Assembly (NCBI RefSeq): GCF_006345805.1
Contig: NC_043000.1
Coordinates: 16,554,001 to 16,618,000, forward strand
Direction: 5' to 3'
Length of the DNA: 64,000 nucleotides
Source of the DNA: Octopus sinensis
Taxonomy: Eukaryota
Position numbers and translations under genes: made by a program. The notes beneath the pieces are model-generated. The model saw only the letters and a program-made list of their open reading frames with translations. It did not search any database and had not been told where the DNA came from. Below are positions 1 through 64,000 of this stretch, piece by piece. Position 1 is the stretch's first letter. Every line of letters begins with the position of its first letter.

Positions 1-276
1 TGTCCAAATTTAGCCAAATGCGTTTTCTTCAATATTTAATTTTGCTTGCAATAGCTGGTTCTTTTGGGAAAACTGTTGCATCTTCAGATGCTAAGATATG
101 AAAATTGTCAAAGTGTAATACAATGGTTTAGCATTTTTCAAAAGTGTAGAAAGTCCCACACTTTTCCAAAAATATTTCTGACTGCAAATATGCATGGAGT
201 TACAATTTTATGCACCCAACAAAGTATTATTGTTAAGCTGAAACTGTTGCTAATGTAAAAAGAAACTATTTTATTG

Positions 277-591
277 TAAAATATAATTGCCAACCAAGTG
301 TGGTGGTCCCATAGAGGACGATGCTACTGTTCCTTTTAGCCCCAGGAGAAATCTCCAGCTGGCTAACTACACTTTGTTTGATTAGTATTTGTGAGGGGAA
401 ATCATCGGACCCAGAAATGCAGGTCTGTGTGTATCATGTAAGGCTAGAGATGGGAACGATGATTTCAGCTTGCAAATACTAATCAAGACGCAATGTGTTG
501 TTAGCCAGCTGGAGATGTTCACCTGGGGCTAAAAACAACAGTAGCATCGTCCTGTATGGGACTGTCACATTTAGTTGGCAATTATATTTTA
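277..591. mobile_element. Foldback/MITE-like element, an almost fully palindromic ~315-bp sequence
   Basis: Left arm taaaatataattgccaaccaagtgtggtggtcccatagaggacgatgctactgtt...aatcatcggaccc (277-~411) is the near reverse complement of the right arm (~452-591). Loop is about 40 nt, with no ORF. Confidence 0.8.
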
Positions 592-693
592 TGATTCTGT
601 ACTGCTACTGTTTACTTTTTGCTTAGAGATTTATTGCCTATTTTATCATTTTTCTGAAAAATCACTTTGGACAATTATGCTTAATAGCAAGAG

Positions 694-696
<3 letters not shown>

Positions 697-745
<49 letters not shown>

Positions 746-766
746 AGTGTGTGTGTGTGTGTGTGA
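697..766. repeat. (GT)n microsatellite
   Basis: Direct dinucleotide run. Confidence 0.95.
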
Positions 767-1219
767 GTGAGACGATGATGGATTTTGCTTAACTGGGTTC
801 ACTCAAGCTGTTAGGTGCCTGAAGGCTATATTAGAAAACCTTGCGGTGAGGCAACAGAAAGCCATGCAATCAGGATGGAAACTTAACCATGTCTGTGCCT
901 ATCAGTTCTCTGCTTTAAAAGCATGGGTTTATCATAGGTCTGCTGGATTGAGGCTGGTCTAGAAGTATTTATTGGTTATATTGAAAGCAAAATAAATTGG
1001 TTAATATATCTTAGCTTTCAGTCATTCAACTGTGTTCATGCTGGAGTGCTTTCTTGAATGATTTCAGTCTTTGTTTTTAATGTTTGATACTAATTTTGTC
1101 AATCTCTTTTGCCAAACCAATAACCTACAAACTTGTCAAGTGATGGTGGACAAACACACATGATGGGCTTGTTTCCATCTACCAGATCCACTCATGGCCT
1201 TGGTCAGCCTGAGGCTATA

Positions 1220-2178
1220 CGAGGGACGTTCAATGAGTAATGCCTCTGACCCACTTGCAGATGTTTGATCTAGCTGAAATTTTGCATATAGATTAAGTGG
1301 CAAATTACAGCTCTGAACTAATTGTGGTTTCTGACTTACAGGTATTTGAACTGAGTCAAGTGTGAAATGGAGCCTGTTGAGTGTCGAGCAGTGATCCAGT
1401 TTTTGTATTTGAAAGGACGCACACCAAGGGAGACTTTTGATGAAATGAAAGGAACTTATGGTGATGATGCCCAATCATATGACCTTGTAAAACGTGAATT
1501 CAAACATGGTCGGAACTCTGTGGGAACAACTCCCATATCTGGTCGCCCCCCTTCTGCCATTGATGAGGCATCTGTCCGTGAAGTTGAGGCTGCCATTTTG
1601 GAAGATTGACGCATAACTATTTGCCAAATAGCCCATGAGGTCAAGAATAGTACCGAGTCTGTGGAAACTATCATTCATGATCATTTGCATATGCAAAAGG
1701 TGTCTGCCAGATGGATTCCCAGGTTGCTCACACCTTTCCAGAAGCAAGAACACGTTGAGTGCTCGAGGATGAATTTGGAGATGTGCCAAGAAGATGAGTC
1801 AAAATTTTTCAAAAGACTGATTACACAGGATGAAACCTGGGTCCATCACTATGATCCAGAGACCAAAGCCCAGTCAATGCAGTGGAAGCACCGTGACTTA
1901 CCTCCTCCAAAGAAGGCAAGGTCATGCTCATAGTCTTCTGGGACCTGGACGGAGTAGTAATGACAGATTCCCTGGCAAAGGGTACCACAATTATGCTTCA
2001 CTTTTGAGGAAATTAAGAGAAGCTATCAAAATCAAAAGGCAGGGCAAGATCAGCAAAGGCATCCTCCTCCTGCAGGACAATGCTCCGGTCCACAACTCTC
2101 GTGTCGCCAGATCAGAAGCACAGGCATGCGGCTATGAACTCCTCCCCCACCCCCCTACTCTCCTGACCTTGCACCGAG
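1220..2178 (+). mobile_element. Mariner (Tc1/mariner, irritans-like) DNA transposon, 3'-truncated, with pseudogenised transposase
   Basis: TA then left TIR CGAGGGACGTTCAATGAGTAATG at 1220. Broken ORFs give MEPVECRAVIQFLYLKG (HTH), WIPRLL, ITQDETWVHHYDPE (first D), LLQDNAPVH (second D) and HPPYSPDLAP at ~2147-2176. There is a stop at 1607-1609 plus frameshifts, and no right TIR was found. Confidence 0.9.
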
Positions 2179-2891
2179 CACCTCATAGATATCCAGCTCA
2201 ATGGGTTGTATGCCATTTGTACTTACCCACTTTCAGTCCTGTTTTGCTTGTTGGATCGTTCACCCCTTGGTAGTACAGTAACTCTTATTCTTTTTAGAAC
2301 TTTCATCCCTCAAACTTAAGTCTCAATCTCAGTTTCTTTACATTTTCAGACATGTGCACAAATTTAACTTTTATACATACATGTCCTTAGCACATACACA
2401 TCGGTGTACCTATATACACATACTACCCCCAGAAGTACAGACATACCCAAATAATGCAGATGTCCTTGGCACATATGAACATATATATATGTGTCTTATA
2501 TTCACACACTAATCTGAAACGTCAACACAGTTCTCCATGCAGTGTCTCACTAATTGCTGAAAGTTGTTTTCTTCTCATTTATCTAATTCTGTCACATTTA
2601 AAATGTCTCTAACATAGGCAACATGACTTCTCAGAGCTCTGTTTTTAACTTTGTTTTTCTCTCTCCTGTTCTTTCTCCACTGTTTTTTTTTGTTTCTGAT
2701 GAAGGTCTTCAGTCCGAAATAGATAAGAGAAGTCATTTCTACTTCTCTCCAAACCTAGAAATAAGACCGATTTTACTGTAATTATTTTCTTTTGAATAGC
2801 CACTGTCTAAATATTTTATGGAAGTCGGAAGGTAATACTTGATGATCGGAAACCAGAAAATCTGAGTACTGAAAGTCAGAGCCTTTTAGTT

Positions 2892-3120
2892 TTAACCCTT
2901 TTGTTACCGTATTTATTTTGAGATGCTCTGTGATTTTCTCAATTATTTTAGATGTAACAAAGAATTTAGTTAAATAACTTAGTTATCATTAAGCTCGTGT
3001 TAGGAACATAAATTGTGACTAAGGTTTGGTGGAAGATTTTAATTCATAACTTATGAAAACAAGACATTTGTACCACAGAGCCAGAGCTGGTTTCAGCCGG
3101 GTTGGTAATGAAAGGGTTAA
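2892..3120. mobile_element. piggyBac-type non-autonomous element (TTAA-CCCTT...AAGGG-TTAA)
   Basis: Termini ttaaccctttt...gaaagggttaa with TTAA at both ends, about 230 bp. Confidence 0.7.
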
Positions 3121-3698
3121 TGTATTAAAAGAATATTCTACATTTGTAGTGAGTTGGCATGTAAAAAGTACTCAGCACACTCTAAGTGGTTGGCATCCAG
3201 TCACAGAAACAATGCCACAACAGATAGATGGAGTCTGGATAGCTTGATGTCAAAACGTCCAACCCATGCCAGCACAGAGAGTGGATGTTAATTGATGATA
3301 TATAAACGTGTGTGTGTGTCTACTTGTCTTGACATAATATGCTGGTTGTGAACAGATATCACTGTCATACAAGTGGTGCAATTCATTTGCAATTTTCCAT
3401 GAAGATATGCCCAGCAATTATGTTCTGTTTAAAAGACTATGGGAAAATGTTAAGTTGCTTGGAAACCAACAAGGTTTGGCATCAGGAAGGGCATCTAGCT
3501 GTAGAATCTTCGCCTTAATAAAAACACTACCAGCATCACATATTTATGTATGTTAAACAGTTGTAGCGAAGGTATTTCACCTAAGAGAAGCCCCTTTAAA
3601 GACATAACATTAAGAACACTGTTTACATCAAAGCTAGGCAAAATGAAAACTGCTCTGGAAGTAAACGAGAATGACATGGATATTTTGCAGTAATTTCT

Positions 3699-3883
3699 TA
3701 TTTATTTATTGCCCACAAGGGGCTAAACATAGAGGGGACAGGCAAAGGGATTAAATCAATTGCATCGACCCTGAAAGGGTGAAAGGCAAAGTTGACCTCG
3801 GCAGAATTTGAACTCAGAATGTAATGGCAGACGAAATATTGCTAAGCATTTTGCCCAGTGTGCTAACGTTTCTGCCAGCTCGC
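3699..3883 (-). mobile_element. tRNA-derived SINE, family B
   Basis: Reverse complement of the element at 45355 and 63204 (gagctggcagaaacgttagc...gagttcaaattc...ccccttgtggg), with small deletions. Confidence 0.8.
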
Positions 3884-4169
3884 TATCTTTATTATTTTGC
3901 AGTAATTTCTGCTCATCAGTGTCATATACTTGTGTCACTTCTGAAATCAATTCAAATTGCAAGTGAAAAGTATTTGCCTCCATGAATTTTTTCTGATCAG
4001 TGCAAGTATGGAAAAGTGGGTATTGAAATATGATGATGATGTATATGTGTGTGTTCATTCATTTTGGTTTTCCAAGCTAGCACGAGTTGAGCAGAAACAT
4101 TTCTTGCAGCAAAAATTTGTGGCTGGATGTCTTTCTTACTGCGAACCCTTGTCTGTTTTACAAGTATAG

Positions 4170-4553
4170 TTTTACTCTTTTACTTGTTTCAGTCATTTGA
4201 CTGCGGCCATGCTGGAGCACCGCCTTTAGTCGAGCAAATCGACCCCGGGACTTATTCTTTGTAAGCCCAGTACTTATTCTATCGGTCTCTTTTGCCGAAC
4301 CGCTAAGTGACGGGGACATAAACACACCAGCATCGGTTGTCAAGCAATGCTAGAGGGACAAACACAGACACACAAACATATACATATATACGACAGGCTT
4401 CTTTCAGTTTCCGTCTACCAAATCCACTCACAAGGCATTGGTCAGCCCGAGGCTATAGCAGAAGACACTTGCCCAAGATGCCACACAGTGGGACTGAACC
4501 CAGAATCATGTGGTTGGTAGGCAAGCTACTTACCACACAGCCACTCCTGCGCC
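4170..4553 (-). mobile_element. tRNA-derived SINE, family A, full length
   Basis: Reverse complement of the copies at 35089, 37412 and 40948. A-box TGGCTGTGTGGT, B-box GGTTCAGTCCC, tail GTAAAAGA repeats. Confidence 0.9.
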
Positions 4554-4869
4554 TATATATATTTTTTTTATTCAACTGGTATTCAAATGTGCAGAGAGAC
4601 TGGAGGTATTGTCTGTAAGGAATATAACTGTTTTTTATTTGCTCAGGCAGTGACATATGAAGACATGGAACAACAACAATTATGTAGGTACATATGCACA
4701 ATGTCAGACAAACATACATATTCCACTCACAAAGCACAGTTCCACCCAAGGCCAAGTTGATACTTGGTCATGGGTCATGCCTGTGAATTAGTAGTAGGGC
4801 ACAAGCCCAAAATTGCAACAATTCTAATGATTCTTTTAAAAAAGATAAACAACAACATGGTGAGACTTA

Positions 4870-7296
4870 TGGAAGCTGTTTTTATTTTTATTAATATTTT
4901 TTTATCATTATTAATATTATTTCTTTTTGACAAGAAAAAATTCACATCTCCACAAACATTACAAACCTAGTAATTAAGAGTGAGAAAATACAGAGCCTTT
5001 ATTCCCAGAGTGCATTAGAAAGTTTGCAGTCCCAGAGAGAGAGAGAGAGAAAGGGGGGAGAAGAGAAAGAGGAGTATGTCTATAAAGATAGCTTGAGATT
5101 ATTACAATAAGCATAAGTGACATTAGGCAGGTCTGAAGTAAACAAAGAGAAATGGGCAGGGAAAATAGCTTAGCTGAAAAAAGATATAGCTTATATTGTA
5201 AGCAAATTAGGGCCTTATTTTTGAAAATTTGATTGCATTTAGGAATTGTTGATATATTAATTATTCTGTTTCTCTAGATATATATATTGTTTCTTTGAAC
5301 AGTTTGGTACTGTGGTGAAACAGATATAATATTGAATAGAAAACTGTTAAGCAGCTGTTAAGCAAAACACTAAATAATGTGTGCATCAAAATATTGACTC
5401 GAGATAGCATAGTTTAGTTAGCATACAGAGCGTGGATTCTTTGTTGTGATTGTTGTGCTTGCTGTTGTAGTTATTTTCTTGTTCAAAATTCAGAACTGTT
5501 TAACATACATTTGCAGACACACACACATGCATACATACATCCATACAAATAGAGCAACTAACTGTAAAAGTATTTAGTATTTATTATTAGTAGTATTATA
5601 TTATTAGATATTCTTTTTCATTTTTGTATTCGTATATCTTGAAATACTTCTCTTATCTATATTATTATTATCAAAGAGATTGGCCTGAGTAGAAGAGCAA
5701 GCCGTGTTCTGGATAATGGCTGATAATGTTGAAAAGCCAGTGATGGAGGAAATAGAGAAGTGTGCAGCATATTAATATTTTACTTAAACGACATTAATAT
5801 ATATAATGCTGCAAGAGAATGTTCCAGTAAGGAAATTAGAAGACGTTTTATACAGCTAAGGGGCTTTTCACTGTACCTGTCTTCGTCAGTTCCTTCTGGC
5901 CACTTTCTTGACTTTCATGAACTTTTACAGTAGTGTTGGCTTTTAGTTTAGGTCGCTGAAACAGTTCTGTCATTTTCTTTTGTCTATTGTTTGTTAAATT
6001 TTGTTGTTTAAACTTCTTAGGAAATATTGTCTTCGTATCAGGAGTTTTCTTGTATGTCAGGGTTACACGAAAAGTTTTCAGATTTAAATAGGGTTTGTAT
6101 TATAATTATTTTTTATTTTTTTTTTTTGTGTGTCAAGGGAAATCTTGGAATGAGAGTAAGGTCACAGATAAGGTCACATTGCAGCAGGGTTCAAAATAGG
6201 CTGCTATTGTTTCAAGTAGAAAAGTTATCAGTTTTAAGGTTTTACAAAATTTATATAATTTACACCTATATTCCTCGTTAAACATCATATTAATTATTGC
6301 AAATATGAAGAGAACTACAAGAGGTTTTGTTGTTTTTTTTTGTTCCATTAAGAAAAAAAATTAAAATATCTTTCGAAAATTACATTAACAACAAAGTTAT
6401 TTTGTATTTGTAATGGATTAAACCAGCTGTTTAGGAATTTAAAAAGTAAAAACAAAAAAAACACACTAGTTCAGGTCATTTGAATTAAGTAAAGGTCACT
6501 TATTTTCCTAGTAAGGACTGTTAAGGTCCTTTATTGATGGACAGAAAGTCTCTTTAATTCCAAGCATATCTTAGACATCTTAGAAGAAAGTCATTATAGA
6601 AGCAACTTTAATTATCAATGGACATTAAGTTTTAAATATTCAGAGTTTTCCTTCCAAGTGAGTTGAGAGAACTAGGGAGTGGGAAGCTTTGAGATTCGAG
6701 TTCCTTTAAAGAAATCCCCAATACACTTGGGTAAACTAAGGCAAGAAAGAATTCAGATATAAATAAATATTGTCAAGAGTTTTCAGACAAAAGAACAAAA
6801 TGGTTAGCAAAACTTACACAATTCTTTAAAATTTCAAATTATCAGGTAGGTTAAAAAAAAAAATCATTGCTCTAATATATATAGATGTTTCTGCGAGAGC
6901 AAAAACAATCATCAAAACAAATTACAAAAAAAAAAGCAAAGGTAACTAAAATGAGACAGTTTTGTGGGGGGTTGAGGAAGGATTTCAGATGATATCAAAC
7001 AAAACAAACAATTGTTAAAAATGAAAATAAGAATAATGTAGAAAAAAAAAATTGGGGAAGGCAGAGAGAGAAGAGGATTTGCACTTAACTTGGAATGATG
7101 CACAAAGCATGTTGGAAGTTTGCAAAAGACTTTTTGCAGTCAAAGCAGCAGAGATAGATAGATAGATGGAGATGGGGGTTGGTATTAAGGAGATCCAGAG
7201 ATGTCTTCATTGATATGAGAGAGAGAGGAGGGTAGGGGGAAGATGTTTTTATTTTTAAGGATGGAGTAAATTGCTAGAAGACAACAGGACTGGAAG
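4870..7296 (-). other. Probable long 3' UTR of the giant minus-strand gene
   Basis: About 2.4 kb with no recognisable SINE directly after the stop at 7297, and minus-strand AATAAA (tttatt on +) at ~4881. The true poly(A) site cannot be fixed from sequence. Confidence 0.4.
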
Positions 7297-7498
7297 CTAG
7301 ACATCGTCTTCCAGACACTGTCGTTGGTCAAATTCACTTGGAGTTTGCATAAACTGGTCAATAATTTGCTGCATGCTTTCACGCAATTCTTCTGGTGTTT
7401 CATTCTGTTGTTCCACACGAGACTCTTCTTGAATAAATGTTTCTTCTCGTCCGTCTCGCATGTATGTCTTTTTGTGAATTTCTTTCTTCATCATTAGG
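7297..7498 (-). CDS. Terminal coding exon of putative giant ankyrin (…SLMMKKEIHKKTYMRDGREETFIQEESRVEQ…LEDDV*)
   Basis: Acceptor ttctttctcctgctactag|C. Its phase 2 matches the donor of exon 10127-10187 (AG|C = Ser). Stop TAG at 7297-7299. Confidence 0.8.
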
Positions 7499-8489
7499 CT
7501 AGTAGCAGGAGAAAGAACGAAATTTAAAACCCAAACGAAGCAGAGGATAGCAAGAAACAAAAGATGTGACAAAATTGCATGTATAGTTAATTTCAATTAA
7601 ATAAATAAATTGCCTGTCTAGGAATTTCCAGTTCGACATTGGCTAAATGCTATTTTCCTCATGTAAGTTTCTTTCGGTTTAACCAAATATCCAAAGAACT
7701 TAATCTGATAGAGATTTTGTAAAAATATGAAACCATTTAAAGAACATAAAAAAACAAATTATGCTGGTTAGTAACTTCCATGCTAAATTTTAGAGCCATA
7801 TTGTCGTATTATTATTTAAAAGAGCAACTGGCTTTGCAGACATGCAGACAGCAAAACGTTTGTCTTGCAAATGATAATAGAAATAAATTCAGCTGTCAAA
7901 GATAATAAAGGCATAATTTTACAAGAAACAAAGCGACTGGATTAACAGGTAAAGAATTATGTTAAAAAAAGAAAAGGAGCAATTCTAAAATTGATGAATA
8001 TTTTTGTTTTAATAAAAAAAAGAAATGTAAATATAAAAAAAAAAATATATAATAAAATAGGTCTTTGAGTTGAAAGAATTTGTAACAACTTTAATTCTTT
8101 CTGCTGTATTCTTGAAACTTGAGAAATAGGAAGGTTGCCCCTCCTTAGATTAGCTGGGAGAGGAATGTATCCATAGAACAATGTTAACTCTAATCGAAGG
8201 TGATTTCGTCAACTGACTATTGATCTGAAATAAACACTAAAATTAACCATGTCTTGTTTGACACCAATGTTGATGTAGTGGCCACCATTCTAGAACTGTT
8301 TACATTTGTATCCAATGTTAGACATTTAAATGTGTGAGTGTAAATATAGAAGAAATAACTGGCAAAAACAGAATGTATGTGTCTCCCTACCTATCTAGAT
8401 GGGTCCAAACTGAGAGGGACTTCTCATCTCATTTCCATCAAAAAAGTGTCTACACTTGTGTATGTACTGTCTCTAAATATGTGAAGGAA

Positions 8490-8775
8490 TGAGGCCTAGT
8501 GGTTAGGGGGATTTGGGCTTATGATCATAAGATAGTAGTAAGTTCATTTCCTGGACTGGGCAGTGGATTGTGTCCCTGAGTAAGGTATTTCATTTCACAT
8601 TACTCCAGTCTACTCAACTGGAAATGAGTAGCAGCCTTATGCTGGGGCAACCTTCTCTCCTTCCAGCTGTCATATTCTTGATATTCCACTGGATCGAAGG
8701 TAAAAGGGCCAGAAAGGGTGTCTATGTCCACTCAAGAATACATAGGCATCTAAAACAATTAACAAAAGCATGATA
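8490..8775 (+). mobile_element. Degenerate tRNA-derived SINE, family D
   Basis: Head ggcctagtggttagg...gttcatttcc and core tgtgtccctgagtaagg, shared with the copies at 41631 (+) and 38800-39135 (-). Confidence 0.6.
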
Positions 8776-10126
8776 CACACTGTCAAGCCATACTCACTTG
8801 CAATTGACAGTAATGATTATGTGTGAGTGCATCTATGTACTGTCACTATACTGGCCTCTGCTCCTCAGAGGTGGCTGCTCTCATGCCATCTCTGCACAGG
8901 CATTTCTGATTCACTCATCTCTCCTCTCTTATCACTAATATTGTCTCCATTACCCCACCAGGCCCTTTACTAATCACTAGATCCCCACCGTTCTTTCCCA
9001 GAATAGCTCTCTGAACTTCCCTGTCTGTAGCCATTGTCCAAGAGGAATGTTGTGTTGATCTAAGACATTAGGGTGGTGTGGACTGCAAAGCTCATAGGTG
9101 TGATCATTTCCTCTAGATCACACCAATCAATAAAATAATAAGTAACATGAAGACAGGACTTCTAAAAATGGTAAAAGAGAAAGTTAAGTAACCTCTATAT
9201 ATTTCAAACACAAAGGCACTTTATTAGAAGTGAATGGCTTAGAAATGTAGGTTTATGTAGATCCTGCCATGTTGATTGCTGTAAGAACCACAACCCTGCT
9301 TTGTCAGAGTAGTCGTAGGTTTTGTATTTTATTTCTGTACTAGCACTATGACCCGGTGTTGCTGGGTCATAGTGCTAGTGCATGCATATACAGCTGTGTG
9401 CGTGCACACATACATGCGAATACTGTCCAAATCTCCGACCAATCACATACAGCTAGCTGGCATTCAACTGGTGTATCAAGTTTCAGGCATTTTGATTGGG
9501 TTTTGGATAGAAAATTCACAAAAAAGTCACTTCTATTGATTTTTTTCATGTCTTTGCAGGGTGACTTGGGAAATGTAAAGATGTGCACGACCACCCTTGG
9601 ATGGTTTTGAATGACCATAGAAAGTGCGGGCCCTCTAACTGAAAAATTGTGAATTTGTATAAAGGACACACACACACACAGACAGTCATTTTGCCATTTA
9701 TATATATATAGAGATTATAATGCTCAAAGTTAACTTCAACAGAGCTCTTCTTCCAAAATAAAATAAAATTGAAAGTGTCTCACAGATCTCAAATTAGTAC
9801 TTGTAATAGCTTACATGATATTGAGTAATATTGAGTAATTCTGTAATAGTAGCAAGGTGTAATAGTAGTACTTCTCATGTGATAGTAAAGTATTATGTGT
9901 TGCTAAATACTGCTGTAGTGATAATATCGTGTTGCATCAGTAGTAGTAGTAGTAATAGTAGTTTGTCTGACTATTAAAGTTGCAACAAAACATATCTGCA
10001 ATAGCAATATGAGACAGAAACAGCAGCAACAATCAAAGATGACAAACCCTGCCCGATGCCTATCACCCCCCACTTCCACTCCACAATCAAAGTACTAATC
10101 TAAGTGTGGTCAATCAACGCTGTTAC

Positions 10127-10187
10127 CTGGTAGCTTGGGCACTGTCCTCAGTTTCGGCATCAGGCGCCACATCGGAATCTCGTCGGT
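10127..10187 (-). CDS. Penultimate coding exon, 61 nt, phase 1 to 2 (DRRDSDVAPDAETEDSAQAT)
   Basis: Acceptor tctgcttccgtttctcaag|AC and donor CAG|gtaaca. GC-rich island whose phases bridge the phase-1 exons and the phase-2 terminal exon. Confidence 0.8.
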
Positions 10188-11269
10188 CTTGAGAAACGGA
10201 AGCAGATAAAAGACGATTGGGGGGGAAAAAAGAACAAAAACAGAAATGATATATGGAGCACATTAGACATGAATGCAGCATGAACATAATTATAAGGTGT
10301 CAGCCATCAGAGATTATTAGAGAGAGAGAAAGAGATGTGGCAAGAAACAGAGGTAGGAGATGGTTGTTAGTCTGAGAAATTTCATTGCTGGTGCTTTGAG
10401 GTGGAGAACAGATGTGCAAGAGGCCAAAAAGCATGTGTCTTTAAGTACTTAAGTTACTCTGGTGAATATTCCAAGCAAAGATAGTTGCATGTTGAATGCT
10501 CTTGAAAACGGTGGTTGTATGTTGTCCAGTTTGGCAAAATCATTAGCACCAACTCCATGTTGGCCAGCTGTATACACAAACATACACACATGCACATGAG
10601 ATGCAAGATCTTTTTGTTGAAGACAACTACCTGTTAAGTATGGAGGAAAGTGCAGTGAGCAGCTTAATGCAAAAATGCAGTTCAATCACCTGTTGAGGCT
10701 GGACTCACATCTTGCTTTGGAGAGAACATTTGTCTGAAGTCTTTGAAGATTAACATAATCCACTGGTTAACCAATTTTATTAGGAAAGGTTAAGCAACAG
10801 AATACCGGTTCCATTTGTGGGAGTGAGTATAATTTACATATCAACATCATTTAACATCCTTTTTTCTATGATGGTAGGGATTAGACAATTTGACAGGATC
10901 CAACGAGCTTCAGATCTATACTGATCTCTTGTATTAGCTTTGGCATGGTTTCTATGGCTGGATACCCTTCCTAATGCCCCCCTCCTTATATGATACATAA
11001 ATTTTCCCATTGCACAGTAACTTGGGCAATGCTTTGTTCTACAGCCACAGGTTGACAAATACTTTGTGACTGGCAACTGATTGACCAAGACTGAAACTTC
11101 AGATAGAAGCTCATTGCATGCATACAGACACATGTATGTATGTACGTATACATACATATATTTTAGTATAATATAATACAACTTTTAGGTAGTTATAGGC
11201 TGAGAACAATTGAAGAGTGAGTTATCTGAATAATGTAACCTCACAAAATGATTCAAAGAGTATCTATCT

Positions 11270-11405
11270 ACCAAATCAGCTGCTGACAAGATTTTGATTG
11301 GCCTAGGGCTATAGTAGGAGATACTTTCTCAACACGTCACACATTGGGACTGAAACCCAGAACCATGTGGTCGGGAAGCAGGCTTCTTACCACAGAGCCA
11401 TGCCT
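11270..11405 (-). mobile_element. Degenerate family A SINE fragment
   Basis: gggactgaaacccagaaccatgtggtcgggaagcaggcttcttaccacagagcca matches the family A head, reversed. Confidence 0.6.
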
Positions 11406-11418
11406 TCCTATATATATA

Positions 11419-11457
<39 letters not shown>

Positions 11458-13094
11458 GTCTATATGTATATATAAACACAAACATACACATATACAGTAA
11501 TACCTCACTTTACGAGACCTCGGATTTACAATTATTTACAAGTTTTATTTCCTGTTTACCAGATTTTGCTTTACAAGCCTACTTCGGGAACAAATTAACT
11601 CGTACTTCAAGGCATTACTGTATATATGTATATATATAGAAACACACACACAAACAAATATATATTTGACAAAATGTATGGGTTGTGTGTAATGTAGCTA
11701 TTTTCACTTGTCCCCTTCCCTCTCCCTCCACACCCACACGTGTATTTCTTTAAAAAGAAAAAAGCTCAATAAACCAGGAGACACCATTTCTAATGAGTGA
11801 AACGCTAAATAAAGATCCACTATATTTATGACACATCTTTTCTCCACCTCTAACCAGATATTAAAAGCACTTTTTGTTAAGACTAAAGCAGAAAATAAAG
11901 TAAACAGTTTATCGTTTCTCAATAATAAAGATGTATAAAACAAATATTACATTAGTACCATACAATATATAACAATATATGTATGTCAACTTGTACATAC
12001 ATATATATACATTCATATGCACATATATATATATATAGCATTGGATAGATACGAAGCAACAATATTAAAATATTTTAAGCAAGCTATTTGCAAGATAATT
12101 TTTATTACATTGCATGGATTAGGATAAAATAATCGTCTTTATCATTAATTTTGATATAGTTTTTAAATATATATTTTTTATCTTTTGTTTCTAACACAAG
12201 CATAGCTAAAAGCTGTTTTGAAACAAACAACAAAAGTCCTACAAACAAAAACATTTAATAATAAAAAAAAGAATTATAATACAGAGATAAATAAAGTAAA
12301 ATAACATTAAAAAAAATATGTATGTATAAAATAAAGAAATATAAATGTATAAAATTGAAGTTTGTAGGCTTTGTCAATGGCAGAATAATCTGTGTCTAAC
12401 TTGTGAAAGCAACTGAAGGAAGCTATACAACTAACTGGAAAGACTATCAATGTTACAGCTGTTCTGATTGGTTGATTCTGTTATCTTTTTTTGTTTTGTT
12501 TTGTTTTCACATTTGTCACATATTCTAATGGATATTTTTTTTGTGTGACTGAAAACATAGAAGTGAAAAAACATTTAAGTAGAGAACACTTACTAAGGTT
12601 ATCCAGCACTAAGATAGACTAAATGTTGGTGGTTATGAATACTTCCAAGATAGTGTCTATAATAAGATGTATTGCTTGGACAAGAAAATGCAACCAAACA
12701 TTTGCAGAATTCTTGACCTATGAAACAGTTGCCCAATACTTTGACCATTTAGTCATATCACCTCATTTGGTCCTGCATTTTCATCAACTTTAACAATCTC
12801 TATACATACAGAATTGCCAGAATACACCAGATAAAAATTATCTCAGATGAAAAATCAGAGGTTCATATCGTGTTACAAGCACTGGATCTGTTCTTGGGCA
12901 AAGAATTTAGTTCTGATACAATTGGTTAGCTTGTATGGCCGAAGTGTTCAGTTTCTTTGAGGAAATGTTACATGTGAAAAACAAATGTCCTCTCTGGGTG
13001 AGAATGACCAGTCTCCTAACATTTTGGAAACTAGAAATAAGCACCTGACTATATCGATTCTTTTGATTCACAAAAAGATCAGAAATTTTTTTCC

Positions 13095-13314
13095 TTAACC
13101 ATTTAGGCATTCAAATGCAAAGTTTATTTATTTCCTTGTTTTGACTTAATCATGCATTAATTATCTCATAGCTTTCAGATTTCAATGATGTGATTGTTTA
13201 TTTTTAAAACGACATAATAGGATATGTGCAAGAAGCCTGATTTGGCAGCATTGAACATAAAATAGGTTAAGATATTTGGGTTGGATAGAGTTGGTTTAAA
13301 TTCTGAAGGGTTCA
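13095..13314. mobile_element. Degenerate piggyBac-type MITE
   Basis: ttaaccatttag...ctgaagggttca, with internal sequence shared with the 14437 and 44535 copies. Confidence 0.6.
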
Positions 13315-14436
13315 GTAAATAATAATCTGTACAGTCATTGAGAGAATTATATTTTCTCAGTGCTAAGTGTTTATGTAACCCTACATAGACAAGATTGTGG
13401 TGCATAGGAAATTATCCTAAAGAACTGGATTTTAAAGGAGTTTTATATTTATGAATTGATTTAAGAAGCTTGGGACTTACTCCAGAAGCATATAAGAAAA
13501 TACTGACTAGGAATTAAAATTAGAACATTGGTGTATTACAAAATCAGAAACAGTATATACAGCTCAGCAAATTGGCCTTGATAATATACAATATGAATTT
13601 CATGTTTATAGCCTTTACAACATCATTATGTGATATAACATTGTTATATTATGAAGTTATATGATTTTTAAATATTTTAGTCAGGAGGAGGTAGTATATT
13701 TATGGCCTTTGCAGGCCTGAAGCTAGTAAGATTGTAGTCTATGTCTTTTAGAATTTGGCCCAGTTGCTGTATTTAGCTTGACTGAATTTTTTTTTTTTTT
13801 TTGGTGGGGATGATGATCAGGAGGTAAAAATAAGTATCACTCAGTCAAATAAGAATTTCATTGACTATATTTTTTGAAAAGTTTGTAGACGAAATCTATG
13901 ATATACTCTGGCTGCAGGAGTAAGAGCTTCTGCATGGTAAGTGCACACAGTGTCTATATATTGTGTATATGTTTGCATATGTATATATTGTGTATATGTT
14001 TGCATATGTATGTTTTGTGTATATGTTTGCATGTGAGTGTGTCTACAGCTTTATCACAAAAGGAACATTATACATGATTAGCAAAGCTAAATAAAAACAC
14101 ATTTGAGCTAAGCTAAGCATTCAATAAAGCATGGTACTTAAAGCCCTTTCCCTCTTTATGTATCGATAACAACATTTTAAATATTATTTCATGTTCATTC
14201 CACCCGGCTTCCATGGATAGGGTTAACAACTGTTTTCACAACTGAGTTCCAGCTATTCTTTTCTACCATGAACGACTCATCTGTCTTGTAGTCTGAGGTT
14301 TCTTTCGTTTTCTCTTTCCCCTCTTGTTCATATTGGAACAAATTAAATTAGCTTTTACCCACCATGGGCACAAAACAATGATTGCAGAAAGTAAGTTTTG
14401 AACTATTGACCATTACATCCACTAGTTAAAAATACT

Positions 14437-14662
14437 TTAACCCTTTAGTATTCACATTATTTTACCAAAATTAATGCTTTTTTATTCACCTTGTTTTGAA
14501 TTCATGCATTATCTTGTAACTTTGAGAGTCTGATGAGGTAATTGTTAATTTTTAAAACGATATTGTAGGGTTGGTGTGAGAGACCAGATCTGGTCAGTTT
14601 GAACATAAAACAGGTAGAATACTTTTGGCCGGATATGGCTGGTTTAAATGCTAAAGGGTTAA
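14437..14662. mobile_element. piggyBac-type MITE
   Basis: ttaaccctttagta...tgctaaagggttaa: inverted termini flanked by TTAA. Confidence 0.75.
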
Positions 14663-14845
14663 CCTCAGAACCACTGAATCTCTTGAAAGAAAAAAAAACC
14701 CCAGAAAAATCTATCCAAATCTGATAACTAGGTTCCCAATGGCAATTGTATCTTCTAGATTGTCCAAATTCAACTTTACAGGCAAGCCAGCAGCAAAAGT
14801 GGATTGATGCCTGGCAAAAATATGGATTGTAGCAACTTAGCAAAC

Positions 14846-15412
14846 CTTTCTGATTTTCATCAACACCAGCCTCTGACTGAGGAATACCATCAAAGTCTTG
14901 GGTGGTATCGTAGTATTCAACAGCTCCATCCTCATCATTAGCATAACCACCATCATAAGTAGCATCACTGCCATCATAAGTAGCATAACCGATATCATAA
15001 TTGGCTAAGCCACTATCACATGTAGCACTGCTAATGTCATAGTTAGCATCGCCACTGTAGTAAGTAGCATTGCCAACATCATCAGTAGCATCACCAACAT
15101 CATCAGTAGCATCACCACCATCATAAGTAGCATCACCACCATCATAAGTAGCATCACCACCATCATAAGTAGCATCACCACCATCATAAGTAGCATCACC
15201 ACCATCATAAGTAGCATCACCACCATCATAAGTAGTATCACCACCACCATAAGTAGCATCACCACCATCATCATAAGTAGCATCACCACCATCATAAGTA
15301 GCACCATCGCCACCATAGTCTATACCAGCACCATCATCATAACTAGTAGCGCTGACATCATAATCACCATCATCAGGCGACTTGGAGAGAGACTCCGCAA
15401 AACTGTAAGGTT
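14846..15412 (-). CDS. Cassette exon, 567 nt, phase 1/1, encoding GGDATYD heptad repeats
   Basis: Acceptor cataattccag|AA CCT (EPYSF…) and donor CAG AAA G|gtttgc. Length is divisible by 3 with no stops. Contains a 21-bp tandem repeat. Confidence 0.7.
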
Positions 15413-15448
15413 CTGGAATTATGTTGGTATACATTATATATATATATA

Positions 15449-15677
15449 TATTTCTTTACTACCCACAAGGGGCTAAACACAAAGGGGACAAACAAGGACA
15501 GACAAACGGATTAAGTCGATCACATCGACCCCAGTGTGTAACTGGTACTTAATTTATCGACCCTGAAAGGATGAACGGCAAAGTCGACCTCGGCGGAATT
15601 TGAACCCAGAACGTAACGGCAGACGAAATACGGCTACGCATTTCGCCCGGCGTGCTAACGTTTCTGCTAGCTCACCA
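15449..15677 (-). mobile_element. tRNA-derived SINE, family B
   Basis: Closely matching reverse complement of 63204-63435, flanked by (TA)n. Confidence 0.9.
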
Positions 15678-15678
15678 C

Positions 15679-15719
<41 letters not shown>

Positions 15720-15894
15720 TATATATATATAAAATAAGTTGATGCTTTTTATATTTCGTTGAAATGATGAAGGGTATTTACGTTGTATATAAATGAAAGT
15801 ATGTCTGCATGCATGTGTATATGTATATTCATCATATACATGTGTGTATGTGTGTGTTTTGCCGATTGTATATTTCAATTAACATTTCAAAGGT

Positions 15895-16148
15895 CATCAT
15901 CATTTAACGTCCGTTGTCCATGCCGGCATGGGTTGGACAGTTTGACCAGGGCTGGTAAGCTGGAAGGCTGCACCAGACTCCAGTCTGATTTGGCATGGTT
16001 TTCTATGGCTGGAATTCCTTCTTAATGCCAACCACTCTGAGAGTCTAACGGGTGCTATTATGTGCCACCGGCACAGGTGCCATTTGTGTGACACCAGTAT
16101 CTGCCGTGAATGCGATTTGCCTCAGCTTGATGGGTCTTCTTCTCAAGC
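15895..16148 (-). mobile_element. Family C retroposon 3' end (RTE-associated, GGAAGGGCATCC-type core, (ATG)n tail)
   Basis: catcatcatttaacgtccg...ggctggaattccttcttaatgccaaccac, matching the 17825 and 36602 copies. Confidence 0.7.
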
Positions 16149-16413
16149 AGGAGACACATACAATTTTGAAGTGCGTGTGTTTGTGTGTGTATATGTTTCA
16201 AAGTGTATATATGTATGGAACTGATATGGTAAAAAAACAAAACAAAACAAAACAAAACAACAAAACAAAAAAACAAAAAACAACCCCATCTAAAAAAAAC
16301 AAAAACAAAAACTGAATGAAAATAGAAACCCCTCCCTGAAGAACAAACTAAAATAAAACTAAGAAAAAAATCCAACAAATGTTAATAAAATTAAGTTGAC
16401 TAGTTCAAATCAC

Positions 16414-16470
16414 CTTCTGTCTTGCTCTGTGATTCTTCAGTGGACATCTGTTGTGGCAAATCTGTGTGTT
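16414..16470 (-). CDS. Small exon, 57 nt, phase 1/1 (EHTDLPQQMSTEESQSKTE)
   Basis: Acceptor gttttgtctttcag|AA and donor GAAG|gtgatt. In frame, and composition matches the rest of the tail. Confidence 0.8.
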
Positions 16471-17824
16471 CTGAAAGACAAAACAGTTCCTGGTTCAAGT
16501 ACAGACTGGTCTACCACAAATTTCTGAACTCCCTTCCATCGTCACCTCATGACCATTGGTCAATAAGCAAAGTGCAATAGTTGATTACATATAAGTACAC
16601 ACACACACACAAGCCCGCACATATGTATTATACATACATACACACACAAAATACATTCGTTTATTCTATTGCTGGTTTCAGTCACTGGACTGCTGCCATG
16701 CTGGAGTACCACTGTCAAGAGTTTTAGTTGATCACATCGATTCCCAGTGTACTGATATCAGTCCGGCATTTATTTTATTGATCTCTATTTGTTGAACAGT
16801 TAAGTTAGCTTTTTATAAAGGGATATAATACCTTGGTACACACACACACATAAACATGCATATATACAATTTTTGTTTACCGAAATTCTATTTGTAAAGT
16901 ATTGGTCAACTAGAAGAATGCAGCAGAAGATACTGTCTCCACATGTTGCACAATAGGACTGAGCCTGGAACCTCGTAGTTGTGATATGAACCTCTTAACC
17001 ACATGGCCATACTTATGTAGAGACAGACGAAGGCAAGATGGCTGAGAGATACAGGATTAGCTAATCAGAAGTTCAAATATGTTGGTTCAGCCTCAGAACA
17101 AAGTTTATCTTGCAAATGGACTTTGGGGGTTTTAGTTGAATAATTCACTCTCCAGTACATTGATACTGTACAGATTACTATTTATCAAACGGCTAAGTCC
17201 ACCAAAAGTCACTGAGCTTGTGCCTCATACTTGTGTATGTATATGTATATAAATATATATAAATACAACTATAAAGGGTAAAAATTATTAAAAATAATAA
17301 TTTGTGCTATTGGCTAGCATGCATACGAAACATTCTTATTTAGAATGTTCTTTTGTGGTTTGGGAATTTGACTGCCCTTTTTAGTATGTAAGAAGACCTC
17401 ATAGTGGTCTTCTCTCTGTGTATAAATTTTATACACTCATATTATATATACATGTACATTTCACGTGTATATACATATATAAATCATATATAACAATGAA
17501 GTCAATAGCAGTAAAGAAATCAATTGTAATATGGTTTCCACTATTTAAATATTAATATACATATCATCATATCTCCTATTTAAATATTAATGAATTAGCT
17601 ATCTCATTCCCCCATTTTTATATATATATATATATATTTTAAGCTTTATTCAGTCCAGCTTTAGATGGTATTTTCTGAAGCTAAAAAAGAAAATTATTAT
17701 TTTTATCGTTTAATGTCTGAAAACTAGTAAAATGCAATAAGCAAAATATATTTAAAAATTTTAAATAAGCTCAGTTATACACACACACAAACATGTATAC
17801 ATAGGTAAGCATATAATTATATAT

Positions 17825-18235
17825 CATCATCATCATCATCATTTAGCGTCCGTTTTCCATGCTAGCATGGGTTGGACGGTTCAACTGGGGTCTGGGGAGC
17901 CCGAAGGCTGCACCAGGCCAGTCAGATCTGGCAGTGTTTCTACAGCTGGATGCCCTTCCTAACGCCAACCACTCCGAGAGTGTAGTGGGTGATTTTATGT
18001 GCCACCGACACAGGTGCCAGACGAGGCTGGCGAACGGCCACGCTCGGATGGTGTTTTTATGTGCCACCGACACAGGTGCCAGACGAGGCTGGCAGACGGC
18101 CACGCTCGGATGGTGTTTTTATGTGCCACCGACACAGGTGCCAGATGAGGCTGGCGGACGGCCACGATCGGATGGTGTTTGTTACGTCCCCAAAGCACGC
18201 AGGCCAGTCTATGCGGTACTGGCTACGGCCACGTT
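17825..18235 (-). mobile_element. Family C retroposon with internal ~62-bp triplication
   Basis: (CAT)n tail at 17825, core ggatgcccttcctaacgccaaccac, three copies of ttttatgtgccaccgacacaggtgccagacgaggctggc…ggatggtg. Confidence 0.8.
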
Positions 18236-18347
18236 ACACACACAAACATGTATACATAGGTAAGCATATAATTATATATATATATATATATACACACACA
18301 AACATGTATACATAGGTAAGCATATAATTATATATATAATATATATA

Positions 18348-18395
<48 letters not shown>

Positions 18396-18438
18396 CACAC
18401 ACACACACACAAACATGTATACATAGGTAAGCATATAA

Positions 18439-18470
<32 letters not shown>

Positions 18471-18979
18471 ACATGTATACATGTATACAAATGTGAGCAC
18501 ACACACAAGGCCTGGCTGCTTAGCCATTAAGGTGGCATCATTCGATAATTACAACAATGCAAAGAAGTGCATTGTGACCAGTGATGCATAACATCTGAAA
18601 GTCTAGTCGATAAAGTGACACACACACACAATATTTTTCATGCATAACGTATTTATTTATGAAGACATACGCAACAACATTTAAAATCTATATGACTATA
18701 TAAACAGGCATACTTTGGTACAAATACAAAACAACAATAGTAAATAAAAAAGCAGAAAATTATATATATATATACATACATATATATACATATATATGAG
18801 TGTATATTAAAAACAATTCAGATGCTGAAACATAAAAATAACAGGGGGGGAAATATTTTGTTGCCATGGTGTTTCCGAAATGAGAAATGAGGATGAGTTG
18901 ATGGGACAAGTATAGTCAAAACGAACATGAAGATGAAATAAAAATGAACAAAAATGAAATTAAATCTACTGTAACTCAC

Positions 18980-18988
18980 CCCGTAGGT
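18980..18988 (-). CDS. 9-nt microexon, phase 1/1 (D-L-R)
   Basis: Minus strand reads aaattttgccttatcttacag|ACCTACGGG|gtgagt: strong acceptor, perfect donor, frame-preserving. Confidence 0.7.
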
Positions 18989-19184
18989 CTGTAAGATAAG
19001 GCAAAATTTAATGCTGTTCGTGTTAATTATTCTTACCCTTCTTATTACTATCATTATCAAATTGTAGTTAACGATGAACCGAATTTAAAATACTGATAAA
19101 AACAAGGAATTAAAAATGAAATAAAGAAGGATTATAAGTTTTTATGAACAGAATAGTAAAAATAAAGAAAACCCAGTGTGCATG

Positions 19185-19224
<40 letters not shown>

Positions 19225-19291
19225 AAGTATATTGTGTAGTTATACATACATAATTATATATATACATGTATGTGTGTATGTATGTATATAT

Positions 19292-19356
<65 letters not shown>

Positions 19357-19471
19357 TGCTGAGAAAGGGAAGGAGGGAGAGAGAACAAATAAAAATAATA
19401 ATAATTTAGAATTGCCAATGTGGAATCTAAAACAAAACAGAAAATCAAGAACATTAAATAAAAATATTGAA

Positions 19472-19513
<42 letters not shown>
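19472..19513. repeat. (AAT)n microsatellite, one of many (TA)n/(CA)n/(AAT)n runs in the introns
   Basis: Direct trinucleotide run. Confidence 0.9.
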
Positions 19514-19515
<2 letters not shown>

Positions 19516-19677
19516 TAAAATGCAAATACAAATACAACACAATAAGTTGCAACAGAAAGAGTGTGCAGTGAAGATGTTGCATAAATTAGAATATATCATG
19601 CACAATGTGGAACAAATATTTGTGAAGACTATGTTTAAATACAAGGAAAGGGACCTGAAAAAAATAAAATAATTTCT

Positions 19678-19709
<32 letters not shown>

Positions 19710-20239
19710 CACCCCACCCATATATATATGTGTGCATATGTATATGTGTGTATATATATACATACATACATACATACACGCACACCCACACACATACATG
19801 CATACACAAACATGAGGGAAGGAAGGGCGAAGGTGACAGAAGTGAAGCAGCTCCTACTGGGAAATGAAACCAGGTCTGTGAATTGGTTTGTCAAGATTTT
19901 ACCACTGCACCAATGTTCAGGTTTCATGGACAAAGAACTGTAAATTTAGAAGACCAAGTATAGTTTTTAATGTTTTCTCAAGAGCATTTCCTGGATTCAA
20001 CACACTCGGAGCTTACTACTCCTGTGATGGTATTGGTCATAACAACAACAAATAATAATCATTATTATGATTTCACAAGTTACTACATGGACAGCAGATT
20101 AAGGACACTTAAGGACAGACACACAAACAGTGAAAGGAAGGTTACCCTGTATAGAAGGGAAATAAAACAATTATGCCCCAAAAAGAGAACAGCAATTCAG
20201 GTTAATAAAAAAACCAAGTAGTAATAATAGTAATATGTT

Positions 20240-20995
20240 TCAAATTTTGGTACAGGCCCAGCAATTTAGTGGGAAGAGGTTAGTCAATTAAATTGACTCT
20301 GGTACTCAACCGGCTCTTATTTTATCAACTCTGAAAGAATGAGAGGCAAAGTTGGTGGTGCCATTTGAACCCAGAACATCATAGAGAGCTGGAAGAAATG
20401 GCATGAAGCATTTTGTCTGGCATGCTAATGATTTAGCCAGCTCACCACAATAATAATAAGAATAATCCTTCCTACAATAGACACAAGGCTTGAAATTTGT
20501 GGGGTGGAGGAGGGGGTTAGTTGATTACACTGACACTAGTGCTTGGCTGGTACTTATTTTAACAATCCTAAAAGGATGAGAGGCAAAGTTGACCTTGACA
20601 GGATTTGAACTCAGAACGTAAGGACAGCCGAAAAGCATTCTGCCAGCTTGCCACCTTAATAGTAATAATAATAATAATGGGAAATAGGTATAAAACCCAG
20701 TTTAGTACAGCTCCATAAAACTGTTATTAGGGATAGCTAGGATAATTAGGAGGGTTCTTGGTATCTAAGGTTACTTGTAGCTCAACATCATGATTTTTTT
20801 TCTTTTCCAACCGTCTAATCTGTTGTGTGTATATGAAAATAATAATAATAATAATGATTTCAAATTTTGGCACAAAACTAGCATTTTCAAGGAGGGGTTA
20901 AGCCAATTGCATTGACCCCAACTGGTCCTTATTTTATCAACCCCGAAAGGATGAAAGGCAAAGCCGACCTCTGTGGAATTTGAATGCAAAACATA
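20240..20995 (-). mobile_element. Cluster of three degenerate family B-like SINE copies
   Basis: Repeated ttattttatcaac…gaaaggatgaaaggcaaagttgacc…gaatttgaactcagaac blocks at ~20240-20450, 20470-20660 and 20855-20995. Confidence 0.65.
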
Positions 20996-21797
20996 AAATA
21001 ACAATACTTATTCTCATAATAAAAATAATAATAATAATAATCATGATTTATTATACAGACATAAAATGTCGTAATGGGTGTAGAAGAACAGTCAACTATA
21101 TTAACTCCAGTACTTGACTGGTACTTATTCTTACTGGTCGTTGGAAAAATAGGCAAAACCAACTTTGGTGGAATCTGAACTAAGAAGGTACAGGGCTGTA
21201 TCTACATACTGTATTTACTGATACTCTAACAAGTCTGCCAGTTCATCCCCTGAGAGAGAGAAGCATTTGTTGATAATATCGATCCCAGTACTTGGTTGTA
21301 AATTATTTTATGATAATAATAATTTTTTTTATGTTGGCATGGAGTTCAGTTTTTATAGAATAAGGAAAACAGAAATTTTTGACATTCATGGTTTCCCCAC
21401 CAGAGATTTGGTGATATTTAAGAAAACAATTCTGAGTGAGAACTGAGACCACCCAGTGACCTTGGTTCCCAGAGAAGCTGCTACCACATCACTGGTGTCC
21501 TCAAACAACAACAACAACAACGACAACATCAACCATATAATCATGATGAAAAATCATAATGCCAACATTACTATTAATAGTAATGCCTATGGAAATATAT
21601 ACACAGATACACATACAGAAACTTAAACACAACACATGAATACACATACATACATATATAAAAAACCCATCTGTATGTGACTGTATGTAGGTACATATAT
21701 ATATATATGTGTGTGTGTGTATATAGATAATCAAGTATGTGGGTTTGTTGAGGTAAGATTTATGTTAAAATGCCTATTATTGTTTTACAAAATGAAG

Positions 21798-21850
<53 letters not shown>

Positions 21851-21919
21851 ATAGATATATAATGTAAACACATGCACACACACACATACATACATGATTA
21901 CAGACACTTGAATGTGCAT

Positions 21920-21958
<39 letters not shown>

Positions 21959-22156
21959 GAAAATAGGCTGATCCTGCAACAAAAACATAGCATACTGAAT
22001 TAATTGACTACATTACAACACCAACTACTACAACAACAACAACAACAACAATAGCATGTAGAAGACAACAAATTAGCAGGCTGACATGCAACTTGTTAGG
22101 CTAGAGATCATGCAGCGTGACTGTACACTGGCTGTACGTCTAACAGTTAGATATAC

Positions 22157-22328
22157 CTCTACTGGATTTATGGACAGTAGTAGTAGTAGTAGTGTCCGAC
22201 ATACTGTGATGGTATAGCAGAGGATCGGAGGTAGCAGCAGTTTGACTGGTGGAGCTGGAGTCAGGCCGAGTCACAGCAGCATGATAGGTTGAGGAAGAGG
22301 AGGAGGAGGAATTGGAAGAGGAGTAATA

Positions 22329-22360
<32 letters not shown>

Positions 22361-25300
22361 CAGTAGTAGAGGAAACAGGAGAAGAAGGCCGTAAAACGGT
22401 AGAAGGAGGAGGTGAAGAAGTTCTAGGGTGGGAAGTTGTGTGCTCAGAAGGAAGGTTAGAAGAGACTTCTTTGTTGTTAAGTTGGGCAAAGTGATTGTCA
22501 GGAATGACAGACACTTGTTCACTGTCCCCGCCAAGTTCTTCATTATCAGCACTTCTCTTTTTAGCGTTGCGCATGGCTTCCCATTCTGTCATGGTGTAAA
22601 CCTTCTTTTTCTCTTGATAAGGACCCCAGTTAAGGTATGAGTTGTTTCTGGTTGTTTCTTCAAACTCGGTGTTCCAACGGTAGTTCCCTTCTTTATCAAA
22701 CTTTGAATATTCGTATTTATTTCTAAAGTGGCCCGGATACCCCAGATCTGTCCTAACATTGCCTTCATTATCTAAGAAAGGATTGTTGGGATGAGATATT
22801 CCTGTGATCATGCGGATTTCGGGATCTAAAGCAGATGATGTTAATGTCTTACTTGATACCGTCTTGTAATCCATTTCGGTATCGGAACTTTCAAATCTTC
22901 TATCTTTATCAAAATCTACAGATTCTGCAGACATTTGCATGACATCTCTAGAATGGCTTGAGTCACTGTGGGATTCAGATCGTAATGTTTCTTGTGAGGA
23001 ATGGGAAAAGTAAGAGCTGCTTAGACTCCAACGAGCAGACTCCAAAGAGGCTTCCATGATGTTTTGGTGTGTTAGTGCAGGAAAAGCATCAAGTGAATCA
23101 GAAGATGTTTGCATGATGTCATCTTGATCAACCAGTGAATCTGTTTCAAATTTATCAGTATCTTTCACAGTGTCTTTGAATTCCAAAGAATCTGTCGAGT
23201 CTACCATTTCTTTGCTCATTCTTTCTTTCAGTTCTAGAGAATCAGCTGAGCTTTGCATGTCTCGACTAAATTTGTCTTTTATTTCTAACGAATCAACAGA
23301 ACTGTGCATATCAAATGAAGCATCTTGGTCTAACTGCAGAGATTCTACAGAAAATTGCATTGCTGTATCATCTCCTTGCAGAGAATCTCGATCAAAGTCG
23401 AATTGACCCATTTCACTGGAATCTTGTATTTCTGCATTGGAGACAAAGATGACACTAGAAGTAAGTTCATCTTTGCTATCTCCGTCCAATGAGTCTATAT
23501 CGTCTTCTTCTTCTTTAGCCACTTGACTAACATCTTGCATCTTGGGTTCTTCAGAGCTAAGTGAATCCTTATCAATGTCGTCTCCGTCTATGGAGTCCTG
23601 TTCAATATCAAAATTACCTATTATTTCAGGTACATCCCTCATGTGACCATTTGATTGATATGAACTTCCTAAACTTTCACTTTCTGGATATTCAGGCAGC
23701 TCCCCTGATTCCAATATTGACGCTATTTTCTTGGCTTCGGCAGCAAGTTCTTCAGATATGACTATTTCTTGTTCTAGTCGTTCAAATTCGGCAAGCGATG
23801 AACTTGCACTGCGTTTGCTATGGCCACTTGATGAACTGTGGCGATCATCTCCCGAACTGGAGTATCCACCCCCAGTGCACTCTTTTTCGAGGTTTTCAAA
23901 TTCAGCCAGTGATGACATCGATCCATTTGTTGCACTACCTTGTCCTGATGGCATCAACTTGTCTATTGAACTAAACGAGCCAATTGAACCTCCGAGTGCA
24001 ATCTGTCGCTCTAGACGTTCAAATTCTCCTAATGAAGAGGCAACTGACACATCATCTCGATCAGCTGCTCGCCAATGGAAGTTTCGACTGTCAAAAGAGC
24101 TAGGCAGGCTGTGGGCTTCATTTGATCCAAGCGAGCCAAATTGTCCTATTTCACCTTCTAACCGTTCAAATTCTAACAAGGACGAAGAAACAGAAGAAGC
24201 AGCTGACCCATCATCTTTTTCCCGACTTCTGCCAGCGTAACGTATGTTTGGATAGCCGTGGGTGTGACCCACAGTACCAGGTGAGGCAGATATCATTTCC
24301 GGTGAGGTTTTGCTACTAGAATGGCTGTCAGAGAGTGCTTCCAGTTCATCTTTTTCTATCATTTCAAATCGATCTTCATCAGACTTTTCAGATATCACCG
24401 ATAAAGCAGTCTTCCCAATCATCTCAAAACGATCGCTACATGGAGAAGATTCCCCTGATTTGTCCTCTTCTGTCAACAATGGCCAGTCATACGGTTCTTC
24501 TTCTTCTGGTTCAGTATGCATTGAATAAATGTCGGAATGGATTGATGATGTCATCGACGCAACATCAGCCAAGCGGTCATCATCACACTCGTCCCCTTCT
24601 TGGTCTACGCCAACGACTGTTGTAAAGCTGTCCACACTTGATGTATCAGCAATATCTTCGGGGCTCAGAATGTCAGTGGCATGCATGACCGAAGGCTCGA
24701 ATCCAAGGAAACCGTTCTTAGAAGAATCTTTAGTTTCAGAATCCCTTTGGAATTGTTTTGAAGAACTGATAGGAACTGGCTCAGTTTTAGTTTGTAGAGA
24801 AAAGGAGTCTTCAAACGAAGAAGTGGTTGGTACTTTGTCAGGAGTTTCAGAAAATTTCTGCACATTCCATTCAAGTTCTTGTTCACTGGTGAATGTTTTT
24901 GCTGAACCAGCATGAGCATCAGCAATAACGAATGCCGAAGAACTAGGTTCATGAGATGACACTCCGTTCTTTTCGGTCTCTTCGGATTCAAATTCCATTT
25001 CATCCTGAATCATTTCAAAATAGGACATTCCTTCACCCTTTGGACTATCATCTCCAGATTCTTTTTCATCAGATTCTTTGTCTTCCTGCTCAGAGGAAGA
25101 GTCTGGCATGTGTGATGGAACAAAGCCAGATGGAACAAAGTCATCTTTGTCAATACTCTTGTGTAGGTGTTCTGTGATGGTGATCTCGGGCATGTCATCA
25201 TCCCTCTGTTTCGTGAAAGGAGGGGGATGGGAAGGTGGAGGTGGTGCCGAGAAAAAGGCTGGTTGTGACCGACACATCATTGATGGGTCAAATTGTTCTG

Positions 25301-28300
25301 AAAATGAGAAAGCAACCATTTTTTCAGATTCTTTGCTATCATCAAAAGTTGTTTCATCGATTGGCTTTTCAGCTTCTGTTTGTTCAGGGAATACCTGGGC
25401 TTTCTCCTGAACTTTGGAGGCTTCTTCAAGAACAGAGTCTACAAACACTGTAGCTGTTTTCTCAAGTTCTTCTGTGCTAATACTAGCACTAACCTTCTCA
25501 TAATCATCACTGAGGACACCTTCTTGAGAATCCTGGGGTGTTGGGGATATGGGTCTGTCCAAATCTTGTTCCCCTTTAGATGGTTCAAATGATATTTCGG
25601 GGGTTTTTCCTGCTAACGCTTCAAGTTCTTCTTCAGCTTTCTCAGCAAATTCTAGACTACTTTCAGCCAGTTCTACTTGCTCATAAGAAGCATCTTTACT
25701 TAGATCACTAAATTCTTCTTCTACCATGTCTGTACACACTTTTTCTGAAGTGTGAACAAAACTTACATCATGATCGGATTTAAGTTGATCTGAAAACTGA
25801 ACTGTTTCTTCATCAGTATCATCCAGATTAATCCTCTGATCTTCTCTAATTAGGTGGCTAACCTCTACCACACTGGTCTCTCCTTCTTGCTGTCTTTCTT
25901 TGCTTTCCTCTAACAAAGTTTCATAGCTAGACACATCAAACTCAAGTGCTCTTTTACCAGGATAAATTTCATCTTTCTTCAACTCATATGGCTGTTCTTC
26001 AAGGTCATCTAACACTGGTTCCAGTCCAACGATTTCAGTCGGTGATCTAGACTCTACCATTTCAGCTGGATATATCTCACGTTGTTCTTCATGAAATTCC
26101 ACTGTAGGGGCTTCTGTTTTAACAACCACAGATGATGTAGTTTCAGTTATGGAAACAGTAGCTGATGTTGGACCAACTTGTTCAATAGGGGAAGCTTCTT
26201 CCTCCATTGGCATTTCAAGTTCATATAAAGTCTGATCTGACGTTACCAAGACTTCCTGTTGCTCAGCCGACAACTTCACATCTTCTATCAAGCTATCGGT
26301 CATGACATCTCTGACAGCAGCATCAGAACCAGCCGATATCTGATTGTCTTCTAGTTCCATGGCAACATCTTCCTGCTGTGATTTTTCTTCTTCCATAACA
26401 TATGATGGTGAGGACTGAACCAAATCCGGTGGTGCTGCAGGCACCACAGTTTTAACAGTAGATGACACAGAATCGATGTCTGGTTGAAAATCTACCTCTG
26501 TAGGACCATTTGGTAATTGGGAGATTCTGTCGGCAGCAATGTCTTCGATATTTTCAGTTTCACTGATCTCCTCTGTAGACAAACTCTTTTGAAAAGAGTC
26601 AGAGGGTAACAAATCAGGACGGCATGCACCCGGAGATGCAACACTGGAGGCAACAATATCCATAGTGGCTGCACCTTTCTCTGAAGCATCGCTACTGCTG
26701 AAAAGTGACTGATCTGGTGAGGAATCGGTATCAGGTTTCATGGTGTGAGAACTGGGAATCTTACATACTTCTTCCATTGGAGGTGCGGATGGTTCGACAA
26801 AAGCTGTAGCACTTGCAAACTCTTCTAAACTAGACTTCATACTTGTGGGCTCACTAGCTCTGAGGTCAGCAAAACTACTTCCGGATGTAGAGAGGGATTC
26901 CACTGAAGCGGTCAAACTTGCTGTTTCAATGCATCCCGCTATACCACCTTGTAAATATTTAGCAGCATACTGATCATAGCCAATAATTTCAGTTGGTGAA
27001 ACCATTTCAAATGATTGGCCATGATCATCATCATCATCACTGCTTTCATCTTTTGAAAAGTCCTTTTCAAAACTCGAAGGACGTTTTTCAGAAGTTTCAC
27101 TGCTTACAGATCCAAACTGCCGATCAAAGAGACCTTCGGTCTGCAGCTTGTTGGCTGCGTCTTGAAGATTACAAACGGTATCTTTGATGGTGGTTGCATC
27201 TTTGGGCGTCGGTGCAGGAGTTGGCGGTAAAGATTCCGTCGACTCCGACCCCGTTTTGTCTTTGCTGACGCAAATGTCTTCTATAATGATGACCTCAGAC
27301 TGAGGCCCGGTATAACTCTTCTCAGAATCTGGCTCAGTGCAAGGCTCGTCGGTGCGAGTAGTTCCCACAGTAGGTTCAACTTCAAACACGTCATCTTCAG
27401 GACTCGAAAGAATAGCTTTAGGTGCCGGTGGATGTGGCACCTGACTCTCAATGGTGTCTGGAGACATGTCATAAGCTGTCACAATATGTGAAACATGCCC
27501 TGAATCCAAATCATACGAAGCAGCTAATAAAGTTGGTTCGTTGGATACTTCAGAGGAAGAGGTTGATGTTTTAACTAAATCTTCATTGGAAATAGATTGC
27601 CTCAGCTTCTCCTTACTCTCTTCTGATAGAAATGTTACCCTTCTATCTTGCGCTGTCATCTTACTCTCTTCTTGCTCCTCGGAGTCAGTTTTAGAGGCTG
27701 GTGCTTCAGCAATAGGAGAAAGTTCAATTTCAGGAGATTCTTTCTCTGCTTCTGAGGATTCACCATCAGCATAATGCTTCCTTCTGGCAGGGGCAGGATA
27801 GCGATCAACAGGGGGGATTTCAGACCAGAGTTCTTCCTGTAGTTCAGCCTGACTTTCATAAGTGGTTGATAACTCATCACTATCAACTGATGGTGAAAGG
27901 GAGCGATCCTTCTCATCTGCTGACTCCTGTAATAATTCTTTTTGGGCCATCCGAGATTCAATGCTTACAACACCGATTATTCCTGATTTTGGTGACACTT
28001 CTTCACTGTCTGGTTTTGGTCGAAGTTGGTGTTCTTCATCAAGATCATCTTTTGATGGAAGTTTTTCTGAGGAAAGATCTAATGAAAGGTCTGAAGACTT
28101 ACTTTCACTAGGACTGGCTAAGTCACCAGCACTCTTGGAGACCATTTCATACTCAAGATCTTTCTCTTTTAAAGTGTCTTCTCTAGATAATTCATCAGGT
28201 GATTCGGGTGCTTTTTCTTGTTTAGAAGAATGGTCATCCATTATATTAGCCAAAACAGTAGCTTCATATTCTCCAGACATCCTATCATATGGTTCAAGGA

Positions 28301-31300
28301 TATCTTTCTTGGCTTCCACTATAGACTCTTCCTCAGCTTCTTCAATATCATCTTTTTTCTTGGATGTTTTGATGACATGTTCTACAGTGGAAGTTACAGT
28401 GACATGTGCTGACTTAGTTGTCGTGGTAACATGGTCTGTTTTGGCAGTTGGTATGTCAAATTTGTCTTTTGGATCCACAGTAAAATGTTCAGTCTTAGAT
28501 GTTCTGATGACAGGTTCTTCTCTCTTGGATGTTGTGATGACACGTTCTTCTGTCTTGGATGTTGTGACGACAGGTTCACCAGTTTCAGAGGTGGTGATGA
28601 CAGGTTCTCCAGGTTCTGATGTTGTAGTGAAAAATTCTTCTGTTTTGGTTGTTGTAACATCAGGTTCACCAGTTTTAGATGTTGTTGTAACATGTTCTGT
28701 TTTTGATGTTGTGATGACAGGTTCTCCAATTTTAGATGTTGTGATGATGCGTTCTGTCCTGGTTGTTGTGACAACAGGTTCTTCACTTTCAGATTTTGTA
28801 GTAACATGTTCTTCTGTCATTGTTGTACTGACAGGTTCCTCTGCCTTAGATGTTGTGATGACACATTCTTCAGTTTTGGATGTTTTAACATGTTCTTCTG
28901 ACTTGAATGTTGTGACAACAGGTTCTTTGGTTGTAGATGTTATAATACGTTCTTCAGTCTTGGAGGTTATAATGACAGGTTCTTCAGTCGTAGATGTTGT
29001 AACATATTCTTCAGTTTTAGATGTTGTGATAACAGGTTCTTCAGTTGTAGATGTAACATATTCTTCAGTTTTAGATGTTGTGACGACAGGTTCTTCAGTC
29101 GTAGATGTAACATATTCTTCAGTTTTAGATGTTGTGACGACAGGTTCTTCAGTTGTCGATGTTGTAACATGTTCTGTCTTGGAAGTTACAAAGGCAGGTT
29201 CTTCAGCCTCGGATGCTATAGTAATGTCTTCTGTCCTTGATGTTGTGATGACAGGTTCTTCTGTTTTAGAGGTTTTGATGACAGACTCTTCTTTCTTTGA
29301 AGTTGTGATGACAGGTTCTCCAGTTTTGTATGTCGTAGTTATATGTTCTGTCTTCACTGTAGTGATGACAGGTTCCTCGCCTTTAGAAGATGTAACATGT
29401 TCTTCTGTCTTGAATGTTGAGAAGACAGACTTTTCTGTTTTAGATGTTGTGACAATGGGTTCTTCTGTTTTGGATGTTGTGATGATAGATTCTTCTGTCT
29501 TGGATGTTGTGACGACAGGTTCTTCTGTCTTGGATGTTGTGACGACAGGTTCTTCTGTCTTGGATGTTGTGACGACAGGTTCTTCTGTCTTGGATGTTGT
29601 GACGACAGGTTCTTCTGTTTTGGATGTTGTGACAACTGGTTCTTCTGTCCTGGATGTTGTGACGACAGGTTCTTCTGTCTTGGATGTTGTGACGACAGGT
29701 TCTTCTGTCTTAGATGTTGTGACGACAGGTTCTTCTGTTTTGGATAGTGCAGTAGGTTGTTTTTTTATTGTCTTGACTACAATTTGATCTTTGACAGACT
29801 CATCAAAGATATCATCTGGTTTCCTAATTTCTTGTTCAACTTCATCATCATGTTTTGACTCATCCGAACCTGTAGCTACTTCTGATGGAAACTCTTCCAA
29901 ATCTTCTGAAAGCGTGAAGGTAACCCGTTTGGGGGGTTCTTCCTCTTCTTCAGCAATAGACTCAGAGATATCTTGTTCACTAAATGTTATGTTTGAATAG
30001 TCTTTGCTACTTCTCCGGTAAAATACACCCATGTCAACTGACTGCACAGTAACTATTCCTTGTTTTTCTTGCTGTTCAAGATAGTTATCAGAGAACTGTC
30101 GGGAGAAATGATGGACAGTTTCCCAAGGTAACTTTTTGCCAGATTCTTTGTCATAGAAACCTTCACTGTCAGAACTACTGGCCTCTGGGGATATAGTTTC
30201 CACTGTAGACTGATCGAATGGATGAGAAATAATGGGCTCACTAGCTGTGGTTGTAAGATGTCTAGCTGTTTTCTCTGTGGCGTCATGTCCGGTAAGTTCA
30301 ATTCCTTCACTGGGTTCTTTTGCTTGATAGACCTTGGTCTCGGTTATCATTTTACTTTGACTTTCTGATAAAGAGACTTGTGCTCTGGATGATGTTACAA
30401 TGGTTTTTTCTGTTCTTATTTCTGAGGTAGCTTCAAATTGGCCATCGGATGTTTTAGACCTTTGGATAGATTCTTGGAAAGAGTTCTGATCTTTAGTATC
30501 TCCACTTTCTGAACGGGAGGTTTCTTCACTCTCAGAATACATTGCAGCACCACTCTCCTCATCATCATCTTTTTCAAATGAGACCTTGTGTGTTACTTCT
30601 TCAAATTTCATTGAGCTGGAAAACATCTCATTCTCTTCTGATAATTTGGTTTTCCCCAGTGCCTGGATACCCATCTGCCATATTTCTTGATGGACAGCTG
30701 GGAAGTCAAATTGATGTGACTTCTCTTCAAGATCTTCTGGAGATATTTCTTTGGCAGCAAGACTTGGACTCTCTTCAGAGAAGTCATCAGAGTGTGTCTT
30801 TATTTCACTGTCGACAACATCTTCACCAGCAAAACCCATGTTATCAAAGGCCATGGAAGATAAACGTTCCGCTCTTTCTTCAGGTGTTTCTCTTTTATAG
30901 TCATCTTCGGTTCCATCGTGTTCTTCAGACATTAATGATGTAGCAGATTGTTCTGTTACATTATCAAGCTCTAGTCTTTCCTCAGTTGTATCAGAATCAG
31001 TTGAAATCCTAGGGATGTTGAAGGATTCACCACTATCTTTCTCATATTCTACTCTGGGGGTTTTCGAGGCGATTATTTTGGACATTGTTTTGAAATCTTC
31101 AGTTGTTTTTGTTTCATAGAATTCTGAAAGAGATCCCAGCTTGGACTTAGCATTAATCTCTGATGGTGAAAGGCCAACAGTTATTTGCATGTCTTTGACG
31201 TCAAGAAGATCTTGAGCTGGAGATATTTCATTTGCTATTTCAGCAGTTGGGGACTCCACAGGGGATTGGGTGAACGAAAAGAACTTGTCTTCTAACCTAA

Positions 31301-31408
31301 GATCAAGAGCACCTTTAGAAGCAGGAGAACTTTTAGGAAGGGGAGAGAACTGCTCTTCCACATCCGTTTCTTCTGTTTTTTCTTCACTGGTGTCACGCAT
31401 CTCGGCAT
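22157..31408 (-). CDS. Giant exon 2 (9,252 nt, 3,084 codons, phase 1/1) of putative giant ankyrin
   Basis: Uninterrupted 3,086-aa ORF. Acceptor tactaacacactaatatcaccctgatttctatag|AT GCC, donor AGA G|gtatat. S/T/E/P-rich, with TSKTEEPVVT, SSLxEFERLE and DSL repeats. Confidence 0.9.
28480..29745 (-). repeat. Coding 30-bp tandem repeat (TSKTEEPVVT)n
   Basis: Near-perfect units tcttctgtcttggatgttgtgacgacaggt at 29500-29740, degenerating toward 28480. Confidence 0.95.
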
Positions 31409-34134
31409 CTATAGAAATCAGGGTGATATTAGTGTGTTAGTAGACTGCCACCATTCGACTGACAGTGGAGTAGAATGCAGAACAATTAGGAAACATAACA
31501 TAGAAGTAGCTTAGTGAATTGTTAGAAAGAAATGTCAGATGAAAGTGCACAAAATATCTAGAGAGAAGGATGATGATAATGGGTTAGTATTATCATCTAA
31601 TGAATTGTTATTAGTAAGCTGATCTAGTAAAATTATAAGAGATCTACAACATTATTATGTTGATCTGATATAAAACTTATTAATAAGGAGAATTAGTATA
31701 TAACTGTTAATAGAAGGGATCAATGCAATTCTTAATTTATATATAAATGAAGTGAAAAATAATAGAATGGAAACTTAATGTGTGTGTTACATATCTACTC
31801 GATAAATATAAGGAATATTACTCTGTAATTATAAAAGAACTTAAACCAATGAGAAATTAGGAAATATAGAAGAAATACACCCTTATTATTTAAGTAAAAC
31901 CATAGGGAGACAATAAGAAAGGGGTTAAGGTATCAACTAAACACCAATATGGCTTGAATTTTATTGTCTCCTTAGGCAAGGCATACAACTCAAGTTGCCC
32001 AAGAATCCTTTATCAATGATAAATGAGGGAAGTGGATGTGGGGAGGAATCACTGAACAACATCTTTGCATCAGTCAACCCACCACTCTTAACTTAATGAT
32101 TAATGTGATTAATGATTGAAAAGGCTACATAACTTTAAAACATATTAATACAATTGCTGTAAATATTTGATTTTGCAGAAATATTCAACCTACATCAGTA
32201 GAGAATAGTTAAATGCTAAAATTAAAACATTAGCAACAAAAACAAATAAATAAGAGCTTAAAACTTTATAAAATTTAGTAATTGCTTTTGTAGTGTTTTA
32301 TGAGTGATTGTCATTTTGCTTTCATTCTTAAAGCTCTTACAGCGAGCATAGGATTGGTTCTTTGAAAGTTTCTTTGTAAAGAAACTCAGATATTGTAGAT
32401 CCGTAGATCCGAGAAAGCAGCAAAGTTAATTGTGATATGCAGGATAAATCTCTTAAATTTTAAAAGATACTTGCACAATTCATACTTAGTTATGGCAGAA
32501 CCTTTTCTCACTGCTAAGTCAACTGAGAAAAATACCTATGTATGTAGAACAAGAGAAAGGAAAAAAAGGAGAACTTGTGAGAGAATCTCCATGGGGCCAG
32601 TTGGTCTGTGCAATCTAGAAGTCAAATATTTCTCAATAAAATCTTTATTAGTTTTATATTAACATAGGTTTTCAGCTCTAAATCTCAAGGAACAAAATTC
32701 CTTATAATAAAGACAAGAGCCAGAAATCTGATCAGAATGGTTTGTCCAATCAACTAGCTCTGCACCATAAATCTATTTAAATGGTAACAGTAATCTGATG
32801 TAGAATTTGAACCCCGAAAGTCATGTTTCATTAATTTTTAAGAGAATAAAAACCACAACAAAAGCAAACATGCTATTTCCATCAGAAAATTTTCTATTTT
32901 TGGAAAAAATAACAAAATTCTTTCACATATCATTTTTTGGTTGTTGTGGTAACGAGTATTCTAGAATTGAGTGAAATGCCTTAATCTATGAACAAATCTG
33001 GAAAGGAGAGGAAGGGTGACAGAAGAAGAGATGATTTCAAGAAAGAATATTTAATATTAAAAGATCTTCACCCTAAAGTGTTTCATCCAGAACCAACTTA
33101 CGGTCGAAATTAGGCGGACTAAAACACACATTATCCAATAAAATTAATTGCATGAGAACGAGTAATGTTGCCATTTTAATATCACTGGATATCATGTTAT
33201 ATCATTAAATATAATGTTATATTATTTAATATCAGCCTGCAAGAAAGCAAACCATTGAACCAAAAGCTGAAAGCTCATATGTGTATATATAGTGTGTGTG
33301 TGCATGTGTATATACATGTATATACATACACACACACATGTACAATTGCATACATGTAAGTATATATATATATATATTACACATACACATATACAGCATA
33401 TATATAGACACAAATCATGAAGATGACATAGAATTTATAGGATAAGTGGAAAATGATGAACGAGAAGTAGAAGAAGTAGAAAAAACAAACAAACATGCAA
33501 AATACTGCCAAAAGCAAAAGAAAAAATTCCTGAAAGAGAAAAATAAACATCGAAATTTTTAAACAATTTTTTCTGTTTATATATTATATATATATATATA
33601 TATGTATACATATATATATATATATATATAGTCGGTGACATTGAAAAAGCATTAACAGTGAAGCATGATGACGGACATGTGGCTAAGTTTAAAACCATTT
33701 TATCACATGTAGCAGCGAGGAAACGGTAATAGTGGTTTCTAAAAAAAAGGGAAAAAATATATCTAAAAGAATGAAAAAAGAGTGAAAAAAAGGTGAAATA
33801 ATGAGGTAAAAAAAAACAACGACAACAACAAGAGGTAAGAGAGAGGTATGAAAAAAATTGGTAAAGCACCTTATCACTGCATGTGTGAGTGTATATGAAC
33901 ATGTAATATATTTATGTAGAAAAGCACCAATTTATACATATATGTATGTATGCATACTCAGACACATAAATACATGTAAAGTATCAATTTATACACGCAT
34001 ATCTTATACATGTGTCTTTGTGTACATGTGCATATATATATGCATTCAATGGTGTCTATGAATTGACTGTGTGTATGAGGTTGTGGCCATACATAAATGT
34101 ATTTACTTGTGCAGCGGTGCTGCTTTCTTTTGTA

Positions 34135-34168
<34 letters not shown>

Positions 34169-34386
34169 TATGTGTGTATTTGTCTGGATGTGAGTTGTGT
34201 GCAAGGGTAAAACTGCTTTCTTCCCTCTGTTTTCTTTCGTTCTCTCTTTCTTCGCATGTGGTCTTCAGATGCTGTGCACGCGCGGAAAAAGATGTGGTAC
34301 GAGTGTGGAAGCGGTCAGTTTTTTTTAGGAAAGAGAGAGAAGGCAGGAAAGGGGACAACGGCAGCAGTGATGGTGTTGGCATTAAC

Positions 34387-34417
<31 letters not shown>

Positions 34418-34531
34418 GAAAATGGTCTAGTGGAAATGCAGTCATACACACAGACAAACAGACAGACACACACACACATCTAGAAGAATGCGTGGAAAGA
34501 ATTCATGCTTGTGTTCAGTTTCCACAGCTAC

Positions 34532-34678
34532 CTGGCAGAAAATCTACATCTTCAACTTGCGCTACTTCGGAACTGGAGGAGCTGAGGTTCTCCTCCTCTT
34601 CCTCCTCCTTCTCCTCCTCATCCTTCGCAGCCGTTATTAATTCTCGCTGGACATCATGCTGGTCAGTACGAGGCATAT
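34532..34678 (-). CDS. Exon, 147 nt, phase 1/1 (DMPRTDQHDVQRELITAAKDEEEKEEEEENLSSSSSEVAQVEDVDFLP)
   Basis: Acceptor tctcttcttgtctcag|AT ATG and donor CCA G|gtagct. Confidence 0.85.
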
Positions 34679-35088
34679 CTGAGACAAGAAGAGAAATATC
34701 TAAATTGACCATCCAAGGCAACAAGGTTTTGTTGTTTGTTTTTGTCTGTGCTGGGGTGGGGGGTGGGGCGCAGGGAAAGAGAGAGTGTATTAGTTTGCTT
34801 TTAAAACCTCACTCAGGCTTAGAGAGAAGTGAGAAACGAGACTGTGCGATGCTCATGCCTTTCTCAAAATGTGCATATGTGTGTGATTTAGTTGTAAAGT
34901 TATATGTCTGCTGACAAGAATTGAACCTGCACCTCACAATTCTCTTCATGACAACAACAACAACAACCAATATTCCTGAAGTTTCTACCTACCATTTTTC
35001 TTTCACTTCAATGAATTAATCTAAAATAAATCTAATTAAATCTAGTTATTATTTTCAGTTAATTTATGTTAAGGATGACATTTGATTA

Positions 35089-35480
35089 GGCGCAGGAGTG
35101 GCTGTGTGGTAAGTAGCTTGCTAACCAACCACATGGTTCCGGGTTCAGTCCCACTGCGTGGCATCTTGGTCAAGTGTCTTCTGCTATAGCCCAGGGCCGA
35201 CCAATGCCTTGTGAGTGGATTTGGCAGACTGAAAGAAGCCTGTCGTATATATGTATATATTTATATATATGTGTGTGTGTGTGTTTGTTTGTCTGTGTTT
35301 GTCCCCCTAGCATTGCTGGTGTGTTTACGTTCCCGTCACTTAGCGGTTCGGCAAAAGAGACCAATAGAGTAAGTACTGGGCTTACAAAGAATAAGTCCCG
35401 GGGTCGATTTGCTCGACTAAAGGCGGTGCTCCAGCATGGCCGCAGTCATATGACTGAAACAAGTAAAAGAGTAAAAGAGA
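35089..35480 (+). mobile_element. tRNA-derived SINE, family A
   Basis: ggcgcaggagtggctgtgtggtaag…ggttcagtccc… with gtaaaaga tail. Confidence 0.9.
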
Positions 35481-36369
35481 TTGAAATATGCCGGACACTG
35501 TTTGTATGTATGTATCTCCCTATTTCTTTTAAGTTTCTCCCTTCCTCAAGTGTTTCTGTTTGACTAAGATATCGGTATAACAGGTTGTGTTCGAGCAGCA
35601 AACTAAATGCCTTTCAGTATTTAGTTGTCGGTCTGTAATCCTAGGTTTTGAGTTCAGATTCAAATGGAGTCAAATTTGCTCCTTCATTGACTTGAGAGGT
35701 GGGTGGGGGTGAAAGTGGGTTTGGTGTAAATAAAACATTGGTCATGAATTCAGCCCTCTCCAACCCCTTGCAAATAAATATATGACCTTGAATACACGTA
35801 AAAAAAAAAAAAAAAAAAGGTCAAAAATTATCATTTCATCTTACAGATATGTAATTATTATTTATGGAGCCAATCGTTTCAGACCTAGCCATTAATAGGG
35901 TAATCAATCTGACAATCTGGCTGACTGCAAGCTGTTTCAAAAGCCCAATATAGAGTTGCAAGTGACAGGCAGGACAAAGTAGCAAGGCTGGAAGGGGCCA
36001 CTCTGAATATGCAATTGTAGACAAGAGATACGCAAGTCTTCATTTTTGACTTTGCACCTGCCCCTCTTTTGGCACCTAAAACACCAATTTCTACACATAT
36101 TTCTAATCCCATCCTTTTTTACTCTGCATCCTCCCTACTCTGTGTTTATTATCTAGTGTCCCACATCTGTAGCCCCTCTGGCAAAATAAAGAAATTATTA
36201 TTAATATTATTATTATTGTTATTGTTATTTTTGATTTATCTTTTTGGGGTTGATAAAGTAAATACTAGTTGTGTACTAAGGGTCAATGTAATTAACCAAA
36301 TCCCTCCCTCAAAATTTCAGGCCATGTGCCTATAGTAGAAAGAATTATTATTGTTGTTATTTATCATTA

Positions 36370-36600
36370 AGGCTGTGAGCTGGCAGAATTGTTAGCACAC
36401 TGGAGGGAAAAAAAAAGCTTAGTAGTGTTTCATCTGTCTTTACATTCTGAGTTCAAATTTTGTCTAGGTCAACTTTGCCTTTCATCCTTTGGGGGTTTGG
36501 GCTTGATGAAATAAGTACCAGTTGAGCATAGGGGTTGATGTAATTGACTAGCCACATCCCACAAAATTTCAGGCCTTTTGCCTATTGTAGAAAGTATTAT
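36370..36600 (+). mobile_element. Degenerate family B SINE
   Basis: gagctggcagaattgttagcac…gagttcaaatt…ttgcctttcatcctttggggg. Confidence 0.7.
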
Positions 36601-36601
36601 T

Positions 36602-36778
36602 AGGCACGTAAAAAGCACCCACTACACTCACGGAGTGGTTGGCGTTAGGAAGGGCATCCAGCTGTAGAAACATTGCCAGATAAGACCGGAGCCTGGTGCA
36701 GCCTTCTGGCTTCCCAGATCCCCAGTCGAACCGGCTAACCCATGCTAGCATGGAGAACGGACATTAAACGATGATTAT
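36602..36778 (+). mobile_element. Family C retroposon 3' end
   Basis: ggcgttaggaagggcatccagctgtagaaac…gacattaaacgatgatt. Confidence 0.75.
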
Positions 36779-37411
36779 TATTATTATTATTATTATCCTT
36801 AATTTATTTTCTCTGGGAAATTTTCAGCAGGGTGAAGTGTAAGGTTATTGAATGTCCATAACATATTTTTATTGATTTGTATGATTTAGAATTTGAACCC
36901 AGAACCTACAGCAATGAAAATACTGTAAAGCATTGAATCCATTGACCTCCTCTATTACGACATTAATGCTAGCAGGCAAAATTCCTATTTTATTACATTG
37001 AAATAAGAAGGACAGCATGATGTCTGCAACATCACAAGAAAGAAACTAAGGCATGTGGCTTAGCTTGCTAGAAATAACAGCTAAATCTGTCATAAATTAT
37101 ATCTATTGCTGTTCAAAGAAAAATGGTGAGCTGGATAATGTAGACATAAATACATAATGCAGGTACTGTTCACCGAGTAAGATTATAAATATCAATTATT
37201 AAAGATAAAAAAAAAGTCAATAACTGCCAAATCATTACAAAAAAATGCTAATGTATTGAATTCAGTATGTAATTCTGTAAACAGATATTTTGAATGTTTT
37301 CACTATTTCTTTTGACCTTGACATATATATTATGCACACACACATGTATGTGTATGTGTGTAATTATGAATGTGTGTGTAAATACAACTATATAAAAATT
37401 AAATTTGTATA

Positions 37412-37808
37412 GGCGCAGGAGTGGCTGTGTGGTAAGTAGCTTGCCTACCGACCACATGGTTCCGGGTTCAGTCCCACTGCGTGGCATCTTGGGCAAGTGT
37501 CTTCTGCTATAGCCCCGGGGCCGACCAATGCCTTGTGAGTGGATTTGGTAGACGGAAACTGAAAGAAGCCTGTCGTATATATGTATGTATATATATATGT
37601 ATGTATGTTTATGTGTCTGTGTTTGTCCCCCTAGCATTGCTTGACAACCGCTGCTGGTGTGTTTACGTCCCCGTCACTTAGCGGTTCGGCAAAAGAGACC
37701 GATAGAATAAGTACTGGGCTTACAAAGAATAAGTCCCGGGGTCGATTTGCTCGACTAAAAGCGGTGCTCCAGCATGGCCGCAGTCAAATGACTGAAACAA
37801 GTAAAGAG
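37412..37808 (+). mobile_element. tRNA-derived SINE, family A
   Basis: Full-length copy nearly identical to 35089 and 4170. Confidence 0.9.
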
Positions 37809-38799
37809 TATATGCTTGTTTACATGTCATTGTAGGCAATATTTTAAAATTGCCTCACAAAGACAAGGTACCCTGTTAATAAGTTACTGTCTTAATTGCT
37901 TACTACCTAACATAATTGCTCATGGCACATGCTTAGTAGGATTGTCAAGACTGAAACACTTTGATAATTTTTCTGCTCAGTAAAGTCTGATCTGTGGCTC
38001 AACGACAACGACAACAACCTGAATGACAGCTCAAGTATGATATATGATACCTAACTTCAAAACATTAGCAACAGCAGCCAAATGTTCCTCATAGCCCTAG
38101 AATATGCATTAAAACAGTAGGTTACAACTGTGTTGGCTTTGATAAGAAGTAAACACAGTCATGGCTGAACAGACGTTAAGAATATTAAGTAGTCAATAAG
38201 TGGTGTAAACACTTAACTCCAAACTTAACCAAGACCTGGAGCATGACACCTTACTCTATAACTAGATAACACAAAGCAATGAAGGAACCTCTGTACAGGT
38301 ATTTTATCTAGTAGAAATAACAACCAAGCCTCCCTCAAATCACATCCTACAAGCTTACAAAAGGAATGACACATTAGGTAATGTGGTGCTTGATGATGTG
38401 TGTTTGAATAAAAGACAGAATATTACAGCTAGACTGTGAAGTCTGCTTCATCAGAGCTGATATGGGACTAAACAACAATAACAACCTGGTCAACTGTCCA
38501 AGGATGTCATTACACTCTTAAGGTCTTGTCTAATTTACTTCATCTCAAGTCATTCTCAGTAAAGAAAACCAATTCCCTAAGATCATCAGCATAATGGCAA
38601 AACTGAGTGTCTATCAATCAAAATACCTCATGGTATTTCATCGAGCCTTTTAGAGTTTTGGCTCAAATTCTTTCAGGTTCCTCTTTGTTTTATATCCTTC
38701 CAAGATAGATATCAGTAATGAGATCAATGTAATTGACCATGATCTAGAAGACAGTGTTCCAGCATGGCCACAGTTAAACAAGTGTCTATATGTGTGTAT

Positions 38800-39135
38800 A
38801 TAAAGACCCTCTTCAGTCATGATTGACCATGGGATTGCACCTAGAAAGTTCCCCTCCAAGGCACAAGCCTGGGTAAGGTTGTTTATAGAAGATCAGCAGT
38901 TGCCCATGTATAGCAACTTTTCCTCTCCATGCCACTGATATTATCCAAGGGAAAAGCAAAGGGGCCGATACAGCTTGACACCAGTGACATTACAACTCAT
39001 TTCTACAGCTGAGTGAACAGGAGCAATGTGAGATAAAGTGTCTTGCTCAAGAACACAACACACAGCCCAGTCCAGGAATCAAACTCACTACCTCATGATT
39101 GTGAGCCTGACACTAACAACTGAGCCATGTGCCTT
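38800..39135 (-). mobile_element. tRNA-derived SINE, family D
   Basis: aaagtgtcttgctcaagaacacaac…ggaatcaaactc…ctaacaactgagccatgtgcc is the reverse complement of the head and core at 41631. Confidence 0.65.
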
Positions 39136-39160
39136 CACTGGTGCGTATATACATGTTATT

Positions 39161-39305
39161 TAATAACAGTTTGACTCAGCTCCATGCAACTTAAAGTTTT
39201 GTAGGATCTTACAACAAACCCAGTTCATCATGAATCTGGAGAGATTCGATCTCCAATTGCCTGATGAAATTTTAAGTTGCATGGGCCTGAGTTAAACTAT
39301 TATTA
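39161..39305. mobile_element. Short MITE with ~39-bp terminal inverted repeats
   Basis: taataacagtttgactcagctccatgcaacttaaagttt pairs with aaattttaagttgcatgggcctgagttaaactattatta. Confidence 0.7.
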
Positions 39306-39385
39306 TATAAATACATGTAATTCTTACAAAATGTGCTGAGTGCTACTTCCCTTTATTTCTCCACTCACTTATGTACTATAAACCA

Positions 39386-39423
<38 letters not shown>

Positions 39424-40947
39424 CAAATTATATGTATTTATTAGCTGATCTAATTCACTTGCTTGTACCATTTAAACACATGTTTTTTATCATTTAATAA
39501 ATAGATATAATGGAATATGGGGGCCTGTGTTAGTATCTAAGGGGTCCATCCCCTCAAGTTTGAGAATTTTTTTTATTCACTCCTGGAAGAATGCCTTAAT
39601 TATTTCAGCCTGGTTGCGTTTGTAGACAATTGAAAAGAATACTTTTAATAGAAAAAAAAGAACTAAAAAACCATACCATTGTAGTTGCGGATGGGCCCCC
39701 TTAGTCTCCTGGCAACCAATATTTTAAGACCCGGTCCACCACTGTATGTGTGTGTGTATATATATATATATTATATATCCAAAATATGCTTTTGAGAACT
39801 GGTTTAAGCAAAGGGTTCACTTTTGAAAGTGGAAATAGAATGACTGGGTGGATATGGATGGTAATGGGTACAACACCAATTTGAAGTTCCTAATTTCAAA
39901 TTTATGAAATTTTTTTTATTTTGTATTTGGGGTGATACACTTCATGCCAAATTTACTTAGTATACCACGTAGAGGAAGCAGGTACCAGATCATTAAGCAA
40001 AAATGTTGTATGTAAAAGGATAGTATTATATCCTATGGCACTTTTACCAGCTTTAATGCCACAAAACTAAAACTAATTACTGTTCGTTAAAGAGATTCTG
40101 TCAGAGCTATAAGTATTTTCTCACTAAAAACTGGAGCAAATCAGGAACTACACTGTGTTTCTTTTAGTGGATTTTAGTTAATCAGGAAAATTCTAAAAAA
40201 GATTATTCCAAGTTTTAAAAGCGAAAAACAAGAAAGTTTCATAAATTTAACCATAAAAAAAAAGAACAAAATTCAAGAGATAAGTTCATCAGACAATAAC
40301 AAAATCTTCAATGGAAATGTTAAATGCGGAATGCCAAAACTATGATGATGATGATGATGAAGTCATGTCAACCCTGACTGAACAGACCTATGATTAAGAG
40401 GTGTTTCAGTTGTGACTATCCCATCTTTGTATAATCAGACGCTACCATTGTCTAATGAGTCCTTCTTTAAAATGGTAGGGAGTAATTTGAGGAGATATTA
40501 GTTGTTATTTCTAGCAGGTTTAGTGACCATGTAGATACTTCCTTGTTGGATTGCGATGTAGTTACAGCATCTAGTGGTTGTAGAAGAGGAAGGTGGTGTG
40601 TAGGAAACAAAGGAAAGTTTTAGGTGGAATAATGTGAGGGGTAAAGAAAATAAAAAAAAATTAAGAAATGGATAATAGAAACTGGGTAAGTCCAATTATA
40701 AAGGGTTTCTAACATAGATTAAACAGATTAAAAGGCAATCATGCTGATTAGGAGGAGTTAATTTCTGAGGAAAGGTGGTGCAGGTGTTGAAAAAACACAC
40801 AAACACTTCACAAAAAATTCAAATTAATCAGACAGGAATGCTTGAAGCTTTAAACAAAAACAACAATATTCAACAGCTGAGGGGGAAACAGGGGTTGCTT
40901 TGCTTTGTGATGATTGCTCACAGTGAATTTTTGTAAAAAGATAAATA

Positions 40948-41322
40948 GGCGCAGGAGTAGCTTGCTAACCAACCACATGGTTCCGGGTTCAGTCCCACTG
41001 CGTGGGATTCTTGGTCAAGTGTCTTCTGCTATAGCCCCGGGCCGACCAATGCCTTGTGAGTGGATTTAGTAGACGGAAACTGAAAGAAGCCTGTCGTATA
41101 TATGTGTGTTTGTGTGTCTGTGTTTGTCCCCCTAGCATTGCTTGACAACCGATGCTGGTGTGTTTACGTCCCTGTCACTTAGCGGTTCGGCAAAAAGAGA
41201 CCAATAGAATAAGTACTAGGCTTACAAAGAATAAGTCCCGGGGTCGATTTGATCGACTAAAGGCGGTGCTCCAGCATGGCCGCAGTCAAATGACTGAAAC
41301 AAGTAAAAGAGTAAAAAGAGTA
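40948..41322 (+). mobile_element. tRNA-derived SINE, family A (A-box deleted)
   Basis: ggcgcaggagtagcttg lacks ggctgtgtggtaagt; the remainder matches the family. Confidence 0.9.
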
Positions 41323-41630
41323 ACTATAATACTATAGCTCATAAGGGTTGTTGTTTTTATGATTTCTAACATTCTGTAGAGAGCTAGAGGTGTGAAAGAG
41401 CAATGGAGTTCTCTGATCAACTCTGAGTATTCATAAGAATAAACTAGCTGATCTGTACCACAATACTTTCAAGCCATGGACTATAGATAGCTTCTGGAAA
41501 TCTGTGGACTAGCAGTGCTGCTAGGGATGGGAGCAGTACGGGTTGAGATAAATTTTTACAGGCATGGAAATACTGTTACCCATGTCTACCCAAAACTGAT
41601 TGTAGATCGCCAAGTTGTGTAGTTATATAA

Positions 41631-41810
41631 GGCATGTGGCGTTGTGGTTAGGGTATTTGGCTCATGATCGTAAGGTCATATGTTCAATTTCTGGTAAGAC
41701 GTTGTGTCCTTGAGCAAGACACTTTATTTCATGTTGCTCCAGTCCACTCAGCTGGCAAAAATGAGTAGTACCCGTATTTTAAAGGGCCAGCCATGTCACA
41801 CTCTGTGTCA
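41631..41810 (+). mobile_element. tRNA-derived SINE, family D
   Basis: ggcatgtggcgttgtggttagg…gttcaatttc…ttgtgtccttgagcaagacactt. Confidence 0.7.
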
Positions 41811-43569
41811 CCCCACCGCCTTCTTTTGATTAGGAAGGGCAGGCAGTTTTCCTCTGTCTGGTGGCTATAGTGAAAGAAGTTGTGTATCGGACAACACTGA
41901 AACGGTTATTAAAGACAGATAAGTTCCTCTTCGGCCAAGTCTGACTTTTTTCAAGTTCCATTTGGAGAGGAAGACAAGTGATATGAGGTAAATGCTGCAC
42001 AGGCTGAGGAATGACGGCCAAGAGTGGGCACTTATTCTTTATAGTCAGGGAATTCTGGATTTGTGGGATTCATAGACAGGCATAGGTGACAGTCCTTCAT
42101 GAAACTATCATACATTAATATGCTCAATACAGCAACATAATTTTTTCTCAGTCAGCAATCTATTTTCTTAGTAAACTATAGTATTTTGTGTCTCTGTAAG
42201 GTCCCCTTCAAGCAATAATAGAATGGACTATTATTATTATCATCAAGGCAACCAAGTCAACAGAATTGCTGGTTGGCAGTATTTTTTCTGCCTCTTTACA
42301 TTCTGCATTCAAATCCTGCTGAGGTCAACTTTGCCTTCCATGCTTTTGGTGGTTAATAAAAATAAAATTAAGCGCCAGTCAGTACTGGTATTACCGTAAT
42401 GGACTAATTTTCTCGCCTACAACTGCTAGCCTTGGGCCAAAATTTGAAACCATTATTGTTGTTGTTACTATTATTATTATTATTATTATTATAGGATAGT
42501 GGAGTGGTAGAAAATGGTAAAGAACTAAACTAAATGCCTCACATAAACTTGTAGTTCAAATCCTATCAAAGTTAACTTTACCAGTCATCTCTAAGAAATT
42601 AATAAAAATAAGTACCAGTTATGTACTGAGGTTGATTTCAATTTACTATATACTCCTTCTCTCCAAATTTGAAGACTTGTGCCAAAAAAAGAAAACTTAC
42701 TAATCAATTATTATTATTCCGAGAGATGGTAAGCTGGCAGAATTGCTAAAGTGTTGGAATAAGTTTTGCTGTATTTCGCTGGCTCTTTATGTTCAGAGTT
42801 CATATACTGCCAAGGTCAATTTTGAGGGTCAATAAAATAGAATAGCATGTATTTAAGAATACATGATAGATACACTTAACCTTCTTTGCTATGGAAGTTT
42901 GTGCTAGTGGGAGTTGCTGGTGGGAGGGTTGAAATCATATGAATACTTTCATTTAAAAAAAAAAAAGGGACGCAATAGACCAATCCACTTTCACAAATTT
43001 CCTTTAACTTTCTGAGCTACTGAAGGAACCTTTACATGGTTGTCTGACCTCCTAGAAATATCAGCTAAATATCTCCCTCAAATTACACTTTACCTTCTTT
43101 AAAAGAAAGGTACATGTATAAGATAATGTAGATTTATATGCATTAGATCTTAAAAATAAAAGTCTGGATGGTCATTGCTGGAACATCTTGGATATCATGG
43201 ATCTGCTGATAGAGAAGTAACCTAGGGTTAAACAACAGCCTTGAGTCTAATAATCCAATGCAATAATACAGCTGTACGTAAAACATGAGCCCTTACACTA
43301 TCACAAATGAGTACTTTGGTATCTTGTCTCTAAGATCCAAAAAATATAAAAGAGACAGAATACAGAGAGAGGGGGGGGGGTTAAGGGAAATTAACAAACC
43401 CTTGACAACTAGCTCCTCCCATTGCCTTGGTGAAAGTAGCCACAGGGCAAAAACCATGTCTCTTAATAAACTGCCATTTCAAGAAGCACATGTTTAACAC
43501 TCTAAATCTTTGTCAACATGCTCTATAAGAGAAGGTGTGCATGGTGAAGAAGTATAAACCAAATACACC

Positions 43570-43737
43570 TGTATAAGATTTTGTGGGGTCCATGTAACAA
43601 AATAGCAAACCTATACAAGTTAATGTGTGAAAACCAAAACAGGAATTTTGAAAATTTTTAGAACTAATTTAGAACTAATTTTTAAACATTGAATGGCTAT
43701 AGGGATCCATAGATAAAAAAATGGTTGAGAACCCCTG
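43570..43737. mobile_element. hAT-type MITE remnant
   Basis: Right end gttgagaacccctg (reverse complement CAGGGGTTCTCAAC, a typical hAT terminus) and internal ggggtccat motifs. The left end is degraded. Confidence 0.45.
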
Positions 43738-44534
43738 TTTTACACCCTAAATCTTTGGACAGCATGCTTCATAATAAAGACAAGGTGGACAAGAAATGCA
43801 CATCTGTATTACTCTATCATGGGGATTTGGTTCCAAAAAAGACTGATAAATGAATCAGCCCCACACACCTTGTAAATGGAATGAATAATAGATTCATTGA
43901 CCCCTAAACTTGCAGCCAACAGTAATCAAACTTCCACTGTCACATATTTTCTTGATTATCTCTACATTTTCCTGCAGAGAATACACTAATTTGTGTTGTT
44001 TGCTAGGATCAGGCATTTTTGTATTTTTCTGTTCACTGGTCCCCACCTTTCATGGGTACGAGTTTGTAAATCCAAATCCAAATAAGAAATATTGTGCCTT
44101 GCAGCATGGTCATGTCAACACAAGAGATAGTCAGTGCATTCTGGGGTAGCTGAGCAGTGTGGGTGGTCACTAGGACTTGTTTTTGAAGTACTAGCAAAAT
44201 TGGCTAATTATTGACCTGTGTTATCACAGATCAATCCATGATAAGCGTGACATGATCCACAATTGAGCATACCATGTTATCCTGAATCAGTAATGACTGA
44301 ATCAGTGATAAATGAAGCTACATGTATTTAGATGTATTTAGCTTGATCGGTTACTTCTATACCATTGATTTAGCTAAGAACTAACTAACTAGAACTACTT
44401 GCAACCATCAAACTACTGTTTTAGATATGCCTTCACATAGTCTCCTCCACAATCACTTCATTTAATCGAATGTTTATATTTTATACCATCCTATCACAGT
44501 TGTCAATATTCTCACAGAGCTTCTTACAGCAGTT

Positions 44535-44758
44535 TTAACCCTTTAGCAATCGGATTATTCTGTCAAATGCAATGCTTACTCATTCGCATTATTTTGAATT
44601 AACGATGCATTATCTCGAAGCTTCAAGGTTATGATGATGTGATTATTTTAAGAATAACACTGTAGGGTATGTGTGAGAGGTCTGATCCGGTCAGTTTGAA
44701 CATAAAACATTTAGAATATTTTGGCTGGATAGGGCTGGTTTAAATGTCAAAGGGTTAA
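44535..44758. mobile_element. piggyBac-type MITE
   Basis: ttaaccctttagca…tgtcaaagggttaa. Confidence 0.75.
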
Positions 44759-45354
44759 CATCCTCATCCTCGCTTTTACTTTTGTTTTCCATGCTGGAAT
44801 GAGTAGGATTGGTTATCCAAGTCTGGGTTAGTTCTTATATATCATCATCGTCATTTAACATCCACTTTTCCACGCTTGCATAGGTTAGATGGAATTTATT
44901 GAGGTAGATTTTCTATGGCTGGATGTCCATTCTGTTGCCACTCCTCACCAGTTTCCAAGTAATGTAATATAATATATATTATTCCAGGAGCGTCTGTGAT
45001 AAAACGGTATGGTTGTGTGGTTATGAAGTTTGCTTTGCAAGCATGTGGTTCCTGGTACCATTCTGTTGCACAACACCTTGGGCAAGTGTCTTCTACCATT
45101 GCCTTAGGCTGACCAATGCCTTGTCAGTGAAATTTGGTAGATGGAAACTGTGAAAGCCACTCATATGTTTGTGTGTTTATTTGCAATAAAACTGGTGATT
45201 AGAATAAGATCTTGTAGTATCTATTATGTCTGATTTGCACAGACAGTTCTTTTGCATTCTTGCCATCAAAAGTTACCCAGCAACTTGTTTCTTGGAAACC
45301 TGTAGTCAATGATGCTATTAATCATAAGGTTTAGCATGATGCTATTAATCATAA

Positions 45355-45584
45355 GGCGGCGAGCTAGCAGAAACGTTAGCACGCCGGGCAAAATGCTTAG
45401 CGGTATTTCGTCTGCGTTACGTTGTGAGTTCAAATTCCGCCGAGGTTGATTTTGCCTTTCATCCTTTCGGGGTCGATAAATTAAGTACCAGTTATGAACT
45501 GGGGTCGATGTAATCGACTTAACACCTATGTCTATCCTTGTTTGTTCCCTCTGTGTTTAGCCCCTTGTGGGTAATAAAGAAATA
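45355..45584 (+). mobile_element. tRNA-derived SINE, family B
   Basis: ggcggcgagctagcagaaacgttagc…gagttcaaattcc…ccccttgtgggtaataaagaaata. Confidence 0.9.
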
Positions 45585-46530
45585 GGTATAGCATGATGTA
45601 AAAAAAAGGCTAACCCTACAAACTCCATGAAGTTTAGAATGGACCCCACCAGAATATGCTCAGTAGAAGTGATGACAAATATTTCTCCCTTTCCTTACAA
45701 CATTGTTTCTTTGATCCAAGGAACAAACTTAATTTTAAGGATGGTGGTTGGTGTTATTTAGTCTGAGAGGGGAGATATAAAGATGCAATTATTAGAGAAT
45801 CTGAATGGTCATGTTGTTGGTTTGGAACCTACACGCACATAAACAGCAAATATCCTTTGTTGATTACTTGGATTACATATATAACCCTACTGCTATGTTA
45901 ATTGTAAATCTTCATTTAAAAAAAAAAAATGAAAAAGAAAAACCAAAACAATGCAGGATCTTACTTCCTAATTAAATTACTAAGATTAATTTTTTTTCTA
46001 AAATTTAAACATTAATTAGACTTGCATTATTAAATAGACTGAACAGTAGGGGTAGTGTAGTGAGGGTAGTAGTGTTGGTTCTAGTTCATTGTGAGTGTGG
46101 TAGTAGTGGTCAATAAGGTAGAGATAGCATTGGCAGTCAGTCATTTAATATCAATGAGAGGTCAGTAAGGAGAACCCCACCCACACTATTTCAAAGTGAA
46201 GAGCCTCAACCCACCTGATCATAGCAACTGGATTAAAAGAGATAGAAAAGGAAACGATGACTCAATAATTCTGATCAAATCCTGACAAATTGAGACTCCC
46301 ATGTTACTGTTTTTAAGAAAGTAACTACATAGACATGGCCACAGTCACACTTAACAAATTCTACACAGCCTGAAGCCACAGCAAAGTGGATGCACCAAAG
46401 AGTAGCAGGTAAAAAAAAAAAATAGAAAACCACAGAAGTCAGGGTGACGAGAATATGGTTGGAACTAGAAACAAGCAAGGGCAACTGGAAAATGGTTTGC
46501 TTTTTAAGTAGCACATTAGTAACACGATAC

Positions 46531-47376
46531 CTTTCTCTTGGAATACATATGGCAAATTCCGACGAGACTTTGTCCCTGGAGCGGAATATGTTCTACTGCG
46601 GGTCTTAGACGGGTCCCATTCCGGGTCCCAAGAACAGGCTCGCATCAAAAATTCTGGGTCAGTTGACTCTGTTGTCATGCTATCATCACAGCCTAAAGTG
46701 TCTAGTCCAGACTCTACTGTTATGTGAATTTGACTGGGGTCAGTATCAAATCGTACTGACCTCTTTGCAGGTAAACATGTCAGCTCACTCTGTGGTTTCG
46801 AGCAAGCTTGAGACACAAGTGAGTCAGTCGCTGCACTCACGTTGTTCAACTCACCTTCTTTCGACTCTGCGGAATAAACAACTTGCTCGGCTTGTTCACT
46901 TGTTTCAGCGATCTCTTCGCCTGTTTCTTTGTAAAGCTGCTCATAACTTGAAGAGCGTCCAGTTGGCTGAAGATGTAGGTCAAGTTGTTTTGTGTCAAAA
47001 CGATCTCCGATGTCTAGATCACTGGCATTCATGGCTAACTTGCTGACTTCAGGAGCGAGTTGCACTCCGTCATAAACATTTTCATAACTGGACATCATGC
47101 GTTCAAAGTCTTCTTCAGTTAGAGCTCGATCATCGGAGCCGCTGTCTTCTCTACAGGGTTGCTGAGATTGTACAGCAGCTACTTGTTCGCCAAAATCAGA
47201 ACTGCTGATACTAGAATACGTGTTGTTGTCTCTAGACTGAGATGATGACATCAACGCTGGTTCAGTGGAAACCGAATCTTCATCTTGTAACGTGGAATCA
47301 GGCATCGATATTTTGTTTCCCTCACAAACAATTTGTTCAACCATCTGCTCAAATATGATCTCCTGTTTGTCAATAC
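46531..47376 (-). CDS. Exon, 846 nt, phase 1/1 (GIDKQEIIFEQMVEQ…NLPYVFQEK)
   Basis: Acceptor tgttgtttttgtgcag|GT ATT and donor GAG AAA G|gtatcg; lies inside the 328-aa ORF. Confidence 0.85.
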
Positions 47377-47919
47377 CTGCACAAAAACAACACACAAAAC
47401 AAAATGATACAAAATTGGAAATCATCTTTCATGCAACTCTCTCTCTTTTTCATACACATGCACAGACACACAGACACACATGCAGGGATTATCCAGTTTA
47501 ATTTGGAGTTTCTGAGATTCAAACTGAAAAGGTAGAATAAATACCAACAGCCACAATATATTTTCAATCTATCCAATTGGAAACATTGCTTTGCTTTAAA
47601 TATTCTTGGATTCAACTGAATCCTTTCCGCTTTGCAGTGAGGATGTATCTGTGACACATCTTCATCCATAACTGCCAACACACTCACACATAAATAAAAG
47701 AGGTAAATATTAAACTGGTGTTTAACACAGTTTTTTAGAAAGTTACATGAACTAAAAGACGAGGATTTGGCTGCTGATGACTATCATGGGTTGGATGAAT
47801 TTGCAATAAACCATTTCTCAAATTGCATTTTGTGATATTTTGTATGTGGTGCTATGGTGTTCATAAACAACAGACCTAACACCACTTAGCTTTTTTGTTA
47901 TGTTTTAATCAGCCTATCG

Positions 47920-48373
47920 TAGCCTTCCAGCATTCAGATTACTCTGTCATATGCAATGCTCATTTGTTCATCAGGTTTTGAATTAATCATGCATTATCTC
48001 TTAGCTTTGAGATTCTGATGAAGTAACTGTTTATTTTTAGAATGAAATTGTAGGGTAGGTGTCAGAAGCTGGATCTCACAAGTTTGAACATGAAACAGGG
48101 AGAATATTTGGGCTGGACATACCCAGTTTAAATGCTAAATGGTTAAATCCTACCTATGTCGTCACTGTTTTATGTCCATTTTCTGTGTGGCCATGGGCTG
48201 GACATACCCAGTTCAAATTCTAAATGGTTAAATCCTACCTATGTCGTCACTGTTTTATGTCCATTTTCTGTGTGGCTATGGGCTGGACATACCCAGTTCA
48301 AATTCTAAATGGTTAAATCCTACCTATGTCATCACTGTTTTATGTCCATTTTCTGTGTTGGTATGGGCTGGAC
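47920..48373. repeat. piggyBac-type MITE whose right junction is triplicated as an 85-bp tandem repeat
   Basis: Units start at 48110, 48195 and 48280 (partial at 48365): gggctggacatacccagtt…ggttaaatcctacctatgtc…. Confidence 0.8.
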
Positions 48374-48989
48374 AGGATATCATGGTCTGAGCTTGACCTA
48401 GTTTGGAGTAAGCACCCTTATAGTTGAGTTGAGGACCATGCTTGTTTATACATTCCTTTTTATGGCTGGATGCCCTTCCTAATGCAAAACACTTAACAGA
48501 CAAAAAGCTGTGGTATATTTTCACTTAGCATCATAACCATTACCAACATCATCATCAGATGAAACACTAAGGATGACTGGAATGATATATCCATAGTTAT
48601 GACGATAATAATGATAAGACTAAGTAATCAACAAGAAATGAAATTATATGATAAATGGCACCAAAGGAATCATTGAGATGGGATGGACTAGAAGAGAATG
48701 CATGAATGTTGATGACCAACATACAACATACACACCTAGATGAAGGTACATACACATATACACAACGAAATAGTGTCCGCATATAGACAGTTTTTGTATT
48801 TGGAAATCTGTCAGATGTTTGGGACACTTGATATACGCACACAAGCAACAGTAAACATTGAAAAAAAAAAAAAAGAAACAGTAAAGAGTAGCAACAGTAA
48901 AACAGACATTTTTTTAAATATGACAAAAAATACAATACACATACACACATTACATAGCCACACAACTATTCCGTCTTAAATGACTTGGA

Positions 48990-49760
48990 CTTATAGAATT
49001 GCGTACAAGGAGATAAAATTCTTGTTATTGTTCCTGTGTAGCATAAAGTGGGCTGGTTCAATGGAATTTTGATATCCGTATAAAAGAATGGTAAAGATGA
49101 CTAGCCAAAGTTTGGTATGCTGTTGGACTTGGATCCTTTGTCATGTCTAGTTCAGCATTTCATAATTCTGAGTTTAAGTCCTGCATGAATCGACGTCGCC
49201 AAATGTCATACAGACATCATTAAGTTCAATTGATTTATACGGTCCAACTCACTACCAGACAAAAAAGAACTGGTTATCCAAAACAGAAAAATCAGTGTTT
49301 ACATGCATTTTTTTTCATGTTGGTATCAGAGGTAAGATGGTTTTTTGATATTGTTGGATCTGAACACCGATTTGAGAGAAAAGAAAAACAGGCCCACTGA
49401 CCAGGCAAAAGCAGTATATCTTCCAGTTTTCGGCAAAAATTTCATAATGTTTGTTCCACTGTTTTTACAAAAGGTTAGCCTTCCAAGAGGTGGTGATTCA
49501 ATATTTCTCCAATGATGAAAACTTGCTTAGTAAGAATACGACCTTTCATTTTTCTTGGGTGTGTACAAGGTAGGTGGAATTCCGTTCTTTTCCATTATCC
49601 TGTTTTGCAATCTAACATGACTTCCTGAAGACAAATTCTTTTCTTTGCAGTTTTTATTGTTCAGCAAGTGAAAGACGAAATCTTTGTTCTTCGGATAGAG
49701 CGTAAGTCAATGGCAGGTTGACTTCTCCAGATGACCCATTCCAATTCCAGCACAAGGCTA
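48990..49760 (-). mobile_element. Possible highly decayed LINE fragment
   Basis: Non-microsatellite, coding-like sequence with many stops. LDMTKDPSP/NSIP at ~49115-49150 resembles the K-x-PGPD-x-IP motif preceding LINE reverse transcriptase domains. Confidence 0.3.
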
Positions 49761-52119
49761 TAGCACGATTTCTCTTAACATTAAGCCACAGTTTGACACA
49801 TTTATCATACAAACAGAGAATTTACTCAGCCTAAATATTTCTCTTCCTCTCATACACACACATACATACATGGTATGAATGACTTATAAGGTGACCTAAA
49901 CATTTTTTTTTTCTTCCAGAGTACACAGGTGAGTATGTGTGAGTGTATGAGTCAGATATGTTCCTCAAAGCCTTTCCAATCCCCTGATATATCAAAATGT
50001 CCTCATTTAGTTCTCATACCAGGTCCAGAAAATTCAAAATAGGAACGGAAGAAAAATAAAATAAAACAACAAAAAACAACAACTAAAAATATATATATCA
50101 GCTTAGTAGGAATAAATCATGTGAGAATTGGTAAACATTACAACAGAATCAGCAAACAACAAATTTCTAGTGCCATGCTCATGCAGCAGATTGTCTGCCA
50201 AGCAAAGGAAGGAACTGTTAGTAGGTACCAGGTTAAAGACCTCCGTTTCACCCACAAAATCAATGGTCAACCATTTCAATCAACACTGTATGTTAGAATA
50301 GGTGTAACATTCACCTGAATGTTTTGGGGAAACAATCTACACACCTGGCTGTTTGGATGTGCAGATTCAATATGATATAGCACCTAAGGGTAGCAAGTCA
50401 TCAGGAGTCCCTACAACTTAGTAGTAGGGGTTTCATTACATTTGGTAAGCTGTTCCACCACTGTATATCTCACAGTGCCACTTCAAATCGGCCCTTCTCA
50501 TGTCTAGTTTATAGTTGTAGTACTTACAGAATACCTCCTACTTTTATACATCAATTACTTATATGGTAAATGTGGTACTTAGATAACATCTCTACAAGTA
50601 GTCAGTGTTGCACTGTATCATCCAACTGTCTCTTCTACCACTACTATAACAGTTCCTGCTTCTCTGAACTAGAAAGCTGCATTACTAATCCAATTGAAAC
50701 TAATCCAATTCACCTATCCCTACTGTGCCTTATACCTGAACTAAAAAAATAAAAAAAATTTCCATAACCAATTCTCCCCAGGATTACAGCTCTCAGGATC
50801 TCCCTCTGTTTAAATTTCCCTTAAATACATCTATCTAAAGAAGTTAACATCAACTACATCAGTCAGAGAAGAGGTAGGACCCTCATCCCCACCACAAAAA
50901 AAAACAAACAAAACAAAACAAAGAAAAACCAAAAAAAAAAAACCCATGAGCTGTGGAACTATACTTTATCAGCTTTATCTTGTCATTACTTCACTATCTA
51001 TATTTTACATAGATTTCAAAACTGAGAGCATTTACTAAGAATATAATCCTCTGAAACTTTAATCTTATCCTGAGAATGTATATTTGCTATATTTATAATT
51101 ACACTATAATTCATTTGATTTCAAAGCCATCATAATCAGTTATTTAATTACAGGGTGTATACGTAGTTCCATACAGAATTTGAACCAGCAACCTTTAATT
51201 CTACACTAGTTATATAATAGTTATATAATAATTCTACACTAGTTATATAATAGTTTCTGCAACACATTGCTCTGCAGCATTAGTAGAGAAGATCATTCCT
51301 ATGATCAAAGGTATTCCAACCATGACCATCCAATTTTTTTGTGGGTATATAGGACATCATCATCTGTGTCCTTATTTGGAATGGTAGATATGATTTGTAT
51401 GTAATTTGGCTGCTATTTCTGACAGGTCGAGTGATCATGTATAAACTCCCTCAGTGGCTCATCTCTGTATAGTGTAGTCAATAGGTGGTTCAACTTTGTG
51501 GAGACAGTCTCCAAGACAAAGTCTGAACACATTTTTACAAGCCAATGAAACATTTGCCAATTTATACACAAAACTAGAAATTTATAGGATGGAGATTGGA
51601 AAGGGTAACTGGAAGTTGTCCTGTTTATGCTTTTCAAAAGGATATTACCAACTTAAAATAAGCCCCAACTAAGGATTAAAATTGAGATGAAACATTTAAA
51701 ATTTATTTGTTGAAATTTTAACTGCCACTAGTCTCCACAATGTTAACAATGCTAAAAATAATGGTTTTTTTTTTTTTTTATGCAGATATTAAATCTAAAA
51801 TTGTAAAGCAAGGAGAAATGAGAAGCTGTGATAGTCATGCCTCTCTAAAAAGCAATAGTGACAGAGTGGCAATGTCCCAACAGGGCCACTGCTTACTAGC
51901 TGGAACTAGTAAAAGAATGTACATGATATATTTACAACAAAGTATTGAGACTGGGTCACTGTCTAGGTTCACAGAAAATTTATGTCTAGACTACGCTTTG
52001 TGGCACTCATCAATAACAACAACAACAACAATAATAATAACAATAATAATGATTAAAAATCACAATGAAGACTAAGTGGCGACTCTCCAGTATGAAAGTC
52101 AAACTATAATAATAATAAC

Positions 52120-52319
52120 TATAGGTACAAGGTCTGAAATTTTAGGGAAGAGGGCTAGTCGATTACATCGACCCCAGTGCTCAACTGGTACTTATTTTAT
52201 CAATCTCAAAAGGATGAAAGGCAAAGTAGACCTCAGTAGAATTTGAACTCAGAATGTAAAGCTGGATAAAATGCCACTAAGCATTATGTGTGGCATGCTA
52301 ACAATTCTGCCAGCTTGCC

Positions 52320-52320
<1 letters not shown>
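52120..52320 (-). mobile_element. Family B-like SINE
   Basis: tagtcgattacatcgaccccagtg…gaatttgaactcagaatg…ttctgccagcttgcc. Confidence 0.75.
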
Positions 52321-52352
<32 letters not shown>

Positions 52353-52491
52353 GTTGTTTCTTTACTAATAACATTTCTGATTGGAGAGCAAGTGTAAAAC
52401 TGCTTGTGAATATGTGTGTGTGTGTGTGTTATCATTTAAGATTACTGCAATACGGTACCTAACTAATAAATAGAATCAAAGTGAAATATAC

Positions 52492-55400
52492 CTTTTAGAT
52501 CAGCATCTGCGGTGAACTGATCATCTCGTGTGGGAGCGGATGGCTGTTGAGCAAGCTGTTGACTAGTTTCATCTCGGTCTTTATCTACTGATTCATACTC
52601 GTCTTCAATCTCAACTGCTGTTAAACCATTATCCTGTAACCCGAGAGCTTTGGCAAGTTCTTCCTGCTCAAGGGATGTTAATAGTGTGAATTCTGATGGT
52701 GACGGAGGTCTCTCTTCATCCTTTTTCAGGTCAGACTCCTCTTGTTCAAGTTCAGCTTCTCTGCTTAATTCGATGCTCATTCTACTATCGATGTCAGACT
52801 GTGAATCAAGCGAACGTCTGAACTCTTCTCCGATTTGGGATTGTGTCATCGGGTCAATCATTGATTGGGTCAATGATTCATGGGACTCGATCATCGACTG
52901 AGTCATTATGTCTTGATCGTCAACCACAGACTGAAGTGCCTCATGAAGTTCCAATTGGGATTCAGTCATGAGTGTGTATTCAGTGGGTGACAGGGGTCTG
53001 CCATTGCTGTCTTTGTCGGTCTTGTCTTTTAATGGGTACTCAATACTCTCGGTCATTTGATCAATTGCCCTCAGTTTTTTGATGCGTTCAGTTGAATAGT
53101 ACTCACCAGAACTGTCATCATCATCGCTGGCACTGGGAGTAGCTGAACGTTCCTGTGCTTCGGTGGAAGAAGATGGGACAAGGATGTTACGGGCACCCAA
53201 ACCACTTCCATCACGGTGATAAGAGGAGAAGTCAGAGGAGTAATTCGTATAGTCATCAGTTATGTGGGAGTTGTATGAAGTGAAATCTTCAGTGAAATTC
53301 ACTTTATCAGTAGCAATCTTGTGTGACACTTTCTCGGTTTCTTTTAGAGATTCAGATGGAAACAGCCCAGTACTCTGTCCAATAGTTGATTTCTCATTGG
53401 TCAATGTGCTGGTTTTAGTGTCGGTTATTTCCTGGACTGTTTCCTGTTTCCCTAAAAAAGGAATCTGATCTTCTTGGGGTTGAACAGGTTGTTGGCTCTT
53501 TGAAGGGATATCACTGTCTTTCAGTGTACCTTTCCGAACTGATGTTACGTCTTTGTCTGGGTGTAAAGGAGGAAACCTGTCGGTGGCATTAAAATCAGGC
53601 CCACCATTTCTCTGAACAATTCTGAAGTCAATCGTGTCCCTTTGTTGATGTTCAAAATATTCTCGTCTGTCAATAAACTGGTCTTCAGCTTCAGTCTCAT
53701 CAACTTCTTCTTCAACAAGATCTTCCATTCTTGTTGAGGTCATTAAATGACCACTCCTTGTTAAAGCCTCCATTTGTTCGTTCTCCTCATCACTATGTTC
53801 AATGAAAGAATGGTCGCTCTCACCCCCAGAATCTTCTCCTTCAATTACTTCAAGAACTCTAGCTGTTTCAGGTTCTTTTAATTCAACCACTTCTTTGTGA
53901 AAAGTGTCTTCGTGTTGTACGTTCTCCTCAATTTCAGATGTTTGAGATTTGAACTTTTTGTCTGTTTTATCAATTTCCATCAAGTCATCGGTGATTGTCA
54001 TGCTCAGCTTGGACTCATCCTTTACAGCTACTTCTTTTTTAATTTCTTTCTGGAAATCATCTTCTCTGCTGACAGTATCAGTGACAATTTCCAGTTTAGA
54101 ATCTTTCTCAGTCAGTTTCTGTTCCAAATCTTCAATTTTCTGAATTTCTCCGTCTTTCGATTCTTTTTCATACTGCTGTTTCCCAATCTCTTCTTCAAAT
54201 GACTTATCACATACAGATGACTTTTCTTGACTTATTTCTATCTTGGTGCCATCTTCTTCAAAAGTCTGAGATTTCCCTTCAGTCAGTTCACTATGCATTT
54301 TGAGGGCATCTTTAGTTGTTAATTCTTCAGTTGTTTCCTTTTGAAACTCATCTTCTACAGTTGCCTGTTCCCTTTTACTCTCAGACTCTACATCTTTTTG
54401 TTTCACTGAACGAGTTTCATCTTTGATTGATTGAATTTCATCACCGACAGTGGTCGATCGGGTAGTACTCTCCTCTGTTGTTGCGGTTTCTGATCTCTTT
54501 ACTTTCACATCTTCAATAATCTTTGATTCTGATGTGAATTTGCTGGGAGTTATGTCGTCAAGAACTTTACGTTCCTCAATAGAGCCTTCATGAACTGTAG
54601 TTTCTTGAACTCGAGTTTCTTGTTTGAAACTCTCGTTCCTTACTTCTTTGTTAGAGATCTCTTCTTTAACAAGTTGTTCCTCTGATGTTTGAAAAGGAAA
54701 TGATTTTGTAAAGTCTACTTGATCTTTGTCAGTACTCCTCCTCGATAGATCATCATCTGCTCCACTTTTAAAGCCACTATCTGTAATATCTTCAGATCTT
54801 TTCTCCATTTCATCTGTGACATCTATACTCTGAGATTTAGACATATAATCCATTTCTGTCATTATGTCAACATCATCATGATCATCATCATCGCTCTCAT
54901 CATCACTCGATAGATATTTCTCTTCTTGGAAGTCGTGAGGCGAAGTTTCTTTAAACTTAGCATCAGACTCTGCTTGTAAAGCAGCAAGATCAACAGAATA
55001 TTTCTCCTCAGTTCGGTCAGAAGTGTCATCCTTGGCTACATGTTTTGGAGATTGCTCAGTTAGGGGAGATTCCGCTTTGGGAATGCTTCTAATACTCTCC
55101 ACCGATGTTTCATGTGCCAAGGCACTAGATACTAAAAAAGGATCGGCACTAAAACTAAGACCATCGCTTTTGGCCGGTGTTTTATATTCAATTTTTTCAG
55201 GTGAGGCAACTGTCATGAACTGCTCTTGCCTGCTGATTTCAAAATAAGTAGCTTCCTCTGACAGAATGGAACTAAACTGAGGTGCTGTTTTCTTTGAGGT
55301 ATCAGTTTCCTGGATTTCTTCAGATGTTTCCTCATCAGATGTCATGTCCTGCTCATCTTCTACACGGTATTCTTGGGAGATTTTACTTGAATACACAGAT

Positions 55401-58400
55401 TTCTCTTCTTTGCTGATACTTTCTTCTATCATTTCAGATGTACTTGATGTTTTATATTCTGATGTTACTGTGGAAATCCGTTGTTCATGAGTAACGGAGG
55501 TTTGATCTTTGGGTGAAGTATACTTTTCTTCTTCTTCTTCCTCCTGACAGCTCTTTTCATGTGTCAGGAACATTTCCAGAGAACTACCTTTGGATCCTTC
55601 ATCTGAAGACAAGTCTTCTTGTACAGGGAATTCATAAGTTATCTCTGTTCGATCACCCAGATCTTTTTTAAGATGGTCTGCTGTTGGTGATAATCCCGGT
55701 GACTCTGTCGAGGATACCTTTTTCTTGGAGTCCTCATATGACCTCTCAGTGAATTCCTCTTTTGTTCTTTGATCAGTGTGAGTAAATATTTCATCTGATT
55801 CCTCATCTGAAACATCCTGTAATTGTTGTAATCGTTTGACTGCTCTTTCTTGGGTTTCTTCAAGCACTTTTTCTCTAATATCTTCCTTTAAAGCATCCAG
55901 CTGAACCTCTACTAAACTCTCATCAGACATAGATTCAGCCTGTCTGTCAAATCGTTCAGTAGCTTCTGGTGCTGGAGTCTGCCACTCATGAATTTCTAGT
56001 TTCTCTGGAGAGTCTATAATCATTTTTTCTTCCTGTCGAGAGATCTCAAACAGTTCACCAGACGATGATTTTCTAGTAATTTTTTGCTCCACAGGTGAAA
56101 CCTCAACACTGTCAGCAGGTACACTTTCCACTACTTTACTCTCCTGTACGTCATCACATACAGGAGATCGCATCTCGTTTTTTGAAAGAAAATCTTTCTC
56201 ACTAGATATAGTTGTGCTTTCCTTATCTTCATCTTCAATTACTTTGGTTGTGTGTTCAGAGATGGTTGTTGACACTTCCTTGACAGAGGTTGTGGAGACA
56301 ATGGTGTGCACATCCTTGTCAGCAAATTTGCTTGAGATTATGTCTTTAGATGGCTCGGGCTTCGATGTATAGAAACTGCGAGATTCCTTTTCTAAAAAAA
56401 CTTCTCTCCTTGAGATTTCATAATCAGTATCTTTGTGAGGTTCTTCTTCTAGTTGTGTCTGAAGGCCATCATCTGGTGGCTCAGCTCCATGTTCTTTTGG
56501 AGGACAAACCTTGTCAGTTGATGAAAGATCAATAGCAGCTGGTTCGAACGGTGTCTGGCGCTCTATGGAAATTTTGGCTTCCAAAATTTCCTCCTGCTCA
56601 ATAATTTCAAAATCTTCTTCATCATAGGGCTTAGGACAAATTTCAGAGGCCTGAGGCTCTGGGGAAGATGCTTTCAGCTGTGGTTCTGGTGAAGGAGACT
56701 TGAGTTGAGGCTTTGATGATAGAATCTTTTCTTTAGGTTCTGGTGAGGGAGACTTTGATTTCAGACGTGGTGGAGAGGGTGACTTAGCTTTAGGTTCTGG
56801 TGAGGGAGACTTTGACTTTATGTGTGGTGGTGATGGAGTTTTCTCTTTAGGCTCTGGTGAGGGAGTCTTCCCTTTAGGTTCTGGTGAGGGAGACTTTGAC
56901 TTCAGGTGAGGTGGTGAGGGAAGCTTTGACTTTAGGTGAGGTGGAGAGGGAGGCTTATCTTTAAGTTCTGGTGAGGGAGACTTTGACTTTAGGTGGGGTG
57001 GTGATGGAGTCTTCTCTTTAATTTCTGGTGAAGGACTCTTTGACTTCAGGTGAAGTGGTGAAGGAGCCTTATCTTTAAGCTCTGGTGAAGGAGACTTTGA
57101 CTTTTGCTGAAGTGGTGAGGGAGTCTTTGATTTAGGTTCTGGTGAGGGAGATTTTGACTTTAGGCGAAGTGGTGATGGAGTCTTCTCTTTAAGTTCTGGT
57201 GAAGGACTCTTAGACTTAAGGTGGAGTGGTGAAAGAGACTTGTCTTTAGGTTCTGGTGAGGGAGACTTTGACTTTAACCGAAGTGGTGATGGAGTCTTTT
57301 CTTTAGGTTCAGGCGAGGGAGACTTTGACTTTAACCGAAGTGGTGAGGGAGACTTATCTTTAGGTTCAGGTGAGGGAGATTTTGACTTTAACTGAAGTGG
57401 TGAGGGAGACTTATCTTTAAGTTCAGGCGAGGGAGATTTTGACTTTAACTGAAGTGGTGAGGGAGACTTATCTTTAAGTTCAGGCGAGGGAGATTTTGAC
57501 TTTAACTGAAGTGGTGAGGGAGACTTATCTTTAGGTTCAGGCGAGGGAGATTTTGACTTTAACTGAAGTGGTGAGGGAGACTTATCTTTAGGTTCTGGTG
57601 AGGGAGATTTTGACTTTAGGTGAGATGGCGAAGGGGATTTTGATTTTAGGTGAGGTGGTGATGGAGACTTCTCTTTCAGATCTGGTGAAGGACTCTTTGA
57701 CTTAAAGTGGAGTGGTGAAGGAGACTTGTCTTTAACTTCTGGTGAGGGAGATTTTGACTTTAACTGAAGTGGTGAGGGAGACTTATCTTTAGGTTCAGGC
57801 GAGGGAGATTTTGACTTTAGGTGTGGTGGCGAGGGGGACTTTGACTTTAGGTGAGGTGGTGAGGGGGACTTATCTTTAGGTTTTGGTGAAGAAGACTTAA
57901 GTTGTAACTTTGGTGAAGGAGTCTTATCTTTAAGTTCTGGTGAAGGGGACTTTGACTTCAGGTGAGATGGTGAGGGAGACTTATCTTTAGGTTCTGGTGA
58001 GGGAGACTTTGACTTTAGGTGAGGTGGCGAGGGAGACTTTGATTTCATGTGAGGTGGTGATGGAGTCTTTTCTTTAGGTTCTGGTGAGGGAGACTTTGAC
58101 TTTAGCTGAAGAGGTGAAGGAGATTTATCTTTAGGTTTTGGTGAAGGAGATTTCTCTTTAGGTTCTGGTGAAGGAGTTTTCTCTTTAGGTTCTGGTGAAG
58201 GAGTTTTCTCTTTAGGTTCTGGTGAAGGAGTCTTAAGTTGGGGCTCTGGTGAAGGAGACTTAAGTTGGGGCTCTGGTGAGGGAGTTTTCTCTTTAGCCTC
58301 ATGTAAGCGTGATTTCAGCTGAGGTTCTGGTGAAGGTGATTTATCCTTAAGTTCAGGTGAGATATCTTTATCAAGTGAGGATATAGTTTTGTCCAAAGTC

Positions 58401-59517
58401 TTAGATGATAAAATTTGGCTATCTTCAGAAGTGAAGATCTCTTTTACTTTGCCATCATCTACAGAATATTCTACTTTCTGTTTCATTTCTGTTGTTTCAG
58501 TCTTGAAGCTCTTCTCAACTGATGATACAGTTTCTTTACTCTCTTTAGGAAATTCCTTCAAATCAGGAGTTTCCCCTTCTGAAGAAATGCTTTCTTTTTT
58601 CTCTTGGAATACGTGACTTTCCTTTATCTCCTGGACTGCACTTTGAGAAGAATCAGTTTTCCAAGATTTTGTCACTTCTTTTTGTACTGTTTCTTTGCTA
58701 TCCTTGTCAAATGACATGGCCTCTTTCTTTGACGGCTTTTCACGAGTTGTAGCTTCCTCAAACTTGGCAATCAGTGATGAAGTGCTTTCGCGTCGTTCTT
58801 CAACGACTTCACTTTTTTGCTCTCCTGTAGAAGACACTTTTACAGTTTCAGATCGGATTTCACTCGTTTCAGATGCAGTTTGGTATGACCTTTCACTTCC
58901 TTTCGAGGTAGTGTCTGGTGTTTCTTCATCAGAGCTTAATAACTCATCAGGTTGAGTTGTGACATAATAATTTTGGGCATGTTTACCAGTAAACATTTTC
59001 AGTTTCTCAGAAAATTCAAGATTTTCATCATCTGAGGGAGTCTTAAAGTGGGCGTCGGGCGGTTCCGGGACACCGTAAGGTTGATCAACATCATCAGCTT
59101 TCTCTGAAGATTTATGTTTTGCTAAAGTGCTTGTGTGAACTTTGGTGGCTTCACGTATAATAGTTTTTTCAGACATGGAGCCATTCTTAATTTTGTCCTC
59201 AAATTTCTCTTTGACAGCAGAGACTTTTACCCATTCTTCTACCTTTGGAGCAGAATCTTCTGTTTCAACATAAGTACCATTGGCTGATGGCACCTTTTCT
59301 GCATCAAAGCCATCAAGATCGCTGTCGTCAATGACAACCCACTCAGAAGAGTCTTGCTTTACGAATTCCTGAGATTCTTTGCGTAACGTTGCTTGTGCTG
59401 ATTTCTGGACTTCACGAACAATGTCTGTAGCTGAACTTTGCAAAGCAGTGTCAGATGTTTGCTCAAACATTTGAATAATAGAAGCGACTGATCTTGTTTT
59501 ACCCTCACTCTCATCAT
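52492..59517 (-). CDS. Giant exon 1 (7,026 nt, 2,342 codons, phase 1/1) of putative giant ankyrin
   Basis: Uninterrupted 2,353-aa ORF. Acceptor cccttgatag|AT GAT, donor CTA AAA G|gtatat. Contains a KSPSP repeat array and LIR-like motifs. Confidence 0.9.
56660..58345 (-). repeat. Coding repeat array (KSKSPSPEPKDKSPSPLQL, 57-bp higher-order unit with 27/30-bp sub-units)
   Basis: Visible in both the translation and the DNA (ggtgagggagactttgac repeats). Confidence 0.95.
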
Positions 59518-60384
59518 CTATCAAGGGTTTGTTTTTTTGTCAATAGTTTTGTTTTTGTTTGTTTTACAATTAAAGGTAGGTAAAAAAAAAAAAAAATCCG
59601 ACAGCAATCCGAAATGCAAGCATTAAAAAGGAGAGATTTCAAGATGAGTAAATTGGAAATGTTATTAGAAGGAAATGGTTTACAGAGTTTTGCTTTAAGT
59701 AATACACATTAGTTATTGTAAAGGAATTATTGAGAAAATGGAACATTACCAAAAAAAAAAAAAAAAAAAAAACCATACACACGCACATATAGATACATAT
59801 ATTATATATACATTTATATGTATTTGTGTATGTTTTTCTGTATCTGTGTGTAGCAATGTGTGAGAGTATATGTATATAAGTTTAAATTGAAAATGCTGGA
59901 TTATAATTAATAAAGAGTTAAGAAGATTAAATAATGGGAAAAAAAAAATCAGAGTTAATTAAAAGTTCATTTTAACCTGGTTAATGATGAAATGTTCTGA
60001 TCAGAATTATTAATTACCATTAATGCAACGAGAACCCTGGATATACCAAAAATCTTTCAAGTGAAATAGTAAAAATTTGGAATTTCTAAAAGAATATGAT
60101 GTATAAATTACTCAGTTGATGCCAACTTTTGGTTTAAAGTATTTACTAATGTAAAGATTAGTAAATAGGAATTTTGATGGGGTCAATATAAATATAAAGT
60201 AATTTAAGAATTTAAGTTATAGGTATTGAAAAGGGATCAGATCTTCAGGCCTCAAAGAAACTATTTTGGTAAACAAAACAAATGAAGATCATTTTCTTTT
60301 TTATGGGTATATCATTCCAGAATACTCTAAACATTTAATTATAAACATACAAGAATATCACGATAACACAAGATTATCAAGTTT

Positions 60385-60436
<52 letters not shown>

Positions 60437-60470
60437 AATAAATATATATATACATACATATACACACGTG

Positions 60471-60502
<32 letters not shown>

Positions 60503-60619
60503 AAATATATGCAATACTTTATATCACATGTATAGCAGTAAAAACAAGCTTCACAGTGCAGACTGGGAATAAAACAGCCTTAATTGGAAGAAATCAAAAT
60601 AAAATAAGAAACAAAAACA

Positions 60620-60657
<38 letters not shown>

Positions 60658-61133
60658 CAAAATATAAATTGAAAAAATAAACAAGAAAACATACACAGTG
60701 CAGATATGATGGATAAATAAGAATAACTGATAGCAGCAGGGATTTACTGGATTAACTAAGATATATAAAGGTGAAGAGGAAAATGTTGTAAAGGTATTGA
60801 CAACAAACATTAAAAAAAAAACAAAAAAAAACCGGCTGACACTGGGATGTTTAAATGGGAAAAATAAAATTATTTCAAATGAGGATGATGAGAGTCTTGA
60901 ACTAGCTTCAGTTCTTCAGTGGAGCAGGAGGATAATTGTAAATCAAGAAAATCTTGCATTAATGCATTCATGCACTTTGGAATATATTAGCAACAGTAAG
61001 GGTGGAATAAAAAAAATCAAAAAAAAAATCACAAAGTATTCTAAAAATCATCCTTGGTTATTAACATGCTGATGAATTTTCTATTTTCTTTCAGAATAAG
61101 AGTACCATGAACAATATAGAATTAGTGCCTGTA

Positions 61134-61180
<47 letters not shown>

Positions 61181-61790
61181 ATATATATGGCTCCAACTTT
61201 GATCCTATTGCGCAGCACCTTGGGCTAGTGACAAGTAATGTAGACTTAGGTTGTTCAATGCCATGTGATAAGAATTTGGTAGGCACGAACTATGCTGAAG
61301 CCAGTGTGTGTGTATGTGTGTGCATATATGTGTCTGTGTTAATTGGTGGTATAAATATGGGCATTGGGTTGTATCCTTTTATGTGAAAAAAAAACTAAAC
61401 AATTCGACAAATAGAGATCGATAACAAAAATACCAGACTGAAGTACTGGGGTCAGTATAATTGACTAAAACCCCTAAAGACAGAAGCACTGTCATGGCTG
61501 TAGTTGAATGACAGTAACCAGTAGAAGTATAAATGCATAACGAATATTTAGTTTGGCTCTGAGATAAATTGGTGAGTTAAAACTCAGAGAGAGAGAAGAA
61601 ACATATGGGTTGTCACAAAGGAAAGATTGAAATTTCCATAGAGTGGGGCCTTACAGAATCATAGAAAATGAATGAGTGTGCAACCCATTGGTCAAAATCA
61701 CAATCTTTCAAAATCTTTATTCTTTTAATGTTAGACCAAAATGTTTGTTGTCTGAGATAACTCTATAAATATTTTAAGGTTAAAAAAAAA

Positions 61791-62035
61791 CAGGAGTGGC
61801 TGTGTGATAAGTAGCTTATATATATATATATGTGTGTGTATGTGTGCTTGTCCCCCTAGCATCGCTTGACAACCGATGCTGGTGTGTTTACGTCCCCGTC
61901 ACTTAGCGGTTCGGCAAAAGAGACCGATAGAATAAGTACTGGGCTTACAAAGAATAAGTCCTGGGGTCGATTTGCTCGACTAAAGGCGGTGCTCCAGCAT
62001 GGCTGCAGTCAAATGACTGAAACAAGTAAAAGAGT
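61791..62035 (+). mobile_element. Family A SINE with internal deletion
   Basis: Head caggagtggctgtgtgataagtagctt is joined directly to the (TA)n middle and an intact 3' half. Confidence 0.85.
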
Positions 62036-62340
62036 ATAGCATTTTTTGTATTGAATTAATTTATGTGTTCTCTATATTGTTTTACATCATCATTCTCTCT
62101 CACACATATGCATATATCAATACATATATATGCATGTGTGTGTGTGTAATGTTGAATAAATGGTCATATACAAAAAGCATTGATCAACTGTAGCAAACAA
62201 TGAGGCAAAAAAAGACAAAAATAATTATAATTATAATGGTAAAAATATGTGGGGATAAAACAAAAACTGTTTACGTGAAACATTTAGATGGCTAGATGCA
62301 ACAAACAGCATAGCATAGCATCAAGAGGTTTCAACATTAC

Positions 62341-62403
62341 CTGATTCTTCCCCATGGCCTTCAGAAGACACTGTGGTGGTGGTCGTGGTGGTTGGCTCTT
62401 GAC
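62341..62403 (-). CDS. Exon, 63 nt, phase 1/1 (QEPTTTTTTTVSSEGHGEES), the most 5' exon seen in the window
   Basis: Acceptor cccttctctactagcag|GT CAA and donor TCA G|gtaatg. In frame with giant exon 1. Confidence 0.8.
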
Positions 62404-63203
62404 CTGCTAGTAGAGAAGGGTTTTGTCAATACACCGACTTAAACAGAAATACACAGACGAATGAAAACCCCGAAAAACAGACACCAAACAACAGTAGGGA
62501 GGTAAAGAATAAAAAGTGATACAATACACACATACACATGTGAAAAGTGATACAGAAATGAAAAATAAATCAATGTGCAATATAAAACTGTTAAAAACAC
62601 CCACTGGAAGATCAAAAACTGTTTAGATGACAAGAAGGAAAAAAAGAGGTCAGTTGCTAAAAAAACAAAAACAAATGTACAAAATAGAAACAATCAGTTA
62701 TTTAGTTTTAGCAGGCTTTTATGGTGGTATTTAGGAATATATGAGATGAAAAACTTCAAAGACAAAAAACAATTTTCAAAAGAAACCCAGTTCGTTTTTA
62801 TTTTAAAAATTGAATCTCAGTTTTAATTTTATGTCTCAAGGTTGAAACTCTGATCAGGAATATTGATCCAATGCTCTATAAATTTCAGTAAATTTAAAAA
62901 AAATTATTGTTGGACACCAAATTATTCCTAGATTTTAAAAATCAGAATAATCACTACTAGATTTTAATATAGAACTGAGTTTGTTTTGTTGTTTGCTGTG
63001 ATTTTTTTTTTTTTTTTGAAGAAAAGGAAATGGAAAGAGACAGACAGAAAGAGCTTGAGAAGAGAGAACCACACACCACTATCTTTTAAATTAATGTAAT
63101 CCTTTTGACATTGTACCTCTGACAAATTGACCTGCATAGAAGGGCTGTTATTGTGGCAATACTGATCTCTATGGAGAACCTGGTACTGTTTATATATAAA
63201 GAT

Positions 63204-63435
63204 GCGGTGGCGAGCTGGCAGAAACGTTAGCCCACCGGGTGAAATGCGTAGCCGTATTTCGTCTGTCGTTGCGTTCTGAGTTCAAATTCCGTCGAGGTCG
63301 ACTTTGCCTTTCATCCTTTCGGGGTTGATAAATTAGGTACCAGTTACACACTGGGGTCGATGTAATCGACTTAATCCCTTTGTCTGTCCTTGTTTGTCCC
63401 CTCTGTGTTTAGTCCCTTGTGGGTAGTAAAGAAAT
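63204..63435 (+). mobile_element. tRNA-derived SINE, family B, with 15-bp target-site duplication
   Basis: TATATATAAAGATGC at 63191-63205 and 63439-63453 flanks an intact copy. Confidence 0.9.
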
Positions 63436-64000
63436 ATATATATATAAAGATGCTGTTATTGTGTAGATACAGACCTGTTACTGAGATACTAATCCCTACA
63501 CAAGGGGCTGCTATTGATACAATGTAACGAAGTATGATGATAGTAGGAATAAGACCGTTGCATAAATCAAGGGAAATGCAACATGAATAGTTCAAAATAT
63601 CCATAAACAGTTATAGGTCTACATCAAGTGGCAGCTGCCACTACTAGACAAAATGTGCCTTGTACTTTGTGAACAATACACAAATGCTCAACCCTAGCAA
63701 GACACAGGAGTATCCAAGTTGTCAGGTCACTGGATAGTCAGTTGGGTATATAAGTGAGATAAATAGATTTATGTCCAAAGAGCTGCATACCTCCCTGGAC
63801 AAAAATCTATATATGTAACTCACACATATCATCATAATCATTTTAATGCCCACTTTTCCATACATGCATGGGTCAGGCAGAATTTGTAGATGCATATTTT
63901 TCTAAAGCTGCATGCTCTTTCCGTTGCCAACCCTCACCCATTTCTAAGCAAGGTAATATTTCCCACAGCTAGACAAATTTTCTACAGAAGACTGCAAACG

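Follow-up and report, generated by a model that had tools for sequence, protein, structure and literature searches.

The window, a 64,000-nt stretch of the Octopus sinensis genome (NC_043000.1, positions 16,554,001 to 16,618,000), carries on its minus strand the two giant exons and the terminal exons of a gene that, on its sequence, is an octopus giant ankyrin with the protostome layout. Matches to the ZU5 domain (C4:16743658) and the death domain (C4:16711298) lie on the same strand outside the window, at upstream distances of 126 and 93 kb, respectively, and the protein P0068 and its full-length relatives contain ANK, ZU5, UPA, and death domains (Pfam). Giant ankyrins of protostomes include Drosophila Ank2, C. 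elegans unc-44, and the Aplysia ankyrin; PMC5135030 describes them as having one or more long exons behind the death domain with about 25% Ser+Glu, and gives the giant-exon isoforms of fly and worm as neuronal.

All exons of the gene within the window are on the minus strand. The first giant exon, G1 (52492..59517), is 7,026 nt long and encodes 29.0% Ser+Glu, and the second, G2 (22157..31408), is 9,252 nt long, encodes 28.9% Ser+Glu, and has an internal alternative donor at 22205. Both are identical letter for letter in the RefSeq O. sinensis isoform P0085, and a Pfam search of the two exons returned no match. An annotated cassette exon (46855..47376) lies between G1 and G2, and an annotated 147-nt cassette exon (34532..34678) precedes G2. 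Downstream of G2 are a 57-nt exon (16414..16470), which is its direct partner in all annotated isoforms examined, a 61-nt penultimate exon (10127..10187), and the coding part of the last exon (7297..7498); a search for homologues of the last exon, restricted to lengths of 117-2000, found none. This exon map was built by mapping 21 O. sinensis isoforms onto 464 kb, and these isoforms show the gene to be heavily alternatively spliced.

Several other features of the gene were recorded. RefSeq names the octopus proteins 'titin' or 'uncharacterized', though they are ankyrins. G1 contains a long K-S-P-S-P repeat array, which we take to be neurofilament-like; G2 contains a 10-residue Thr-rich array, which is missing from the decapodiform relatives. 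At 46531-47376 (minus strand) the frame stays open for 324 nt past the annotated donor 46855 up to a good donor at 46531, which is unused in all 21 mapped O. sinensis isoforms. A 567-nt phase 1-1 exon-like open frame at 14846-15412 (minus strand), rich in Gly, Asp, and Tyr and built around an 18-copy 21-nt tandem repeat, is either an unannotated cassette exon or an intronic repeat; its start peptide was in none of the proteins compared. Reading through the G2 donor (22140-22156, minus strand) adds five residues and a stop that are the same in octopus as in four open frames of decapodiform type, whose identity elsewhere is about 65%, and the start of the following intron (22070-22120, minus strand) contains CTAAC and two RBFOX-like TGCATG motifs; this region may be a conserved giant-exon enhancer or an alternative C-terminus. 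A real 18-nt microexon lies before the ZU5 domain (C4:16756462-16756479, minus strand), with a UC-rich upstream tract whose last 20 nt are without TGC.

The candidate 9-nt microexon is located at 18980..18988 of the minus strand, in the 5.7-kb intron between G2 and the 57-nt exon. The initial annotation had described a 9-nt unit here with an acceptor, a GTGAGT donor, and an upstream TGC, and the minus strand contains all of these elements. The 9-mer has a single occurrence on that strand of the window (18988-18980), preceded by a pyrimidine tract that ends in CAG and followed by GTGAGT, and the 301 bases surrounding it are single-copy, with one match in the genome. Its donor (18974..18979) scores 9.0 bits, above 39 of the 57 real donors of the same gene, and so deserves the description as strong that it had been given, while the acceptor with its short pyrimidine tract (18989..19008) reaches 12.4 bits and beats 48 of the 55 real acceptors. 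The TGC in this tract occupies 19003-19001 and starts at -15; the earlier spelling of the tract was right overall and contained one T too many, there being four T before the G and not five. A weak branch-point-like TTAAC (19022..19026), with its A at -35, may serve the acceptor. The candidate is 9 nt long, has no stop codon, and keeps the frame (phase 1-1), and since every exon between 62403 and 16414 is likewise phase 1-1, the claim of frame preservation in the phase of the neighbouring exons holds. Phase and position also agree with the proposed insertion of D-L-R just after the giant exon, should the 9-mer be included, and the 1000-fold size contrast between neighbouring exons is borne out by the lengths (9252/9 = 1028). 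The sequence and splice signals of the candidate are confirmed, which does not by itself confirm that the 9-mer is spliced in; with its use unproven, we place the chance that it is a real exon somewhat below even.

The strength of these signals was judged with splice matrices trained on 55 acceptors and 57 donors of the same gene, with real sites scored leave-one-out, one probably mis-mapped donor removed from the training set, and the sites of the 18-nt exon added. With a joint score of 21.4 bits the candidate is the best of 634 unannotated AG..GT pairs of 3-27 nt that the sense introns, about 404 kb in all, contain, and the sole one among them at or above 17 bits that combines a length divisible by three with a TGC. 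Control DNA totalled 828 kb, comprising 428 kb of antisense sequence and a 200-kb MADD region read on both its strands, and held two pairs at least as strong, neither of which was both divisible by three and provided with TGC. Among the 129 control pairs of at least 14 bits, 48 had a length divisible by three and 27 a TGC. These control frequencies predict about 0.08 candidate-like matches for each gene and about 0.007 for each window, an expectation that is post hoc, with the threshold fixed at the candidate's own score and very many windows scanned. One of these two strong control pairs, an antisense 9-nt AG..GT pair at 49920-49928 of the window (plus strand), scores 26.2 bits, more than the candidate, and is without TGC; it was used as a chance control and could itself belong to an antisense transcript. 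MADD is reported to contain an ancestral 9-nt neural microexon (bioRxiv 2026.09.05.749416). Used as a positive control, MADD yielded no clear 9-nt candidate with the gene-trained matrices (best 12.7 bits), which leaves the scan uncalibrated in its sensitivity to genuine eMIC exons of octopus. The candidate is moderately more than chance would provide, and it is unusual, yet the chance rate is probably of about the same order as the rate that we would guess for equally strong real unannotated microexons.

The annotated isoforms give a uniform picture of the junction. Neither D-L-R nor any other 3-residue insert occurs between G2 and the 57-nt exon in any of 77 annotated cephalopod isoforms examined, which comprise 21 from O. 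sinensis RefSeq, 23 + 15 from O. bimaculoides RefSeq, 15 from O. bimaculoides UniRef, and one each from O. vulgaris, Argonauta hians, and Sepia pharaonis; three of the clusters were covered for 15 of 99, 15 of 19, and 15 of 17 members, and the 77 derive from a few annotation runs and are not independent observations. The junction to 16470 is made from the distal donor 22157 in 74 of the 77 isoforms and from the internal donor 22205 in three, the corresponding figures for the 21 O. sinensis isoforms being 19 and 2. The internal donor lies 48 nt inside G2, is found in two species, and deletes 16 residues when used. In 9 of the 77 isoforms the 61-nt exon is skipped (16414 to 7498), with a frameshift and an immediate end of the protein. 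The same annotations resolve the 18-nt exon (12 of 12 isoforms checked), a 30-nt exon, and splice-site shifts of 3 nt and 6 nt, and the smallest exon that they capture in this gene is 18 nt. A 2-residue 'KR' event had been considered as a microexon positive control and was rejected, being an alternative donor. Short-read annotation pipelines often miss exons of less than about 10 nt. Skipping of the 9-mer is certainly annotated in giant-exon isoforms, and these data suggest that it is not included; inclusion and neuron specificity, both proposed earlier, are unsupported, as the giant exon is followed immediately by the 57-nt exon in 77 of 77 annotated isoforms examined.

Targets of the eMIC domain are described, in PMC8797185 and bioRxiv 2024.09.17.613571, as having a UGC by a weak 3′ splice site, a long AG-free zone, longer UC-rich tracts, and strong branch points; the latter source gives UGC in 79% and 74% of targets and states that it is not strictly required for an SRRM4 response. 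Of these and related properties the candidate shows a frame-preserving length within 3-27 nt, a UGC between branch point and AG (the TGC at -15), and a strong 5′ splice site of the mammalian type, its donor exceeding 39 of 57. The TGC alone is a weak sign because it also occurs in 8 of the 55 ordinary acceptors of the gene. The 3′ splice site is not weak, being stronger than 48 of the 55 real acceptors, and the AG-free zone is short at 23 nt versus a median of 42 for the real acceptors. At -20..-60 the pyrimidine share is 0.30, below all 55 real acceptors and as low in 3 of 129 control pairs, and one TCT/CTC stands upstream versus a median of 5, so a distal UC-rich tract is absent; no CTRAY is present within 100 nt upstream that could provide a strong CUAAY-type branch point. 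Since two defining features of the eMIC architecture are lacking, the candidate is not classed as an eMIC target. The genome does encode a regulator of this kind. An exon on contig C11337 (11167-11301, minus strand), which ends in phase 2, matches the eMIC domain PF15230 with 32.6 bits against a cut-off of 27, and the second half of the Srrm234 domain is found in a phase-compatible exon at C2298:1406-1432 (plus strand), located with a motif-based search pattern; the two contigs are probably linked, so that the exons would together encode one eMIC domain. The proposed eMIC/UGC activation is upheld in the position of the TGC, the strong donor, and the presence of the domain in the genome, and fails in the upstream architecture and the acceptor strength.

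Two further signals lie close to the candidate, and both had been overlooked when the UGC at -15 was pointed out. Immediately downstream of the donor, at 18854..18973 (minus strand), is a cluster of YCAY motifs, 8 in 100 nt and 9 in 120 nt, which may be NOVA/Pasilla-like or a degenerate repeat. None of 57 real donors and none of 181 other pseudo-microexons scoring at least 14 is followed by a cluster as dense, which is reached in 65 of 7,983 sense intron windows, or 19 of 7,308 without simple repeats. The cluster was noticed post hoc, and 284 of 3,187 windows show some tetramer class equally extreme, so that it amounts to about a 3-9% event once the several motifs looked at are allowed for. 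The cluster is at the same time a degenerate TTCAT/CTCAT repeat, with YTCR more extreme still, and at its far end the downstream intron has a single YCAY. As described in PMC3165201, Nova and Pasilla enhance inclusion from just downstream of the donor; were the candidate used, this cluster, a putative NOVA-type site, would be its more distinctive signal. The second signal is an unannotated exon-like unit of 56 nt (19037..19092, minus strand; acceptor 7.5 and donor 9.3 bits), located 48 nt upstream of the candidate, which in phase 1 would bring in a stop at its third codon. Pseudo-exons as strong number 9 in the sense introns and 8 in antisense sequence.

Contigs from sequencing runs were compared over the region 16330-19200; runs X1, X8, and X21 are RNA by our guess, and X20 is DNA of another organism. 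Contig joints and loose ends in this region are dominated, in four runs, by a repeat at about 17850-18240; among those listed, no junction speaks for inclusion or for skipping. The 57-nt exon has a high contig depth in the RNA-type runs X1, X8, and X21, and in X21 it is deeply covered with next to no G2 words. An unspliced X1 contig crosses the candidate over 326 nt with no difference. An unspliced X8 contig piece of 331 bases has a single difference, G>A at 18983 (plus strand), which falls inside the candidate and would turn its Arg codon into Trp; this is a CpG site, seen in one contig with no matching DNA. Being unspliced, both contigs are uninformative on inclusion. In X20, 18922-19200 is covered by short pieces only, with no differences listed. 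Metagenome contigs provided no cephalopod locus for the region and only two distant loci.

Several readings of these observations were compared, and the odds attached to them are a weighing and not a computation. The reading that we favour, at roughly even odds, is that the 9-mer is a cryptic microexon that is normally skipped; skipping is likely because all 77 annotated isoforms examined splice past it. A 9-nt exon would be too short for joint recognition of both splice sites without a helper, and the upstream intron has none of the features that eMIC proteins build on, namely a distal pyrimidine tract, a long AG-free zone, and a strong branch point. Given this lack and the competing donor 48 nt upstream of the candidate, the spliceosome would use the acceptor at 16470 for the giant exon, whose donor is 22157 or 22205, and the TGC and the YCAY run would be chance features of an AT-rich, microsatellite-prone intron. 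Signals and scores are observed and the direct junction is annotated; inclusion would be negligible. The chance pairs of equal strength (2 in 828 kb) favour this reading, as does, weakly, the Arg>Trp difference in X8; against it count the first rank among 634 pairs, the downstream YCAY cluster, and the encoded eMIC regulator, together with the blind spot of annotation for exons below about 10 nt and the partial examination of the isoform clusters. It is possible, though distinctly less probable, that the 9-mer is a real but minor cassette microexon used in a subset of neurons, in which the donor would be reinforced by a NOVA/Pasilla-type protein bound to the YCAY motifs, perhaps assisted by an eMIC protein at the UGC, and the likely disordered tail behind the giant exon would gain D-L-R. 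Such use would fit the best pair in about 404 kb, with its length divisible by three and its TGC, in a host gene that is heavily alternatively spliced; the 8 YCAY in the first 100 nt stand in the enhancing position of Nova/Pasilla (PMC3165201), the UGC-type architecture is, by bioRxiv 2024.09.17.613571, not strictly needed for an SRRM4 response, and a neuron-type-specific microexon near a giant exon is known in mouse Ank3 (PMC13046794). It is opposed by the absence of the insert from all 77 isoforms examined, by the post hoc status of a YCAY cluster that is also a degenerate TTCAT/CTCAT repeat with one motif only at the far intron end, and by the missense difference in X8.

The model of the initial annotation, a classic microexon switched by eMIC (Srrm234) through the UGC at -15 and included at a high level in most neurons, appears unlikely. 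The TGC, the strong donor, the length divisible by three, and the eMIC domain found in two phase-compatible exons of the genome (PF15230, 32.6 bits) agree with it, but the direct junction is annotated in 77 of 77 giant-exon isoforms, a type of isoform that in fly and worm is the neuronal one (PMC5135030), four of the tested architecture features fail, and TGC is shared with 8 of 55 ordinary acceptors. Less probable still is a composite element in which the 56-nt unit, or a 113-nt exon spanning 19092-18980, would place a stop codon three codons past the giant exon, so that the C-terminal tail would be lost or decay triggered and the 9-mer would be an alternative or a by-product; the 48-nt spacing would forbid joint use of the 56-nt unit and the 9-mer. 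This element would account for the purine-rich stretch at -20..-60, with its acceptor and donor (7.5 and 9.3 bits) it belongs to a strength class that has only 9 pseudo-exons in the sense introns, the chance of finding one of these within 100 nt being about 0.2% (a post hoc figure), and decay-bound forms are expected to be missing from protein annotation; on the other side, it was identified after the fact, has no transcript support, and is matched by eight equally strong antisense pseudo-exons. We regard as similarly improbable a neuron-type switch at the end of the 9.25-kb exon, which would choose between the 9-nt exon (D-L-R) and the 56-nt exon 48 nt away (tail cut) by means of a NOVA-type enhancer made of YCAY motifs together with the UGC of an eMIC target; such a switch would have arisen convergently with the Ank3 microexon of vertebrates and would have been missed by all annotations.

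If the 9-mer were nonetheless used, it would be a named, testable cephalopod neural microexon in an axon-organising gene, and would extend the pattern reported in bioRxiv 2026.09.05.749416, in which the same old genes have repeatedly gained neural microexons; even so, it would join a well-described class, contributing three residues to a low-complexity tail. If it is not spliced in, as the cryptic reading holds, the case counsels caution, in that a UGC and a good donor are insufficient to call a microexon. Neither this exon nor any cephalopod neural microexon was found in the literature searched, which consisted of open-access papers and the main texts of preprints.

Among known systems, the host gene resembles Drosophila Ank2, C. 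elegans unc-44, and the Aplysia ankyrin in its ANK-ZU5-UPA-death domain order followed by two tandem long Ser/Glu-rich exons, and differs in no respect of kind from the protostome giant ankyrins described in PMC5135030. The candidate is like eMIC/SRRM4 (Srrm234) microexons in being 3-27 nt long and frame-preserving, with a UGC near its 3′ splice site, a strong donor, and the regulator domain encoded in the genome, and unlike them in its strong 3′ splice site, short AG-free zone, lack of a distal UC-rich tract or strong branch point, and flanking introns of 3.2 and 2.5 kb. With the cassette exons enhanced by Nova/Pasilla it shares a YCAY cluster immediately after the donor, whereas its intron lacks a second cluster at the far end (PMC3165201). 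Its nearest parallel in an ankyrin gene, as presented in PMC13046794, is Ank3 E35a, a proven 27-nt exon conserved across vertebrates that precedes the giant exon and sits between the UPA and death domains. Like E35a, the 9-mer would be a tiny in-frame exon in a disordered linker near a giant exon of an ankyrin gene; the octopus candidate, in contrast, is 9 nt long, follows the last giant exon, is not homologous, and is unproven.

What the first reader, a model, noticed from the sequence alone, without database searches (positions are those of the whole stretch)
56573..56626. AnkB/AnkG-type extended LIR motif (DEEDFEIIEQEEILEAK) in an invertebrate giant exon
Seen: acidic lead-in, core F-E-I-I, then EQEEILEAK, placed just after the KSP array. 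Known: mammalian giant AnkB and AnkG bind GABARAP/LC3 with very high affinity through a LIR followed by an amphipathic EEI-x-EAR helix (from memory, AnkB EEEWVIVSDEEIEEARQ). The spacing here matches position for position. Inference: Atg8-family binding by giant ankyrin is either ancestral to bilaterians or convergent. This is also the best in-window support for the ankyrin identity.
Basis: partly seen in the sequence, partly recalled or inferred. Interest (0 to 1): 0.8.

Follow-up and report, generated by a model that had tools for sequence, protein, structure and literature searches.

The report
Octopus giant ankyrin carries LIR motifs
An octopus giant-ankyrin gene carries several short motifs that likely bind the autophagy protein GABARAP, as human giant ankyrins do; the flagged motif could be traced only in octopuses, while a near-twin in the next large exon is kept across molluscs.

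Summary
The motif is real. Window 56626-56573 (minus strand) reads YDEEDFEIIEQEEILEAK, 56 bp after the KSP array, in a 7-kb spliced exon of an ankyrin gene. ANK, ZU5, UPA and death-domain exons lie 90-190 kb upstream, and an Octopus bimaculoides gene model joins them to this exon.

The motif meets the sequence rules for a 'LIR core + C-helix' (Phe0, Ile+3, Glu+7, Ile+8, Ala+11). It matches AnkB at 8 of 16 positions, a score that at most 2 of 1500 shuffles reach.

That motif class also occurs in FAM134B and FYCO1, so it neither identifies ankyrin nor shows shared ancestry. The motif is missing from the held part of a cuttlefish/squid-like orthologue, which is cut short at its start.

Better-conserved candidates lie in the same gene. 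F2357 of the next giant exon (24368) keeps the pattern in 38 of 59 homologues, and F2284 (52690) is identical in the distant cephalopod.

Best reading: a likely functional, lineage-specific GABARAP-binding site in a multi-LIR giant ankyrin. Binding is untested. I found no report of such sites in invertebrate ankyrins.

The parts
56564..56626 (-). Flagged extended-LIR candidate (F977): acidic lead-in, core F-E-I-I at 56611-56600, Glu+7 at 56590, Ile+8, Ala+11 at 56578, Ile+15 at 56566; predicted C-helix
   Evidence: rules from PMC8727931
52492..59517 (-). Giant exon A of the ankyrin gene (7026 bp, phase 1-1). The 3' donor is shown by spliced contigs; the 5' acceptor is inferred from AG and the O. 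bimaculoides model
56682..58360 (-). KSP/SPSPEPK tandem array directly upstream of the motif
59306..59350 (-). Second extended-LIR candidate W67 (S-S-E-W-V-V-I, Asp+7, Leu+8, Phe+11); second-best AnkB match in exon A (score 32; 95th percentile of shuffle maxima 24-27)
59222..59242 (-). W103 core W-V-K-V, fitting the GABARAP-interacting motif [W/F]-[V/I]-x-V; no acid at +7
52643..52702 (-). Candidate F2284 (S-P-S-E-F-T-L-L, Glu+7, Leu+11, Leu+15); 15 of 15 residues identical in the distant cephalopod P0001. A related copy Y2188 lies at 52978 (also 15 of 15; Met at +3, Gln at +7)
24333..24377 (-). Candidate F2357 in giant exon B (E-D-R-F-E-M-I, Glu+7, Leu+8); pattern kept across cephalopod, bivalve and gastropod homologues
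22140..31436 (-). Giant exon B ORF (3098 aa), homologous to the C-terminal part of Mytilus, Saccostrea and Crassostrea ankyrin-2-like proteins that carry ANK, ZU5, UPA and death domains
46856..47376 (-). Exon C, joined to the 3' end of exon A in a contig of run X20; the lower bound is approximate (alignment to P0086)
34515..34678 (-). Alternative short exon ending in a stop, joined to exon A in contigs of runs X4 and X16

Best explanation
The motif lies in a spliced giant exon of an octopus ankyrin gene and is likely a working extended LIR, predicted to bind GABARAP. Phe0 and Ile+3 would fill GABARAP's two hydrophobic pockets, Glu+7 would pair with Arg67, and a short helix (Ile+8, Ala+11, Ile+15) would lie along GABARAP helix 3. 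It is likely one of several such sites in this giant ankyrin (W67, W103, F977, F2284, exon-B F2357), and likely an octopod-specific copy rather than the descendant of the AnkB/AnkG site. By analogy with AnkG, the giant tail would tether GABARAP-bearing membranes or receptors to the ankyrin scaffold. Shown: sequence, gene, 3' splicing, rule match, conservation pattern. Inferred: binding, helix, origin, cell role.
For: All published sequence rules are met. It is the best AnkB match in the exon, and at most 2 of 1500 shuffles reach it. The +5..+15 stretch is among the 62 most helix-prone of 2347 11-mers of the ORF. Exon A holds 3 rule-fitting sites against 0.39 expected when S/T count as lead-in acids (P=0.006). 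An almost identical sequence (F-E-I-I-E/N-K-E/D-E/D-I/L) is the mollusc-wide form of the exon-B site, so this gene keeps this kind of motif under constraint. The genome's GABARAP exon keeps D54, L55, Q59, F62, L63 and R67, of which D54, Q59, F62, L63 and R67 contact C-helices in solved complexes. Contigs from four runs cover the motif and end at the exon's 3' donor, with loose ends that map to downstream exons for X20, X4 and X16.
Against: There are no binding data. The motif is not seen in the held part of the only distant orthologue, P0001. Rule-based enrichment over all seven long ORFs is not significant (P=0.08-0.12), and the P=0.006 value is one of several tests run. The helix is only weakly amphipathic (moment 0.16; Leu at +9 where AnkB has Glu), and there is no Ser/Thr/Asp at +4 or +5 as in AnkB, FYCO1 and FAM134B. 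Many canonical LIRs do not bind LC3B, and classifiers separate binders poorly. P0001 has a formal rule hit (Y227) where octopus has Leu, so such hits can be unstable.
Confidence: 0.55

Rival explanations
1. The flagged site is a neutral look-alike that arose in an acidic, disordered, fast-evolving exon. GABARAP binding, if the protein has any, runs through the conserved sites (F2284, exon-B F2357).
For: The ORF is 65% S/E/T/D/K/P. The strict pattern appears in 8-15% of shuffles of this ORF. Only 1 of 15 positions matches P0001 at the aligned place, inside an unalignable stretch. Identity in O. bimaculoides is uninformative (725 of 1365 18-mers are identical).
Against: The AnkB-level match is reached in at most 2 of 1500 shuffles, helix propensity is high, and the site closely resembles the conserved exon-B site. 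P0001 starts at an internal Met, so the motif may lie upstream of the held part.
Confidence: 0.22
2. The acidic-hydrophobic motif is functional but binds another partner, such as a FIP200 claw domain, SUMO (SIM-like) or a sorting adaptor (acidic di-leucine-like). These consensus patterns are recalled, not taken from a call.
For: Such motifs overlap the LIR consensus (own knowledge). The conserved exon-B site sits in a longer invariant block (A-L-S-x-I-x-E-x-S), and its own 12-residue window ranks only 66 of 355 for identity in that region, so more than a LIR is conserved there.
Against: In 37 of 37 mollusc-like rows the exon-B site keeps an aromatic at 0, Glu at +1 and Asp/Glu at +7, with I/L at +3 in 35 and L/I/M/V at +8 in 34, while +2 varies freely among hydrophobes. 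This is the LIR+C-helix signature.
Confidence: 0.13
3. The site is the direct descendant of the same ancestral motif as the AnkB/AnkG LIR, kept since the bilaterian ancestor.
For: 8 of 16 identities in register. Jegla et al. argue for a single origin of the long exon.
Against: The site is not traceable even to a decapodiform-like orthologue. Long exons of distant phyla share no detectable homology and sit on the other side of the death domain. The core to +8 part is closer to FYCO1 than to AnkB, and its residues at 0, +1 and +5 equal those of FAM134B (F455, E456, Q460).
Confidence: 0.1

Closest known systems
Giant ankyrin-B LIR (human ANK2 W1592-V-I-V, E1599, A1603; PDB 5YIR) and giant ankyrin-G LIR (ANK3 W1989-I-E-F, E1996, A2000); Li et al. 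2018, seen only through PMC8727931, PMC9100651, PMC7297954 and PMC7564214
   Same: Lies in the long exon of a giant ankyrin; acidic lead-in, aromatic-x-x-aliphatic core, Glu+7, Ile+8, Ala+11, basic +12.
   Different: Phe rather than Trp; Glu+1; Glu/Gln rather than Ser/Asp at +4/+5; Leu at +9. The exon is downstream of the death domain, not upstream. There are several candidate sites instead of the one described site. No alignable flanks; binding untested.
FAM134B/RETREG1 LIR (F455, E456, L457, L458, D459, Q460, E462, L463, I466; PMC8727931)
   Same: F-E-aliphatic-aliphatic-acid-Gln core with an acid at +7 and an aliphatic at +8; residue classes match at every listed position from 0 to +8.
   Different: An ER-phagy receptor in the membrane, unrelated to ankyrin; Ile at +11 where the octopus site has Ala.
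FYCO1 LIR (F-D-I-I core, E1287, I1291)
   Same: F-acid-I-I core with Glu-Glu at +6/+7 and an aliphatic at +8; BLOSUM62 27 over core to +8, against 20 for AnkB.
   Different: An LC3-selective motor adaptor, not an ankyrin; its lead-in is less acidic.
Protostome giant ankyrins (Drosophila Ank2-L/XL, C. elegans UNC-44, Aplysia, Lottia; Jegla et al. 2016, PMC5135030)
   Same: Long exons downstream of the death domain, S/E/T/D/K/P-rich (65% here), with lineage-specific repeat arrays.
   Different: That paper's main text has no occurrence of GABARAP, Atg8 or LC3 and covers no cephalopod. This locus has at least four long coding stretches.

Membership tests
Canonical ankyrin gene | ANK repeats, ZU5-ZU5-UPA and death domain in order on the same strand, upstream of this exon | tested here: met
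   ZU5 at C4:16.744M, UPA at 16.714-16.716M, DD at 16.711M, all minus strand; ANK exons near 16.80M
Protostome-type giant ankyrin | Long exon (>3 kb) downstream of the death domain, with S/E/T/D/K/P >55% | tested here: met
   7.0-kb exon A and 9.3-kb ORF B; 65% S/E/T/D/K/P in A
Protostome-type giant ankyrin | Exon A is joined to the ankyrin core in a transcript | tested here: inconclusive
   The 3' join to exon C is seen in contigs. The 5' join rests on the predicted O. bimaculoides model XP_052823414.1; no reads were laid there
LIR core + C-helix motif | Core [W/F/Y]-x-x-[L/I/V] with acidic residues upstream | tested here: met
   E-E-D-F-E-I-I
LIR core + C-helix motif | Glu/Asp at +7 and a hydrophobic residue at +8 or +11 | tested here: met
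   E+7, I+8, A+11
LIR core + C-helix motif | [quoted passage not shown] | tested here: inconclusive
   High helix propensity (62 of 2347 windows as good) but a low hydrophobic moment, 0.16
LIR core + C-helix motif | Measured binding to an Atg8-family protein that depends on the core and on the helix | not testable with these tools
   Needs ITC/BLI or pull-down
AnkB/AnkG LIR (homologous site) | Positional homology: traceable at the same place through intermediate orthologues | tested here: not met
   Found only in O. bimaculoides; not in the held part of P0001 (N-terminally incomplete); no hits beyond cephalopods
GABARAP-interacting motif (GIM) | [W/F]-[V/I]-x-V | tested here: not met
   F-E-I-I does not fit; W103 (W-V-K-V) in the same exon does

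The most novel reading that the evidence does not exclude
Atg8/GABARAP binding is an ancestral job of bilaterian giant-ankyrin long exons. It is kept by the gain and loss of short extended LIRs inside otherwise unalignable sequence, and in cephalopods it has grown into a multivalent array of four or five sites. This would be the first sequence-level functional trait shared by vertebrate and protostome long exons.
Probability: 0.3. Interest if true: 0.75.

Novelty: new member of a known kind. Interest (0 to 1): 0.5.

Why it matters
Giant ankyrins are argued to have one bilaterian origin, yet their long exons share only composition, not sequence (PMC5135030). [quoted passage not shown] If invertebrate long exons carry working extended LIRs, the ankyrin-GABARAP link is older than vertebrates or arose repeatedly. 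It could then be tested with a few short peptides and studied in invertebrate neurons. The flagged site alone is modest; the mollusc-wide exon-B site and the cephalopod-invariant F2284 site are the sharper test objects.

Tried and rejected
Complex prediction of the 36-aa motif peptide with a GABARAP from a metagenome contig (65 of 66 residues identical to the genome's own exon) gave no verdict: scores 0.26 and 0.24 against a mark of 0.34, controls not folded, and the method is untested on peptides. It is used neither for nor against binding.

PDB sequence searches with the F977 and W67 peptides found 0 hits and 1 chance hit at E<=10. Pfam found nothing in exons A, B or C. The ESM Atlas gave only hits under 0.8 for the exon-B region.

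Run X20 (about 92% identical) covers the motif without a gap, but only 40 of about 300 substitution rows were shown, none reaching the motif, so its state there is unknown. Jegla's S2 Table cells are cut at 400 characters, so the Aplysia, Lottia, fly and worm long exons could not be scanned. Li et al. 2018 and Nelson et al. 2020 are not held, and their content is second-hand. The careful tree did not finish; the quick tree is cited. DNA likeness of the exon-A and exon-B motifs (30 of 48 bases) cannot tell duplication from convergence. Earlier scan findings: none.

Rejected: the motif as proof of ankyrin identity, and identity in O. bimaculoides as proof of constraint.

Full report
Observation. 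Window 56573-56626 on the minus strand reads YDEEDFEIIEQEEILEAK. Phe is residue 977 of a 2358-aa open frame, 52463-59539, 56 bp after the KSP array at 56682-58360. In register -3..+12 the match is 8 of 16 identities, BLOSUM62 40, the best site in the frame; W67 is second with 32. Shuffled frames reach 40 in 0-2 of 1500 trials. That test is post hoc. Bare LIR cores are common (11 in this frame, 29 in the next giant frame), and a rule-based extended LIR appears by chance in 8-15% of shuffles of this frame.

The gene. The window is G000:C4:16554001-16618000. ZU5 (16.744M), UPA (16.714-16.716M) and a death domain (16.711M) lie upstream on the same strand. Bivalve ankyrin-2-like proteins map in order to ANK exons, ZU5, UPA, the death domain and then window exons at 47.1k, 31.4-22.5k and 7.5k. 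The O. bimaculoides model XP_052823414.1 (P0086, 7515 aa, a prediction) runs ANK-ZU5-ZU5-UPA-DD, exon A, exon C, exon B, last exon. Contigs of 4 of the 24 listed runs were laid. All four cover the motif and end at the 3' donor; loose ends map to exon C (X20) and to a short stop-bearing exon at 34678 (X4, X16). Three of the four are only guessed to be RNA, but the joins skip introns. The 5' join was not tested with reads. The layout is the protostome type described by Jegla et al. (PMC5135030; parts 1-4 of 10, passages and S4 Table read).

Motif rules. PMC8727931 (passages) defines 'LIR core + C-helix' by an acid at +7 pairing with GABARAP R67 and a hydrophobic residue at +8 (FAM134B, SEC62, Ede1) or +11 (AnkG, AnkB, FYCO1, STX17). 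The site has E+7, I+8 and A+11, and its +5..+15 stretch is as helix-prone as only 62 of 2347 windows. Its hydrophobic moment is low (0.16) and it lacks Ser/Thr/Asp at +4/+5. The genome's GABARAP middle exon keeps D54, Q59, F62, L63 and R67. Because the class occurs in unrelated proteins, and core to +8 scores 27 against FYCO1 and 20 against AnkB, the motif does not identify ankyrin.

Conservation of the flagged site. It is identical in O. bimaculoides, but the region is 96% identical and 725 of 1365 18-mers are identical. The only distant orthologue found is P0001 (unnamed, 44% identical). I read it as decapodiform because P0003, from a contig of the same length, groups with P0002, whose cluster holds a Sepia pharaonis protein. 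P0001 aligns only from about 190 residues downstream of the motif and has a different repeat array before that; no such motif is in its held part. It begins at an internal Met and the upstream DNA could not be read, so absence is not proven.

Better-conserved sites in the same gene. F2284 (52690) and its sister Y2188 (52978) are 15 of 15 identical in P0001; 28 of 1165 windows are that conserved. F2284 has E+7, L+11 and L+15, the AnkB/G spacing, with Ser-Pro-Ser before it, so phosphorylation control is possible (inference). Exon-B F2357 (24368) was examined in 78 homologues. After dropping 19 redundant isoforms, 38 of 59 carry the strict pattern: 39 hits against 7.3 expected, 37 of them in the homologous stretch. 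In the 37 of 61 distinct rows that keep the upstream A-L-S-x-I block, position 0 is F/Y in 37, +1 is E in 37, +3 is I/L in 35, +7 is D/E in 37 and +8 is L/I/M/V in 34; +11 is mostly Glu, so the helix would be short. Many bivalve-clade rows read F-E-I-I-E-K-E-D-I or close to it, nearly the flagged motif. In the other 24 rows, unnamed and 23 of them outside the group holding the named molluscs in a quick tree, acid-led cores remain: 22 against 5.0 expected, and 13 against 1.3 with an acid at +7. Caveats: the homologues were found with the region that contains the site, the rows are related, and the site's window ranks only 66 of 355 for identity in that region.

Mechanism. Most likely the disordered giant tail presents several extended LIRs, each docking on GABARAP's LIR site with a helix on helix 3, and the flagged one is an octopod addition (0.55). 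By analogy with AnkG, which limits GABA-A receptor endocytosis through GABARAP (passages of bioRxiv 10.64898/2026.10.23.760718; PMC7564214; PMC12190637), it would tie GABARAP-bearing membranes or receptors to the scaffold. That role is inference only. Rivals are a neutral look-alike (0.22), another partner (0.13) and direct descent from the AnkB/G site (0.10).

Novelty. Searches for UNC-44+LGG-1+LIR (0 papers), Ank2+Atg8a+LIR (one review listed), giant ankyrin+Atg8+invertebrate+conserved (one review, listing only), giant ankyrin/UNC-44/Ank2/autophagosome (15 of 18 listed, none on this by title or abstract start) and ankyrin+octopus+giant exon (0) found no report of LIRs in invertebrate giant ankyrins. 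Li et al. 2018 and its supplements were not seen and may hold invertebrate alignments; most subscription papers are not searched. Also read as passages: PMC7615515, PMC6499816 and PMC7297954.

Verdict: a real motif and a new candidate member of a known class, in a setting where I found none reported. Interest is 0.5, and most of it rests on the conserved neighbours rather than on the flagged site.

Noticed in passing
window 24333-24428 (-): The exon-B site F2357 is preceded by a second F-E-M-I core (F2337). In distant unnamed homologues the stretch often holds two acid-led aromatic-acid-x-aliphatic cores in tandem although the flanks do not align.
   Followed up: yes
window 52978 and 52690 (-): A duplicated R-P-x-S-P-[ST]-E-[YF]-T-L motif with a helix-prone tail near the end of exon A, invariant between octopus and P0001; possibly a phospho-regulated LIR.
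   Followed up: partly
window about 56370, 56050 and 55246 (-): A thrice-repeated [YF]-E-I-S-R-x-E motif in exon A, twice followed by S-P-E-K; similar copies are in P0001. It does not keep LIR spacing consistently; partner unknown.
   Followed up: no
window 24170-23786 (-): Four copies of S-S-L-x-E-F-E-x-L-E in the conserved C-terminal block of exon B; no Pfam family.
   Followed up: no
window 34515-34678 (-): A short exon with a stop, spliced to exon A in runs X4 and X16; it would give an isoform that ends before exon B and so lacks the conserved LIR candidate.
   Followed up: partly
G000:C4:16653152-16658410 and 16627608-16643581 (L009-L013): Two more long coding stretches of the same gene upstream of the window. 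The second falls into three frames within a long repeat array, possibly through assembly frameshifts. No extended-LIR hits.
   Followed up: partly
window about 28400-29750 (-): A T-S-K-T-E-E-P-V-V-T tandem array in exon B, a second lineage-specific repeat.
   Followed up: no
window 14502-15455 (-): A 317-aa open frame with Y-D-G-G-D-A-T repeats between exon B and the last exon, not matched by the ankyrin models mapped; perhaps an alternative exon or a tandem repeat.
   Followed up: no
P0001 residues 1-150: About ten F-S-S-V-D units stand where octopus has the KSP array and motif; each is a bare LIR core without the +7/+8 pattern.
   Followed up: partly
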